From positions 50,629 through 114,628 of the forward strand of contig JAEOTP010000069.1 of assembly GCA_016839765.1 (NCBI GenBank): a stretch of DNA of 64,000 nucleotides. The letters are read 5' to 3'. This DNA is from Promethearchaeota archaeon (GTDB lineage Archaea > Asgardarchaeota > Lokiarchaeia > Sigyniarchaeales > SOKP01). Positions 1 through 64,000 of this stretch are shown here, one piece after another. Numbering within the stretch: position 1 is the stretch's first letter; the number at the start of each line of letters is the position of its first letter. Below the pieces are notes generated by a model. That model was not told the DNA's origin. It did not search any database and saw only the letters and a list, made by a program, of their open reading frames with translations. The position numbers and the translations under genes were made by a program.

Positions 1-1197
1 GCTGTAGAAGATAGTCAAATAAAATTTCTTGAAGAGGAACGGAAACGGGGAATAGAAGATGGTATTCCGGGACTGGAGCTAATATTAGATAAAGAAAGAA
101 TTAAATACATGGAACCAAATCTTACAGATGATGTTATCGGCGTGCTTCATGCACCCACAGCAGGCATTGTTAGTCCTTATGAAATGACTTTTGCTCTTGC
201 TGAAAATGCTGCGACTAATGGAGTTAAATTCTTTCTAAATGCAAAAGTTAAAAAAATCACACATCAAGATTATCTTTTTAAATTAAAAACTAAGGCCGGT
301 GAATTTCAAGGACGAAATGTAATAAATGCGGCAGGGCTTTACGCTGCCAAAATCTCAAAAATGGTTGGTTTAGATTATTTTGAATTAATGCCAAGGAAAG
401 GGGAATATATTTTATTTGATAGAAATGCCATGCATCTAAATAAAGTTCTATTTCCTATTCCTACTAAGGTATCCAAGGGGATCCTAGTATGCCCTACTAT
501 CCATGGCAATACATTTGTAGGACCTAATGCTCAAAATATCACAGATAAGAAAGATATTTCAACCACCGAAGCAGGATTAAAAGAAATTATTGAGGGGGGT
601 AGAGGATTAGTACCTAATTTACCATTACGAGCTTCAATAAAAAATTTTGCCGGACTGAGAGCTGTACCTGATACGTATGACTTTATTATTGATAATACAG
701 ATGTTTATGGATTTATCAATGTAGCTGGTATATTATCACCTGGGTTAACTTCATGTTATGCAATAGTTGAGAGAGTAGAAGAATATCTTGAATTACTAGG
801 AGTAGAATTAAAAACTAAAGATGATTATAATCCTATACGACCAAAACCAGAAAGATTTAAAGATTTTTCTAAAGAGCAATTAGATGGGAAAATTAAAGAA
901 GATCCCGCATGGGCTAGAATAATTTGCCGATGTGAAATGATTCCAGAAAAGGAAATTGTCGATGCAATTCATAATCCTGTGGGAGCTAAAACTGTTGATG
1001 GAATAAAATTCCGTTGTAGACCAGGCATGGGGCGCTGTGGAGGAGGCTTTTGCCGCCCACGAGTCATAGAAATATTATCTCGCGAATTGGGCATAACCTA
1101 TCAAGAAGTAACAAAACGAGGCGAAGACACTTATTTTTTAATCGGTAAAACTAAAGATATTCAGTTGAGAAATATTGAAGAGGGGGTTAAAGAATGA
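1..1197 (+). CDS. FAD-dependent oxidoreductase, GlpA/L2HGDH-like (glycerol-3-phosphate dehydrogenase type) with C-terminal BFD-like [2Fe-2S] domain; 5'-truncated by the window
   Basis: The frame is open from base 1. Motifs VINAAGLYA, KGILVCPTIHGN, FAGLRA, AGILSPGLTS and C-terminal ICRCE...GMGRCGGGFC. Confidence 0.85.
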   Translation, partial: AVEDSQIKFLEEERKRGIEDGIPGLELILDKERIKYMEPNLTDDVIGVLHAPTAGIVSPYEMTFALAENAATNGVKFFLNAKVKKITHQDYLFKLKTKAGEFQGRNVINAAGLYAAKISKMVGLDYFELMPRKGEYILFDRNAMHLNKVLFPIPTKVSKGILVCPTIHGNTFVGPNAQNITDKKDISTTEAGLKEIIEGGRGLVPNLPLRASIKNFAGLRAVPDTYDFIIDNTDVYGFINVAGILSPGLTSCYAIVERVEEYLELLGVELKTKDDYNPIRPKPERFKDFSKEQLDGKIKEDPAWARIICRCEMIPEKEIVDAIHNPVGAKTVDGIKFRCRPGMGRCGGGFCRPRVIEILSRELGITYQEVTKRGEDTYFLIGKTKDIQLRNIEEGVKE

Positions 1198-2492
1198 ATA
1201 AATACAAAGTCGATGTGGCTGTGATTGGTTCGGGAGCAGCGGGTTTAGCTTCTGCAATTGAAGTTAAAAAGGCAGAATTAAGTGTTTTAATAATAGAAAG
1301 AGATCACGAGTTAGGTGGAATTACCCTACAATGCATTCATAATGGATTTGGATTAAAAGAATTTGAAGAAGAATTAACTGGTCCGGAATATATTCAGAGA
1401 TTTATTAATGAAGTTAAAGAATTACAAATCCCTTATCTTTTAGATACAATGGTATTTGAAATCAATAAGGATAAACTTGTTTATGCCGTTAATAAGCAAG
1501 AAGGTCTTATTGAAGTTGAAGCAAAAGCAATTATTTTAGCGATGGGTTGTAGAGAAAGAACAAGAGGAGCTATTAATATTCCTGGTTTCAGGCCTTCTGG
1601 AATATATACTGCCGGCCAAGCCCAAAGATTTGTAAATATTGAAGGTTACTTACCAGGAAATACCTTTGTTATCTTAGGAAGTGGAGATATCGGAATGATA
1701 ATGGCACGTAGATTAACATGGGAAGGATGCAAAGTAAAAGCTGTTGTAGAGATTTTACCCTACGTAAGTGGCTTATTGAGAAATCAAGTACAGTGTCTAG
1801 AGGATTATGAAATACCTCTTATTACAAACTATACCGTTACCAAAATTCATGGTAAAGATAGAATTAAAGGGGTTACAATATCAAAAGTTGATAGAAATTT
1901 TGATCGTATTGTTGGTTCAGAAAAATTTATTGAATGCGACACGTTACTTTTGTCAGTTGGTTTAATACCGGAAAATGAATTAACATTACAAGCAGGAGCC
2001 GAACTTTCTAAAAATGGTGGTCCAATAGTTGATAATAATTTAGAAACTACTATTAAAGGCATTTTTGCTTGTGGTAATGTATTACAAGTCCATGATTTAG
2101 TTGATTTGGTTACAGCAGAAGCTAAACGCGCAGGAAAAATAGCTTCTGAATATGTTAAAAGTAGAAGTGATAAGGAAATTAAAGCCCGTGAAACGATTAA
2201 ATTAGTCTCTGGAGATAATGTTAATTATGTTAAACCTGATTTAATTAATAAGAATGATCTATCAAATGATATAATCTTCACTTTTAGGGTAAGTTATCCA
2301 GATAGAAGGGTTCTAATACAATTTAAAGATGAAGAAAATAGCATCATCTATAAAAGAAAGAAAATCTATGTTATACCAAGTGAGATGGTCGAATTGAGTA
2401 TAAATTTGGAAAAACAAGGTATAAACCCTGAATGTAAAACAATAACAGTTGAAGTAATTCCTCGTCCAGAGGTATTAATAGAGGAGGATTAA
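1194..2492 (+). CDS. NAD(P)/FAD-dependent pyridine nucleotide-disulfide oxidoreductase, partner of the GlpA-like gene
   Basis: GSGAAG, QCIHNGFG, LAMGCRER, GSGDIG and FACGNVLQVHDLVD motifs; ATGA overlap with the upstream gene. Confidence 0.85.
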   Translation: MNKYKVDVAVIGSGAAGLASAIEVKKAELSVLIIERDHELGGITLQCIHNGFGLKEFEEELTGPEYIQRFINEVKELQIPYLLDTMVFEINKDKLVYAVNKQEGLIEVEAKAIILAMGCRERTRGAINIPGFRPSGIYTAGQAQRFVNIEGYLPGNTFVILGSGDIGMIMARRLTWEGCKVKAVVEILPYVSGLLRNQVQCLEDYEIPLITNYTVTKIHGKDRIKGVTISKVDRNFDRIVGSEKFIECDTLLLSVGLIPENELTLQAGAELSKNGGPIVDNNLETTIKGIFACGNVLQVHDLVDLVTAEAKRAGKIASEYVKSRSDKEIKARETIKLVSGDNVNYVKPDLINKNDLSNDIIFTFRVSYPDRRVLIQFKDEENSIIYKRKKIYVIPSEMVELSINLEKQGINPECKTITVEVIPRPEVLIEED

Positions 2493-2508
2493 TAAAAGGT
2501 GATAAACT

Positions 2509-2889
2509 ATGTCAGAACTTAGTACAATAAAAATAATTCGTTGCATTGTATGTCCAACAGGCTGTGAGATAAAAGTTAAAAAAGGGGGTGTTGAAAAAGT
2601 TACATTTGATGGTTATACTTGCGAGCGGGGACTTGAATATGCTCAGCAAGAGTATTATGAACCAAAAAGAATTCTTACTACAACTATGAGAATCGAAAAG
2701 GGGTTATTACCTTTAATTCCCGTAAGAACGGATAAAGCTATCCTTAAAGAAAAATTAAAAGATGTCTTAGAAGAAATTGCGGAAATGAAATTAAAAGCCC
2801 CAATTAAAATGGGAGATATCTTAATTGAAAACGTCCTTGGATTAGGAGCTAATATTATAGCAAGTCGGAATTTAAACAAAATAGATTAA
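2509..2889 (+). CDS. DUF1667 family CxxC protein, third gene of the GlpA-like operon
   Basis: CIVCPTGC...CERG..YA..E...P.R..TTT signature; AGGTGA Shine-Dalgarno upstream. Confidence 0.8.
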   Translation: MSELSTIKIIRCIVCPTGCEIKVKKGGVEKVTFDGYTCERGLEYAQQEYYEPKRILTTTMRIEKGLLPLIPVRTDKAILKEKLKDVLEEIAEMKLKAPIKMGDILIENVLGLGANIIASRNLNKID

Positions 2890-2992
2890 TTATTTATTTT
2901 GTTTCTATAACTGTAGTTTCGTCTGAATAAAAATTTATAAACTATATGCAATAAAATTAAATTAAAAATCTTTTAAAAGAAATTATATCAAA

Positions 2993-3643
2993 TTGGATAT
3001 ACCAAAATTCTCAATGTTAGATTCTTTAATTATCAAAATATTACTTATTATTAGTTTCTTCTTTTTTGGGTATAATCTTACATATATCATTCTTTTCAAA
3101 AGAAGGCATAAGAACAACCAAAGTAATAATCAGATTAATAATAAACTAAAGGAAACAAGATTATTTGCAAGACTGGGCATTCATATTATCAATATTTTCA
3201 TATTTTTATGTTGTTTAAATATTTTTATATATAATTATTGGATAATAATATTTCCAAGAATTAACTTATTTTTTAGTAATATAGTACAAATCATTGGTTT
3301 TACTTTTATTATAGGGGGTAATATCACCTTATTATTAGCCTATAGGAAATTAGGAATTTATTGGGATTACCCCATTGACGGTTTGAAAAAAAAGAAAAAA
3401 TTAGTAAAATCAGGTATTTATGCTAAAATTAGACATCCAATTTACCTTTCATTTAACATTTTGTGTATTGGTTTTAATATGATTTTATTAGACTGGTTTT
3501 TATTAATTCTATATATAATTGGAGCAATTGGACTGTATTTTCAGGCAATTGATGAAGAAACGATTCTATTAGAATTTTTTGGACAAGAATATGATACTTA
3601 TATGAAAAGTACTGGTAGATTTTTTCCTAAATTCAAAAAATAA
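2993..3643 (+). CDS. Isoprenylcysteine carboxyl methyltransferase / PEMT-family membrane methyltransferase
   Basis: Multiple TM segments; LVKSGIYAKIRHPIY and EE..L...FG.EY..Y...T.RFFP motifs. Confidence 0.8.
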   Translation: MDIPKFSMLDSLIIKILLIISFFFFGYNLTYIILFKRRHKNNQSNNQINNKLKETRLFARLGIHIINIFIFLCCLNIFIYNYWIIIFPRINLFFSNIVQIIGFTFIIGGNITLLLAYRKLGIYWDYPIDGLKKKKKLVKSGIYAKIRHPIYLSFNILCIGFNMILLDWFLLILYIIGAIGLYFQAIDEETILLEFFGQEYDTYMKSTGRFFPKFKK

Positions 3644-3756
3644 TTATATAAATTAAGAAAAAAACCAAATATTTATATTAACTAATTAAAAATATTCGTT
3701 ATAGAGATGTAGAAAATTTAATTAATTAAATATAATGCTTTAATATTAATGAACCA

Positions 3757-5073
3757 ATGCCTAATAGTAAAATTCTCCTTATTAATCCTCCCACTCCCCA
3801 ATATAATATGAAACTATTCCCACCACTAAATTTAATTACTATTGCAAGCCATATTCCAGAAAATTATGAAGTAAAACTAATTGATAACAATTTTGAGAAG
3901 TTAGAGTATGATGCTGATCTTGTTTGTATAAGTGCTAATACATATTCTATTCGGCGAGCTTATAACATTTCTAATAAATATAGAAAAAAGGGGATTCCTG
4001 TAATAATAGGTGGCAACCATCCTACCATTTTACCGGAGGAGGCAAAATCCTTTTCTGATTCTGTTGTAATTGGAGATGGAGAGCCTATTTGGAATGAATT
4101 ATTAAAAGACTACCACAACGGTAACTTAAAAAAATATTATAAATCAAGATTTTTTAATTTTGAAGAGGCAAAAATACCACGTAGAGATTTATTAAGAAGA
4201 TCATATTCATTTGATTCTTTAGAAACTGTTAGAGGTTGTCCTTTTGATTGTGATTTTTGCTCAGTAACAAGATTTCATGGAAGAACTTATCGCTTTAAAC
4301 CATTGAAGAATATTGAAAAAGAGGTAGAATCATTACAAAAAAATCGCATTTTTATTGTTGATGATAATATTATCGGTTATGGTGGAAAGGCTGAAGAAAG
4401 AACTATTGATTTGTTTAAGTTATTAATTGAATATGATTTAAAATGGATGGGACAAGCTTCGATTAATCTTGCAGATAATGAAAAAATTCTTTCTCTAGCA
4501 AGCAAAAGTGGTTGCATCTTTTTATTTATTGGATTTGAATCTATCCAAAGAGAAGCCTTGAGATATTTCAATAAAAAATTGAATTTAAAGAGAGGAATAA
4601 CGTCTTATAGAGATATAATTCAATGTTTACATGATTATGGTATTGGGATTATGGGATCGTTTATTATTGGAACAGATTTCGATACAAAAGAAAGTTTATC
4701 TCAATTAAAGACTTATATTAAGGAATTGGAAGTTGATATACCAAATTTTACTCATTTAACTCCGTATCCAGGAACAAAAGTCTATGAAAAGCTTTTAAAT
4801 GAGCAGAGGCTTATTAATGAAAAATTTTGGTTAAAAGATCCATTTCCAGTGTTTACATTTAAACCCAAAAATCTCACTTTGGAAGAACTATATGAACATA
4901 GTATGGATCTTATAAAAAGTTTTAATAAGATTATACCTGCTTCTTTTCGGTCCTTTAAATCCTTGATAAAAAGGAAATCGATGAGAAAATCAATCTATAT
5001 TTTAGCTGAAAGTCTAAATATTGGTAAAGTTTTAAATAAAGAATTAAACAATTATCAAAAATTCTATTTTTAA
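3757..5073 (+). CDS. B12-binding radical SAM protein
   Basis: N-terminal cobalamin-binding domain (IIGGNHPT, GDGE); RGCPFDCDFC; IGFES; TPYPGT. Confidence 0.88.
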   Translation: MPNSKILLINPPTPQYNMKLFPPLNLITIASHIPENYEVKLIDNNFEKLEYDADLVCISANTYSIRRAYNISNKYRKKGIPVIIGGNHPTILPEEAKSFSDSVVIGDGEPIWNELLKDYHNGNLKKYYKSRFFNFEEAKIPRRDLLRRSYSFDSLETVRGCPFDCDFCSVTRFHGRTYRFKPLKNIEKEVESLQKNRIFIVDDNIIGYGGKAEERTIDLFKLLIEYDLKWMGQASINLADNEKILSLASKSGCIFLFIGFESIQREALRYFNKKLNLKRGITSYRDIIQCLHDYGIGIMGSFIIGTDFDTKESLSQLKTYIKELEVDIPNFTHLTPYPGTKVYEKLLNEQRLINEKFWLKDPFPVFTFKPKNLTLEELYEHSMDLIKSFNKIIPASFRSFKSLIKRKSMRKSIYILAESLNIGKVLNKELNNYQKFYF

Positions 5074-5215
5074 AAATTCCAAATCCATTTAAGTTTAAGT
5101 CGGATTGTTGTTAATTCGATTAAATTTTTCTAATAGTTATTATAAAAAATTTTTTGAAACTGTCTACATTTTCTTTTTTGAATTAATAAAGAATGTTTCA
5201 AAGGTATTCCAGAAA

Positions 5216-5671
5216 ATGACAGAAATGGACCAAATTTACAGGGTTCATAAAAATTTATATATTGGCGCATATTGGCCACGTTTAAATTTCAAGAAATTTA
5301 AGGTAATTGGAATCACAGCTATAGTTAATTTGATGGAAGAAAATCTCTATGATCCCACCTCTCAAGGATTTGCTTATTTACATAAAGGATTTCCTGATGA
5401 TTGGTATCCACCTCATACATATCTCAAAGAAATAATTGCATTCATAGATAAGCATATAAAAAATGGAAAAGTTTTAGTCCATTGCGCAATGGGAGTTTCA
5501 AGAAGCGGTGGAATAATTGTGGCATGGCTTTTAAAAAAAAATCCCAATTGGAATTGGACTGATGCGATAAATTATGTTTGGCAATCAAGATTGATTTACC
5601 CTGCTATTGAGATTAAAGAATCTATCTTGGATTATTTTGAATCAATAGAAGGGCGAAGGAGAGACATTTAA
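5216..5671 (+). CDS. Dual-specificity protein phosphatase
   Basis: Catalytic loop VLVHCAMGVSRS (CX5R). ATG 5216 is preferred over the track's TTG 5105. Confidence 0.85.
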   Translation: MTEMDQIYRVHKNLYIGAYWPRLNFKKFKVIGITAIVNLMEENLYDPTSQGFAYLHKGFPDDWYPPHTYLKEIIAFIDKHIKNGKVLVHCAMGVSRSGGIIVAWLLKKNPNWNWTDAINYVWQSRLIYPAIEIKESILDYFESIEGRRRDI

Positions 5672-5818
5672 ATGTCAAAATTTACTTTTTTTTTTGAAAT
5701 CGAGAAAGAGAGATTTTAGCTTTTAACTTTAACTTTTTTTTTTACAAAGATTTTTAAAATGAATCTTAGATCTTTTATTAAATTACATTTTGATTAGATT
5801 TTAAAAAAAGGAGAAAAT

Positions 5819-6145
5819 ATGTCTGAATTTGAAGAAAAGGTGTTATCCTTACTCGAAAAAATCAATGATAAATTGGATAAACTTCTTAAATCAAAACCAA
5901 CTTCAACCATAGAAGTAAAAGCAGCAGGGACGGGTACAGTTAAGCCGTCTGCTATCGTTGAAAAACAAGAGGAAGAAGAAAAAGCAATAGAAAAACCCCC
6001 TGTAGAAGGAAGAAGGATATGTCCTGATTGTGGAGGAACTGACTTTAGGACTGAAGAAGATCGCTCTCAAGTATTGCATCAGATGGGAGGGATAAAAATC
6101 TACGCGAAACAATATATATGTAAGAAATGTGGAAAAGTTGTTTAA
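5819..6145 (+). CDS. Small protein with N-terminal coiled coil and C-terminal zinc ribbon
   Basis: GGAG SD; EGRRICPDCG...YICKKCG, resembling the C-terminus of the gelsolin at 14261-15274. Confidence 0.75.
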   Translation: MSEFEEKVLSLLEKINDKLDKLLKSKPTSTIEVKAAGTGTVKPSAIVEKQEEEEKAIEKPPVEGRRICPDCGGTDFRTEEDRSQVLHQMGGIKIYAKQYICKKCGKVV

Positions 6146-6277
6146 TTTTTTTCTTTTATTTTAAATTTTTTTAATAATCAAGCAACTCTAAATCGATTTC
6201 TTTTAAAAAAACCTTGAAAATCTGTCTCTATCATCCAATAAAGGCATCTTTTTTATCTGATGATATACAATTTTCTG

Positions 6278-8113
6278 TTATTTCTGCTTTTTCTTTTTGA
6301 ATGGATCTTTAAATTGCATTTTATATAAATGATTATAAAGACCATTTAATTCAACTAATTCTTGATGTGACCCCTCTTCAACTATTTTCCCCTTATCTAA
6401 AACAATAATACGGTCTGAATTTATTATTGTAGATAATCTATGTGCTATAGAGATGCTTGTACGCCCTTTTAATAAAGTTTCTAGGGCTTGTTGTATTAGA
6501 AGTTCACTGTATGGGTCGATAGATGAGGTTGCTTCATCTAGGATTAGAATAGGTGGATCACCTATTAATGCTCTTGCAAATGCAATCAATTGTCTTTGAC
6601 CTTCAGATAATTTACTACCCCTTTCTCCTACGATTGTATCATAGCCTCTCTCAAGATTTACTATAAATTCATGAGCATTTACCTTTTTAGCTGTTTCTAC
6701 AATTTGATCTTCAGTGGCGTTTAAATTTCCGTATCTTATGTTTTCCATAATAGTACCAGAAAATAGAAAATTCTCTTGGAGGACAATTCCCATCTTATTT
6801 CTTAGACTTTTAAGATTTATATCCTTTAAATTAATAGTATCAACATCTATCCCTCCTTTTGTCGGATCATAAAATCGAGACAGTAATTTAACGAATGTAC
6901 TCTTCCCTGCACCTGTATAACCAACTAGTGCTAATCTTTCTTTTGCTTTTACTTTTAAATTGATACTTTCTAATACTGGAACATTTTCTTCATACGAAAA
7001 ATCCACATTTTTGTATTCAATTATTCCTTTTACATTTTTTAAAACGAGAGCATCTTGTATTTCTTTTATTGATGGTTCTTCATCTAATAAACCAATAATT
7101 CTAGCTCCAGCTGCAATTGAATTTTGTAAAAGTGTTAAAAAACTAATTAATGATAATAAAGGCTCAAAGAACATAAAAATATAAAAAATAAACGCTAATA
7201 AAGTGCCTTGTGAGAGTGACCCTTCTCGAATTAAAAAGCCTGCAGTAAAAAATACAACACTAATTCCTAAAGTTATGACTAATAGACTAATTCCGGGTAT
7301 AAATGCGAGCAACTTTGCGGCTTTCATGGTCGTTTGTTTTTCTAGCTCTGTGGTGTTTTTAAATTCGTTATAATTTTCCTCCTCGACAGCAAAGGATTGA
7401 ATCGTTCGCATTCCCATAATAGACTCATCCAAATTGCTGGTTACGTCAGCAACTCTTTCTCTTAAATCCTTGAAGTATTTTCTAGCTTTTTTTAAAAGAA
7501 TAATTCCTAATCCGAAAACTATAGGTACAATCAAGAATATTACTAGTGTTAAACCAGGACTTAATATAATCATAAAAAGTAAAGCTCCAAGCACTAAAAA
7601 GATATTACTCAGAGAAATTAATAATCCTGATTGTATTAATTGTTGGATAGTATTTACATCACCAGTGAGATAATTGATCTTTTTTCCTGTTGTACGGTTG
7701 GGAGTTTCGTGATAATCTAAGCCTAATTTTTGAAATTTAATAAAAAGTTCTGCTCTTAAATTGAACATTGTAATTGTTGCTAATTTTTGTATAATATAAT
7801 TTTGGGCTATCCTTATAAGAACTCCAGAAATTGTCAAAACAAAAAAAATAATCCCAAGAATAATAACTACATCAATATTACCTTCAGTTGCACCTATTCC
7901 ACCACCCAAACCATCATCCACCAATGATTTAAATACTAAGGGAGTAAACCAATTAAACGCTATATTTAAAATGATAAATATGGTAAGAGGGAAGAACAGC
8001 TTTCTATTTTTTTTTCCAATATACCGAATGAATCTCCCTAATATTTTTAAAGTCCCTTTAATATCTCTCTTTTCCTTATGTTCTTCATTTACTTCTTTTT
8101 TTTCTCTCGACAC
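6278..8113 (-). CDS. ABC exporter (TMD-NBD), subunit of a heterodimer
   Basis: 6 TM segments; GYTGAGKS; signature LSEGQ; LDEATS; IAHRL. Confidence 0.92.
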   Translation of the reverse strand: MSREKKEVNEEHKEKRDIKGTLKILGRFIRYIGKKNRKLFFPLTIFIILNIAFNWFTPLVFKSLVDDGLGGGIGATEGNIDVVIILGIIFFVLTISGVLIRIAQNYIIQKLATITMFNLRAELFIKFQKLGLDYHETPNRTTGKKINYLTGDVNTIQQLIQSGLLISLSNIFLVLGALLFMIILSPGLTLVIFLIVPIVFGLGIILLKKARKYFKDLRERVADVTSNLDESIMGMRTIQSFAVEEENYNEFKNTTELEKQTTMKAAKLLAFIPGISLLVITLGISVVFFTAGFLIREGSLSQGTLLAFIFYIFMFFEPLLSLISFLTLLQNSIAAGARIIGLLDEEPSIKEIQDALVLKNVKGIIEYKNVDFSYEENVPVLESINLKVKAKERLALVGYTGAGKSTFVKLLSRFYDPTKGGIDVDTINLKDINLKSLRNKMGIVLQENFLFSGTIMENIRYGNLNATEDQIVETAKKVNAHEFIVNLERGYDTIVGERGSKLSEGQRQLIAFARALIGDPPILILDEATSSIDPYSELLIQQALETLLKGRTSISIAHRLSTIINSDRIIVLDKGKIVEEGSHQELVELNGLYNHLYKMQFKDPFKKKKQK

Positions 8114-9939
8114 TATGCTCGTTCCTCGACTTTTAGTGTTAAATATAAATTTCTATAAATCCCTTCTTGACTCATTAATTCTTCATGGGTGCCTAATTGG
8201 GCAATTTCTCCGTTATTTAAGATTAATATTCTATCAGCATTTCTCACACTTGATAATCTTTGAGTAATAAGAAAGGTGGTAGAATCTTTGAAAACTTCTT
8301 TGAAATTCTTTTGGATTCTATATTCAGTATCAACATCGACACTACTAGTAGCGTCATCTAGAATCAAGATTTTGGGTTTAATAGCTAAAGCTCTAGCAAT
8401 TGAAATTCTTTGCTTTTGACCCCCTGATAGAGTTGTACCTCTTTCACTTACCTTAGTTTCATACTTTTCGGGTAAATCTTCTTCAATAAATTGGTAAATG
8501 TTAGCAAATTTTGCTGCATTTTTTATGTCTTCATTCTTTATAGACTTATTACCAAACGCAATATTTTCCTTAATTGAGCAGGAAAATAAAAATCTTTCTT
8601 GTGAGACAAAACCGATTTGTTTTCTCAGAGATTTGAAGCTAACATCCTTTATGTTAATACCATCTATAAGAACTTCTCCCCTAGATACATCATAAAACCT
8701 AGGAATTAATTTAACCAATGCTGATTTTCCAGAGCCGGTTGCTCCTAATATTGCAATATTTTCACCCGGCTTAATTTTCAAATTTATATTTTTTAATACA
8801 AAATTTTTCTTAATTTCATTAAAATTAAAAAATACATTTCTAAATTCAACTTCTCCCTTAATGGTGGGCATTTCAAGAGCATCTTCTTTTTCTTTGACGA
8901 TAATCTTTGAATTCAAAATATGAACCACTCTATCAGACGTTTCTGATATTTGGGGCATATTTCCAAAAAATCTTGAGATAAAGTACAAAGGTTCTATTGA
9001 AAAATTCAAAACCATTACAAATGCGAACAAATCTCCAAAAGTGATATCATTATTGAGGACAAATAATCCTCCAAGAAGTAATACAATAAGAAAAGCAATA
9101 TTATCAATTAAACGAATTATTGGATCAAAGCTTGATTGTAGTTTTATAATGTCCATTGAATCTTTATAGTATTTCTCATTATATTGTGAAAATTTATTAA
9201 TTTCATAAGATTCTCTTCCAAAAGATTTCACAACAGTAATTCCTTGAACATTCTCTTGAATGTTGTTGGTCAAATCTGCATAAGTTTCCCTTGATTTTTT
9301 AAAGACGGGCCTAAATTTCTTTCTGAAAATAAGTAATACATAAAATAACGCAGGTGACACAATTATAACAAAGAAAGCTAATTCAATATCGATTATAAAA
9401 AGAATTGCAAAGCTAAATGAAAAAGTAAAGAGTTGTCGTATAAAAAGTTGAAGATTATTTCCCAAAAATTCCTTAAGTAAATTTACATCACTTGTTGTTC
9501 GAGACAGAAGTTCTCCGGTCTTGTGTTCATCTAACCATCCCCAAGACATCTGCTGTATTGTAGAAAAAAGGTCGTTTCTTAAATTATAAATTACACTTGC
9601 TCCCATCCATCTATTAATATAAATTCTTATTCCATTAATGATGCCAACAAGAGATTGAATAATTACTATGGTAAAAAATATAGGAAAAACATTTTCAATA
9701 AGAATACTCGGATTTACTAAGATATCCATTGCTGGTCCTAGAAATAAAGGAAATGTGAGGTATAAGATAGATTGAACTACTCCTAAAATAGCTATAAAGA
9801 TGAAGAGCTTTTTAAATTCCCAAAGATAGGATAGAATTTGCTTTACTGATGATTTATATCTATGAGTGAGAAATCTGTTTCTACGTTCTAAGAATTCAAT
9901 TTTTTTTCGCATATTGAATAATTTGAAAGTTTTAATCAC
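8113..9939 (-). CDS. ABC exporter (TMD-NBD), degenerate-site subunit
   Basis: GATGSGKS; LSGGQ; Walker B LDDATS (D for E); switch ITQRL (Q for H); 1-nt overlap with the partner gene. Confidence 0.92.
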   Translation of the reverse strand: MIKTFKLFNMRKKIEFLERRNRFLTHRYKSSVKQILSYLWEFKKLFIFIAILGVVQSILYLTFPLFLGPAMDILVNPSILIENVFPIFFTIVIIQSLVGIINGIRIYINRWMGASVIYNLRNDLFSTIQQMSWGWLDEHKTGELLSRTTSDVNLLKEFLGNNLQLFIRQLFTFSFSFAILFIIDIELAFFVIIVSPALFYVLLIFRKKFRPVFKKSRETYADLTNNIQENVQGITVVKSFGRESYEINKFSQYNEKYYKDSMDIIKLQSSFDPIIRLIDNIAFLIVLLLGGLFVLNNDITFGDLFAFVMVLNFSIEPLYFISRFFGNMPQISETSDRVVHILNSKIIVKEKEDALEMPTIKGEVEFRNVFFNFNEIKKNFVLKNINLKIKPGENIAILGATGSGKSALVKLIPRFYDVSRGEVLIDGINIKDVSFKSLRKQIGFVSQERFLFSCSIKENIAFGNKSIKNEDIKNAAKFANIYQFIEEDLPEKYETKVSERGTTLSGGQKQRISIARALAIKPKILILDDATSSVDVDTEYRIQKNFKEVFKDSTTFLITQRLSSVRNADRILILNNGEIAQLGTHEELMSQEGIYRNLYLTLKVEERA

Positions 9940-10021
9940 AAATTAATAATTGGTTATATTTTTAATTCCATTAAAATTAAATCCTATAAATATTCGAAGA
10001 AATTAGTTTCCTCACCAAATT

Positions 10022-11128
10022 TTGTTTTTAAAGGTGAAATCTATTCCAACGATACGAATGAAAAAATGGCTCAAATCTCTAAAAACTTTCAGTTTAAATA
10101 AATTCACCAATAGAAAAATACCATATTCCGCACAAATCGAGGTTACTCTAAGATGTAATGCGAGTTGTCCTTTTTGCTCAATTCCAGCTTTACCTAAGTC
10201 AGTAATCATTAATGAAATGAATACTAATCAAATAAAATTAATAATTGATCAAATTGCAGAGTTGGGAGTTAATATCATATCTTTTACTGGAGGAGAACCA
10301 ACTTTGAGAAAAGATTTGCCCGAACTCATCAGCTATACAGGAATCACGCATGATTCTATTGTTGGTGTTGCCACAAATGGATATTTAATGCCGAAGTTAT
10401 TCAAACAAAACGGAGGATTAGAAGGATTGGATTACCTCTTGATCTCAATCGATTATCCACAAGCAAAATTACATGATAAAAAAAGAGGAATTAAAGTATT
10501 TGATAAAGCTATTGAAACAATAAACATTGCAAACAAAAGAGACATAAAAGTCATAATAAATACTGTTGTAATGAATGATAATATCCATTTACTTGAAAAA
10601 ATATGTCAATTAGCAGAAACATATGATGTGTCTATAGAGTTATATCCTTGCGAGTATATTGTTCGAGAATTTCATAATAAAAAATATTTCATAGAAAATA
10701 TTGAAGAGATGCTCCCAAATATCTCATTATGGGCTAATTTAATTCGCTCCTTGAGAGAAAGATATAAAAACATATTAACCGACCCATTTAGTATTACTGT
10801 TATAGAAAAAGGAGGTTTTGGTGGATATCCAGACTATAATCAACGATTCTTACGTTGCCATGTTTCAGAAGCCTACCTGTTTGTTAGATGGGATGGTTTC
10901 ATTGATTACCCATGTAAAATTCACCCCTTAATAAGTTTTAATGCATTAAAGTATCCCATATCACTAATTTATAATTTAAAAGAAGTAAGAGACATTATGC
11001 AATGCCGGGATGACTTTAAATTCTGTAATGGATGTTATTTTGGCTGTGCTATTGTAGCTAGCTTGCCAGCTAAGTGGAAGGCTCTCTATTCTAAATATGT
11101 TCAAGGTTATTTAAATGGAAATTTATAA
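10022..11128 (+). CDS. Radical SAM protein with SPASM/twitch-like C-terminus (start uncertain)
   Basis: CNASCPFC; FTGGEP; TNG; C-terminal RC...PC...CNGCYFGC. Confidence 0.85.
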   Translation: MFLKVKSIPTIRMKKWLKSLKTFSLNKFTNRKIPYSAQIEVTLRCNASCPFCSIPALPKSVIINEMNTNQIKLIIDQIAELGVNIISFTGGEPTLRKDLPELISYTGITHDSIVGVATNGYLMPKLFKQNGGLEGLDYLLISIDYPQAKLHDKKRGIKVFDKAIETINIANKRDIKVIINTVVMNDNIHLLEKICQLAETYDVSIELYPCEYIVREFHNKKYFIENIEEMLPNISLWANLIRSLRERYKNILTDPFSITVIEKGGFGGYPDYNQRFLRCHVSEAYLFVRWDGFIDYPCKIHPLISFNALKYPISLIYNLKEVRDIMQCRDDFKFCNGCYFGCAIVASLPAKWKALYSKYVQGYLNGNL

Positions 11129-11236
11129 TGATATAATCATTTTCTAAATGAATTTTAAATTAGAAAAATTCCTACAGATTAAAAGAAAATTTGAGAAAAT
11201 TTTAAAGTAAAAGAAGATTTTAAAGTAAAAGAACAT

Positions 11237-11857
11237 TTGAGTGATGGAAATTTGACTAATGTAGACATAATACTTCAAATAATGTTTATTTCTATAGGAA
11301 TGGTAGCTTTAGGATTAATTTTAAACAAATTTTTAGGAATTAATCTTCAGTCTGCCAGAGAATTAAGAGATAAAGCACAAAACATTCAAGAGCGTATGCG
11401 AACAGCCCAAGCTACAGGAAATGCTCAGGAAATGTTTGCGCTGCAGCGAGACTCCACTGCTTTAATGAAACAGATGATGAAAAAACAACTTATCCCATCA
11501 TGTATTAGATGTGTTGTATTTCTTGGAATTTTTGCTTTAATAGGAGTTTTTTATATGAATTATGCTTCAGGACTTTTACCCTTTGTGATTCCACTTCTTG
11601 GAGATGGTTGGGTTGCTGTTTATTTTTTGTTTTCTATTGGGTTTTCTCTCCTTTTATGGGGAGTAAAGAAATTATATAGAAAGTTAACGGGTAAAGTTGA
11701 TGCAAGGAGTAAGATTTCAAAGGAAATTTTAGAAGTATTATCACCTACATCTCAAGGAACAGCAAGTGGTTTTCAAATACCTGCCCCAGCACCATCAGGA
11801 AGTGAGGAAACTGAAAAACTTGATTCTTGGAAAGATCGCATTAAAAATAACTCATAA
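11237..11857 (+). CDS. DUF106 / EMC3 / TMCO1 (Oxa1 superfamily) membrane insertase-like protein
   Basis: TM, then Met/Gln-rich coiled coil, then two TMs with a GW...YFL.S motif. Confidence 0.7.
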   Translation: MSDGNLTNVDIILQIMFISIGMVALGLILNKFLGINLQSARELRDKAQNIQERMRTAQATGNAQEMFALQRDSTALMKQMMKKQLIPSCIRCVVFLGIFALIGVFYMNYASGLLPFVIPLLGDGWVAVYFLFSIGFSLLLWGVKKLYRKLTGKVDARSKISKEILEVLSPTSQGTASGFQIPAPAPSGSEETEKLDSWKDRIKNNS

Positions 11858-11892
11858 TTGCGAATCATTAAATAAACTTGAATAATTAGGTT

Positions 11893-12234
11893 ATGAAATT
11901 TTATACTCTACTATTTATTGGTATCATAATAGTATCGATAATTTTACTTATCCTAAGTTTATTTTTTGGGGTTTTTTTCCCAATTTTTCCATTTTTTATC
12001 ATTTTACCTCTTTCTTGTGGGTTAAAAAGGAGATCTGAAGAAAATTCTGATGAAGTATCACAACCTTATGAAAATCCAAGTACTGTTGATATTAAATTAA
12101 GTGATGAGATAAATCAAAAAGTATCAACAAAGTGTCCAATGTGTAACAACAAAATTTCTGAAGAAAATTTAAGATTCTGTCCCTATTGTGGTTCAAAAAT
12201 ACAAATTCAAAAGGGTTATAAAGGTGGAAAGTAA
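11893..12234 (+). CDS. Membrane-anchored zinc-ribbon protein
   Basis: Hydrophobic N-terminus; CPMC...FCPYCG. Confidence 0.7.
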   Translation: MKFYTLLFIGIIIVSIILLILSLFFGVFFPIFPFFIILPLSCGLKRRSEENSDEVSQPYENPSTVDIKLSDEINQKVSTKCPMCNNKISEENLRFCPYCGSKIQIQKGYKGGK

Positions 12235-12709
12235 AAATAATTTAAGAAGACAAATGATTTTATATTTTCTTTTTGCTGCGTGTATGATCATTCTAAATTA
12301 TCTTATACAGAAAACTAATCAACAATTGTTTGTGCCATTAATATGCGGAAATTTTGGATTTAATGAATTTATTCATGCTGTTTATTGCTCAACCAACCCT
12401 TATAATATGCCTGAATTAATCGGTTCAATTCTTGCTGTAGGAATAACCTATCTTATTAAATTCTTTTTAGATAAATATATCGTTTTTAAAAGAAGTGGTA
12501 GTAAGCTGAGGGAGACTTCAAAGGAATTTATGAAATATTTTTTCTTCGCAATATTAACTACTATTGAAAATATTGGAATACAATTCCTTCTTACGAATTT
12601 TTTAAACACTCCATTAGAAGTAAGTTTCATTATAGCTCTTGCTATTGGTTACTTTACTAAATTTTTCTTAGATAGGAAATATGTTTTTACACATGATTAT
12701 TCATCTTAA
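12188..12709 (+). CDS. GtrA-family membrane protein (start probably near GTG 12224)
   Basis: Repeated KFFLDKYIVF / KFFLDRKYVF; 4 TM segments. Confidence 0.75.
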   Translation: MVQKYKFKRVIKVESKNNLRRQMILYFLFAACMIILNYLIQKTNQQLFVPLICGNFGFNEFIHAVYCSTNPYNMPELIGSILAVGITYLIKFFLDKYIVFKRSGSKLRETSKEFMKYFFFAILTTIENIGIQFLLTNFLNTPLEVSFIIALAIGYFTKFFLDRKYVFTHDYSS

Positions 12710-12888
12710 TACATGTTCTAACCACTTCTTATTCTGTGTAAATTTTAGAAAAGTTGTAACTCAAAAGCTATGCTCTTTAAAAGATAATAGAATTAGCTTT
12801 AATCTACTCTATGAATTTCATAAGTAGTATTATTAAATATTTATAATGAGTAGAAAAATTTAATAGCCTAAATATTGTTTTTTATATT

Positions 12889-14163
12889 ATGTCAGATGAA
12901 CGTGAACCTCAAAAAGATGAAGATGAATCAATCACAGAGGCTCTTTCAAGTTTAGGGTGGGTTGAAGAACGGGAAGAAGGCGAAAAACCCGTTTCAGAGG
13001 AAGAAAATCTCAAGGAACAGTTAGATGAATTTATTGAACAAAATAGAAAACTTAATGATCAACTAATAAAGTTATCAGAAGAATTGGATAATAGTAAGAA
13101 GGATTATGAATTCTTATTTCAAGAAAAAGAAAAATTTCAGCAAATGGCTGAGCAAAATAATAATACTATTGAAAATCTACTTCAAACTATTGTAAAAAAG
13201 GATGACAATATCAAAGAATTAGAAACAAAAACAGAAGCACTGTCCCAATCGTCTAAAAGCGATCTAGAAATGAGTCAGATTATAGAAGATAAAGATAAAG
13301 CGACTTTAGAGCTACAAAAGCAGTCTGAAACCCAGAAACAACAAATTGAAGAATTAGAGTTTTCAAATAATGAAAAAATCCAAATTGTACAAAACCAAAA
13401 GGATGAAATAGACAAATTAAATAATATCCTCCAAGATCAAACTCAAAAAATTAAATCCTTAACAAATGAAATGGATCAACTAAGGTCTGAACTAACCGCA
13501 AACCAAGGATTAGTTGAGAGATTAAACGAAAAAGATAGTAAAATCAAAGAATTAATGGAACAAATTCAATATTTGGAGAAAGATACTATTCAAAAATCTA
13601 AATTTGAAAAAATTCAATTACTAGTCGAAAAAAAGGATGAAATTATAACCGAAAAAGAAAAAGCTATCTTTGAAATGCAAAATTCACAAGAAACCAATAA
13701 TAAAAAAATAAAGGAGTTACAGCAACAGGTAGAAACCTTTAGTTTAATGAAAAAAGATCTAGAGAAAAAAGAAGAAAGAATAAAAGAATTAGTATTAGAG
13801 ATTGAAATGTTATCTCAGAAAAATAAAACAAATGAAGAATTTATGAATCGAATTGAAAAACAGTTAGAAGAATCCCAAGAAAAATCTGGCAATATTACAG
13901 GAAAATTCGAATTGGAAATGGCTAATTTACGTAATATTATCGACGATCAAAATAATGAAATCAAAGAATTAAAGAAACAAGAAAAAAATGTTAAAAATAA
14001 ACTCTATGAAACTGAACAAATTGAGGATAGGATTTTAGGAGAAGTGCAAAAAGTAAAGGATTCAAAATTAAAGTTAGAATCCGAAATAGAGAAGAAAGAT
14101 AATGAGATAGTTGACTTAAAGAAAAAAATAAAATTAATGCGTAGAGATCTCAAAAAACCTTAA
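12889..14163 (+). CDS. Long coiled-coil protein of unknown function
   Basis: About 385 aa of continuous heptads with almost no Pro or Gly, after an acidic head. Confidence 0.75.
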   Translation: MSDEREPQKDEDESITEALSSLGWVEEREEGEKPVSEEENLKEQLDEFIEQNRKLNDQLIKLSEELDNSKKDYEFLFQEKEKFQQMAEQNNNTIENLLQTIVKKDDNIKELETKTEALSQSSKSDLEMSQIIEDKDKATLELQKQSETQKQQIEELEFSNNEKIQIVQNQKDEIDKLNNILQDQTQKIKSLTNEMDQLRSELTANQGLVERLNEKDSKIKELMEQIQYLEKDTIQKSKFEKIQLLVEKKDEIITEKEKAIFEMQNSQETNNKKIKELQQQVETFSLMKKDLEKKEERIKELVLEIEMLSQKNKTNEEFMNRIEKQLEESQEKSGNITGKFELEMANLRNIIDDQNNEIKELKKQEKNVKNKLYETEQIEDRILGEVQKVKDSKLKLESEIEKKDNEIVDLKKKIKLMRRDLKKP

Positions 14164-14260
14164 GGTTTCTGATTTTAAAGAAATATTGTAAATATCTAAT
14201 TAATAAATTGAGATTTGTTAAAAATAAAAAAAGATTAAAATAAAATTTAATTTTATAAAC

Positions 14261-15274
14261 CTATTTCTCGCGCCACTCTATTCCACATTGCCCACATCGG
14301 TATTTTTTACCATACATGCGTGGATAATCCAGAATTATATTTCCTTTATCGATACTCTCGTGAATCAACATCTTGTCTTCATTACCACATTTAGGACACT
14401 TTCGACGTCCTTCTGTTTTCTCAATTGTTAATAAATCATCTGCAGAACCTGGGATCCCTGGTGCAGCACCAGAAGGACTTGATGCCTTTAATTCGGCGAT
14501 ATCTGCTTTTATTTCTTCGGGAGTAACCTCTTTTACTACTGATTTTAGCTCTGGCATTATTGTTGCAGCTTCCTTATCAGCTTTGGTTTCTGGCTCTAAT
14601 TCAGATTCAGCCCTTAATTGTACCGCATCAGATTCTTTATAATTTTCCCCTCGTTCTAATGCTGCATGGAATTCTGCATCATCACCTTCCTCAAAAATAG
14701 TCTCATTTTGGAGTCCTGAGCGTTCAGCATCAATCTGTCTTGCCCATTGACCTGACTTTACTTTTTCCTTAACGTTGCATTGAGCACCCTGCCAGATATA
14801 TACTTTATTTCCCAAATCAGCTAGAAAACAATCTTCTGTATCTAATGAATCATTTTTAAATGGTACTTGGACCATTTTCATAGCATTGATCCCTTCAAAT
14901 TCTTCTGAGGATACTCGATATAAGACATTAATATGTTCAGAAAATCCTGCCCAATCACCAGTTACTACATCTTTTAAGAGAGTTTTAGCTACATTTTTTG
15001 CTACAACTTTCATTGCTCCCAGCATATTAACTGTTTTAAAGAAATCTCCGGATTCCATTCCTTCGTCAACAGTAATAATTTTAGCAGCACCTCCTCTCAT
15101 TTGGTCGAGTTTTCGTGCTTGAGCTGCGCCAGCAGTCTTTTCATCAACAGAACATTTGCTCCCTATCCAAACATAAATCGTTTTTTCATCATCTAGAAGA
15201 TAGACATCTCCAGTAGAAAAAACAGGATTATTGATTTCGACAAGTTCTCCTTTATTTATTAAATAAAGTTTCAT
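14261..15274 (-). CDS. Two-domain gelsolin-family protein with C-terminal zinc ribbon
   Basis: FSTGDVYLLD..KTIYVWIGSKCSVDEK and LDTEDCFLADLGNKVYIWQG..CNVKEK gelsolin repeats; CPKC...CGQC tail. Confidence 0.9.
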   Translation of the reverse strand: MKLYLINKGELVEINNPVFSTGDVYLLDDEKTIYVWIGSKCSVDEKTAGAAQARKLDQMRGGAAKIITVDEGMESGDFFKTVNMLGAMKVVAKNVAKTLLKDVVTGDWAGFSEHINVLYRVSSEEFEGINAMKMVQVPFKNDSLDTEDCFLADLGNKVYIWQGAQCNVKEKVKSGQWARQIDAERSGLQNETIFEEGDDAEFHAALERGENYKESDAVQLRAESELEPETKADKEAATIMPELKSVVKEVTPEEIKADIAELKASSPSGAAPGIPGSADDLLTIEKTEGRRKCPKCGNEDKMLIHESIDKGNIILDYPRMYGKKYRCGQCGIEWREK

Positions 15275-15397
15275 TTTGATTTTTCACTTTATTTTTTTCT
15301 AAAATAATTTATATATCTTATAAAAGAAAGACTATATAAAATCACGCATTTAATCCATTTGATATAAATAGAAGTAAGATGGAAACGATATTGAGAA

Positions 15398-16783
15398 TTA
15401 GTTAAAATCGTTTAATGCGAGATTTATCCGATTTATTATTTCTGGAATTTGATTAATGTCAATTGAACAATAAGCAATCCTAATACCATTTATATTTTCA
15501 TTTAAGTTTTCAATAGGAATTACTCCTACTTTATATTTCCTTAGCAGGTGATCGGCAAATGTTCTAGCTTTAATTTTGCTAGGATTTAGATTTAAAAATA
15601 CAAAAAAGCCTCCACCATTTGGGTCAACAGAAATATTTGGATTCTTAATTTTCTTAAGCTCTGAATTAATCTTTTCAAACCTTAGTTTGAGCATATCTTG
15701 TATTATACTTCTAGTTTTAATTATGTTATCCATACCTTTTTCCTTAAAAATTTTGGTTGTAACTGCTTGGTAAAAGTGATTGCAATTTGAAATTGAACTT
15801 CTATTAAAACCTGATAGTTTATTATCAATTTCGCTCTTTAATATCTCCAGCTCCTTATCATTATTTACCCATTTTGGTTTTAAACCAATTGTAACAAACC
15901 CTATACGCCCTCCATACAATAAAAGTTCCTTTGTAATACCATCTAATTTAATAGGTATAATATTTTCATCAAGTTGCTGAACGTCGTAAAATAATGAGCG
16001 ATTTACTACATTCTTACTGAAAATGTAGGGTTCATATGCATCATCTATAAGGATCACCAAGGGTCGACTGATTTCTTTTTGAGTTTCTTTTAAAATTTCA
16101 ATTAATTGTGCATTTTCTTCCCATGAAGGGATAAAACCTGTTGGATTATTTGGAAATCCTAAAATTAATATGATTTTATTTTGAGTTTCTACTACTTTGT
16201 AAATTGCTTCTTTTAATCCTTCTAAGTTTAATTTATTATCAACAAAAAATTCAAAGGATTGTATATTTACTCCTAAAAATTTCGTAAAAATATTATCGTA
16301 ATTTCCCCATCTTTTATTTGGACAAATTATACTCTCTGAAGGGTTTAATAACATCGCAGAGCTCATAAAAATTGCATTTGTTACACCCGCGGTAATTATT
16401 GGCAGAGAAGTATATTTTTCAAGCTTTAATAATTTCTCTTCTTCTGTATTTATTTTAAACAAAGATTTTTTTATAATCCACTCTTTCCAAATTGTACGTA
16501 ATTCCTCTAATCCTGAAACTGAAGCATAAGGTACTAGATCATTTATATCAAGATTATTAAAATAGTCATTTATATACTCTAAATAACAAGGAACCCAGTT
16601 GACAGAATTTCCGCTCAAAAAATCTTTTTCATAAGCATACGCCGCTCCTATAGTTCCAATATACTCTGCTTCCTTCTTAGCTCTCCCTGTCCAGTAAAAA
16701 ATACCCTCAGGTAAATATATTCGCTTTCCGCGTTCCGATAAAGCCTCATATAAAGGCGTATTTTTCAAGATATCAAATTTCAT
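15398..16783 (-). CDS. Class I/II PLP-dependent aminotransferase
   Basis: FPNNPTG; DDAY; DGITKE...GGRIG; GIRIAY. Confidence 0.88.
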   Translation of the reverse strand: MKFDILKNTPLYEALSERGKRIYLPEGIFYWTGRAKKEAEYIGTIGAAYAYEKDFLSGNSVNWVPCYLEYINDYFNNLDINDLVPYASVSGLEELRTIWKEWIIKKSLFKINTEEEKLLKLEKYTSLPIITAGVTNAIFMSSAMLLNPSESIICPNKRWGNYDNIFTKFLGVNIQSFEFFVDNKLNLEGLKEAIYKVVETQNKIILILGFPNNPTGFIPSWEENAQLIEILKETQKEISRPLVILIDDAYEPYIFSKNVVNRSLFYDVQQLDENIIPIKLDGITKELLLYGGRIGFVTIGLKPKWVNNDKELEILKSEIDNKLSGFNRSSISNCNHFYQAVTTKIFKEKGMDNIIKTRSIIQDMLKLRFEKINSELKKIKNPNISVDPNGGGFFVFLNLNPSKIKARTFADHLLRKYKVGVIPIENLNENINGIRIAYCSIDINQIPEIINRINLALNDFN

Positions 16784-16865
16784 GTTGATTTCACTCTTTT
16801 TATTATTTTTAATTAAAATCGTAGATAAAATAAATATTTAAGTATCGGTAGCTTATTTAAAATCT

Positions 16866-17489
16866 ATGAGCAATCATAACAATTCTGAAGAGTTATCTAA
16901 AAGCAACAATAAATTTGATATTATAGAGAGTCCCAAAAAAAATGAAAGTATCCTCCTTAAAGGATGGAATAACTTCGTTAACGGTATAAAAGATGGATTT
17001 AATAAATTTCAAAAATCAATAGAAGAGCAATCAAAAAAGAATGTAGAGTTATGGAATGAGAATAAAGAGAAAATTAATAAATTCTTTCAACAAACTAAAG
17101 AAAATCTAGACAATACAATCAAAGATTGGACCTCGGAAATCGAAAAAATGCGAACTAAAAACAAGGAAGTATGGGATAAAAATAAAGAACAGATAGATAC
17201 ATTCTTGACTAATACCGCTCAAGAATGGGACTCTAAATTTCAAATTTGGGTAGAGGACTTAAAAATAAAACAAATCGAGACGAAACAGCAGTGGGAAGCA
17301 CGGACACAAAAGATCAGAGAAGATATAAAAAATTGGCAAGAAGAAACACGTAATAAGTGGGAAGAAGGGGTTAAAGCTTGGCGAAAAGAGTTAATAAAAG
17401 GATCTTATTTGTTTTTAGTGTTTATGATTCCAATACTGATTGTAGTTTTTGTAATCGTAGCACTAATCAACTGGGCAATTCCTGATTAA
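16866..17489 (+). CDS. Amphipathic Trp-rich repeat protein with C-terminal TM anchor
   Basis: About three 40-aa repeats; single TM helix at the extreme C-terminus. Confidence 0.7.
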   Translation: MSNHNNSEELSKSNNKFDIIESPKKNESILLKGWNNFVNGIKDGFNKFQKSIEEQSKKNVELWNENKEKINKFFQQTKENLDNTIKDWTSEIEKMRTKNKEVWDKNKEQIDTFLTNTAQEWDSKFQIWVEDLKIKQIETKQQWEARTQKIREDIKNWQEETRNKWEEGVKAWRKELIKGSYLFLVFMIPILIVVFVIVALINWAIPD

Positions 17490-17589
17490 ATTAGCAAAAG
17501 GAAATGTTCTTTTTATGATTTAGATAACATACTAAAAAAGGATAAATTATAATCTAACTTTATAAAATTAATACATCTTCTTATTATTT

Positions 17590-18243
17590 ATGTGGGATAT
17601 TTTAATATTTTCTTTTATAGTTGCATTAACAGGTGCTTTATCACCGGGACCCCTATTGACCTTTACTATATATAAATCATTGAATCAAAAAAGGGGATAT
17701 CTCGCGGGAGTATACATTGTATTGGGGCATGCTACAATTGAATTTGCATTGGTAATAGCACTCCTTGCTGGAGCGTCGCTCTTTTTTCAAAATGTTGTTT
17801 TTCTAATGATTGTGGGTATAATCGGTGGAATTTTTTTGGTAATTTTTGGAATATTAGTAATACAAGATGTTTTAAAGACAAATTTTGATGCAAATTTAGA
17901 TGTCGGTGAAGAACAAATCAAAGGTTTTAAAGGAAATAGTTTCTTAGGAGGTATAGTCGTTTCACTTTCAAATCCCTACTGGACGTTTTGGTGGGCGGTC
18001 ATTGGAATTGGATTCATGATTAACTTTAACATTTCATTTGCAAATCCTATAGGCATTCTGCTTTTTTTTATTGGTCATGAATTAGGTGATATAGTTTGGT
18101 ATTTACCCATTTCAGCTTTTGTATATTTTGGAGGTAAAGCTCTGAATTACAAAATTTATAAATATATTTTAATCTTATGTGGCGGGTTTATGATTGTTTT
18201 TGGTATCTACTTAATGGTTAATGTTATTATCTCCCCGCCATGA
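17590..18243 (+). CDS. LysE-family translocator
   Basis: ALSPGP; GHA..E; SNPYW..WW motifs. Confidence 0.88.
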   Translation: MWDILIFSFIVALTGALSPGPLLTFTIYKSLNQKRGYLAGVYIVLGHATIEFALVIALLAGASLFFQNVVFLMIVGIIGGIFLVIFGILVIQDVLKTNFDANLDVGEEQIKGFKGNSFLGGIVVSLSNPYWTFWWAVIGIGFMINFNISFANPIGILLFFIGHELGDIVWYLPISAFVYFGGKALNYKIYKYILILCGGFMIVFGIYLMVNVIISPP

Positions 18244-18481
18244 TTTCACAGTAATTTCGAAAATTAAATTCATGCTTTAATAAAGATATGAAATATCCTA
18301 GTATCACATAAGTATAATAACTTCATGGAAATTCATTTTAAGTAGTAGTAGTATAAATTTCGAAATTTATAGTGATGGAATAGAAGTTTCTAGCTTCACT
18401 TTATTGTAAATATATTGAAAGTTAATGAATTCGTTATTATAAGAAAAGTGAAATATGAGAATATATTGTTGAGGTAGAACA

Positions 18482-19354
18482 ATGACCGTAAGTGAAAAAC
18501 AAATGGTAAAGTGTCCTGTTTGTGAAAATAAATTTATTCCAAGGACATTTTATCCTGAAGATGCGATTTTTTCTACTCCTGACGGAAAAAAACTTTCAGG
18601 TTTTAATGGATATATTAATAATGGAGTAAAACCGCCCGAAGCAATCATTAGTGCCTGGAAGACATATTGCCCAAATTGTAATTATGTTTTGAGTTTTGTT
18701 AAAGAAATAGTAAGAAAGGAAAAAATACAAGATAATTTAGTTTCATCAAAAGATATCCAAAATAAATATAATAGCTATTACTTTGGCTTCCCATTTGGGG
18801 ATTATACTCATTATTTAAAAAAGATTTCAAGGAAAGTAGAAGATGAAATAGAATCCACTATGAAAGAGCTAAATATGGAAGTTTGGGAGAATTTATATAA
18901 CATAAATGATAACTTTAAGTTTCTTGTTCGATTTTTTGCCAATTTAGAGAATTATTGTGATTCAACCCTTGACACAAAAAACATAAAAAATCTACCTACT
19001 AAAATTAAGAAATTAAAGATATCAAAAGAAGTGGAAGAGGATTTACTGCAATTGAACAATATTAAAGATGCAATTGTACACGGAGATTATGAATTAACTT
19101 CAGAGGAAGAGGAACAAATAAGTACTATTTTAGTTAGATTTATTCTCTACTTGATAAATAAACATATTAAACCTTTAGTCAATAACGATAAATTAGAAAA
19201 TGGGTATGAATTTATTGATTTGAAAGATGTAAAAGCTGAGATTAAAAGTTTTCTTAGTAGTTATCTTTATACTAAATTTAATAACGAACCAAAAGCAAGA
19301 GGCCAAATTCGGAACTTTTTAGAAGAAATCTTTGATAAAAGCAAGTTTAATTAA
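18482..19354 (+). CDS. Hypothetical protein with N-terminal Zn-binding CxxC pairs
   Basis: GAGGT SD; CPVC...CPNC. Confidence 0.65.
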   Translation: MTVSEKQMVKCPVCENKFIPRTFYPEDAIFSTPDGKKLSGFNGYINNGVKPPEAIISAWKTYCPNCNYVLSFVKEIVRKEKIQDNLVSSKDIQNKYNSYYFGFPFGDYTHYLKKISRKVEDEIESTMKELNMEVWENLYNINDNFKFLVRFFANLENYCDSTLDTKNIKNLPTKIKKLKISKEVEEDLLQLNNIKDAIVHGDYELTSEEEEQISTILVRFILYLINKHIKPLVNNDKLENGYEFIDLKDVKAEIKSFLSSYLYTKFNNEPKARGQIRNFLEEIFDKSKFN

Positions 19355-19529
19355 ATGCTGATTGTTTTTGTTTAGAAATATAGTAATTTCTTTCGAATAT
19401 TATATAAATAATATTCTTCAATTTTAGTGGTCTTTAATTATAAATCTTTAAAACTTAATTGTGAATAAAAATATTAACTGATTTTTTATGAAAACTACTA
19501 TTATTAATTATGAAAATCGTTCCTTTTTA

Positions 19530-19754
19530 ATGAAAAAACTTTTAACTATTTGTCCTGTATGTAAAAAACCTATATACGGGAGAGATATTGATATATTATC
19601 TTTAATTAGCTCTAAAATTGACCATTGGCCAATTAACTATGTATATTGTCATACTTATGATAATTATCCGCTTCATTCTTTAACAATTTATCTTGATTCG
19701 AACTTCTCTGTGAGAGGTTATGAAATATCTGATTTTATTGTAGTTGAAAAATAA
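19530..19754 (+). CDS. Small hypothetical protein (CPVC ... H..TIYLDSNF.VRG)
   Basis: The in-frame ATG 19530 precedes the CxxC; the track starts at 19488. Confidence 0.55.
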   Translation: MKKLLTICPVCKKPIYGRDIDILSLISSKIDHWPINYVYCHTYDNYPLHSLTIYLDSNFSVRGYEISDFIVVEK

Positions 19755-19772
19755 TTTTAAACGAAAAGAGAT

Positions 19773-21818
19773 TTAAATTTCTTTTTCATCTGTTTCAAAT
19801 AAACCAGAATATGGTTCAAGAAAATGATTCATACACATAGGACAGGTGTTTTGTTTTGTAAGCCAGTCAGCTACGCATAAATAATGATATGTGCTTCCAC
19901 AGAAAGGACATGTTATCAATTTATCTTTGGCAAAATTTATATTTTTATGGCAAACAGTACACTGTACTTTAGAGACCGCAACTCCTTGCCGAATTTTAAC
20001 CTTCTTTGATACAATTTCTTCTAATTTGGCAACTTCTAACTGATATAAACCCAAACTTGCAGTTAATTGATTAATTTTCGCGTTGATCTCTAAAACTCGC
20101 TCTTTTAATTCATCCTCCGATAATCGTTCAGCCAAGAATGCGGATAATGCAAAATTTAATGGAAGCCCCTCAAAATTTTCTGTTTGTTTTGTTATTTCTG
20201 TTATTTCAGCAAATAAAATGGATTCCTCATCAATTAAGTCCTTAAAACTTTTAAAAATTTTATTAATGAGTAGAGTTAAAAGAAAAGTTAATTGCTGCTT
20301 TTTCCGGTTAAAATTTGTTTCCCAATGTTTAATGACATTGTACATATCAAAATTATTTTCTTTATATGTATTTAGTTTTATATATACTTCCTCTTTAATT
20401 TCATCGATTTTAGTTTTATAATTACTTAAAAGCTCTCGTATTTGTCTTAATTGTGGTAATTCTTCTTTAATTACTTTAGAAGTTTCATCTTCATAAGAAC
20501 TGATTAACTTATTAACCTCAGCGATCTTTCCATCAACGTAAGCTCTAATATCGACTCTTAATCCTTCATCTTTAATACTGTTCAAATAGATCTTATACTC
20601 ATCTTTTCGACGATAAATTTCTGAAATTAAATTTGCAAGTGTCTTTTTTAATGAGTTAGTAATACTTTCATAGGGTTTTAAAAACTGGTCAAAATTTAAA
20701 AGCCAGGTGTCGATCCCATCAATTTTAGATGAGAGATTATCAATTTTTTCATAGTAAGAATTTACAATCTTAACAAATTCATCAATATTTCGCTCATCTA
20801 CCTCATTAATGATAGATTGGAATGTTTTATCTAATCCTAAAAAATAGTATTCAACAATTTTAGGTAGAAATTCTTTGAATTTTTCTTTCATTAGTACATT
20901 TACATCTGATTTTCCTTTCGGTCCTTCTAAATCGTATTTTTTATCAAGTTCGATAATTTCATTAAAAATCCCTTTCAATTTATCTTCAATTATAGAAAGG
21001 ATAAAGGGACGCATTTTAGCTTTTAAATTATGAACAATATCTTTTCTTTCAACAATATTAATAAATTCTTCTCCTGCAAATTCCTCAAAGATATTATTTT
21101 TCTTTAACAAGAATATAAGATCCTCGTAAAAAGTTAATTTTTTGTCTTGTTTACTTAAAAAATATTGATAAAGCTCATCAAAGTGGAAAGTTATAACAAC
21201 CTCTTTACGAGATCTAATTCTTATCTTGGTTTTTGCTTCTACTAAACTAGTTAGGAATATAAACAATTCCTGAATTTCTTTCCAATAATTTAGAGATTCT
21301 GGTATATCATTTAGTTTAAAGTTTAAATTTTTAATTTTATTTGCTTCTATCCATAAATATATATCATTATCATAATCTTTTTCAATCTCTTTAGTATGTC
21401 TTCTTAATATTGAAATAAGTGTATCTGTTTCATTAATTAGATTGTTTGTATGAACCATAAAGTCATTAATATGTTTATGATCTTTTAAAAACCGCTTAAT
21501 ATTTCTCCCGTTTGCACTTAAATTAGATAAATTACTGGATAATAATCTTAACTCCTCCTGGATCTCATTTTTCAAATTTAAATAAAAACTTTTTTCCGAT
21601 TCTGAAACCAAATACAGTTCAATAAATTGCTTAATATTTTCAATATAATCGGTATATAAATCAAGAATTTCAGTATTAAATTGTGACTTTATAAATTTGT
21701 CTAGCTCAAGATTATCTGATTTTAATTTTAAAATTTGAGTTTTAATTTGCAGAATTTCATCCTGTTTAAAACCCTTAATTTCTCTAGCATTATTGAAAGT
21801 GTTATTAAATATATACAT
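19773..21818 (-). CDS. Helical/coiled-coil protein with C-terminal C4HC3 RING finger (putative E3 ubiquitin ligase)
   Basis: CTVC-x13-CPFC-x4-HYLC-VADWL-x5-CPMC. Confidence 0.8.
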   Translation of the reverse strand: MYIFNNTFNNAREIKGFKQDEILQIKTQILKLKSDNLELDKFIKSQFNTEILDLYTDYIENIKQFIELYLVSESEKSFYLNLKNEIQEELRLLSSNLSNLSANGRNIKRFLKDHKHINDFMVHTNNLINETDTLISILRRHTKEIEKDYDNDIYLWIEANKIKNLNFKLNDIPESLNYWKEIQELFIFLTSLVEAKTKIRIRSRKEVVITFHFDELYQYFLSKQDKKLTFYEDLIFLLKKNNIFEEFAGEEFINIVERKDIVHNLKAKMRPFILSIIEDKLKGIFNEIIELDKKYDLEGPKGKSDVNVLMKEKFKEFLPKIVEYYFLGLDKTFQSIINEVDERNIDEFVKIVNSYYEKIDNLSSKIDGIDTWLLNFDQFLKPYESITNSLKKTLANLISEIYRRKDEYKIYLNSIKDEGLRVDIRAYVDGKIAEVNKLISSYEDETSKVIKEELPQLRQIRELLSNYKTKIDEIKEEVYIKLNTYKENNFDMYNVIKHWETNFNRKKQQLTFLLTLLINKIFKSFKDLIDEESILFAEITEITKQTENFEGLPLNFALSAFLAERLSEDELKERVLEINAKINQLTASLGLYQLEVAKLEEIVSKKVKIRQGVAVSKVQCTVCHKNINFAKDKLITCPFCGSTYHYLCVADWLTKQNTCPMCMNHFLEPYSGLFETDEKEI

Positions 21819-21976
21819 TGAAATACACCAAATTTATTGAGTTTGAATCACAAATTAAAAAATTTAACATTTAATAAAATTTTTAGCAATAAATAAGAAT
21901 AAGATTTGAAATATTCAAACTGATAGGTTATAATAATATTATTACAATTAAAAATTTAAAAAAGAGATTTAGAAAG

Positions 21977-22597
21977 TTATTCTCCAAGTTCTTTAATTTC
22001 AATAAATTTCTCTTCTGCTCCTTCTTTTGAAATAATCAGTAAATCAATCCCATTTCCAGACATAGCATCTCTCTTAATAGCATTTCTTATAGCTTTTTCA
22101 ACAAGTTTCTCGCCTTCAGCAATCGTCATACCTAGTTTATATTCTGCTTCCAAAATCCCATAAGACAAGAGCATTCCTGTTCCAGCCGCCCCATAATCAT
22201 CTGGCATTAAAGATCCAATAGCATCAAGCGTATACAATTTTGGACCATCTTTATCTAATCCTGCTACAATTAAATTAGTCAATAATGGCATCATCTTACG
22301 CGAGTATAAAAAATTCGAAACTAATTTAGCTAAACTCTGCGTACTTATTCGCTCACCAGCATCTAATTCGTATAAATTAGCTTGAGCTCTTAATATTTTT
22401 ACTAGAATTTGAAAATCTCCTATCAGTCCATATGCAGCCAAACCAATATGATCTATAATCTTAAAGACTTTCTGGGTGGACTTATTGACTACTGTATATC
22501 CCCACGTCGCTCTTCTGTCGCTACCAAGAATAACACCATCCTTACATTTGATAGCTATACTTGCTGCCCCGGGGATCATAATTTCCTGTTGACTCAA
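21977..22597 (-). CDS. psmB: Proteasome beta subunit lacking the catalytic Thr1
   Basis: DGVILGSDRRAT; KVFKI; GLIGDFQ; LDAIGS; AIKRDAMSGNGID. The N-terminus is PG-AAS instead of G-TTT. Confidence 0.9.
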   Translation of the reverse strand: MSQQEIMIPGAASIAIKCKDGVILGSDRRATWGYTVVNKSTQKVFKIIDHIGLAAYGLIGDFQILVKILRAQANLYELDAGERISTQSLAKLVSNFLYSRKMMPLLTNLIVAGLDKDGPKLYTLDAIGSLMPDDYGAAGTGMLLSYGILEAEYKLGMTIAEGEKLVEKAIRNAIKRDAMSGNGIDLLIISKEGAEEKFIEIKELGE

Positions 22598-22720
22598 AAA
22601 TAATAAACCTCAAAAAATAATAATTTCAATCTTGAATTAGTTATTATTTATAAATAATAAAGAATTAATTAAAATTTTTGTTTTAAAATATAAAATTCCT
22701 CGAATAAAGGGAAATAACAC

Positions 22721-23461
22721 TTATTTTTTTCTCATTATAAAGAAAGTATATCCATAATATTCTGAATAATTCCTAAACATTTTAATTTCTACACTAAATA
22801 ACTTAAGCAATTCAAGTGTCTCATTATCATGTTGGTATTTTTTGTGTAATTTATTAATGTTTTTCTCTACGGGAATATAATAATTATCCCACCAGCTAGA
22901 TTCGGGAATGTTAAAGTGGGATATCAAATTTAGTCCTTTAGAATTTATTGTTGTTTTATTTTCTTTTACACTTTTCATCACTGGATATTCGCTCATCAAG
23001 TAATCATATATTTCTTTCGGAGCGTTTTCCTTAAACCAACATAGCTCTGAAATCACGAGATATCCTTTTTCTTTAAGAAAAAACGGCCAATCTTCAAGTG
23101 CTTTTTCAAATCCGTAGATATACGCTGCTCCTTCTGACCAAATAATATCAAAACGATTAACCTCAAATTTCATATCAAGCATAGATTGATTTATTGTAGT
23201 TATTCTGTGAGAAAAATTCAAATTCTTAACTCTTTTATCTAGCTCATCGAGATAAGGCTGATGGTTATCTAATGCTATTATTCTTCCATTTGTTAACCTG
23301 GCTAGTTCTAATGTTTGCATACCATTACCACATCCCACATCCAAAATGCAAGGCTCTGAAGGTAATTCCATTAGATAAGAAAATGCATTTTTTGTAGATT
23401 CATTATCACCAGGTCCTTGTCTTGGCAAATCTGCATTAAATACTTCGTATATGATATCCAA
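22721..23461 (-). CDS. Class I SAM-dependent methyltransferase
   Basis: LPRQGPG; LDVGCGNG; FDIIWSEGA. Confidence 0.88.
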   Translation of the reverse strand: MDIIYEVFNADLPRQGPGDNESTKNAFSYLMELPSEPCILDVGCGNGMQTLELARLTNGRIIALDNHQPYLDELDKRVKNLNFSHRITTINQSMLDMKFEVNRFDIIWSEGAAYIYGFEKALEDWPFFLKEKGYLVISELCWFKENAPKEIYDYLMSEYPVMKSVKENKTTINSKGLNLISHFNIPESSWWDNYYIPVEKNINKLHKKYQHDNETLELLKLFSVEIKMFRNYSEYYGYTFFIMRKK

Positions 23462-23528
23462 ATTCTTACACTTTTTTATATTTTAGTACATTTAATCAAT
23501 ATAATAACATAAATTGTTTACTAAAGGT

Positions 23529-24191
23529 CTATTTGATAACTTTATAGCTTATTTCTTTGCCATTTTTATCATAACATCTCACATTTTTTATCCCATAAGG
23601 GAATCCTATGATAAAGTGACAAAAGAATCCTTTAAAGATGCCCCTTAAATCTTGTAAGGAAGGATGAGGATTTCCAGAAGGATGTGAATGAACACTTGCT
23701 TGATAATAACGATCTAATGGAAGTCTAGATGAAGTAAAAATCCCTGATATTTTTGAGGTAAGGGTACCTGGAGGTAAAATAAACTCATTAAAAATTTCTT
23801 TTTCCATTTTTAAGATTCCTAAGATTTCTCTAGGATGATGTTCACGACATAATGTTATAATTCCTTCTAATAGCTCAGCTTTTATCAAAATTGTATTAGA
23901 TTCTAAATTCTCAATAAAGGTTATGATTTCATTGATAATTTCTATAATTGGTTTAGGATTTTTTGATTTCCACGTGTTTAAGGAATAAATAAGACGATCA
24001 AGTTTTTTATATATATCCCCATTCTGATTAATTAATTTTACTTTAGGTTTTTTTGGAAAATTTCTATAATCAATTTCTAAAATAGTTCCCTTTTTTAATT
24101 GAATTGAGATATGTGAGATTAATTTGTTATAAATTTCAGCATTAGGAAAATGCTTTATGATGTTTTGATATTGATCTTCTATGCTATCCAT
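23529..24191 (-). CDS. JAMM/MPN+ metalloprotease with N-terminal UBC/UEV-like domain
   Basis: HPRE ... HSHPSGNPHPSLQD (JAMM motif); N-terminal NFPKKPKV...LNTW..KNP..IIEII resembles the E2 fold without the Cys. Confidence 0.8.
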   Translation of the reverse strand: MDSIEDQYQNIIKHFPNAEIYNKLISHISIQLKKGTILEIDYRNFPKKPKVKLINQNGDIYKKLDRLIYSLNTWKSKNPKPIIEIINEIITFIENLESNTILIKAELLEGIITLCREHHPREILGILKMEKEIFNEFILPPGTLTSKISGIFTSSRLPLDRYYQASVHSHPSGNPHPSLQDLRGIFKGFFCHFIIGFPYGIKNVRCYDKNGKEISYKVIK

Positions 24192-24263
24192 TATTAGGAG
24201 TAAAAAAGGTTAGACACCAAAAGAATTTTCTGTTTTATAATATTCTTCTTAATAATTTTATTT

Positions 24264-24332
24264 TCAAATTTTAAACTTAAAAAAAAAGGAGTTGTGGAAC
24301 CACACAATACCATTGACTTTTATCTTTGGCAA
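24264..24332 (-). CDS. Possible 22-aa small ORF (MPKIKVNGIVWFHNSFFFKFKI)
   Basis: GGAGG SD about 10 nt before a TTG start; no other support. Confidence 0.2.
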   Translation of the reverse strand: MPKIKVNGIVWFHNSFFFKFKI

Positions 24333-25094
24333 TTTTAATCAACCTCCGAGTGTTTGTACATCTTAATTATAAAAACACAATTATGATTTATAAATAAAAT
24401 TGCGTAAAAATAAAATATTTTTATCCTTAATATATCATTATTGTTGTTCCGACTACAATGAGGTAAATGATTTCGAAACTCAAATTAATGTTACTTTCTT
24501 AACTCAATCATGACATAATAATTATGATCAAATATTTGGTGATATAACATTAAATGAGGATACAATTTTTTAATTCAAAATTTCTTTAATCTCCATTCTA
24601 TCATATAAAATTCAATATCTACCAAGAATTTTTCAATATGCATAATTGAATAATTTTGAGTCTAATAAATTCAATTCATCTTTTTTCAATGGTAAATAAT
24701 ATTATGATCTGATGGATCACCATGTGATACTTATCATGGATAATTTTTTTTGATTATATATTTTTTAATTCCCTATTGAATCATATTGAAATCAAAGTAA
24801 AAGACCCTACATTCTGTATTAATATTTGAATAATGGTGATACTAACAAAATTAATTCATTTTTGATGTGTGATCAGTTTCTAATATATCACAGATGGTGA
24901 CCGTTTATTCAAAACATTAATTTTTTGTCGTGATTTTTTATGCATTTATTTTCCCACCTTCTTCACACTACTACGTAACATTTAAATAACTCTTCCGATA
25001 TATTATTATCTAAGATACTCTAAAAATAACTTCAAAAAAAATTAAAAATTAAAAAGATAAAAAAATTTACACAAAAAAGTGGAGGAATGAAATT

Positions 25095-25313
25095 ATGGCA
25101 AAAAAGAAACATTCATTCGCGTGGAGCCCCATCAGAAGATTAATGAAGCAGCAAGGCGCTAGCATTGTCGCTCGAAATGCAGTTGATTTATTAATTGATC
25201 ACCTTGAAAAGACAGCAAGTGGTCTTACTGAACAAGCAAGAGCCTTTACAATGCATGCGAACCGTAAAAAGATAACCAAGAACGATTTACTCTTGTCGAT
25301 TAAATACAAATAA
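25095..25313 (+). CDS. Archaeal histone (HMf-type fold)
   Basis: SPIRRLMK..GA..VA..AV...HANRKKIT..DL; GGAGG SD at 25081; downstream T-tracts. Confidence 0.92.
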   Translation: MAKKKHSFAWSPIRRLMKQQGASIVARNAVDLLIDHLEKTASGLTEQARAFTMHANRKKITKNDLLLSIKYK

Positions 25314-25493
25314 ATAACTTTTGGATAAGTTGGGCTTCAAAAGGATAAAATTTTCATTTTTTTTTCTTTTTTTTACTATTTGTTATTTCTATATTTTTTA
25401 ATAATTCAAACAAGAGTTCAATAATTATTGGACTAAATATCTTTTAAGTAAATCCTTAGCTTTTTGATAATTAGTTTTATTTGAGTATTAAAA

Positions 25494-25820
25494 ATGATAG
25501 ATTTACAAATTAAAAAACCTATCCATTTTATCGAATTAAATGGTAATCCTCATAGAGATGGAAATGTAGCTACTTTAATGAATTGGGTTTTAAAGGGGTG
25601 TAAAGAAGCTGGAGCAAAGGTGGAATTGATTAATTTAATAGATCACCATATTCAATATTGTGAGCCGTTTCATACCTGTATTCGTTCAAGTGATTGTTCT
25701 ATCAATGATGGCATGATCAAATGCGTACTAAATTAATCAATTGCCGTGGAATTGTAGTAGGCTCTCCTGAATAAACTGGCGGGCCTACTACTCAACTCAA
25801 AGCCCATCTTGATCAAGAAA
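25494..25820 (+). pseudogene. Decayed flavodoxin / NADPH-dependent FMN reductase (iron-sulfur flavoprotein) gene
   Basis: NGNPHRDGNVATL...GAKVELINL. The homology continues in a shifted frame as CRGIVVGSPE*TGGPTTQLKAHLD, with TAA at 25772. Confidence 0.75.
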
Positions 25821-25866
25821 GAGGATGGTTAAAAATAAAAAATAAATAGAAAGTAAAAATTTTAAT

Positions 25867-26784
25867 TCAATACCAGTCTATATAACGGCTAGCCATTGGA
25901 TTCTTATCCATACATTGAACTCCGAATTGACAAAACTCACACCCTACAGGAAAATTATGTGCTTTATATTTCCAATTAATGCGGCGACTATACGATTTAA
26001 GAATAGATCTAAGGCGTGGTACCATTTCTCTTGCAACTTTTACACGATATCTGTTACATTTTGTTTTATCATAACCTTTCTCTGTAATCGCATTAGCAGG
26101 ACATTTTTTTATACAATCTCTACAAGTTCCTTTTGCAAAATATAAACAATTTGCATATGGTTCATCACTTTTTCTTGGAGTCACTGTTAGCGGTGCATTT
26201 GTAATCACCGAAGCTAATCGAATATTGCAACCTGCTTCGGTAATAAGCCCTTCATGTAAACCAAAAGTTCCTAATCCTGCAGCAAAGGCAACATGGTTTT
26301 CGGACCATGTGGAATAAAAATCTTTTTTTGCAACTAATGTATAGGCATCGCTAAGTTTTCCAGAAATAGCAGTAAACCCCTTATTTTGAAAGAAGTCAAT
26401 TGTTTGGCTCATTATATAATTCCTAAAATCCTTAGCAAAATTTCTGGCTACAGAATAAATTTCAGCAGGTAAAATCATTTTTGGTAATGTAATCGGGGTA
26501 TTACTTTCCTTTCGAATATTATCAGTAAACGGAAATATTATAGATACTGTATGTAGATCAGACGCTGGTACTTGTCCTTGACCGCTCGCCATCCATATTT
26601 CCAAGGGTGTAAGATGTTCTGGCCCTACAGTCTCTTTAAATTTTTGAAAAATAGGATCGCTCCCTTGAGCAATACCGATTAATGGATGAGAGAAAATTTT
26701 ACCTCCTCCGTAATTCTCTGGGAGACGATTAAGATTACTATTTTCAAATTTTCCCTTTAAAAATTCTAATAAATTTTCGTTCAA
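25867..26784 (-). CDS. QueG / reductive-dehalogenase-like Fe-S protein
   Basis: WSENHVAFAAGLGTFG; RLASVIT; C...CRDCIKKCP; CEFCQFGVQC. Confidence 0.8.
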   Translation of the reverse strand: MNENLLEFLKGKFENSNLNRLPENYGGGKIFSHPLIGIAQGSDPIFQKFKETVGPEHLTPLEIWMASGQGQVPASDLHTVSIIFPFTDNIRKESNTPITLPKMILPAEIYSVARNFAKDFRNYIMSQTIDFFQNKGFTAISGKLSDAYTLVAKKDFYSTWSENHVAFAAGLGTFGLHEGLITEAGCNIRLASVITNAPLTVTPRKSDEPYANCLYFAKGTCRDCIKKCPANAITEKGYDKTKCNRYRVKVAREMVPRLRSILKSYSRRINWKYKAHNFPVGCEFCQFGVQCMDKNPMASRYIDWY

Positions 26785-26967
26785 AATTAATCAAAAAATA
26801 TAAATTATATTGTTTTATAAAATATTGTCAAATTTTTATTTATTTTTTACTCAATTACTAAAAAAACTTTATTAGTAAATCTTAAATATACAAAAATGTA
26901 TATAAAACATCATATCTTAATTAATTATCACCTAAATTTACAAAATATAAATAATTGAGGTGGAAAA

Positions 26968-27261
26968 ATGGCTCTATTTATAATTCTTGGTAGGTATACC
27001 CAAGAGGGGATCAAAAACATTAAGGAGTCTCCGCAGCGACTTGAGGCCGCGAAAAAAGTAGCAGAATCAGTTGGGGGATCAATTAAAGAATTTTATTATA
27101 CATTGGGGCGTTATGATTTTATTGCAATAACTGAGGCCCCCAATTATGATGCAGTGCTGAAGGCTCTTATGACTATAGGTAGTACAGGTGCGATAAGAAC
27201 AGAAACATTACAGGCAATCCCATTCGAAAAAGCAATAGATATCATCAAGGATTTGCCATAA
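26968..27261 (+). CDS. GYD domain protein
   Basis: YTQEG; YYTLGRYD; RTETL; GAGGTGG SD. Confidence 0.88.
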   Translation: MALFIILGRYTQEGIKNIKESPQRLEAAKKVAESVGGSIKEFYYTLGRYDFIAITEAPNYDAVLKALMTIGSTGAIRTETLQAIPFEKAIDIIKDLP

Positions 27262-27399
27262 AGTTTCTTCATCATATTTTTAAATTTCCTTTTTTTTATT
27301 CTTCATTTCAATTTCACATAATTAAAATTTAAGTCTGTTTATCTTTCGCAAATCCTATAATCGAAACAAAGTTAATCAAAAACAATCTCATTAATTATA

Positions 27400-27861
27400 T
27401 TAGTATGAGTAAAATATTTCTCCATCTTTGAATTGAGATCTAATTTCGTTATTACTGACTAACACTTGTAATAAATCTTCTATAATGTTTTCATTGATTT
27501 CAATTAGATTTTCCTCATAGATTCTATTCAATAAAGCGTTAAGAGTAAAGGCTTTCCCTTTATTATTCTTTAAGAAATTAATAATGTCATCTATAACTTC
27601 AGTTTCAGTCTTTTTTTCTTTAATTGTATAAGTATTTGATGTTTTTTCTTGAAGACGATCTACTATCCGGATTATTATCCCTATTATAAATATTATGCAG
27701 CCAATTACTAGCATTACAGCTATAAGGGTTCTGAATAATGCCCTCAAAAAAGGAACAGGTACATACAGTCCATAATAAAAGCCAAAAATAGTGATTGCTG
27801 GTAATATAATAGCCGCTCCTATTATTATCAATATCAATCCTATCTTATCTAACTGCCTTAT
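27400..27861 (-). CDS. Two-TM protein with C-terminal winged-helix-like domain (start uncertain)
   Basis: 2 TMs, then IINFLKNNKGKAFT...L..LV...I....DGEIFY. The SD GAGGTG precedes an in-frame ATA at 27861; the track start is TTG 27837. Confidence 0.6.
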   Translation of the reverse strand: MRQLDKIGLILIIIGAAIILPAITIFGFYYGLYVPVPFLRALFRTLIAVMLVIGCIIFIIGIIIRIVDRLQEKTSNTYTIKEKKTETEVIDDIINFLKNNKGKAFTLNALLNRIYEENLIEINENIIEDLLQVLVSNNEIRSQFKDGEIFYSY

Positions 27862-28057
27862 TTTAATTACACCTCTTAAAAACTTTTAATTCTTTAATTG
27901 GATTCTTATGGGGTTATAAGAAAATCATCCTATAAAAATTAATACTTTGATAATTGGATTTTAAAAGATATAAATTAAAAATTATAATAACCCAAATATA
28001 TTTTTAAATTCCTTCCTTACAAATATTGTATCTTCATAAGTGATAAGATGGTTTAAA

Positions 28058-28705
28058 ATGGCTGATAAAGTTAATGATGAGGTTAAAGTAAATGGTAAAG
28101 TTAAGGAAATTCTTTTTCGAGCTATGGAAATAATGATGAAAAATCTCAAAGATAATATGAACCATTTAAGTAAACCTAAATATTTTGCGCACACTCAAAA
28201 ATTTATAAATTTGGTTTATGATGGTCTTGTAAATAAACGAAAATTTTTCTTACTAGCTTCTGGGAGGAGCGCATTCATACTTCAATGCTTTGCTACGCGA
28301 CTTGTCCATTTAGGTGCTAATATCTATATAGTAACCAATTTAGCTTCAATACCTGCGCTTACAAGTAAAGATATATTGATAATTTTATCAGGATCAGGAA
28401 CAACGGAGATTGTTGTTTCTCTATTGAAGAATTATGTTAATAATGTAAAGCCTTATGGAATCGTGTCAATCACCTCACACCCAGAATCAATAGTAGGGAG
28501 AATCTCAGAGATTACAATTAAATTAAAGGGAAGAACGAAAAGAGATAAGGTTGATCGCCATGATGATACAGCTCTTCTTACTCCAGAAGGCACAAATTTC
28601 GAGATTGCAGCATTTGTATATCTTGATTCTATTATAGCAGAGTTAGCGATAAAGATGGGTAAAGCCAATGAAGATCTACTTAAAAAACATTCAGAAACTA
28701 TTTAG
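28058..28705 (+). CDS. SIS-domain protein, 6-phospho-3-hexuloisomerase-like
   Basis: SGRS; RLVHLG; SGSGTT; TPEGTNFE; H near the C-terminus. Confidence 0.8.
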   Translation: MADKVNDEVKVNGKVKEILFRAMEIMMKNLKDNMNHLSKPKYFAHTQKFINLVYDGLVNKRKFFLLASGRSAFILQCFATRLVHLGANIYIVTNLASIPALTSKDILIILSGSGTTEIVVSLLKNYVNNVKPYGIVSITSHPESIVGRISEITIKLKGRTKRDKVDRHDDTALLTPEGTNFEIAAFVYLDSIIAELAIKMGKANEDLLKKHSETI

Positions 28706-28807
28706 CACCTCTTGTTTTCATTTTAAGATTAGCTTTTTTCTTCGTAATTGTAGACCTAATTAATTTGATAGGGTAAAAATTATTTAGTGAGGTAACAATA
28801 TTTAATT

Positions 28808-28872
28808 TGCGCTGATTTATAGTGTTTTTATGAGATTTAATTTCGATGACTAAAAATCTCCAAATCAGCGCA
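28808..28872. terminator. Long imperfect hairpin between convergent genes
   Basis: TGCGCTGATTT (28808-18) pairs with AAATCAGCGCA (28862-72); inner GAGATTT pairs with AAATCTC. Confidence 0.5.
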
Positions 28873-28876
28873 CATT

Positions 28877-29770
28877 TTATAAAAATAATGCGCCAATTGC
28901 GCCACAGAATTCAGAGTTGTTTAAGAATATTGCTTTTTTCTTATGAACTTTAGAAATTAATGATAAAATTTTCCTTACTATTCTATTTTCTTTTAAAAAT
29001 CCTCCGCAAAAAATAATATTCATAAAATCATTATTATCAGCCATTAAATTTGCCAGAGTTCCTATATTTTCTCCAACCATGCAGATTATTGAATTTAGAA
29101 GATCTTCCTTTTTCAAATTATTCAGATTAAAATTTAGATCAATTTTTCCTAATGATGCTGCTGTAAATTCCCTAAATAGTAAATCAATTCTTTGATCTTC
29201 GGGAGGATAAATATCACTAACTTTTAAATCAACATTATAGCGGTTTCCTTTCTTAGCCATTTCAATCGCTTGTTGATAATCTTCTATATTAAATAATAAT
29301 TTACTCAAACCCATAAAAAATCCACCTCCTAAAGCGGTTCCGCCTATATGTGAAAACTCTTCTTTTTTTGAAACCATTGAAGTGCCAGTGCCAATCATCA
29401 CGATTAGGGAATGAGGTAAAGGTTGGTTTTTATTAAATTGAAATAAAAATCCTACACCCTTTACATTTGCTTCAAATTCATCAATCAATTCGCAATGATA
29501 TTCTTCCTCATATTTTTTAAAAATATTATAAGCTTTTCCACCAGTTAATTTAACTTGGTTAAAACCAGACTTATTAAATTCAAAAAACTCAGAAATTTTG
29601 TTAAAACTTTGTTTTGTTGGAAAGATTGATAAAATCATATTACCTCCATCAATATATGCAATCTTTGTAAGACTTTGGCCTATATCAATTCCAACTTTTT
29701 TAGATAATAATTTTTCTTCAAAGGAAGATACCTGAATTTTAGCAGTATTTTGTTTAAAAATAATAAACAC
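28877..29770 (-). CDS. coaW: Type II pantothenate kinase (CoaW / eukaryotic PanK family)
   Basis: GIDIGQSLTK; DEF; IGTGTS; GGTALGGG; VDLKVSDIY; AASLGK; GAIGA. Confidence 0.82.
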   Translation of the reverse strand: MFIIFKQNTAKIQVSSFEEKLLSKKVGIDIGQSLTKIAYIDGGNMILSIFPTKQSFNKISEFFEFNKSGFNQVKLTGGKAYNIFKKYEEEYHCELIDEFEANVKGVGFLFQFNKNQPLPHSLIVMIGTGTSMVSKKEEFSHIGGTALGGGFFMGLSKLLFNIEDYQQAIEMAKKGNRYNVDLKVSDIYPPEDQRIDLLFREFTAASLGKIDLNFNLNNLKKEDLLNSIICMVGENIGTLANLMADNNDFMNIIFCGGFLKENRIVRKILSLISKVHKKKAIFLNNSEFCGAIGALFL

Positions 29771-29853
29771 CCGAAGGGAATTTAATAAAAGTTTATTTAA
29801 TTATGTAATTTTAACAATTTATTGTATTAATGAATTATCCATAGAACTTTACA

Positions 29854-31269
29854 ATGAATAATAATTCATCAATAGCAGAAGCTACGCAAGTTGCACTAAT
29901 AAAAAGTACTACTTCCAAAGACGCAGTTTTAGAGGGAATTTCAAAATTAGGCGGGATTTCAAAATTTGTCAAAGAAGGAGATCTTGTTTTTATAAAAATT
30001 AATTTAAGAAACCCAGGTGGTTTTCCTACCAACACAAACTTTGATGTTATCAGTTCAGTAATTTCCTTATGTACAGATGCTGGAGCTAAGGAAATATATG
30101 TCGGTAGTTTTCCAGACCAACATGTTAAAATTAAAGCTTTAGCTGATGCTTTAGATCTTCAGACACTTTTTAAGAAGTGTAGAGCTAAATTATTACTATT
30201 AGATGATGAAGCGAAATATTCCCAAGAGATAATAAATCTGAATAATAAAGAGTTTAAAGTACCATCAGCAATTTTAAGATGTGACAAAATAATCTCAATC
30301 AACCAGGTAAATGTAGATCCAGTATTCGCATGTACCTTAAACTTACTTAATTCGTATTCAATTGTTTCGAACGAAGCTCAACAAATTAAAAAAGATCTAA
30401 GAGTGGGAAGAGATTATCTGCATCTTGATCAATATAAAAAGGATTTAATCTCGAATATTTTAGCTGTTTTTATGATAAAGAAACCAGATTTGGTAATAAA
30501 TGATTTATTCTATGTTTTAGAAGGAGCGGGACCCTTCAATTATAAAGATTCAAATTTAAAAAAGACCAGCTTTATGGTAATTGGTAATGATGCTGTTGCA
30601 GTTGATTCCATTACTTTAAGGTTATTAAATATTGATATTAGTAAACAAGATCTATTAATGGAAGCTCGTGATAAAAAAATAGGTATTGTAGATCTTTCCG
30701 AAATTAAATTAATTGGGGAAGATATAGACAAAAATAAATTGGATATAAAATTCTGCGCATCTAAATTGGAAGATGTGACAGTTAAGAATACTGACATAAA
30801 AAAAGGGAGATTATGTTCCGGATGCTTTAACCAGGCATATCATCTACTTAATCTTATGAAATCGAAAATGACTAAAGATTTAAAATACATAGAGAGGCAA
30901 TCATTATTAATTGGGGAAAAACCCCACGAACCAGAATTTTTAGAAAATATTTTAATTTTTGGAGATTGTGCTATAAATAGTACGAAAGATCGTACTTTCA
31001 GGAAAATAGTTATAGAAAAAGGTAAAAATCTAATTGAGAAGGCTAAAAATAAAATCAAAAAGGAAAAGAAAAAGAAATCTAAGAGTAAGACTAAAATTAT
31101 ATCGAATAAACAAATATTAGAATTACCTGGTTGCCCTCCTGATATCTTGAAATGCGTTTCTTCAATAATTAAATATTACGGAAAGGATGAAGTTCCAGGT
31201 TTGAATTTATATTATAATTTAATAAGTACATATGTAGATTTTAAGAAAATCGAGGCTAAGAAGAAGTAG
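29854..31269 (+). CDS. DUF362-domain Fe-S protein
   Basis: GDLVFIKINL; TNTN; EGAGP; DAVAVD; CSGC; FGDC; PGCPP. Confidence 0.75.
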   Translation: MNNNSSIAEATQVALIKSTTSKDAVLEGISKLGGISKFVKEGDLVFIKINLRNPGGFPTNTNFDVISSVISLCTDAGAKEIYVGSFPDQHVKIKALADALDLQTLFKKCRAKLLLLDDEAKYSQEIINLNNKEFKVPSAILRCDKIISINQVNVDPVFACTLNLLNSYSIVSNEAQQIKKDLRVGRDYLHLDQYKKDLISNILAVFMIKKPDLVINDLFYVLEGAGPFNYKDSNLKKTSFMVIGNDAVAVDSITLRLLNIDISKQDLLMEARDKKIGIVDLSEIKLIGEDIDKNKLDIKFCASKLEDVTVKNTDIKKGRLCSGCFNQAYHLLNLMKSKMTKDLKYIERQSLLIGEKPHEPEFLENILIFGDCAINSTKDRTFRKIVIEKGKNLIEKAKNKIKKEKKKKSKSKTKIISNKQILELPGCPPDILKCVSSIIKYYGKDEVPGLNLYYNLISTYVDFKKIEAKKK

Positions 31270-31284
31270 GAGAAAAAAGCATAA

Positions 31285-32829
31285 ATGTTCGATAATAACT
31301 TTAAAAGTAATTGGAAGAAAATATTGAATTATAATAATAAAATAAATTTAGTAGAGAGCCCAGAAGAAATAAGAGAACAAGTAAGGATTCCATTAACACC
31401 TATACATATTGAAGGATATTTACTATATTACCTATTTGAACTGCTTTATCCTAAATTCGTAAATGATCAGCAAAATATTTTAGATATAATCCTTTCGGAT
31501 TATGACATTGAAAATAAAGTGCTAGGAATATATTTATATAAGACAAAAAAAGCAGGAATCCATGAATCTATCGAGGAATTACCGAAGGATTTAGTGATAA
31601 TAAAAGAAAAAGACATTACAGATATGAATCAATTATTTAATATGGTTCAATCTCATATCAGTGATAAGAAAAGTGTAAAAATTTCCTCTATTCGAATATT
31701 TACGAGACGAGGGATAGATTTAATTAATACATATTGTGATAACCTAGAAAAATATTCAATATATGAATTTCTATATCGTTTTCTAGATTTAATTCAGAAA
31801 TTAATTAACGAAAATCTGATTTATTTATTCCCTGAACCTAATGTCTATAGATTTTTAAAAGATTTTTTCAAAATTTTAAATAACTTAAAGTTATCGAAAT
31901 TATTTAGAATCATTGAAAGCTTTATTTCAAGCTTTGCCACAGTTTTAGTTTTTTACTCAAGAAAGTTAAATATTATTACTGAAATAAATAAAAGAGATTC
32001 AAAACTCAATGAATCCAAAATTTCTATTAATTTAAGAACAACTAAAGACTTAGATTTAGAAGTAAAGCAATATCTATCAAATAATTCGTTATTATTAGTC
32101 CAAAAAAAACTTAATTCTGAAAGTGTTGTGAATTTAAGTCAAGATCATTTAATTTCATTCTTTTTAGATTTATTCGATTTAGAAATTCCAATAAAAAAAG
32201 AAAATTTCAAATTAATACTTCAAAAATTTATTTATGGGATAAGATCCTTTGAAATTCATTGGAATCTTTTACCACGTCCAAGAATATATAATACCTTAAT
32301 ACGGTTTTTAGTGCGGTTGTTAGGAATAAATATTAATTTTAAAAAGCTTTCTCATTGGGCAATTCCAGATATGTTTTTTAGCTTAATAGATACATATTTT
32401 GGATTAAATTCAAATATTCTACTTATCATAGTGAATAAAAATAGAATTTTCACTAAAACATCTCTATTATTAGAAATTGAGAATAGTTCCTTGATAAAAA
32501 TTATCCCAATTGATAATCCAGAGATAATTGTAAAGAAAAAAGTTGATTCACTTGATTCAATTAGAAATTCTTTTTTAGAAAAATTTGGAATTAATCCAAT
32601 TATAGTTAAAGTAGATAAAAACCTTATCCAAATGATAATATCTGTCTTAATCTTCAAGATTTATAAACTTAAACCACTTTCTCTTCTAAAAGTCCTTAAA
32701 ATGATTAAAAAAGAAGAATACTTTCAAATCCATCCGATATTACCTCCTTATCAATTAATCAGGAAAATGGGAACTATATCACTTTTAAAACTTTGTTTAT
32801 CAATACTCATCGATAAACATGAATTTTGA
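31285..32829 (+). CDS. Hypothetical protein
   Basis: 514-aa ORF with GGAG SD; no motif recognised. Confidence 0.65.
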   Translation: MFDNNFKSNWKKILNYNNKINLVESPEEIREQVRIPLTPIHIEGYLLYYLFELLYPKFVNDQQNILDIILSDYDIENKVLGIYLYKTKKAGIHESIEELPKDLVIIKEKDITDMNQLFNMVQSHISDKKSVKISSIRIFTRRGIDLINTYCDNLEKYSIYEFLYRFLDLIQKLINENLIYLFPEPNVYRFLKDFFKILNNLKLSKLFRIIESFISSFATVLVFYSRKLNIITEINKRDSKLNESKISINLRTTKDLDLEVKQYLSNNSLLLVQKKLNSESVVNLSQDHLISFFLDLFDLEIPIKKENFKLILQKFIYGIRSFEIHWNLLPRPRIYNTLIRFLVRLLGININFKKLSHWAIPDMFFSLIDTYFGLNSNILLIIVNKNRIFTKTSLLLEIENSSLIKIIPIDNPEIIVKKKVDSLDSIRNSFLEKFGINPIIVKVDKNLIQMIISVLIFKIYKLKPLSLLKVLKMIKKEEYFQIHPILPPYQLIRKMGTISLLKLCLSILIDKHEF

Positions 32830-32850
32830 AATATAGATTTAAAGATTAGA

Positions 32851-33951
32851 TTATTCTAAATAACCTTTTACTTTTAATAATTCAGCATTTAATATTGCTC
32901 CACCAGCAGCTCCCCGTATTGTATTATGACTTAACCCTATAAACTTAAAATGAAATACATTATCTTCTCTCAATCTTCCAATAGTTACAGCCATCCCTTT
33001 ATCATTCTCTCTATCTTTTTTTGGTTGAGGTCTATTACTATTTTCTAAATAAATTATTGGCTGTTTAGGTGCAAAAGGTAATTCTAACTCTTGGGGAAGT
33101 GATTTAAATTCTGTCCAAATTCTTATAATATCTTCCTGGGAAGGAATTTTATTTTTAAACTGAATACTCACGCATGCAGTATGACCATCACTCACGGGAA
33201 CTCTCGTACAGGTAGCACTAATTTGGATTGATTCATCATTTAATATTCCATTTTTACCTAAAGTTCCCATTATTTTTGCAGGTTCTTTCTCAGATTTTTC
33301 TTCCTCTCCATTAATGAATGGTATGATATTATCTACCACATCTAGAGAGGCAACTCCTGGATATCCTGCTCCGGAAACTGCTTGAAGCGTGGTAACTATT
33401 AATTTATCAACTTTATACCCAGATTGTTCTAATGCGTAAATTGGGGTCACATAGCTTTGAATTGAACAATTTGGTTTTACTACAACAAAACCATTAGAAA
33501 ATCCTCGATTAGTTTGCTGTATAGGAATAACTTTTACATGTTCATGATTTACTTCAGGTATTATCATTGGAACATCTAAAGTCCATCTATTAGCAGAACT
33601 ATTACTTACAATTGGAAGTCCTTCTTTAGCATACTTAAATTCAATCTCACGTGTATCTTCTTTTTTGGGTAGATCCATTGCAGAAAACATAAAACTAATT
33701 TCTGAATCAATATTATTGAAATCTTGTACGTCTCTTACTATTAAATCTTTCAAATTATTAGGAATTTCCATAGGCATCTGCCATTTATGGTTTGTCGCTT
33801 GCTCATACGTTTTTCCAGCAGATCTTGGTGATGCAGCAACATCTGCTACTTCAAACCAAGGATGATTCTCTAATAATCTAATATAATTTTGCCCTACCAT
33901 CCCAGTAGCTCCCAATATTCCAACTTTTAATTTTCCCAAGAGTTTTATCAC
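32851..33951 (-). CDS. asd: Aspartate-semialdehyde dehydrogenase
   Basis: GATGMVG; IPEVN; PNCS; QAVSGAG; CTRVPVSDGH; HNTIRGAAG. Confidence 0.95.
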   Translation of the reverse strand: MIKLLGKLKVGILGATGMVGQNYIRLLENHPWFEVADVAASPRSAGKTYEQATNHKWQMPMEIPNNLKDLIVRDVQDFNNIDSEISFMFSAMDLPKKEDTREIEFKYAKEGLPIVSNSSANRWTLDVPMIIPEVNHEHVKVIPIQQTNRGFSNGFVVVKPNCSIQSYVTPIYALEQSGYKVDKLIVTTLQAVSGAGYPGVASLDVVDNIIPFINGEEEKSEKEPAKIMGTLGKNGILNDESIQISATCTRVPVSDGHTACVSIQFKNKIPSQEDIIRIWTEFKSLPQELELPFAPKQPIIYLENSNRPQPKKDRENDKGMAVTIGRLREDNVFHFKFIGLSHNTIRGAAGGAILNAELLKVKGYLE

Positions 33952-34069
33952 TCCATCTGTTATTTTTAATTTAAAATTTAAAATGAGTGTACATTGAATA
34001 ATTTTATTAAAATATTAAGTGTTAGATTTATTATAGACATTACATAAAAAACTAATTTTTGTGAGATAA

Positions 34070-35449
34070 ATGCAGAACATCAATGATGATTTATTAAAGC
34101 AAGCAGAAGAATTAGAAAAACAATCTAAAAATGAAATTAAAAATAAGAATTTAAATGCTGCAATTTCGTTATTATTGAATGCTAAAGATATTTATGCGCG
34201 ATTGGGTCTTACAGGTCAAGTTGGAATATTACTCAAGGAAATAGTTAGATTGAAAAATCTTGAAAAAGAAGAACCAAAACCATTTTCTTTAAAAAAGGAA
34301 GAAATAAAACCAATTTTTCTAAAAAAGGAAGAAATGAAATCAATATCTCCAACTATAAATATAAGTCCTCCTATCGATACAAAAATTAAAATGGAAATTA
34401 ATGGTAAAGATGTTTTAGAGTCAAAAGGAAATCAGTTATTAGAAGAGGCGAGGTATTTAGCTTTAAATAACGAATTAAGTGAATCAATTAAAATATATAA
34501 TGAAGCTTATGATATATTTAAAAAAATAAATCATACTTATGAATGTAAACAAATTTTATGGCAAATTAATGAAATTAAAGAATATCAAAAATGGGGAAAA
34601 TCTCGTAAGTCTAAAGGTATCCAAGTTCCAGTGAAAGATATTATATCATTGGCAGCAGCTGAAAAAAGGAGATTATGGATTCAAGAGCAATTACAAGAAG
34701 GTAACCGAGCAAGATCAGTCCAAATCGATGAAAGTAAAACAAAAACCAAGCAAAAGAAATCATATAAAATATTTGAACAACGATCTAAAAAAGAAAAATT
34801 AGATGAGGAGAAAAGAAAAGCTGAATTAAAATTACTGCAAGAACGACAAGAGCAAAGAAAACAAATAATGGGAGAACGTGAAGAGAAAATAATAAAATTA
34901 CGTGAACAAAAACAAACAGAGGAAACATTGCAGAAAATTGCTGAAGAATTTTTAGATAAAGCAACTAAATCTGTCCAGAAAAGAGAATATGATGAAGCTA
35001 AATTGAATTATGAAAAAGCAATAGAAATCTTTACGGGATTAGGCTGGAGCAGTCAGGTAAAAGTATTGAGGCAAGAATTATGGAATGTAGATCGCTATAA
35101 AAAAGAGTATGAAAAGAAACTTGAATTTAATCTATCAGTAAGACAGAGAAGTGAAGAAGAATTTCAGAAGAGAGTTAAAACCATGAAGAGTGATTATATA
35201 AAGTATCAAGAAAGAGTTCTAGAACAAATGAGCGATTTCCCTCCCGAAGTAAAGGCTAAATTAGAAAAAGCTCAATTAATAAAGGAAAAAGCAGATAAAG
35301 AAGAAAGTCTAAATAAACTAGGAAGAGTCTTAGAGCGGTATAAATATATCTTAAAGTTATATTTATCAATCCCAAAAGAAACAGTTGACTTAACAGACGA
35401 GGTTTCTAATATTAAACAAAAAATCTCACAATTAGAGAATAATATATAA
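34070..35449 (+). CDS. Helical (TPR-like) repeat and coiled-coil hypothetical protein
   Basis: Repeated A...Y..A..I[YF]..LG helical hairpins; charged helix; 10-aa tandem repeat KEE.K...LK. Confidence 0.6.
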   Translation: MQNINDDLLKQAEELEKQSKNEIKNKNLNAAISLLLNAKDIYARLGLTGQVGILLKEIVRLKNLEKEEPKPFSLKKEEIKPIFLKKEEMKSISPTINISPPIDTKIKMEINGKDVLESKGNQLLEEARYLALNNELSESIKIYNEAYDIFKKINHTYECKQILWQINEIKEYQKWGKSRKSKGIQVPVKDIISLAAAEKRRLWIQEQLQEGNRARSVQIDESKTKTKQKKSYKIFEQRSKKEKLDEEKRKAELKLLQERQEQRKQIMGEREEKIIKLREQKQTEETLQKIAEEFLDKATKSVQKREYDEAKLNYEKAIEIFTGLGWSSQVKVLRQELWNVDRYKKEYEKKLEFNLSVRQRSEEEFQKRVKTMKSDYIKYQERVLEQMSDFPPEVKAKLEKAQLIKEKADKEESLNKLGRVLERYKYILKLYLSIPKETVDLTDEVSNIKQKISQLENNI

Positions 35450-35497
35450 TTTAAAATATTTAAGTTATCTAGTTAATTACTTATTCCTTGATATTTA

Positions 35498-36544
35498 ATG
35501 AAAAATCCCTTCTCAGAATTTTATCACGTTCCCAACTCGAAAGAGCTTCTAGATATTGCTTTTAGAAGAGCTATGAAAAGTTCTACTCAAGTATCTAAAA
35601 ATGCGCCCATTTTAATAAAGGCTAAAAAAAAGGAATCTAAACGTATCAAGGTAGCAATCGAAGAGTTAATTGAAAGAATTCTCAAAATCATAAAAAGTGT
35701 TCCAATAATAGATGAATTACCGGATTTTTATAAAGAATTAGCCTCATTATTAGTAGATATTGATAAATTAAAACTAACTCTTGGCAAAATAAATGGAATT
35801 TTACCAATATTAAGCCAAATTGAAAGAGATCATTCAAAACAATTAAACCGGATTGAAAACCCTAAAGAGGGAGATAAAATAAGAAGAGCTGCATTTGGTA
35901 GAATTTCTTCAATTTTGAGGAAACAAAATAAAAACCTTGAGTATTTAAACAATATACGGGGAAAATTGAGAGAAATTCCATCAATTGATTACTCATTACC
36001 ATGTATAGTCGTTGCAGGTTATCCAAATGTTGGAAAGAGTAGTTTAGTAAAAAATATTTCAACCAATAAAAAAATAGAAGTTCAGGAGTATCCATTTACT
36101 ACTAAACAAATAATAATGGGTCATATTGAAATAGATCGAAAATTTGATAAAATTAAAATACAATGTTTGGATACTCCTGGTATTTTAGATCGACCTATGT
36201 CAAAGAGAAACAATATTGAGCTTCAAGCAATATTAGCATTACGTTTAATTTCAGACTTGATTATTTTCATTTTTGATCCTACTCCCGCATGCGGTTATTC
36301 AATTGATTCTCAAATAGAATTGTTTTATGAGATAAAAAATAGTTTTAGTAGAGATGGTAAGATTAAAATTTTTGTTGTATTGAATAAAATGGATTTAACA
36401 AGCCAATCAGAAATATCTTATCTAAAAGAAAGACTAGACTTAAATGATAATGATTATATCATGACCAATGCCCTGACGGGTGAAAATCTTGACATTTTAA
36501 GTTCACTTATAAAAAGTAAATATGGTAAGGAGGAATTATTTTAA
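35498..36544 (+). CDS. NOG1-family GTPase
   Basis: GYPNVGKS; YPFTTK; DTPGILDRP; NKMD. Confidence 0.92.
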   Translation: MKNPFSEFYHVPNSKELLDIAFRRAMKSSTQVSKNAPILIKAKKKESKRIKVAIEELIERILKIIKSVPIIDELPDFYKELASLLVDIDKLKLTLGKINGILPILSQIERDHSKQLNRIENPKEGDKIRRAAFGRISSILRKQNKNLEYLNNIRGKLREIPSIDYSLPCIVVAGYPNVGKSSLVKNISTNKKIEVQEYPFTTKQIIMGHIEIDRKFDKIKIQCLDTPGILDRPMSKRNNIELQAILALRLISDLIIFIFDPTPACGYSIDSQIELFYEIKNSFSRDGKIKIFVVLNKMDLTSQSEISYLKERLDLNDNDYIMTNALTGENLDILSSLIKSKYGKEELF

Positions 36545-36577
36545 TTAAATAATGCTTATTGTTAATAAGATTTCCAT

Positions 36578-37681
36578 ATGGTTAATTTAAATATTTTAGG
36601 TTTAGATATTGGAGGAGCAAATACTAAAGCTGCCTTGATCCAATGTAATATATTAAAAATTCAGAAAACCTACTCTTACATTGAATATTTTCCATTTTGG
36701 CAACAAAATTTAGACCAAATTCCTAATTTATTTAAACGAATTATTGAAAAATTACTAAATAAAAATCAGATAAAACAAAAAGATCTCGATTATATTTCTA
36801 TTACAATTACAGCAGAGCTTTCTGATGCTTTCCAAACAAAAAGAGAAGGTATAGAAATAATTGTAAATTATTTGAACAAGGTGTTTAATAAAGATAAAAT
36901 GTTTTTTATTAATACGAACTGTGAATTTGTCAAATTTGAAAAAGTAAAAAATGATTATTTGTCTATTGCTGCCGCAAATTGGGTTTCAACCTCCCTATTC
37001 TTAGGAAAATTCATACCAAAATGCATTTTAATTGATGCGGGTTCTACTACTGTAGATATTATTCCAATTTTAGGTTCAAGGCCTAATACCATTGGTAAGA
37101 CAGATATAGAACGCCTAATCAATCATGAACTAATTTATACTGGAGGTTTAAGGGCAACAATACCCTCAATTACTCATTTCGTTCCATACAAGGGTGAAAA
37201 AGTAAGGATTTCTTTTGAAAAATTTGCTTTAATTTCAGATATTCATAGAATTCTAAATAATGTCTCAGAAAAAGATTATATCAATGATACTGCTGATAAT
37301 AGAGGAAAATCAATTGATTATTGCTATGCGCGGTTAGCCCGTATAATATGTATGGATATTGAGACAATAACTAAGGATGATTTATATAAAATTGCCAATT
37401 ATGTATATGAAAAGCAATTGGAAATTATACAATTAGAAATTTCTCAATTTATGGCATCTCTTTATTCTAGATTACCAGAATTTCAGAATGATTTAATATT
37501 TATAATAACTGGTTTAGCAGCAGATTTTTTGATTAAAAAAGTATTAACAAGATTAGGTTTCAATAATATTAAATATTTTGAAAGAGTAACTAATATTCCT
37601 GATAAAATAAATTCCTCTGCTTTAGCAGTAGCAGGAGCTTTATACTATAAATTACAAAATGGCATAGAAAATGGCAACTAA
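36578..37681 (+). CDS. mfnF: MfnF-like (H4MPT/methanofuran-linked, hydantoinase A family) protein
   Basis: GLDIGGANTK; TAELSDAF.TK.EG; AAANW; DAGSTTVDIIP; ELIYTG; ARLARIIC.D. Confidence 0.78.
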   Translation: MVNLNILGLDIGGANTKAALIQCNILKIQKTYSYIEYFPFWQQNLDQIPNLFKRIIEKLLNKNQIKQKDLDYISITITAELSDAFQTKREGIEIIVNYLNKVFNKDKMFFINTNCEFVKFEKVKNDYLSIAAANWVSTSLFLGKFIPKCILIDAGSTTVDIIPILGSRPNTIGKTDIERLINHELIYTGGLRATIPSITHFVPYKGEKVRISFEKFALISDIHRILNNVSEKDYINDTADNRGKSIDYCYARLARIICMDIETITKDDLYKIANYVYEKQLEIIQLEISQFMASLYSRLPEFQNDLIFIITGLAADFLIKKVLTRLGFNNIKYFERVTNIPDKINSSALAVAGALYYKLQNGIENGN

Positions 37682-38399
37682 AGTAGCTATCTTTAAAATT
37701 GGCGGTAAAATTTTAGACAATAGTAAACATTTGATTAATACTATGGCTCAACTAACTCAACTATATGAAGACAATAATATTCAAAAAATAATACTAATTC
37801 CTGGTGGAGGGGCCTTAGCCAATTTTGTTAGAAATATGCATTTAGAATTTAAAATAAATGATGAACTGGCCCATTGGATTGCGATTTATTCTATGAACTT
37901 TAATGGGTTAGAGTTAAGACGAAAATTCCCTCATCTAGGAATCGTTGAAGATTTTGAACATCTTAAGAATGAAAAGCGAATATTTTCAATATTTTTACCA
38001 TATAAGTATCTCAGACTCATTGATCCTTTACCTCATAGTTGGGACGTGACTTCAGATTCAATTGCATTATATTGTGCTTATTGCCTTGGACTAAATGACT
38101 GTTTTTTAATTAAAGATATAGATGGAGTTTTAGATAAAAATAGTAGTGTTATAAAGGAGTTAACTACAAAAAAATTTATAAAATTAAAGAAAGAAGACGA
38201 TTTAGCCAAAACTAATGCAAATTCATCAGATATTAAAGAGCAATCTAAACCCATTGATGCATACTTAACTAAACTCATTGATTTACATAAGGTAAATTTA
38301 ATAATTCTCAATGGAGTTAGCCCTAATTTAAGAATTGTAAAATATTTTTCCAATACTAACCAAAGAAATAAAATTTATACTAAAATTAATTTTGAGTAA
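37671..38399 (+). CDS. mfnE: MfnE-like amino-acid-kinase family protein
   Basis: KIGG; PGGG..AN.VR; AHW.AI..M; LPHSWDVTSDSIA; KDIDG; overlaps mfnF. Confidence 0.78.
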   Translation: MATKVAIFKIGGKILDNSKHLINTMAQLTQLYEDNNIQKIILIPGGGALANFVRNMHLEFKINDELAHWIAIYSMNFNGLELRRKFPHLGIVEDFEHLKNEKRIFSIFLPYKYLRLIDPLPHSWDVTSDSIALYCAYCLGLNDCFLIKDIDGVLDKNSSVIKELTTKKFIKLKKEDDLAKTNANSSDIKEQSKPIDAYLTKLIDLHKVNLIILNGVSPNLRIVKYFSNTNQRNKIYTKINFE

Positions 38400-38522
38400 A
38401 AGGCTCTAGCCTTAAATTTAATGTGAATAAAATTGTATAAATGTAATTAAAGTTTTAATTAGAACATTGCTAAATATTCTATATAGATAATTTCAAAATA
38501 AAATATTTAAAGTGCGATTAAT

Positions 38523-39023
38523 ATGGATGATGAACAAATAAAAAAAAGTGCTGAATTTTTGATAGCCAATCTTGCTGGTAAAGAAGTACCTGGTAGAGTA
38601 AAATTTAATGTGAGATATAAAACTCTAGTTGATTTTGCTAAGATTTATGGGATAACTGATTCTAAATATGTTGGTTCAGAAGAGGAAGGAATTATTGCGT
38701 GCCATGCATTTGCTAATAACTTTACTATAAAAGCTCTTTATAAACTGCTACTAGGTATAAAATTGGTACAAAATGGTGAAGAACGTCCTTTTGTAACAAA
38801 TCCTGGGAAATTATTGCATATGGGTCAAAAATATAATTGGGATGGTTGTGTAGAACTTAAACAAGGAGATAAACTCAATATCACTGCCAAATGGGGAAAA
38901 GTGTGGCTAATTGAAAAGAATATGATGCTTTTGGCTGAAGTTCATGTAGAAGTAAAAAACCAAGATGGTGAAATGGTCGTACGGCCTGTAGTAACCGCGG
39001 GTGTTAGGCCAGGGGGTTATTAA
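38523..39023 (+). CDS. MaoC-like hot-dog dehydratase, N-terminal-type subunit
   Basis: LLHMGQKY; GD.L; V.NQDGE.V. Confidence 0.75.
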   Translation: MDDEQIKKSAEFLIANLAGKEVPGRVKFNVRYKTLVDFAKIYGITDSKYVGSEEEGIIACHAFANNFTIKALYKLLLGIKLVQNGEERPFVTNPGKLLHMGQKYNWDGCVELKQGDKLNITAKWGKVWLIEKNMMLLAEVHVEVKNQDGEMVVRPVVTAGVRPGGY

Positions 39024-39031
39024 TATAATAA

Positions 39032-39595
39032 ATGGAGGTAAAAAAGATGGTTAAAATATCTGATATCAAAGTTGGAGATGTTATTAAGAATGAATTTGAT
39101 GGAATTACACGAGAATTATTAAGAGCCTATGCTAAAGCCTCAGGAGACACTAATCCAATTCATACCAATGATGAGATAGCGATTAGGGCTGGGTTAAAAG
39201 GAATTATAGCGCATGGACTTTTTAGTTTTGGTTTTATTACCAAATTATTTGAAGATTTTCTTGAACACGGTAAGCATGGAAAACTAATAGAAACTGATGT
39301 AGAAATGAGAGGCATGGTACGGTGTGGGGATCTACTTGTTACAGAAGCAGAGGTTACTAAAGTTGAAGGAAAACGAGTTTATTTGGATATAACTCAAACA
39401 ACCTTTACTAATATTGACATTAAAGATAAGAATGGAAATATTATGAAGCAATTTGAAGCAGGTGAAAGAGGATATATTTCAGATAAAGATAGAGAACAAG
39501 GGTTAGTTAAAACAAAAGAAATTTCAGAAGGTGTCCTTTCGTACAGAGAGCGTGTCGCAACACCAGGTTCTGCCATCATAGAATTATATGAGTAA
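39032..39595 (+). CDS. MaoC-family (R)-hydratase/dehydratase
   Basis: Hydratase-2 motif YAKASGDTNPIH...AGL..IIAHG. Confidence 0.88.
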   Translation: MEVKKMVKISDIKVGDVIKNEFDGITRELLRAYAKASGDTNPIHTNDEIAIRAGLKGIIAHGLFSFGFITKLFEDFLEHGKHGKLIETDVEMRGMVRCGDLLVTEAEVTKVEGKRVYLDITQTTFTNIDIKDKNGNIMKQFEAGERGYISDKDREQGLVKTKEISEGVLSYRERVATPGSAIIELYE

Positions 39596-39769
39596 ATTCA
39601 TTTCATTTATTTTAAATTTTATATTTTATTTTCTTTTTGTTTTTTATACTCATTAACTTTAAAATATCAAATTGCTATGTTATTTTTGAAATAACATTTT
39701 TATAGTTTTACGACAAAAGAGTTTATTGCAAGTATTCAAATTAAAACATAATAAAGTCGAATAATTCTA

Positions 39770-42703
39770 TTGAAATCTCTTAGCTTAGATGAAGAAAAAG
39801 TAAAGGATTTGATATCAAGCGGTAACTACGAAAAGGCCGCAGATGAAATTTTTGAAGTTTTAGAAGATCAAAATAGTTCAGATAAGGAACTAATATACAA
39901 AAGTCTAAACCTTTTAAATTTAATCTGTGATAAATCTCCTTCCATTTCAGAGCGTATCGTAAAAAATATAGATTCAATTATAAATGATGCAAATTCTTGG
40001 ATTCGATTAATCTCTTTAGAGATTCTTTATCAAATTTCACTGTATCGTCCTAATTTATTGATAGATCTTATAGAGAAAATAAGAAATCGTTTTTATGATC
40101 AAGAGTCTGCTGTTCGAAGATTATCAGTTAAAATAATTGGAAATTTAATTATCTCATTACATATTGATCGTGAAGATTTAAAAACCATTATCGAGGAATT
40201 CACGGAAAAGCTAATGGACAATGACTGGAAGGTTAAATTAGAAGTAATCAAAACCGTAAAAAAAATTCTAAACCAAGATTATACTAAAATTAGAGATTTA
40301 GAGCCCTTATTATCAATCGTAATTGTAAATCTTAGAGATGAAGATGATGATGTTGCTAGATCTGCTGCAGAATTGCTTAAAATTATTGGTATTTATTTTC
40401 TGTCCAAGGAAAAAGTCATGTATATCCTCTTAAATTTATTGTACAATGAGGAATCCCGAGTAAAAGAGTTAATTATATGGTTATTTGGAGAAATTGGTAA
40501 AGAAAAATCTTCAGAAATAATCCCTTTTATTCCCAAATTAATTAATCTTCTAAAGGAAGATCATTATAGAATTCAGATTAAAGTAATAGATGCTCTTGTA
40601 AGTATTGCTCAAAATAATTTCGATCAAATTTGGTCAAATTTAATTAATACTCTTTATACCACCAGCGACAATGATTTTAAGAATGTAATAATTAACGCCC
40701 TCTATCATCTAAGTCAGAATAATATTACAGAAATCTTTAATTACATCTTTGAAGAACTCGAAAATCCATCCGAAAATGTTAGGGATGCCGTTGCTTTAGT
40801 TTTCAAACGATTATTTGAAGAATACCAAGTTGAGATTGAAAATGAAATTACAAAAATATTGTATCGATTAGAATCTAAATATTGGAGAGAACGAAAAAAG
40901 GCTATAAATCTACTTGGTAATATTTGCTTTATTTTAGAGAGTAAAAAAATTGCGGTTTGGCTTTATGTTGAATTAGAAAAAAGATTTAAAATTGAAACCG
41001 ATCCCGATGTACAAGAAGAAGTTTTATTTACTTTGAAAAATATTAGACTAAATTTTAACAAAATTGATAATATCATTCAAAAGGTAAACGAAGATTTGGA
41101 TAATTTTCATAAAACAATTAAGGAATTTCAAAGAATACCTGCTCAATTTCGTGAAAAAATGAATTCGTACATAAAAGAATTCAAATTTCATGAAACAGAA
41201 ATTAAGTTAAATAATATTTATTCTGATATCGTCAAGAGGATAAAGAAATTCAATAAGAAGATAAATAAATTCGAATATAAAAGACTCGCATTTAATTTAA
41301 TCGAAGATTGGCAAGAGACCAAATTACTCATTATTGATGAGCTGAGTATTATAAAAGGATTCATTTCTGAAATATTTGAAGAAAAAAAGGCGGAATTTAC
41401 ATTAAATCTAAAATCAAGAATTAAAGTACTTCAGGATAGAATCTCGGTATTAAATGCTCAATTTGAATTTGTCAAGAATTATAAATTTCCAGATAATTTA
41501 GACAATATGTTAATGAGTCAGAGCCAAGATAAAGAAGTAGAAGAAAGATTTACTCAATTCACACAAATGAGAAATTATTTATTTAGACTTGATGATGATA
41601 TTAGAGAAATTCTTGTAGATAATGTAGAATTTAATGAAATTTTCAAAGATTTATTGAGAAATTGGGTTGCTACAAAAATCCAAATCCAAGAGTACTTAAG
41701 CGATTTAGATAAGAAAATAAAGCAAATTAAGGATAATATAGTAAATTATTTTATAAAAACAACTAAAGATGATACTCAAGAATTAAAGATTAATGGTATT
41801 AAAAATGAGTTAGGCTTCCAATTATTTCAGGGGCATATTCAATCAATTATCACTCAGAGTATTGAAGGTTTTAAAAAATTTAATGAGAGTTTTAAAAAAT
41901 TAGATTCCAAATTAGAGATATTAATTCAAAAAAGTGAATTTTCTGATGCTAAAAAACTAATTGAAATGAACTCAAACCAAATTCAAAATTTCATAGAAGA
42001 CTATGAAGCCCAGATTGACAATATTATAGGTAAAGTTGTTGAAGATAAAAGTGATATTTTTAATTTGTATGTAAGACCCTATATTACAAAATTTGTGTCT
42101 TCAAAAGAGTTCCTTATCAATAAGCTAAAAGCCTTTTCGGATAAGGGATATAATAAAATATATTTAAACCAAATAAAATATTATTTAGAAGTAATAAATC
42201 CAATTAACTTAGAAAATTTAGCATTATATTTAGAAGTAGATATTGAATATCTAAAAGATATAATCCTAAATTACATTCATAAGAATAAATTAAAAGCTAA
42301 AATAGTAAATGATAATCTTTATTCACCAAAAATCGAAGAGGATTTTATCGAAGCAAAGGATTTGCTCTTTTTCAAAAATATTAAAACTATAGGAAATAAA
42401 ATGTATTTAAACTTTAAGTTAAATAATCCTACGAATTTTAATTTTCGAGAAATCCAGATTTCACTCAAGATTCCATCTTATCTTTCATTTATCAGGAAAG
42501 AAAGCTTCCCCAGCTATTTATATCTGAATGAATTAAAGTCTGGTAGTGTTTTTAAATTTAACTATGTTGTTAAAATCGACAGAAATATTGAGAAAAATTT
42601 AGCAGATCCAACCGTAGATGAGATTAACCTCAATCTATATTATAGAGATTCGTTTGATATCACTCGCAAAACAACAAAAAAAATTGATCTCCTTCTACCC
42701 TAA
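39770..42703 (+). CDS. HEAT-repeat / coiled-coil / PCI-like winged helix / beta-sandwich protein
   Basis: Repeated L.D....VR..A...L HEAT units in the first ~420 aa; INLENLA..L..D...L...I...I....L.AKI (PCI-like); beta-rich C-terminus. Confidence 0.7.
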   Translation: MKSLSLDEEKVKDLISSGNYEKAADEIFEVLEDQNSSDKELIYKSLNLLNLICDKSPSISERIVKNIDSIINDANSWIRLISLEILYQISLYRPNLLIDLIEKIRNRFYDQESAVRRLSVKIIGNLIISLHIDREDLKTIIEEFTEKLMDNDWKVKLEVIKTVKKILNQDYTKIRDLEPLLSIVIVNLRDEDDDVARSAAELLKIIGIYFLSKEKVMYILLNLLYNEESRVKELIIWLFGEIGKEKSSEIIPFIPKLINLLKEDHYRIQIKVIDALVSIAQNNFDQIWSNLINTLYTTSDNDFKNVIINALYHLSQNNITEIFNYIFEELENPSENVRDAVALVFKRLFEEYQVEIENEITKILYRLESKYWRERKKAINLLGNICFILESKKIAVWLYVELEKRFKIETDPDVQEEVLFTLKNIRLNFNKIDNIIQKVNEDLDNFHKTIKEFQRIPAQFREKMNSYIKEFKFHETEIKLNNIYSDIVKRIKKFNKKINKFEYKRLAFNLIEDWQETKLLIIDELSIIKGFISEIFEEKKAEFTLNLKSRIKVLQDRISVLNAQFEFVKNYKFPDNLDNMLMSQSQDKEVEERFTQFTQMRNYLFRLDDDIREILVDNVEFNEIFKDLLRNWVATKIQIQEYLSDLDKKIKQIKDNIVNYFIKTTKDDTQELKINGIKNELGFQLFQGHIQSIITQSIEGFKKFNESFKKLDSKLEILIQKSEFSDAKKLIEMNSNQIQNFIEDYEAQIDNIIGKVVEDKSDIFNLYVRPYITKFVSSKEFLINKLKAFSDKGYNKIYLNQIKYYLEVINPINLENLALYLEVDIEYLKDIILNYIHKNKLKAKIVNDNLYSPKIEEDFIEAKDLLFFKNIKTIGNKMYLNFKLNNPTNFNFREIQISLKIPSYLSFIRKESFPSYLYLNELKSGSVFKFNYVVKIDRNIEKNLADPTVDEINLNLYYRDSFDITRKTTKKIDLLLP

Positions 42704-42895
42704 ATTTTAATGAATGTATTATTCATGGTTATCGAAAAATTCGATAGATATATCGAAGAAATGAATCAATTAATAAATAAGTATTAATTCTGAAATACAT
42801 AAATTACAAAATCTAACTACAAATTAAGAATTCTAATTAAATCTTGAGAAAGAAAAACTTAAATATTTCTTGATTAGTAATATTAGAGGTGAAAT

Positions 42896-43924
42896 ATGGA
42901 AAAAGAAAAAGAGTATAGACTTACTTCACAAGTTAAAATACATGGATGATCATGCAAACTTGGCCCAAATAGTTTAGAAAATTTACTGCAAAAAGCTGGT
43001 TTATTAGGAAATTTTGAAGACGCTGCTATATTACCGGTGCCTAATAGCGATTTGGTCTTAGTAAAAAACTTGGATATTTTTACTCCAATCGTAGATGAAC
43101 CAGAAATCCAGGGTGAAATAGCCGCGTGTAATGTAACAAATGATATATTTGCCATGAATGTACCTGAAATTTCTGGAATGCTGGTTTTTCTAGGTATTGA
43201 TACGATTATGCCTATGGAAATCGCTGAAAAAATACTTATTGGCATAAAAAGTTTCATGGAGAAAAAGGTAAACTCAAAAATAGTTGGTGGACACACTATA
43301 TATGCTGAAGGACCGTTAATAGGCGGAGAAGCATCAGGATACGTCCAAAGCAATATGATTATTAAAAAACAAGGAGTTAAAGAAGGAGATAAATTAATCC
43401 TTACAAAACCAATCGGGTTACAAGCTATAATGGCAGCTTATAGAATTTTGAAAGATTTTCCAGAAATGCTAGAACAATATTCAAAAGAAGAGTTAATGAA
43501 ATCTATCAAATTTGCTGTTGAATTGATGACCATACCCAACCAAAACGTTGTAAAAGCAATACATTCTTACGAAAACTTCTCTTTCATACACGCTATGTCT
43601 GATGTAACGGGCTTTGGATTAGCAGGTCATACAAAGGAAATGTTACAAAATTCTAATTTATCAGCAGTTTTAGAAAAAATTCCTTCTATAAAATTATCGA
43701 AAGAACTCTCAAACGAATTAGGTTATGCTTTTGATGATTGTACCTGTCATGAGACCGCTGGAGGTATGTTGATGGCTGTTGATCCTGCTAAATCAGAAGA
43801 ATTTTCTAATACATTATATAGTAATGGGATTAACAATTGGATTGTGGGAACAATCGACTCTGTAAAACCAGGAACAGTTAGAGTTGATGAAAACATAGAA
43901 AATATAGAAATACAAAACTTATAA
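42896..43924 (+). CDS. selD: Selenophosphate synthetase containing selenocysteine (UGA at codon 18, 42947-42949)
   Basis: GAGGTG SD and ATG 42896 in frame with the track ORF; HG-U-SCKL; EDAA; DIFTPIVD; NDIFAM; GGHT; LTKPIG; DVTGFGLAGH; ETAGG. Confidence 0.93.
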
Positions 43925-43998
43925 AGATGTCATTGATATAAACTTAAACACCTTTATGGTGAGTGTTTATTGAGAAATCCACCTGCAAGGTGGCATCT
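43925..43998 (+). promoter_or_regulatory. SECIS element (eukaryote-like, type II geometry) in the selD 3' UTR
   Basis: UGA(43934)...UGAG(43971) GA/GA core; ATAAAC/GTTTAT helix; unpaired AAA (43946-48); CACC/GGTG mini-stem; outer AGATGTCA/TGGCATCT helix. Confidence 0.75.
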
Positions 43999-44012
43999 AG
44001 AAATATATTGTA

Positions 44013-44801
44013 TTACTCCTTTATTTTTCCATTAAGATTTAAAACTATTGTTCTAGCTTCATTTAGTGCTTTATTGACTAACTCTTCTCCATTATCCACA
44101 TTGAAACAGGTAATAGAAACTTCAACTTCTACTGATAATCCTATTCTGGGATGTGTTTTTATCCAAAGTTGTGGATATTTTTCTTCTAATCTAGTAATAT
44201 AAGGAGCAATCTGGCTTTCCCCAATTCCAGAAAAAAGAAAACTTCTTTCTATAAATTTGCCTTGTTTTTCTTTTAAGATTGGTGTTATAACATTTCTAAA
44301 CATTGCTTTCATTTCTGCGGGAACGCCGGGAAGTATAAAAATGATAGCATCTTTTTCAGATATTTTAACTCCGGGAGCCGTACCTACAGTATTTGGCAAG
44401 GGGGTGGCACCTTGAGGGAGATATGCCATCTTTTTTCGCTCATTTGTCATTCCCTCAAGTTTTAAGAGCCCTCTCTTATACGCCCTTTCGTATACTTTTT
44501 TGATGGTATTATACGCATGTTCATTTAACTCTAACTTTCTATTCAAACCCTTCGCTATACCTTCTAAAGTCATATCATCAAAGGTTGGACCTATACCTCC
44601 TGAAGTTATAATTATGTCTGGTTTACGCTTTAAGATATTTTGTAAAGTAGATGATATCAAATCCAATTCATCTCCAATTGTTGTGATTCTCTTTAGTCTA
44701 TGTCCATATTTCGCAATTCTTTTAGCCATCCAATTTGAATTAGTGTCTTGTGTTTTTCCAATTAAAATTTCATTTCCAACTACCAAAATTTCAACTTCCA
44801 T
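44013..44801 (-). CDS. CinA-like (molybdopterin-binding domain) competence/damage-inducible protein
   Basis: VGNEILIG...DTN; SGGIGPTFDDMT; GTAPG; LPGVPAEM; GIGES. Confidence 0.88.
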   Translation of the reverse strand: MEVEILVVGNEILIGKTQDTNSNWMAKRIAKYGHRLKRITTIGDELDLISSTLQNILKRKPDIIITSGGIGPTFDDMTLEGIAKGLNRKLELNEHAYNTIKKVYERAYKRGLLKLEGMTNERKKMAYLPQGATPLPNTVGTAPGVKISEKDAIIFILPGVPAEMKAMFRNVITPILKEKQGKFIERSFLFSGIGESQIAPYITRLEEKYPQLWIKTHPRIGLSVEVEVSITCFNVDNGEELVNKALNEARTIVLNLNGKIKE

Positions 44802-44995
44802 TCTAATTCAAATCCTATTATTAAAAATAATATTTTAAATAATTCTCAATACAATAATATTATTAAAATTTTAAATAGAATTTGATTCTTACCAGTAAAT
44901 ATAGATAATCTATTTGAATTTTCCAATAACAAATTTGAAATCATATAATTCATTTGATTAATAATACTTGAAATGATGAAGATGATTTTATAGCT

Positions 44996-45562
44996 ATGAC
45001 TATTGAAATTGATGATGCCGGAACCGGAGATTTAGTTGGTAATGCTTTTATAGGGTTATTAAGAAAAGAAACAGATGAAATTATTTTTAAAACACTCCCC
45101 GTAGAATTATTTCAAAGTACTAATTGGAAAAACAAAATTCCATATAAGAAAACACTTGATTTAGTTAATGAGGGACTAAGGGAATTAGATTTTATTAAAT
45201 ATAAGGAGAAAATACTAATATGTCGAGGAAATATCTTTGATGAGGTTAGGAATTATTTTGATGAGGAAGGAATTTTATATGAGCAATCGATAATTGAGGG
45301 GAAATTACAAGATGCAGTAGAAGGTAAATTAATAAATCATCTTAGAAATGATCTCGGTATTAAATCTAAAAAATTAACAAAAAGAAGTGGAGCTAAAAGG
45401 TATTTTGTATTATTTAATTGGGTTAGTTATGACTTTTATAATCGCGAAAAATATGTTAAAACAGGCTTTAAAAAATGGAATACTATTTGGAGAGAACGGG
45501 CCATAGAGAAATACAAGAAATTAAAAAGCCCACGGCATACTAGTGGTTATAAATCGAATTAA
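44996..45562 (+). CDS. Hypothetical protein with RNase H-like N-terminal motif
   Basis: IEIDDAGTGDLVG resembles the RNase HII motif GIDEAGRG. Confidence 0.55.
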   Translation: MTIEIDDAGTGDLVGNAFIGLLRKETDEIIFKTLPVELFQSTNWKNKIPYKKTLDLVNEGLRELDFIKYKEKILICRGNIFDEVRNYFDEEGILYEQSIIEGKLQDAVEGKLINHLRNDLGIKSKKLTKRSGAKRYFVLFNWVSYDFYNREKYVKTGFKKWNTIWRERAIEKYKKLKSPRHTSGYKSN

Positions 45563-45665
45563 TTTTTCTGAATCCGACTATTATTTTTTATTAAGGAACT
45601 ATTGTTTTTTTTAACAATACTATTAAATATGATGTAATAATTAATAGTGATCAGTAATTATCAAG

Positions 45666-48077
45666 TTGATAAAAATAACACTTAAAAAAAAAATTGGCGA
45701 AGCTTCAAATAATATTATATCCCTTCCCTCCAAAAAAAAATTCATAAGTGCTATAATATTATTAGTTTTTGGTGTTGGTTTGATACCCACCGGTTTTCTG
45801 CTTAATAATTTTATCCAAAAAGAAATTGAAAAGGGTATTGCTGACCAAATTATAATACCTGACTCTAATGACGCAGGTTATAATGAATGGATATCAAATG
45901 ATTATCCCGATGCTATTCCCGAGTATCGAAAATTTTATATGTGGAATTTATCTAATCCTACTCAATTTCTCGCGGGACATAAACCAAACCTTGAAGAAAT
46001 TGGACCTTATGTTTTTCGAGAATACAAAACAAAGTATGATGTGAGTTATAGCGCCAAACTGGATGAAGTGACCTATAAACAATATTCAACATGCATATTT
46101 CAACCTGATATGTCTGCCCCCTTATGTTCTCTTGATGATAATATTATAAACATAAATCCTGCTTATTTAGGGGTTCTAGAATTAGCTGAAAATGAGGAAA
46201 ATCTAATTAAGGTTATGTTTCCATCTGTTCTTTCAGAAGTGAAAACATTTTTTGGAGAAGAATTAAATATAACACTAAACGAGCTTTTGACTAATGAAGG
46301 AATTTATAACATGCTTGTTGGGGCTTTATATGATATGCTTCACGATCTATTTTCTGGAATCCTCGGAGATCAGGCAATAAATTTAACTGCTACTTGGATA
46401 GTTGATTTCCTTACTACTTACATAGTCCCGTTAGAAGATCTGGTAGAATTTATGAATGATGCAATGCCTAGTGCTGAAGCAATTTTCCTTGGGGAATGGG
46501 CAAATGATTATTTTCCTGAAGTTGAAGTGGATTTATCTATTTTATTTGGGCATATTTTAGATGTAATAAGCGAAATTGTTGATTTTGTTATTGATCTCAT
46601 ATTCTTTTGGGACGTCTTACACTTATTTGATGCTATTAAGGACGCTCTACATCAAGAACTTATGAATATGTTTGAAGAGTTATTTACTGAATCTCCAGTT
46701 GCAGAATTAATTGCAAGACTTCTTGCAGATTTGATCCAAAGTTTAGGAAGTAAATTGGTTGATGAGGAAGGTAGTAAGACAGGTGATGGAGTTGATATCG
46801 ATGGTCGGGAGCCGTATAATTTTCCAGGCCCAAGTTCTGATCTAAATATCATTAATCGTAGTGAAGATGGTGAGTCTGGAATTACACAGGAGCAATGTCA
46901 GGCTCTTTGGGATCAAAACAACCCAAACTCGCTTCTAGGTATGGATATGTTGACAAATCCGATCTGGTTTGAAGCGTTAGCTGGAATTGAAGGAGCTAAG
47001 ACTTTCTTAATGAATATTTTCTCTCTGAATGAAACTCAATTAGAATTAATTTTAACCTGGATAGGTACAAGTATAAATGGATGGCTCAAAAATATATGCG
47101 AATACTCTATAAAAGATTGGAATAGCGGTTTACTCACTACTCGTACTGTTAAAGAATGGCTCTTTACAGCTGTAGATAATTTAGTCAATGAACAAGATCC
47201 TTCAGAAGCAAACGTAGGAATTTTTAATAATTGTTCTTCCGAAGCTGAAGCAGAGGTTGAGGATATGAAAAGTTTTACTATAAACACAGGCAAACTTGAT
47301 ATTGATAAAGTCTCTGACACTATTAAATATGATGGTAAGGAAGTTATTACTGTTTGGGAAGAAGAAGAAATTGTGCATGGTACAGGTGGCACTCAATTTG
47401 CACCGGGGGTCTCGAAAAATGATCCTCTTTATATTTTCATAACTGATTTATTAAGAACAGTAGAGATTACCTATTCTGGAACAACTAATATTTATGGTAT
47501 TGAATTATATAGGTTCAAACTATCAGAAGAAACTTTGAAAATCAACCCAAAATATTACCAATCCATTGAAGGATTAGCTAATATGACCGTAGATAAAGGA
47601 ATTCCTACTTTTCTTAGTAAACCCCACTTTCTTGATGCAAGCAGCTATCTGAAAGATTCTGTTTATGGTCTTAATCCCAATGAGGCTCAACATGATATTT
47701 ACATAGATGTTGAGCCCTTAACAGGGGCTGTTATGAACGCAGGTGAAAGAATACAGATTAATTTTATGGTTAATCATACGGATATTTGGTATACAGACTG
47801 TTGGGAGGGTGTGATGCCTATTCTTTGGCTTGAATTTGGAGGACAAATAACAGAAAATCTGGCAAATAAATTTAAAAACTTGGTTTATACTGCTCAAGAT
47901 CTAAGTGTAATCTTGTATCAAGGATGTATTGGTGTAGGTGCCAGCCTTATTATTCCTGGTATGATTTTTACAACAACACAGAATCGAAAACGATTAATTA
48001 TAAAAAAACAAAAATTAGAACAAGGCATTAAAGCTCCCAAACTACCTTCTAATACAAATAAAGAACTTAAAGCTTAA
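45666..48077 (+). CDS. CD36/SCARB (LIMP-2)-family two-TM protein with a large ectodomain insertion
   Basis: N- and C-terminal TMs; KFYMWNLSNP..F..G.KP.LEEIGPYVFRE; TVKEWLF; VHGTGGTQFAP; PTFLSKPHFL.A; H.IYIDVEPLTG; RIQIN; PILW. Confidence 0.85.
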   Translation: MIKITLKKKIGEASNNIISLPSKKKFISAIILLVFGVGLIPTGFLLNNFIQKEIEKGIADQIIIPDSNDAGYNEWISNDYPDAIPEYRKFYMWNLSNPTQFLAGHKPNLEEIGPYVFREYKTKYDVSYSAKLDEVTYKQYSTCIFQPDMSAPLCSLDDNIININPAYLGVLELAENEENLIKVMFPSVLSEVKTFFGEELNITLNELLTNEGIYNMLVGALYDMLHDLFSGILGDQAINLTATWIVDFLTTYIVPLEDLVEFMNDAMPSAEAIFLGEWANDYFPEVEVDLSILFGHILDVISEIVDFVIDLIFFWDVLHLFDAIKDALHQELMNMFEELFTESPVAELIARLLADLIQSLGSKLVDEEGSKTGDGVDIDGREPYNFPGPSSDLNIINRSEDGESGITQEQCQALWDQNNPNSLLGMDMLTNPIWFEALAGIEGAKTFLMNIFSLNETQLELILTWIGTSINGWLKNICEYSIKDWNSGLLTTRTVKEWLFTAVDNLVNEQDPSEANVGIFNNCSSEAEAEVEDMKSFTINTGKLDIDKVSDTIKYDGKEVITVWEEEEIVHGTGGTQFAPGVSKNDPLYIFITDLLRTVEITYSGTTNIYGIELYRFKLSEETLKINPKYYQSIEGLANMTVDKGIPTFLSKPHFLDASSYLKDSVYGLNPNEAQHDIYIDVEPLTGAVMNAGERIQINFMVNHTDIWYTDCWEGVMPILWLEFGGQITENLANKFKNLVYTAQDLSVILYQGCIGVGASLIIPGMIFTTTQNRKRLIIKKQKLEQGIKAPKLPSNTNKELKA

Positions 48078-48258
48078 AAAGTATCAATAGCTTCAAATAT
48101 AACCTTGTTAACTCCACCAAGCGATGAAGTATCAAACTCTCCTAGTAAAGAAAAACCAGAAGATTCAAGTGATCCAAGTTGATAAATTAATAAATAAATG
48201 TTTCTTTTGAAAGTTAATAGATTTTAATTATACAATTTCTTATAGGTGTGTTATTCTC

Positions 48259-48954
48259 ATGGTTAATAAAAGGAATACAATTAATCATGAATTCATTATT
48301 TTAGAATCTATCAGAGATAACCCCGGTGGTGTAACCGTCTCAGATATAGCCAATTTTACGAAATTTTCCAGAAATACTGTTTCTAAATATGTTTCGATTT
48401 TAGAACTGAAAAAACAAATCTTTAGTAAAAAGGTTGGTGCTTATAAATTGTTTTTTGCTTTGAAAAAAAGTTACATCCCTTTTAAAACAGCTATTTCATA
48501 TTATAAAGCTCTTTTATCAAAAATTAAAAAATATTATCCAAATATAGAGGAAATGGCTAAAAAGATTGGTAAGGAAGCTATGAAAGATATAAAGTTTTCC
48601 TTTGGCCCTAATGTTTATAAACAATTGAAAACACTAAAGGATCACCCCATTTCGAGAATACATTTAGAAAGTTTTAAAAATTTCTACCCCGTATATGATA
48701 TATTTCAGCCAAACATTGAAATCTCTGTTTTAAAAATTAATCAAGAAGAAAAAAGTGCAACTTATAGATTTAAGAATTCAATATTCTTGGAAAATTCTGA
48801 TGATTTTATATATCACATTTATATTATGTGTGGAATTACTGAGGGAATACTTAATATGGTATTAAAGACTGAAGTAATTTGCAATATTGAACAAATTTAT
48901 ATTTCTAATGAAAAAGAAAATTCTTTTTTTGATATTAGTATTAAAATGGTATGA
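48259..48954 (+). CDS. HTH transcriptional regulator with V4R/HNOB-like C-terminal domain
   Basis: GVTVSDIA......RNTVSKY...LE winged HTH; H....CGITEG.L. Confidence 0.72.
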   Translation: MVNKRNTINHEFIILESIRDNPGGVTVSDIANFTKFSRNTVSKYVSILELKKQIFSKKVGAYKLFFALKKSYIPFKTAISYYKALLSKIKKYYPNIEEMAKKIGKEAMKDIKFSFGPNVYKQLKTLKDHPISRIHLESFKNFYPVYDIFQPNIEISVLKINQEEKSATYRFKNSIFLENSDDFIYHIYIMCGITEGILNMVLKTEVICNIEQIYISNEKENSFFDISIKMV

Positions 48955-48964
48955 ATTAAATGAA

Positions 48965-49648
48965 ATGAAAATTGTTGTATTTGCTCCTCATCCTGATGAT
49001 GAGATATTTGGATGTGGAGGTTCTATTTTAAAATGGATAGATGAAGGCCATGATGTTCATATTGTATATGTAACTGATAATCGTGCTTTTTATCCTTGGG
49101 GTTTAAAAGATAACAAAATAAATGAAGAGGATGCTAAAGAATATTCAAATCTAAGTGGGGATGAACTCGGAAGAATTGGATTGGCTGAAGCAAAAATAGT
49201 TGCTAAAGCATTTGGTTTTCCTGAAAAAAGCACTCACTTATTTAAATTTCATGATCAAGACGCTTTAAACCAGATTGATAATGGAATTGAATTATCAAAA
49301 GAAATTATCAATGATGCTGATAGAATTGTATTACCAAGTGATAATAACAACCACCCTGACCATCAAGCAACCCATATAATGGCAAAGAGAGCCGCTTTAG
49401 ATTTAGAACTTAAAGATGTTGAATTTTATGTTTATGCTATTTATAACATTTTAAAGACGCCAATGAAAAGACAGATAAAAATACGAATGGGACAATATCG
49501 TAATAGAATCTATGAATTAATGAAAGGGTATAAAACTCAGTTATGTTTAAAAGACACTAATTTAGGATGGCAAACATTTAAATTTAGAAGAGCAGAAAGA
49601 TTTGGAATTTATAAACTTGAAGATGCTAATAGATTTTATAATTTCTAA
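48965..49648 (+). CDS. PIG-L/LmbE family deacetylase
   Basis: APHPDDEIFGCGG; HPDH; ATG 48965 preferred as start. Confidence 0.88.
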   Translation: MKIVVFAPHPDDEIFGCGGSILKWIDEGHDVHIVYVTDNRAFYPWGLKDNKINEEDAKEYSNLSGDELGRIGLAEAKIVAKAFGFPEKSTHLFKFHDQDALNQIDNGIELSKEIINDADRIVLPSDNNNHPDHQATHIMAKRAALDLELKDVEFYVYAIYNILKTPMKRQIKIRMGQYRNRIYELMKGYKTQLCLKDTNLGWQTFKFRRAERFGIYKLEDANRFYNF

Positions 49649-49665
49649 TTAAAAACAGGAGAAAT

Positions 49666-50328
49666 TTAATTTTTTAAAATCGTACCACAATGAGGGCATA
49701 TTTTAGTCCCAGCTTTTACTCTTTCCCCACAGGCAAAACATTTACTTGAAATTGAATCTTTGGGCTTATTTCCTTCTCTTCGATGTTTGGAAACGCTTTT
49801 ATCTGTTTTATCTTCAGAAAGAATTCTTTTAACATAATCTCCATTATGAGGAGTTATTATTTCAAAATCTTCTGAAGGTTTAATTTCTTTAAATCCTTTT
49901 GGTAGGTTTTTGAATTTACTATCTTCAATCATATTAGGTTCTTTCTTAGGGAAATCAGATTCTTCCTCCCCCTCCTCTTCATTTGGGCTTACAATCCCAA
50001 ATTCAGGTGAATCGATTCCATTTTCAACACTATAATCTGAAGCTTCGCCTTCTTCTTGGAGATCAGTAAATTCTTCTAAAATTTCCATTTTTCTCTCTTT
50101 AGCTAATTTTAATTTTAAGCTTTTAATATGTTCAATAATTTGTTTTGTCTTTTCAATTAACATAGTCCTATATGAAAACTCTAAATTAGGTGTCTTTGAA
50201 GCTTTGATTACAATTTCTGAAATTTCAACCCACTCATCAATTGCTTCGTTAATCTTATTATTATTTTCAAATCCAGTTGCTTTCGCAACTCTATAACCAA
50301 GTTCTTTATTAAATTTACCGATATCCAT
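49666..50328 (-). CDS. MIT-like three-helix domain, acidic linker and C-terminal zinc ribbon
   Basis: A...E.......AI..W.........AK......R..L..K...I......LK pattern; CFAC...ICPHCG. Confidence 0.6.
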   Translation of the reverse strand: MDIGKFNKELGYRVAKATGFENNNKINEAIDEWVEISEIVIKASKTPNLEFSYRTMLIEKTKQIIEHIKSLKLKLAKERKMEILEEFTDLQEEGEASDYSVENGIDSPEFGIVSPNEEEGEEESDFPKKEPNMIEDSKFKNLPKGFKEIKPSEDFEIITPHNGDYVKRILSEDKTDKSVSKHRREGNKPKDSISSKCFACGERVKAGTKICPHCGTILKN

Positions 50329-50475
50329 GATAAAATCATATTAACTTTTTATAAATATTCAAATTTAACAAGTAAATCCAAGTATTTATAATTGTTAATA
50401 TTTAAAGTAAAGATTAAAATTATAGATTTTTATTAGTTTATTAAGAAAATCATTATGATTATTTTTATCTAGATA

Positions 50476-52368
50476 ATGTCGATACATCCCCTTTCTGAGA
50501 ATGAACTCGAAAACTTAAGAAAAGCCATAGAAGAAAATGGTTGGCAGATTCACGGATATATCCAGAATTATTTTAGATATAGTATCACAAAGGAAAAACT
50601 ATTAGTATTTACAATAAAATTTCCGGTCACTTTACCTGTAAGGATTAATATTCCATTTGAGGTAGTTAGTTTTCGAGTTTCTATAGCTTTTAAATTTTGG
50701 AATATAAATCAAAATATTAACAAGGCAATTTTTTATTTTATGAAAACTCTAAGAGATTTAGCCTTAAGAGTCTCAATAGAACATAATTTTCAAATTAAAG
50801 GAAAGGAAAATGATTTACTTGAGATGTTAAATCTTCTCATGCCGGAAATAATAAAAGATGAGAATGAGAAAACTTGGATAAACCGAATTCGAATTTCTTT
50901 AGCAAACAAAAGGGAAAAATTTAAAGAATTTGATTCTACTCGTCTTACAAACATAGTTAATAGAATAAAAAACATAGGATTAAATCCTACCTTCAATTTA
51001 CCCTGGGAATTAAGTAATGGGGTACCAAAACTTAGAGCTTCTGAAACTTTGTTTTTTTCAAATGATGAAAAATTTGATGAATTTTTTATTCTAGAGAAAG
51101 GTTTTTTTACATATTTTAAAGATTTGGAATATAATAAGTTTTATATTCGATCTTCTTTTGATTGCTACACCCCATATATTTTGAGTAATATTTTTGATGA
51201 CACAGGTTTTAAATTAGAGGAAATTATAGAAAATTGGATTAAATTTTCTAGAATGATTTTAAATTCCGTATTAAAGTTAATCTCCTCAGGAAATTTTCTT
51301 CAAAATGACTATATAAATTTTAAACCAGTAAGGGAATTAGATTCTAGGGGTTATGAATTAGATCAAAATAATTTTCCATTTTCTCCCCTTCATTATGAGA
51401 GCTCTATTTCAAAGGGAGAATTATATCCAATTCATAACGATCTTCTTAATTCTCCGCCTATAAATTTTGAAGTTATTGAATCTCTAAATACATATACAGA
51501 AGCAGAAGAATTAATAAAAAATTATCGATTTAATGAAGCAGCAGAATTATTAAACAATTCTTTAAAGATTTTTAATAAAAATCGGCAAAGGAAAATTATT
51601 GTTTCAATTCTACTTAAACTGGGAAAAATTGCTTCACTTTTAAATCAAAGTGATATTGCGCTCAACTATTTACAAAATGCTCTCGGTGTAGCTAAATCAG
51701 GAGAAGTACCTATAGAATATATTATTAAGATACATTATAAATTAGGGAAATCGTATTATAACAAACAAGATTTTGTTAATGCCATGAAACATTTCAATAT
51801 TATTATTAGTTTCTTAAAAAAAGAGGAACAACACTCAATAAATACAGATGATTTTTTGGGCATGGCTTTTCTTTATATAGGATTAATTAATCTAGAACAA
51901 AACCAACTAGCTCAGTCAAAAAATAATTTCAAACAAGCTTTTCAATTAGGTAATAGTTCTATCAAAGTTAAGCTGAATTATCATTTACTCCGAGCAAAAC
52001 AATATAAAACTACTGGTAAAGTATCTCAAGCGCAAAAATTATTAAGATCTGGGATAGAAGCTGTAGGACTAGATTTTAAAGATGAGAAATATGAATATTT
52101 ATTTTTTGATCTAGTTTTAGAATTAGCAGAATTTTATGTTCATCATCGTGTTGATTCACGAAAAGCACTGTTTTTATTAAAAAAAATTGAAAGTCGCCTA
52201 GCTCTCAACGTCAAAGAAATACCTGGAATTAAAAGAGCTATAAGATGGAATTTGTTAATGTGCGATTTTTATGACATTCTAGCCAGAGATAGTAATAACT
52301 CCACTCATTATTATAAACAAAGTCAGATTTTAATTAATCAACTTAGGAAAATTGGGGTACTAGATTAA
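50476..52368 (+). CDS. TPR-containing protein
   Basis: C-terminal half has TPR units (LG......DIAL.Y...AL; YKLG..YY......A...F). Confidence 0.7.
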   Translation: MSIHPLSENELENLRKAIEENGWQIHGYIQNYFRYSITKEKLLVFTIKFPVTLPVRINIPFEVVSFRVSIAFKFWNINQNINKAIFYFMKTLRDLALRVSIEHNFQIKGKENDLLEMLNLLMPEIIKDENEKTWINRIRISLANKREKFKEFDSTRLTNIVNRIKNIGLNPTFNLPWELSNGVPKLRASETLFFSNDEKFDEFFILEKGFFTYFKDLEYNKFYIRSSFDCYTPYILSNIFDDTGFKLEEIIENWIKFSRMILNSVLKLISSGNFLQNDYINFKPVRELDSRGYELDQNNFPFSPLHYESSISKGELYPIHNDLLNSPPINFEVIESLNTYTEAEELIKNYRFNEAAELLNNSLKIFNKNRQRKIIVSILLKLGKIASLLNQSDIALNYLQNALGVAKSGEVPIEYIIKIHYKLGKSYYNKQDFVNAMKHFNIIISFLKKEEQHSINTDDFLGMAFLYIGLINLEQNQLAQSKNNFKQAFQLGNSSIKVKLNYHLLRAKQYKTTGKVSQAQKLLRSGIEAVGLDFKDEKYEYLFFDLVLELAEFYVHHRVDSRKALFLLKKIESRLALNVKEIPGIKRAIRWNLLMCDFYDILARDSNNSTHYYKQSQILINQLRKIGVLD

Positions 52369-52382
52369 AATAATAAAAAAAG

Positions 52383-52589
52383 TTATTTGCGTGAAAAGGC
52401 AGCACGCTTAGCGCCAAGTGAATCAGTTTGACCACCATATTTACCCTCTTCAACCCTTTTGGCATATAAATTTCTGAAGCGGATTCTTGGAGGTTTTTTC
52501 TTTTTGGCATTAACTCCTGTCCGGTCTATTTTGGGAGTTTGTTGCTTTACTTTTCCAGCTTTTGTCAATGATCCGTGCGAACCAGGCAT
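52383..52589 (-). CDS. rps30e: 30S ribosomal protein S30e
   Basis: [17 protein letters not shown]. Confidence 0.95.
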
Positions 52590-52690
52590 ATTACATCAAC
52601 TCTATATTACAGTTATACAAATTTATTTATAGTATTAAAAAATAATCCAAACTCTTAAATTTTGTTATTATTCTAAATTAAAATCAATAT

Positions 52691-52711
52691 AAAAATTGGA
52701 CTCCAATTTTT
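52691..52711. promoter_or_regulatory. Perfect inverted repeat in a divergent promoter region (possible operator)
   Basis: AAAAATTGGA-C-TCCAATTTTT. Confidence 0.4.
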
Positions 52712-52780
52712 TTATAGTGTTTTAATTCAATCTTTTAAATATCAGTGAAATATTTAATTTATTATATTATATGAGTTAAA

Positions 52781-52951
52781 ATGACCGAAAAAGCACCTAA
52801 TAATACAAACTCTAAATCTAAAGATTTTATTGATCAAAAAATTCAGTATGGAGAATCACAAATTAGTTGTTTTGCTTGCGGGGAAAAAATTAAAGAGGGG
52901 ACTAAAATATGCCCTTATTGCAACACAAAACAAGAATCAATAACTTCTTAA
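52781..52951 (+). CDS. Small stand-alone zinc-ribbon protein (56 aa, not in the ORF track)
   Basis: MTEKAP...SCFACGEKIKEGTKICPYCNTK, nearly the same ribbon as the 49666-50328 C-terminus. Confidence 0.75.
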   Translation: MTEKAPNNTNSKSKDFIDQKIQYGESQISCFACGEKIKEGTKICPYCNTKQESITS

Positions 52952-53010
52952 TAGAAATGTTTTTTGGTAATCAAAACACTAAAAATCTATATTAATAATT
53001 TTTCCTTAAA

Positions 53011-53517
53011 ATGATTGAGATGAGTTACAGAAATTATAGTCGAAAAACAATTTCAATAATCTGTATTTTTATTTTTGCAATTATCGTAGCCATTTTTATA
53101 ATTGGAATCAATTTTTTTGATATCAGTCTAATTTTAACAACTACAATTCCTTTAATTATAATTTCAATAATTGTAATAATCGTCATTCGTTTTTCATGGG
53201 AATCCCAGAAATATTGTCCTCGATGCAATATACCAATTAGCGTTTATTCAGAATATTGCAGAAATTGTGGATTAAAGCTTATTATTATGTGCCCAGATTG
53301 TAATAAATACCTTCGAATCGGAACAAGCTTATGTGATAATTGTGGTCATAAGTTTGAATTTTTTGACGAGGTTAAAGAAAAACCTGAGTTTGAAATAGTA
53401 CAAAAAGGTTCCCCCGCACCTGAGCAGGCAAATTTCTGCCCCACTTGTGGTAGTAATCTAAAGAACACTGAAAACCTTAGATTCTGTGAATATTGCGGTT
53501 CAAGATTGAAAAAGTAA
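53011..53517 (+). CDS. Two-TM protein with double zinc ribbon plus terminal zinc ribbon
   Basis: CPRC..CRNC..CPDC..CDNC and CPTC..FCEYCG. Confidence 0.8.
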   Translation: MIEMSYRNYSRKTISIICIFIFAIIVAIFIIGINFFDISLILTTTIPLIIISIIVIIVIRFSWESQKYCPRCNIPISVYSEYCRNCGLKLIIMCPDCNKYLRIGTSLCDNCGHKFEFFDEVKEKPEFEIVQKGSPAPEQANFCPTCGSNLKNTENLRFCEYCGSRLKK

Positions 53518-53719
53518 GAAATCCGTTTTAAAATAGACAAAAAAAAGTAGTATGCTCAATTCTATTGAAATTAATACAATTATACTTATCATAGTAATAC
53601 AATTGCACCGATTCTTTGTACAAAATAGTTAAGAATTGAATAACCTCAAATTATATCATTAATTACGAAAAATATAAATTTAGTAATTCATCTAAATTAT
53701 ATATTTACACCCTCTTTAA

Positions 53720-53847
53720 GGGGACTTGGCGTAGCCCGGTAGCGCGACAGGCTCCAGATCCCGTTAGCAAAGCGCGCAGAAACCTGTAGATCGGGGGTTC
53801 AATAAGATGTTTGGATTCCAAATACGTTGAAAATCCCTCAGTCCCCA
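53720..53847 (+). tRNA. trnW: tRNA-Trp(CCA) with two introns (53758-53781 at 37/38; 53804-53833 at 59/60)
   Basis: Acceptor stem GGGGACT/AGTCCCC; D stem GCGT/GCGC; anticodon stem ACAGG/CCTGT with CT-CCA-G; T stem GGGGG/CCCTC; BHB-type junctions; T-tract downstream. Confidence 0.92.
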
Positions 53848-54000
53848 CTTTTTTTTACCCAAAAACCTCGAGGTGGAGTATTGATATTATGTCTATTAAA
53901 CCACTTAACAGTCTACTTGCTCATAAATTTATTACAATTATTCGGATCAAAATATTTGAAATTTTATTAGATAAAGAAGATTAGATTATTTTGATTTCAA

Positions 54001-54750
54001 ATGGTAAATATGCAACATGAACTATTACGAGAAGATTTAGATTTAGAGGAAGCTGAGGATCTACAAACAAAATACTATTCTATAATACAAAAACAAGAAA
54101 ATGCCCCATATAAATATCCCTCATTGAAAACTTTAAAAAGGGTTGTAGGTGTGGACATATCTTATTATGAATGGAAAGGTGAAGAGTTTGGTGTATCCTG
54201 TGCTGCTCTATGGGACATCTTCAACGAAAAGTTGGAATATTGTACACTTGTAAAGGATAAAATCAAATTTCCGTATCATGCGGGCTTTTTAGGGTTTAGA
54301 GAATGCAATTTACTTGCTCAAGCTATTAAAAAACTTCCAAAAAATTACGATCTTATTATGTGTGATGGCCATGGAATAATCCATCCAAGAAGATTTGGCG
54401 AAGCAGTTCAATTAGGATTTGCTCTGGATACACCCACAATTGGTATAGCGAAAAAATCGTATATAGGGTATTGCGAATGGAGCTTATTAAAAAGGAAGAG
54501 GGGAGATAAAAAACCTGTCTTAGCTTATGAGCCAAATCTAAGAAAAAAATCTAAACAAGAAATGTTAGGCTATGCTATATGTTTAAATGATAATATGAAA
54601 CCAGTCTTCATAAGTGTGGGATACAGAACTACATTAGATTTAGCAATAAAAATTGCATTAAAAACGACATTAAAGCATAGACAACCTGAACCACTTTATT
54701 TGGCTGATCATCTGTCAAAAGAAAAAGTAAAAGAAATTCTTTCTTCTTAA
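54001..54750 (+). CDS. nfi: Endonuclease V
   Basis: VGVDISY; FPY.AGFLGFRE; DGHGIIHPRRFG.A; IGIAK; PEPL..AD. Confidence 0.92.
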   Translation: MVNMQHELLREDLDLEEAEDLQTKYYSIIQKQENAPYKYPSLKTLKRVVGVDISYYEWKGEEFGVSCAALWDIFNEKLEYCTLVKDKIKFPYHAGFLGFRECNLLAQAIKKLPKNYDLIMCDGHGIIHPRRFGEAVQLGFALDTPTIGIAKKSYIGYCEWSLLKRKRGDKKPVLAYEPNLRKKSKQEMLGYAICLNDNMKPVFISVGYRTTLDLAIKIALKTTLKHRQPEPLYLADHLSKEKVKEILSS

Positions 54751-54785
54751 TATATTACGCAGATTCATATCTATGAATTATAATT

Positions 54786-54811
54786 TTTCGTGAAAGGCTT
54801 GTTTCACGAAA
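54786..54811. terminator. Hairpin between convergent genes
   Basis: TTTCGTGAAA-GGCTTG-TTTCACGAAA. Confidence 0.5.
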
Positions 54812-54855
54812 TTCTGTTATTAAGCTTTAATTGAAAATAATCAAAGACGATAATT

Positions 54856-56142
54856 TTACATATTATCTGGTTTAAATTCTAGAAGTGAAGATCCACAATA
54901 CATACAGTAATTATTCTTGATATCGTTTTCATTATGACAATATGGGCATATTAAGTATCCGTGTTTCGGTTTAGCACGAATCTCTGGCTTTTTAGGTTCT
55001 TTAAATTTATGGGGTTCATATTTTCTATTTCTACTTAAGATTACATATAAAATTAATAAAACTCCAAGAAATATTGATAAAGCTCCAACAGCAACACTTA
55101 TTATGATAATAAAACTATTATCAGGCGGTATATATGGTGGGGGTGCATTAATTGAAAAGTATTGAATTTCTGATGCATATATTGTTCCAAGTGAATCATT
55201 TCCAAACACTTGAATATTGTGAACACCATTTGTCGGTAAAGGAAGTGTAGTATTCCCCACTATCGTCTTAGTGGTTAATCCATCTAAGGAATACCCCATC
55301 CAATCTAATGGCGTTCTGTTTACAAAACTCAGCAATAAACCTTCATTGAGATTATCTCCAATATTATAATTAGGATCCCATGAATAACCTACTGCATCTA
55401 TATAGTTGAATACGTTATCAGACCACGTTCTCATATCAAATTTAGTAATTGAAGTTGTGGTTGTACTTCTAAATCCATACCCACTTCCACCATCTACGCT
55501 ATTTTCATCGATCCAAAGATGCCAATCATCAGCACAGTCGAATTGTATCCTCACGTGATACCATGTGTATCCATTATACGACCCTACTGTTGTTGGAGCA
55601 GCTCCATTATAAACAACAAGGTTGCCATCTTCCCAATAAATAACAATTGTATCTTGGGGATTTTGGTCATGTATTTGAATCATTAAATAATCTCCTGAAT
55701 TATGTGGATAGTCTAAATAAATATAACACTCAATTATTCCGGTAGTTTGACTTGAAAATGTGTTAGATACTATTGTAGCTCCTCCACCTCCTCCTGCGTC
55801 TTTTAATTCAACTACCTTGTTATGCCCATCCATTTCTTCAACTACCTGGACAAATCCGGTGTAAGACGTAAAGAAAGACCACTCCTCTGGTATAATCCAA
55901 ATTTCATCATTTTCAAATCCGTAAGTAGCAGGATAATATCCGCTCATTGGCTCTGTATATGTTTTACTTTCTGGAGTAATAATTGAAATTTCATTATCAC
56001 TTGTTTGAAATGAATTATCTCCTTTACAATTAAGTTCAAAATTCTTGTTGAAACTGATGTTATTATTAATAAAACTACAACTAAAGGTAAAAACTACAAC
56101 AAGAAAGAATATAATAATTATAATATTCTTTTTTCCATTCAT
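54856..56142 (-). CDS. Single-module cell-surface protein (Ig-like frame with lectin/LamG-like insert, TM, cytoplasmic zinc ribbon)
   Basis: Signal-like N-terminus; PMSGYYPATYGFEND...DAVGYSWDPNY module; TM; CPYC...YCMYCG. Confidence 0.8.
   Translation of the reverse strand: MNGKKNIIIIIFFLVVVFTFSCSFINNNISFNKNFELNCKGDNSFQTSDNEISIITPESKTYTEPMSGYYPATYGFENDEIWIIPEEWSFFTSYTGFVQVVEEMDGHNKVVELKDAGGGGGATIVSNTFSSQTTGIIECYIYLDYPHNSGDYLMIQIHDQNPQDTIVIYWEDGNLVVYNGAAPTTVGSYNGYTWYHVRIQFDCADDWHLWIDENSVDGGSGYGFRSTTTTSITKFDMRTWSDNVFNYIDAVGYSWDPNYNIGDNLNEGLLLSFVNRTPLDWMGYSLDGLTTKTIVGNTTLPLPTNGVHNIQVFGNDSLGTIYASEIQYFSINAPPPYIPPDNSFIIIISVAVGALSIFLGVLLILYVILSRNRKYEPHKFKEPKKPEIRAKPKHGYLICPYCHNENDIKNNYCMYCGSSLLEFKPDNM
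55330..55975. repeat. Direct repeat of 59883-60528 (offset 4553, no indels)
   Basis: Manual comparison of 55381-55860 with 59934-60413 gave about 36 mismatches in 480 nt (about 92% identity). Confidence 0.9.
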
Positions 56143-56258
56143 GTTATTTATGGTTTTGAATTTCTGTTTTGAACGATTGTCTTAATATAAAATGAATAGG
56201 TAAATATATAAAGATTTTTCTAAGAATGTGAATTATTCAAAATATAAAAGAAAAAAAA

Positions 56259-57227
56259 TTATGTTGTAGGTTGAGCCCTTGTTATTATTTGAAGTGTTAA
56301 AAATGTTAATACTTCATTAAAATTTGACCTATTTATTTTGGGCATTTTGAAATAATGGGCTCCAATTGATTCTGCTAAAGATTGTCCTTCTTTCCATGAT
56401 ACTAATTTTGATTCTCCTGTTTCAATTAGAATTCTTGGCATCTCAACGGTAATTTTTGACTTTTTCTTTAGTTTGAATTTTAAGTCTGTTGCTCCCTTCA
56501 ATTCAGAAAAATATAATTTAATCTTTTCAAAAGACGCTGGATTATTATTATCATATGCAAATATTGCCCCACAACTACCTTTATAATAATTAGGCCTGAT
56601 AGACCTAAACTTAATATCACCTGACATATTCCACAAGTGTAATTTGACTAAAGTATTTTCCAAGACATTTCTTTCTGTCAATAAAAATTCAACTCCAATA
56701 GTTTGAGGCGTATATAGTTGGGTTTTAAAAAGTGGTGTAATTAATTCGTTTTTAAAAGGCACATCGAAACCTAGTAATATTATTTTGAGGGTAAAATCGA
56801 ATTTAACTCCCCACTCTTCAAAATAGGTTAAAAATCTTTTATATCTCTGAATTTTTTTACGTAATTCATACAATTGACTTCTCGCTGTGCTTGAGAGTTT
56901 TAATCCTGTAGCCCGGCGAATAACAGCTTCAGCTTGTCCTTGGCTGATGGTTTTATCAAATCTTAGATATAAATCATAAGCAATTTTTGAGATAACCCAA
57001 TCTAAATTGAATTTATTTAATAGATGTTGAATGCCTTTCCTTAAATTTTTATTTATGTTAGGGAATTCATTTTCATTAATGGAAATATTACTATATATAT
57101 CGATCTTACCTTCTCTAAATAAATCTTCTATTGTGTAATTAATTTTTGAAAGAAAGTTCTCCAAATTTTCTAATTGAGACTCGTTTAATTGATCATTTTT
57201 ATTTTTACCAACTTGAGTCATTTTCAA
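56259..57227 (-). CDS. Degenerate Rab-like small GTPase with a ~140-aa N-terminal domain
   Basis: LKIILLG; TIGVEF; VKLHLWNMSG..KFRSIRPNYYKG..GAI..YD; SFE.I. The P-loop GK[ST] and NKxD are absent. Confidence 0.75.
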   Translation of the reverse strand: MKMTQVGKNKNDQLNESQLENLENFLSKINYTIEDLFREGKIDIYSNISINENEFPNINKNLRKGIQHLLNKFNLDWVISKIAYDLYLRFDKTISQGQAEAVIRRATGLKLSSTARSQLYELRKKIQRYKRFLTYFEEWGVKFDFTLKIILLGFDVPFKNELITPLFKTQLYTPQTIGVEFLLTERNVLENTLVKLHLWNMSGDIKFRSIRPNYYKGSCGAIFAYDNNNPASFEKIKLYFSELKGATDLKFKLKKKSKITVEMPRILIETGESKLVSWKEGQSLAESIGAHYFKMPKINRSNFNEVLTFLTLQIITRAQPTT

Positions 57228-57254
57228 TCACTTAAGATTATTTTATATATTTTT

Positions 57255-57337
57255 TGTCCACATTATTTTTATATGTCCAATTAAGATTACTATGTCCATG
57301 ATAAAGATGGACATTTTCCTATTTAAATCTTTGTCAA
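57255..57337. promoter_or_regulatory. Phased TGTCCA repeats plus palindrome upstream of the Rab-like gene
   Basis: TGTCCA at 57255, 57274 and 57293 (19-bp period); ATGTCCAT-N7-ATGGACAT at 57292-57314; TGTCAA at 57332. Confidence 0.6.
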
Positions 57338-57399
57338 AAAATTTAAAAAATTATAAATTTAAAGAAAAAAAAATTTGATTTTTGAATTAGAATATAATA

Positions 57400-57858
57400 T
57401 TATTTTAAGAGGAATTGAATCTTAGTTTGTAGTTTATTCGGTGGAGTTTTATCTGGGTCATTTAAATAGAATTCATAGGCAATTCCAGAGGGTTTGTACC
57501 CATTATCGTCAACCCATTTAGTAAGTGTGTTATAAGCTGGTTCTATTTCGTTATAAGGACCTGTATGGATACAACTAGCATATTTTCCAGCTGGAATCTC
57601 CCTTGGTTTAATATCACCCTTTTCAGGAAGTTTGGTAGCAACTGGAAATCCAATTTCTACCTCTAAATTCTGCATATCCATATTAAAATAGGCAGTATAA
57701 GGAGCTCCAACTGGATTTTCTCCTAATTCTCCCATATACTGCATAATTCTCATATATGCTTCTCCCAATGCTTGGGGTAAACTTTGAGCTGAAGCTATTT
57801 TACGGATAGATAAAGCATGCTGGACTTTTTTCTCTTCTACTTCACAATTATGCGACAT
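57400..57858 (-). CDS. GyrI-like small-molecule-binding protein
   Basis: EIGFPV; PAGKYA...HTGPY; YEFYLNDP; LQTKI. Confidence 0.88.
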   Translation of the reverse strand: MSHNCEVEEKKVQHALSIRKIASAQSLPQALGEAYMRIMQYMGELGENPVGAPYTAYFNMDMQNLEVEIGFPVATKLPEKGDIKPREIPAGKYASCIHTGPYNEIEPAYNTLTKWVDDNGYKPSGIAYEFYLNDPDKTPPNKLQTKIQFLLK

Positions 57859-57995
57859 AAAAATTTCGGCCTAAGTTTTTTCTTTAAAATATATATTAGT
57901 TGCTTCAGTTGGTTATTGAAGCTATAATTTTTTAATATAATTTCCAATTATAATTATAATACAGAATAAAATTAGTAATTTGATAATTAAATAAA

Positions 57996-60900
57996 TTATT
58001 CTTCTCTAGGTTTAAAATCTGCAAGTGAAGCTCCACAATATATACAGTAATTATCCTTGATATGGGTTTCACTATGGCAATATGGGCACTTTCTATACAT
58101 ATCTTTTACTTCAACAGGAGCTTTTAGCTTTTTAGGCTTTGGGGGTCGAGCATTCCTCTTTCTAACTAAAGTTATGATTAAAAAAAGTGCTCCTACTGCA
58201 ATAAATACGCCAATGGCAACACTGATGATGATAATGAGAGTATTATCAGGTGGAATATACGGTGGAGTACTTTTTTGAACAATTACATCCTCGTAATCCA
58301 TGTTTCCTGCTTTATCTCTCACGTAAAATCTAATTGTGATGGCCCCATCTGGCGCAGCATTCCATGCGGTTGAATCTATATACCCGGTGTACTGTGAAAT
58401 ATCATAATTGGTTAAACCACCATCGAGGGTATACCACATAGCATCGATATTAAGCTCATCAACAGAAATATTAAAACTTGGAGGTATAATTGTAAATTGA
58501 GCACCAAATGAAGGAGTATTAATAGTAATGACTGGATCAGTAATATCTTTGTTGATATTAATCTCAGCATAATTAAAACCTCCAAACGTATCATTTACAT
58601 AGAACCGAATTGTAATTGGCCCCTCACCTTGGCCATCCCATTCGGTCTGATTTATGGTCCCCGATGATCCTATGAAAGTAATATTCGTCCCGCCACCATC
58701 TAATGTATACCATGTAGTAATTTGATAGAAAGCTGTTATCGAAATACTAAAAGTTGGCGCAATATTACTGTAAAATTCATTATTTGAAGGTGTTATAATG
58801 TTAATGGATGGTGGGGGAACATTAATTGAAAAAAATCGAACTTCTGATTCATATATAGTTCCTAAAGAATCATTTCCGAACACCTGAATAGAATGAGAGC
58901 CATCACCCAAGAATGGAATTGTTAAATCTCCCAGTATCGTCTTATTGGTTAATCTATCTAAAGAATATCCCATCCAATCAAGTGTAGTTCTATTCATAAA
59001 ACTAAGTAACAATCCTTCAATAGAGTTATCTCTAATATTATAGTTTGGGTCCCACGAAAATCCAATAGCATCTATATAAAACAAACCTGTAGTTCCCCAA
59101 GCGGATCGAATTTCAAGACGATCTGCATCTAATGCATCAGTATGCGTGTAAGAATAATCATCTGCTTCTAAAATTCCATTAATATACACGTCCACAGTCT
59201 TCGTGGTTCCATTCCAACTAATACTGATGTGATACCACTGATCATCATAAAATGTTGGTCCAAAAGTCTGCCAACCACCTGGAGCACTATTGATATTAAA
59301 CCTGTTGTTATTATATTGGCTAACGTATGAATCGATGCCTAATACTGTTATGTATCTTGTTAAGCTAGTGTCGAGTAGTGAAATCCAAATTGGACAATTC
59401 CCGCTCTCTTTATATACCCATAACTCAATTATTCCGGAATTATGGTCGTCACTAAATAATTGATAAATTCCTGGATCATCGCCAGTGGAACCTGCGTTAT
59501 CGTTAACTTCTAACACTTTCTTATGACCGGCTTTCTCAGAAATTACTCTAACAGTACCAATACCAGGATCCCATCTTAACCACCCATTTGGCTCAACTCC
59601 ATTAATGTCATTCTCAAACCCATAAGTCGCAGGATAATAACCACTCATTGGTTCTGTGTATGTTTTATTTTCTGGAGTAATAATACTAATCATAGGGAGA
59701 TCAAGAGTAAAATGCCTTAGATTCGATGCATACATTGTTCCAAGTGAGTCATTTCCAAACACTTGAATATTGTGAGATCCATTTGCTGGTAAAGGAAGAG
59801 TAATATTTCCCAATATTGTCTTATTGGTTAGCCCATTTAAAGAATATCCTATCCAATCTAACCTCGGATAGTTATCAAAACTAAGCAATAAACCTTGATC
59901 GAGATTAGTTCCAATATTATAATTAGGATCCCATGAATAACCTACTGCATCTATATAGTTGAATACGTTATCAGACCATGTTCTCATATCAAATTTAGTA
60001 ATTGATGTTGTGGTTGCGCTTCTAAATCCGTACCCACTTCCACCATCTACGCTATTGTCATCAATCCAAAGATGCCAATCATCAGCACAATCGAATTGTA
60101 CCCTCACGTGATACCACGTATATGCATTATACGACCCTACTATTGTTGGAGTAGTTCCATCATAAACAATAAGATTACCATCTTCCCAATAAATAACAAT
60201 CGTGTCTTGTGGGTTTTGGTCATGTATTTGAATCATTAAATAATCTCCTGAATTATGTGGATAGTCTAAATAAATATAGCACTCGATTGTTCCAGTAGTT
60301 TGACTCGAAAATGTGTTAGATACTATTGTAGCCCCTCCACCTCCTCCTGCGTCTTTTAATCCAACTACCTTGTTATGTCCATCCATTTCCTCAACCACTT
60401 GAGCAAATCCGGTGTAAGACGTAAAGAAAGACCACTCCTCAGGTATAACACCATTTTCATCGTTTTCAAATCCGTAAGTAGCAGGATAATACCCACTCAT
60501 CGGTTCTGTATATATTTTATTTTCTGGAGTAAGGATTTCAATATAATTAGTAATATTAATCGTAAAGTATCTTAGATTCGATGCATACATTGTTCCAAGT
60601 GAATTATTTCCAAACACTTGAATATTGTGAGCTCCATTTGCAGGTAAAGGAAGTGTAGTATTCCCCGATATTGTCTTATTGGCTAGTCCATCTAAAGAAT
60701 ATCCCTTCCAATCTAACGTAGTGCTGTTATCAAAACTAAGCATTAATCCTTCTTGCATATTATCTCCGAGATTATAATTAGGATCCCAAGACACTCCTAC
60801 CGCATCTACCCAGATATTAGTGTTTAATACATCATTATACATAGTAATATATAAGCGATTCACAGTAGTTCCTGTTGCATGATTCGTAGCGCCAATTACG

Positions 60901-61580
60901 GAACCTGCTAACGTATTATTCGTATGATAGACATAAATGTCTGAAGTATCTGAAATCATGTTCCAATCTACCCTTAATCGATACCACTTATTAGCCTCTG
61001 CAGGACAGATCGACTGATATTTGCTTCCATCATAATACTTCCACTCGTTTGAAACTATCCGTACAGTTACTTTAGCATCTGCATTATCTTTAATTTCTGC
61101 AGCATAAATGTAAAATGGTACAGGATCAGCATCGTCAAAGTTAATCCAATATTCTACTGTTCCCGTAGCCAAAGCTGCAAATTCTAAAAGACCACAGCCT
61201 TGGTTATTTGGAGATGATTGGGATCGCATATGTAAAACTTTTTTATGCTGATCTTTTTCTTGTATAACTTCAACCACACCAGAACCTAAGGATGCATCTG
61301 TCCAACCCTGTGGTAAACTTCCGATCTCGTCATTTTCGAACCCATATGTCCCAGGATAATACCCACTCATCGGTTTTTTGTAAGTAGTATTTTCTGGAGT
61401 AATTATTGAAATTTCATTATCACTTGATCTCACGGAATTTTTCTCGTGATAATCTTGCTCTGGTGTTCTAGGAATTATTAAATTACATCCAAATAAAATT
61501 AAACCACTCAATGATATTAAAGAGAGCAGTAAAACTAGTCTACTTATAGGTATCTTATTTTTTAGTATAGTTTTCACCAC
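57996..61580 (-). CDS. Large cell-surface protein: three Ig/lectin-like modules, two plain Ig-like repeats, TM and cytoplasmic zinc ribbon
   Basis: Three ~286-aa modules with conserved flanks; two WYTLDGG repeats; many NxS/T sequons; CPYC...YCIYCG. Confidence 0.85.
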   Translation of the reverse strand: MVKTILKNKIPISRLVLLLSLISLSGLILFGCNLIIPRTPEQDYHEKNSVRSSDNEISIITPENTTYKKPMSGYYPGTYGFENDEIGSLPQGWTDASLGSGVVEVIQEKDQHKKVLHMRSQSSPNNQGCGLLEFAALATGTVEYWINFDDADPVPFYIYAAEIKDNADAKVTVRIVSNEWKYYDGSKYQSICPAEANKWYRLRVDWNMISDTSDIYVYHTNNTLAGSVIGATNHATGTTVNRLYITMYNDVLNTNIWVDAVGVSWDPNYNLGDNMQEGLMLSFDNSTTLDWKGYSLDGLANKTISGNTTLPLPANGAHNIQVFGNNSLGTMYASNLRYFTINITNYIEILTPENKIYTEPMSGYYPATYGFENDENGVIPEEWSFFTSYTGFAQVVEEMDGHNKVVGLKDAGGGGGATIVSNTFSSQTTGTIECYIYLDYPHNSGDYLMIQIHDQNPQDTIVIYWEDGNLIVYDGTTPTIVGSYNAYTWYHVRVQFDCADDWHLWIDDNSVDGGSGYGFRSATTTSITKFDMRTWSDNVFNYIDAVGYSWDPNYNIGTNLDQGLLLSFDNYPRLDWIGYSLNGLTNKTILGNITLPLPANGSHNIQVFGNDSLGTMYASNLRHFTLDLPMISIITPENKTYTEPMSGYYPATYGFENDINGVEPNGWLRWDPGIGTVRVISEKAGHKKVLEVNDNAGSTGDDPGIYQLFSDDHNSGIIELWVYKESGNCPIWISLLDTSLTRYITVLGIDSYVSQYNNNRFNINSAPGGWQTFGPTFYDDQWYHISISWNGTTKTVDVYINGILEADDYSYTHTDALDADRLEIRSAWGTTGLFYIDAIGFSWDPNYNIRDNSIEGLLLSFMNRTTLDWMGYSLDRLTNKTILGDLTIPFLGDGSHSIQVFGNDSLGTIYESEVRFFSINVPPPSINIITPSNNEFYSNIAPTFSISITAFYQITTWYTLDGGGTNITFIGSSGTINQTEWDGQGEGPITIRFYVNDTFGGFNYAEININKDITDPVITINTPSFGAQFTIIPPSFNISVDELNIDAMWYTLDGGLTNYDISQYTGYIDSTAWNAAPDGAITIRFYVRDKAGNMDYEDVIVQKSTPPYIPPDNTLIIIISVAIGVFIAVGALFLIITLVRKRNARPPKPKKLKAPVEVKDMYRKCPYCHSETHIKDNYCIYCGASLADFKPREE

Positions 61581-61763
61581 AAATTTTTGTTTTTTATTGG
61601 ATAAATTTAATTGGTTACAATATTATATAAAAATTTTTATAGAATTAAGAAATCCTCCATTGAACGAGGAATTCAAATATCTTTTAGGAAAAGCAGAAAG
61701 TCTTACTACTCTTGATGAGGCAAAAGAGTGGATAGGTGTTAGTAAAATTATAATTAGAAGGGA

Positions 61764-62591
61764 TTAACCTTCTCTTTTAATTTCCTTACGAAATGCTGAC
61801 ACAAAAATTACTCCAAATATGATGACAATTATTCCAATTACTTGAATAATATCAATTTTTTCATTCAGTGCTATTAAGCTTATGATAACTGCTAAAGAAA
61901 TACTTGCAGAGGTATAACAAGGAATTGCAATGTTGGCCTTCGCCTTAGTAAATGCATATTGGGTAAAAATAAGTGTTAACACTGCCGTTAAAAAAGTAAT
62001 TAATATAAATACTATAGTTAAGACTGGATCAGGAATAGCAGTTATACGTTTTGAAACTGTTTGAAGGGCATTAAAAGTGCCTGCAGTAGTACCAATAATT
62101 AATCCGGCAGCAACGTAATCTTTCAATTTTGAAATAATAACGGCAATGACCTCAATTATTATAATTGGTAGTGAGAACGTAAGCATTAATGAAAGATTAA
62201 AGTCTTCTGCATAAATTTCTCCTGTGTTTGGATTAAAAATGTTTACAATGGTGGTTCCTATGATTATGAATATAATTCCTATAATTTGTATTTTATGAAT
62301 TTCTTCATGTAATACATAATAAGAGAATAGGATCAAAACCAATAATCCAATTCCTCCTAGAGGGGCGATAATGTTAATTGGTGCAAAAAATAAAGCAGCC
62401 CATTGAACAAAAAAATATGTTGTAGTTAAGACAGTTCCAAAAACCCACGTACCAGTATGTTTGCTCTTAATTGACTTATCAATTTTTAGACCCTCAATTG
62501 CATATTTTTGGATTCCTTTTCCTAAGTAAAGCAGAACGTATGCTAGTATACCTATAATTAAACCTATAAAAACCATAAATTCAGAACTCAT
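61764..62591 (-). CDS. DMT-superfamily transporter (NIPA/EamA-like)
   Basis: About 9 TMs; G..IQK; W..G; AL.FAP..IIAPLG; LNEKI. Confidence 0.75.
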   Translation of the reverse strand: MSSEFMVFIGLIIGILAYVLLYLGKGIQKYAIEGLKIDKSIKSKHTGTWVFGTVLTTTYFFVQWAALFFAPINIIAPLGGIGLLVLILFSYYVLHEEIHKIQIIGIIFIIIGTTIVNIFNPNTGEIYAEDFNLSLMLTFSLPIIIIEVIAVIISKLKDYVAAGLIIGTTAGTFNALQTVSKRITAIPDPVLTIVFILITFLTAVLTLIFTQYAFTKAKANIAIPCYTSASISLAVIISLIALNEKIDIIQVIGIIVIIFGVIFVSAFRKEIKREG

Positions 62592-62613
62592 AATTATGAC
62601 CTAACTTATTTAA

Positions 62614-62964
62614 TTAAAAAGTAATTATTGTATAGCCTTCTTCGATATACTTTGCCATACTTGGATGGCCCATTAACTCATTACATAGTGTAAATCCTAA
62701 CTTTTCTACTTCTTTTAAGGAACCCATTTTTTTACTACAAGCTTTACAAAAACAATCAATTAATCCTGAGTTTTTTAAATCATGATACTGCTTAAAAAAC
62801 GGATTATCTTCATTTTCAAATTCATAGGCTAATTTTGTAGCTGATCCCTCAACAATAACTTTAACATCATATCCCTTTCCAAGCATATCTAATGCGTTTA
62901 TAATTACATGAATAAAACACATAGGATCTCCATTAAATGCAAATAAAGCAAACTTCTTATTCAT
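62614..62964 (-). CDS. DsrE-family protein
   Basis: CFIHV..NALD; EGSA; CKACS; GHPS...Y...GY.IITF. Confidence 0.8.
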   Translation of the reverse strand: MNKKFALFAFNGDPMCFIHVIINALDMLGKGYDVKVIVEGSATKLAYEFENEDNPFFKQYHDLKNSGLIDCFCKACSKKMGSLKEVEKLGFTLCNELMGHPSMAKYIEEGYTIITF

Positions 62965-63016
62965 CTCAAACTCGTTTAAAATATTATTATTTTAATAAAA
63001 AATTATTGTCGTCATT

Positions 63017-63817
63017 TTATTTAATGTTTAATCTTTTTTTACATAGTTCAATAGCACTGGGATTATTATCAGTTCCTATCCAATATCTATTTAGCTTTTT
63101 AGCTACTGCTAACGTAGTACCCGCACCACAAAAGAAATCCGCGACTAATTCTCCTTCATTTGAAGAAGCCAATATTATACGTTCTAATAAGCTCTCAGGT
63201 TTTTGTGTAGGATATCCAAGATAATCTTTTGATCGTGTAGCCGTTTGAAATGAATATATATCGTTCCAAACGTCTCCAATTAAATTTCCTGGCCTTTCAT
63301 CAAGATATTGTTTTCCTCCTCTTCTTTTTCGATACAAACGCCCCTCTTCATCTGTGTATCTAAACATTTTTTTAATATATTCTTGATTATATGGAACATA
63401 CTGTTTATTAAAAGTGAAATCTTCTGAATTAGTATAATAGAGTATTGTATCGTGCTGACGAACCCATCCCTTCACTTGACTTTTAAATCCCGACACGCTT
63501 CCTACATTCCAAATAATTTCCCGTCTAAAATTTTCTCGACCAAAAATTTTATCACATAAAGGCTTTAAATCAAAGATCGCACTAGCATCACAATGAAGGT
63601 AAAAACTTCCTGTAGGTTTTAAAATACGATGCATTTCTATTGTTCTTACTCTCATAAATTCTAAATAAGCTTCTAGGGATTCCCATTTGTCTGAAAACTC
63701 TTCATAATCTACTCCACTATAAAAAGGAGGATCAATATAAATTAAATCAATCAATCCGGAATCTGACTTCTTTAAGAACTCCAAGTTATCTATTAAATAG
63801 ACAGAATTGAGTTTCAT
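63017..63817 (-). CDS. Beta-class N6-A/N4-C DNA methyltransferase
   Basis: IYIDPPF; YPTQKPE.LL.RII; DFFCGAGTT. Confidence 0.9.
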   Translation of the reverse strand: MKLNSVYLIDNLEFLKKSDSGLIDLIYIDPPFYSGVDYEEFSDKWESLEAYLEFMRVRTIEMHRILKPTGSFYLHCDASAIFDLKPLCDKIFGRENFRREIIWNVGSVSGFKSQVKGWVRQHDTILYYTNSEDFTFNKQYVPYNQEYIKKMFRYTDEEGRLYRKRRGGKQYLDERPGNLIGDVWNDIYSFQTATRSKDYLGYPTQKPESLLERIILASSNEGELVADFFCGAGTTLAVAKKLNRYWIGTDNNPSAIELCKKRLNIK

Positions 63818-63855
63818 AGGAGGATTAAATACAATTGAAACTTTATTAAATTATT

Positions 63856-64000
63856 ATGAGAAAGGAACGATTAAATAAGAAGTTCTTGAATGAATTAGAA
63901 AAATACGATTTTTCTAAAATTAATGAAGAGCAAATTTATTTAGTAGGCTCTGCTCGTTTTAAAGAATATTTTATTAAAATTGAATCGATTTTACAAATAA
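63856..64000 (+). CDS. 5' part of a hypothetical protein running off the window
   Basis: ATG 63856 stays open to the window end (MRKERLNK...IYLVGSARFKEYF). Confidence 0.55.
   Translation, partial: MRKERLNKKFLNELEKYDFSKINEEQIYLVGSARFKEYFIKIESILQI

Follow-up and report, generated by a model that had tools for sequence, protein, structure and literature searches.

Two genes in the window (the whole stretch of DNA analysed here, 64,000 nucleotides long) most probably, at about 0.78 by our own estimate, encode nested type-I membrane glycoproteins of a Loki-type Asgard archaeon (Promethearchaeota), in which jelly-roll heads carried inside Ig-like domains are replaced as entire domains by homologous recombination at two joints. 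The contrast between one pair of heads and the frames around them, AU tests on separate trees, and frames that group by their slot in the protein all bear out the central claim of an earlier note on this DNA, namely that cassettes are exchanged by recombination in conserved flanks.

In the mechanism that we propose, each module would be a nested two-domain unit, with an entire ConA/LamG-type jelly roll carried in the A-B loop of an Ig-like beta-sandwich. Together with the plain Ig repeats, the frames would form a constant stalk, and the jelly rolls its variable heads. Frames would evolve as slot-specific orthologues, and heads would be replaced entire by ordinary homologous recombination or gene conversion, with end points in the conserved joints TPENKTY... 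and ...SWDPNYNIGDNLxEG. Where the repeated frames and tails recombine unequally, modules, Ig repeats and entire genes would be gained or lost at the locus.

Architecture of the two genes

Both genes lie on the reverse strand. The long one, P0001 (57996..61580), encodes 1194 aa comprising a leader, three Ig[jelly-roll] modules, two plain Ig-like repeats, a stalk, a TM helix and a cytoplasmic zinc ribbon. Its leader (aa 1-52; 61425..61580) is a putative N-terminal hydrophobic signal segment plus linker, judging from its sequence and from analogy with a helix at residues 2-27 in the P0002 model, and is followed by modules M1 (aa 53-342; 60555..61424; slot 1, head type 0), M2 (aa 343-627; 59700..60554; head type 14) and M3 (aa 628-921; 58818..59699; head type 15). 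The two plain Ig/FnIII-like repeats (aa 922-1105; 58266..58817) are 79-88% identical to those of orthologues, and the C-terminal part (57996..58265) consists of a PPYIPPDN stalk, the TM helix, a basic cytoplasmic segment and a C-terminal CPYC...CIYCG zinc ribbon. The short gene, P0002 (54856..56142), encodes 428 aa with a leader, a single module, a stalk, a TM helix and a zinc ribbon. In its module, S (aa 48-333; 55144..56001), Ig strand A is placed at 52-56, the jelly roll at 72-257 and Ig strands B-G at 272-331, and the tail (54856..55143) holds PPPYIPPDN, the TM helix (343-371) and the ribbon (396-420).

The four modules of about 286 aa that had been reported, three of them in the long gene and the fourth in the short one, were found at about 288 aa (285-294), each with a centre of 168-177 aa, close to the 170 aa first given, between constant flanks of 32 aa and 85 aa. 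The four-copy flank families were also recovered independently by a repeat search of the window. A search of this genome (96 contigs) gave five matches, all inside P0001 and P0002, with no further copies. Neither protein contains a named NCBIfam family, and the ESM Atlas yielded no match of at least 0.9. Both proteins are probably displayed at the surface and glycosylated; five N-x-S/T sequons are conserved in the Ig frames.

Fold of the heads and of the frame

A lectin-like fold had been suggested for the centres, and the predicted structure agrees with this. The AF2 model of P0002 (pLDDT 81; about 80-97 over residues 72-257) contains a jelly roll of ConA/LamG type (Foldseek E 1.6e-9), and residues 72-257 match the CBM of the BT_1020 sialidase (5mqs_A) with a VIA Z of 22.1 and an rmsd of 2.3 over 173 aa. 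P0001 scores 25.8 bits on PF22585, just below the 27-bit Pfam threshold, its syntenic orthologue L042 scores 32.0 bits on PF13385 against a cut-off of 27.6, and many homologues have precomputed matches to PF13385 or PF22585. The heads share their fold, which is of the carbohydrate-binding-module type, with LamG-like domains and Sialidase-like CBM (PF13385 and PF22585; Bacteroides BT_1020, PDB 5MQS/5MQR), but differ from them in being nested in an Ig-like domain, with constant first and last strands (YPATYGFEND and DAxGYSWD). Unlike CBM of the BT_1020 type, they are joined to no catalytic domain and are putative binding modules. It is unlikely that they are instead enzymes carried on a stalk (GH16-like glycanases or PL7-like lyases, which have the same jelly roll). 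Many of their structural neighbours at Z 13-17 are indeed glycoside hydrolases or lyases, but a non-catalytic CBM comes out well ahead of everything else (Z 22.1, with the next best at 16.9), and the Pfam matches point to Laminin_G_3 and Sialidase-like CBM. Moreover, no catalytic motif is common to the 253 head types: only G135, E138 and W194, plus H196 and D249-A250, are invariant, all of them fold-core positions, and the loops are hypervariable. As binding modules, the heads may recognize glycans or the surfaces of partners or viruses.

The joined flanks do resemble the plain Ig-like repeats, as had been claimed (hhalign E 1.8e-5 against 337 plain repeats). These repeats are modelled (pLDDT 95) as a seven-strand sandwich that matches the CbhA Fn3-like tandem at Z 12.4 (single domains at Z 10-11, rmsd about 2.0), and the score on Big_13 (PF19077) is 23.6 bits, for which the threshold is 27. 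Since the flanks match the protein's own Ig/FnIII-like repeats, the jelly roll appears to occupy the A-B loop of such an Ig-like fold. Of the proposal that the centre is inserted after the first strand, the homology of the frame to Ig/FnIII repeats stands, and the position of strand A itself is the more tentative part. The hhalign probability of 78% applies to strands B-G and strand A is placed in the global alignment only, which sets I.IiTPE on it in agreement with the AF2 strand order; from this alignment and strand order, strand A would complete the sandwich of the C-flank.

Exchange within the window

S and M2 share a tract of about 615 nt (55357..55971 in S, 59910..60524 in M2) that extends from TPENK... 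to ...SWDPNYNIG and comprises a linker, the entire jelly roll and a second linker. In S, its left end falls in TPE(S/N)K and its right end after SWDPNYNIG, with a 60-nt exact match there; exact matches at the joints are 24-60 nt long. Identity is 92.2% over the entire tract (567/615) and 92.4% in the centre (499/540), as the earlier figure of about 92% implied, against 77.6% in the adjoining frame (Fisher p = 1.9e-8). The S-M2 dN is 0.04 in the head and 0.19 in the frame, though the frame is normally the more conserved of the two, and between M1 and M2 the C-flank dS is 0.33 while the heads are saturated. The 48 mismatches in the tract (40 transitions and 8 transversions, 32 of them at third codon positions) are mostly synonymous. 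The head of the short gene and head 2 of the long gene would represent two copies from one replacement event. Within head types selection is purifying (dN/dS 0.15-0.24), so that the heads owe their diversity to the replacement of one old type by another, out of hundreds, and not to point mutation.

The rest of the short gene had been described as a mosaic. S begins with 20 nt (SDNEISI) that are the same in M1, and the tail does match that of the long gene (76% identity over the last 128 nt, 52% between the tails in amino acids), but the finer patchwork in the C-flank, with GNTTLPLP drawn from M1 and NRT..LDWMGYSLD and FSIN.PPP from M3, is not upheld: the assignment of donors is not significant, and the sites common to a single module in columns 691-873 (seven with M3, four with M2 and three with M1) are patchy and name no donor. 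Judging from the flank tree, the S frame more likely represents an older, separate lineage than such a patchwork. The short gene has also undergone a plain in-frame deletion: the two Ig repeats that its closest orthologue keeps between PPP and PPY are missing. Cassette replacement is thus accompanied by duplication and deletion.

Exchange among relatives

The family comprises 413 clusters at E<=1e-30, with one to eight modules per protein, and is patchy, being present in 30 of the 61 relatives searched, all of which are MAG or metagenome assemblies. Among 450 modules the median identity is 62% for flanks and 21.5% for centres, which fall into 253 clusters; the flanks are 32 aa long in 70% of the modules (range 28-33) and 85 aa in 85% (range 84-88). 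As the earlier note had anticipated, separate trees of flanks and inserts are incongruent, each being rejected by the other (AU p = 1e-47 and 4e-34). In the flank tree, modules from different orthologues cluster according to their slot, yet these slots are filled with unrelated heads: orthologous slots have flanks that are 82-91% identical and heads that are only 20-26% identical, and these head types reappear in other frames at 81-91%. Conversely, heads that are 94-100% identical occur in frames only 63-73% identical, although for tandem modules with 100% identical heads an effect of repeat assembly is conceivable in principle. Flanks are more than 10 points lower in 57 of the 112 pairs with a centre identity of at least 80%, and 38% of the pairs with a flank identity of at least 82% have unrelated centres. 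Five independent near-identical tracts (in P0142, P0231, P0008, P0162 and S/M2) end at the same two joints.

Along orthologues, the heads read 0-14-15, 0-28-15, 0-14-16 or 50-0-30. The M2 frame holds an unrelated head, type 28, in the orthologues P0123 and P0144, and the M3 frame holds other heads in P0124 and L038/L035; in the closest orthologues, P0123 and P0124, the break points are known at the protein level only. Head type 0 of M1 is also found in slot 2 of the syntenic gene of genome G022 and in single-module genes of G019. Scans of metagenome and genome contigs gave only truncated relatives. The surface-protein genes are the fastest-changing part of a neighbourhood that is otherwise 84-98% conserved, and the tail of the short gene is collinear with L038/L035 at 93.8% nucleotide identity up to 55140, the module/tail junction. 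Long and short genes may also carry matching heads: type 14 occurs in both P0001 and P0002, and type 28 in the short-type orthologue P0004 as well as in slot 2 of P0123 and P0144.

Alternative explanations

Duplication of entire modules, followed by fast divergence of centres and conservation of flanks, would account for the tandem modules, the paralogous short gene with its in-frame deletion and the variable module number without any exchange. We regard this as highly improbable, given that the AU tests reject a common tree, that similar flanks hold unrelated heads whose types recur elsewhere, that near-identical heads sit in diverged frames, and that heads are under purifying selection instead of racing apart. 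An assembly artefact, in which the conserved joints let short-read assemblers fuse paralogues or co-occurring strains into chimeras, is also very unlikely. It has in its favour that the data are all MAGs or metagenomes, that this genome is in 96 contigs with 3.45% contamination, that the joints offer exact matches of 24 nt or more, and that P0001 and P0002 each come from one contig only. However, with 48 differences from M2, mostly synonymous transitions, the S head is not a collapsed repeat, and a chimera could arise only if the template were switched twice, each time at a homologous joint. Independent orthologues exist for the S frame and tail (P0004, with an 81% identical tail, G013 and L038/L035), head type 14 was assembled independently in P0124 and P0127, and 61 proteins from many different projects show the same discordance between flanks and centres.

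Conserved flanks around a variable segment are equally the layout of programmed systems, either gene conversion from silent cassettes (of the pilE/pilS or vlsE type) or a diversity-generating retroelement, but we give such a system next to no chance here. In this genome the family consists of these two genes, with no unexpressed cassettes; no reverse transcriptase (PF00078) was found in it at 96% completeness, and the S/M2 mismatches show no adenine bias. Synonymous-site identity between loci is 0.49-0.60 at the joints and 0.37-0.62 elsewhere, an absence of excess conservation that speaks against a dedicated DNA-level recombination signal there. The exchange is domain replacement at population level, not programmed variation, and the idea that this genome maintains a diversifying repertoire has to be given up: it has four heads only, and the diversity lies between strains and species.

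Comparison with known systems and possible roles

Neisseria pilE/pilS, Borrelia vlsE and the Mycoplasma MgPa repeats are recombining mosaic surface antigens or adhesins of bacteria, in which conserved flanks likewise guide recombination that replaces a variable surface-exposed segment and the histories of flank and insert are incongruent. The Asgard modules differ in having no silent archive and no sign of programmed switching, in that the unit exchanged is a complete folded domain of about 200 aa, and in that turnover occurs between strains and paralogues of an archaeon. Phage tail fibres exchange receptor-binding domains and polymorphic toxins (Rhs/CDI) exchange C-terminal tips, and these resemble the modules in the population-level swapping of tips at a conserved joint and in purifying selection within each tip type, whereas here the swapped unit is internal (a loop insert), repeated one to eight times per protein and of a single fold. 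In the integrin beta subunit, the betaI domain is inserted in the Ig-like hybrid domain, so that a ligand-binding domain is again nested in a loop of an Ig-like sandwich in a type-I membrane protein whose cytoplasmic tail is short. However, the inserts are unrelated in sequence and fold (vWA versus jelly roll), and integrin beta offers no more than an analogy for a possible head-stalk coupling.

Cultured Asgard archaea lack an ordered S-layer and instead display a large number of complex surface proteins, for which a role in the cell-cell contacts of syntrophy and eukaryogenesis has been proposed (PMC9834061). A literature search found no description of this Ig[jelly-roll] family, whose members are concrete candidates for partner or virus recognition; they also provide a clean natural example of domain-precise cassette exchange inside a nested domain, and this could be put to use as a display scaffold. 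Viruses or syntrophic partners may exert a frequency-dependent selection that drives the turnover of heads at strain level. It is a long shot that the modules form a combinatorial recognition code on the cell surface for partners, kin or viruses, with heads matched between long and short proteins and occupancy relayed to the cytoplasm via the conserved zinc-ribbon tail; if true, eukaryote-style adhesion receptors with swappable specificity would have a forerunner in prokaryotes.

Neighbouring gene and C-terminal anchors

A functional link to the adjacent Ras-like gene was considered and rejected, as the adjacency is kept only in the closest relatives, G022, G013 and G019 (84-85% identical); in other genomes the copies of this gene are 34-41% identical and lie on other contigs or 65 kb away. 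Identification of the tail with the actin-linked gelsolin zinc domain, a ribbon of about 45 aa (CPxCG...(25)...YxKKYxCxxCG), was also discarded, since an HMM built from the two copies in the window matches 11 ORFs of the genome and neither tail is among them. Both tails have a CxxC-(8-16)-CxxC motif, with PF13240 scores of 24.1 bits for P0002, against a threshold of 25, and 14.8 for P0001. The Loki-CTERM signal (NF033507; PGIPGY, TM and basic tail) is absent from P0001 and P0002, which end in a TM helix and a cytoplasmic zinc ribbon, whereas many members of the family with the same modules, such as P0025 (29.2 bits), end in PGIPGY, a TM helix and KKR. The short zinc ribbon, a putative signalling element in the earlier note, is found in 63 of 237 relatives, and a sorting signal of the Loki-CTERM type takes the place of the TM helix and ribbon in about 77 of the 237, as judged by pattern.

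Architecture of the two surface proteins

The long gene (57996-61580, minus strand, encoding the 1194-aa P0001) and the short gene (54856-56142, minus strand, encoding the 428-aa P0002) have the same orientation, with a GyrI-like gene and a Ras-family gene between them, and the region containing both is flanked by an EamA transporter gene and an endonuclease V (EndoV) gene. P0001 is composed of a hydrophobic leader, three modules of ~290 aa each (M1, 60555-61424; M2, 59700-60554; M3, 58818-59699), two plain repeats of ~90 aa each (58266-58817), a PPYIPPDN stalk, a TM helix, a basic segment and a C-terminal ribbon (CPYC...CxYCG), modules and repeats all lying on the minus strand. In P0002, the leader is followed by a sole module (S, 55144-56001, minus strand) and a tail of the P0001 kind. 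This layout confirms the four modules, with constant flanks and variable centres, described in an earlier note, and the four-copy flank families were recovered independently by a repeat search of the window. No copy beyond these two genes was found in the 96 contigs (96% complete) of the organism's own genome. In both leaders the hydrophobic stretch is closed by a cysteine (LFGC, 61480-61520, and TFSC, 56065-56085), a lipobox-like sequence suggesting that the mature N-terminus may be lipid-modified.

The AF2 model of P0002, for which 50 sequences were used (pLDDT 81), displays a helix (residues 2-27), a strand (52-56), a strand block (89-253), six strands (272-331), the TM helix (residues 343-371) and, at 396-420, a small ribbon. 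Residues 72-257 are predicted to be a ConA/LamG jelly roll, as expected from the earlier claim of a lectin-like insert. Their best VIA-align match, with a Z of 22.1 and an rmsd of 2.3 over 173 aa, is the carbohydrate-binding domain of the sialidase BT_1020, the second-best match having a Z of 16.9, and Foldseek gave an E of 1.6e-9. This fold makes the conserved segments YPATYGFEND and DAxGYSWD the first and last jelly-roll strands. The plain repeats of P0001 (pLDDT 95) match FnIII/Ig-like domains in structure comparisons, with a Z of 12.4 for the CbhA tandem and of 10-11 (rmsd ~2.0) for single domains. When a profile of joined flanks (450 modules) was aligned to one built from 337 plain repeats, strands B-G were covered (E 1.8e-5, probability 78%), and the N-flank I.IiTPE landed on strand A in the global profile alignment only. 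The models of P0002 and of the plain repeats are concordant in strand order and spacing. This supports the notion of an Ig-like frame with an insert after its first strand, in which the jelly roll would sit in the A-B loop.

Family distribution and anchors

Each sequence search returned ~300-360 relatives, and those with a source name come nearly all from Asgard MAGs (labelled Promethearchaeota/Lokiarchaeota, Hod-, Hermod-, Thor- or Odinarchaeota). At E<=1e-30, 413 clusters matched in a library of 1.84 billion representatives, and at E<=1e-10 there were 903; a protein has eight modules at most. Matches were found in 30 of the 61 related genomes searched (maximum 13 per genome). The patchiness of the family is visible in three single-contig genomes of the same order (G044, G050 and G055): two of these closed genomes have no family match at E<=1e-5, and in the third a lone distant module (30% identity) lies within a 2248-aa ORF.

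In 450 complete modules taken from 231 proteins, flanks measure 32 aa (in 70%) and 85 aa (in 85%) and centres 149-202 aa, and median pairwise identity is 62% for flanks versus 21.5% for centres. The frame has five N-x-S/T sequons, each kept in 58-81% of modules, and sequons number 4.2 per module in flanks versus 1.5 in centres, a sequence pattern consistent with an N-glycosylated extracellular stalk. Two kinds of anchor occur, TM plus zinc ribbon (63 proteins) and PGIPGY plus TM plus KKR (about 77 proteins), the latter corresponding in the relative P0025 to Loki-CTERM (NCBIfam). The tail ribbon of P0001 and P0002 is of a short generic type carried by many proteins of their own genome. It is distinct from the longer gelsolin-type Zn domain, since both tails are absent from the 11 ORFs that the HMM of that domain detects there (contigs C51, C77, C18, C64, C58, C59, C50 and C17).

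Exchange of heads between conserved frames

Codon alignment of S with M2 gave 92.2% identity (567/615) between TPE(S/N)K and SWDPNYNIG (55357-55971 versus 59910-60524), compared to 77.6% (163/210) in the frame downstream (Fisher p = 1.9e-8). Their dN is 0.04 in the head versus 0.19 in the frame, and the family-wide conservation gradient is therefore inverted. Forty of the 48 mismatches in this tract are transitions and 32 are at third codon positions. In M1 and M2, C-flank dS is 0.33 while heads are saturated, and the frames use identical codons for 85% of identical residues, versus a background of 52-60%, implying that either frames were homogenised or heads imported. The joints contain exact matches of 24-60 nt, enough homology for recombination.

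Clustering of centres at 55% identity defined 253 head types. In close orthologues of the long protein, slot-specific frames are retained but heads are not; the heads read 0-14-15 in the window, 0-28-15 in P0123, 0-14-16 in P0124 and 0-28-? in P0144. The syntenic gene of genome G022 (P0125) reads 50-0-30, and P0121 of genome G019 has one module, which carries head 0. Between M2 of P0001 and M2 of P0123, identity is 91% for the N-flank and 82% for the C-flank but falls to 24% for the head. Head 28 is also carried by P0004 (81-83% identity), a short-type orthologue that begins with this slot-2 head of P0123 and P0144; in the present genome, the short gene's head and the long gene's second head are both type 14. 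If P0004 and P0123/P0144 share one organism, long and short proteins would keep matched heads.

Separate ML trees of flanks and centres (31 modules) proved incongruent, the flank tree, in which modules cluster by slot across proteins, being rejected by centre data (AU p = 1e-47) and the centre tree by flank data (p = 4e-34). Family-wide, flanks are >10 points lower in 57/112 pairs with heads at least 80% identical (61 proteins being involved in these 57), and heads are unrelated in 38% of pairs with flanks at least 82% identical (n=112). Moreover, a near-identical tract starts at TPENKTY and stops at SWDPNYNIGDNLxEG in five independent cases (tandem modules of P0142, P0231, P0008 and P0162, and S/M2), and what is exchanged is therefore the inserted domain plus its two connectors. 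Together with the head strings of relatives, the S/M2 tract and these shared end points uphold the proposal of cassette exchange through conserved flanks. Five IMG/VR contigs carry the same unit (HMM columns 20-223, including the family's first and last strands) with no Ig frame around it, either in solo genes or in arrays. One contig (L049, 4953-8858) has five tandem genes of 255-265 aa each, and another (L047, 4524-11903) seven copies in one 2460-aa ORF.

How could heads be replaced? Programmed switching from silent cassettes was rejected, none being found in the own genome (96% complete), as was a diversity-generating retroelement, with no reverse transcriptase found there and no adenine bias among the S/M2 mismatches. 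Nor did comparison between loci show the joints to be unusually conserved at synonymous sites. General homologous recombination on joints conserved at the protein level is therefore sufficient. Selection within head types is purifying (dN/dS 0.15 for type 14 and, in comparisons between genomes, about 0.2 for type 0), and diversity thus arises by replacement. The diversifying repertoire envisaged earlier exists at the population level but not in the own genome, limited to two genes. The structural and cassette-exchange readings hold, backed far more strongly by comparative data than the window alone could. The general principle is one already known from mosaic adhesins of bacteria and receptor-binding proteins of phages. 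What is new is the nested Ig[jelly-roll] unit, the precision with which whole domains are exchanged and the occurrence in an Asgard archaeon, and literature searches found no publication on such a surface-protein family.

A variable locus between conserved neighbours

The locus is a hot spot of change: neighbours are conserved in relatives (EamA 89-92%, GyrI 80-81%, Ras-like 84-85% and EndoV 83-98% aa identity), while the surface genes between them vary in kind. The Ras/Rab-like gene (56259-57227, minus strand), conserved in three relatives (L042:4158-5132, L044:3490-4461 and L043:6133-6870), encodes an N-terminal extension of ~145 aa and has no P-loop (LLGFDVPFKNE). Copies of 34-41% identity in other genomes never lie beside module genes, its linkage to surface genes being confined to the closest relatives. 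G022 has the order long (50-0-30), Ras-like and short-like gene. In G013, where the long gene is missing, EamA directly adjoins the remaining Ras-like gene. In G019, a gene with one module (head 89) stands where the long gene would be and, between Ras-like and EndoV genes, there is only a 26-aa stretch (L046, C136, 272-349) with 69% identity to the short gene's zinc ribbon, which from its sequence looks like the leftover of a deleted short gene.

Window positions 50225-55140 are 93.8% identical in nucleotides to two related loci, L038 (JAEOSD010000164.1) and L035, and collinearity ends at the short gene's module/tail junction. The gene there combines an M3-type frame bearing a different head, two Ig repeats (80% nucleotide identity to those of the long gene) and an S-type tail. 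By comparison, the short gene lacks exactly these two Ig repeats between PPP and PPY, an in-frame deletion. P0004 also has an S-type tail (81% aa identity), but two modules, with heads 28-79.
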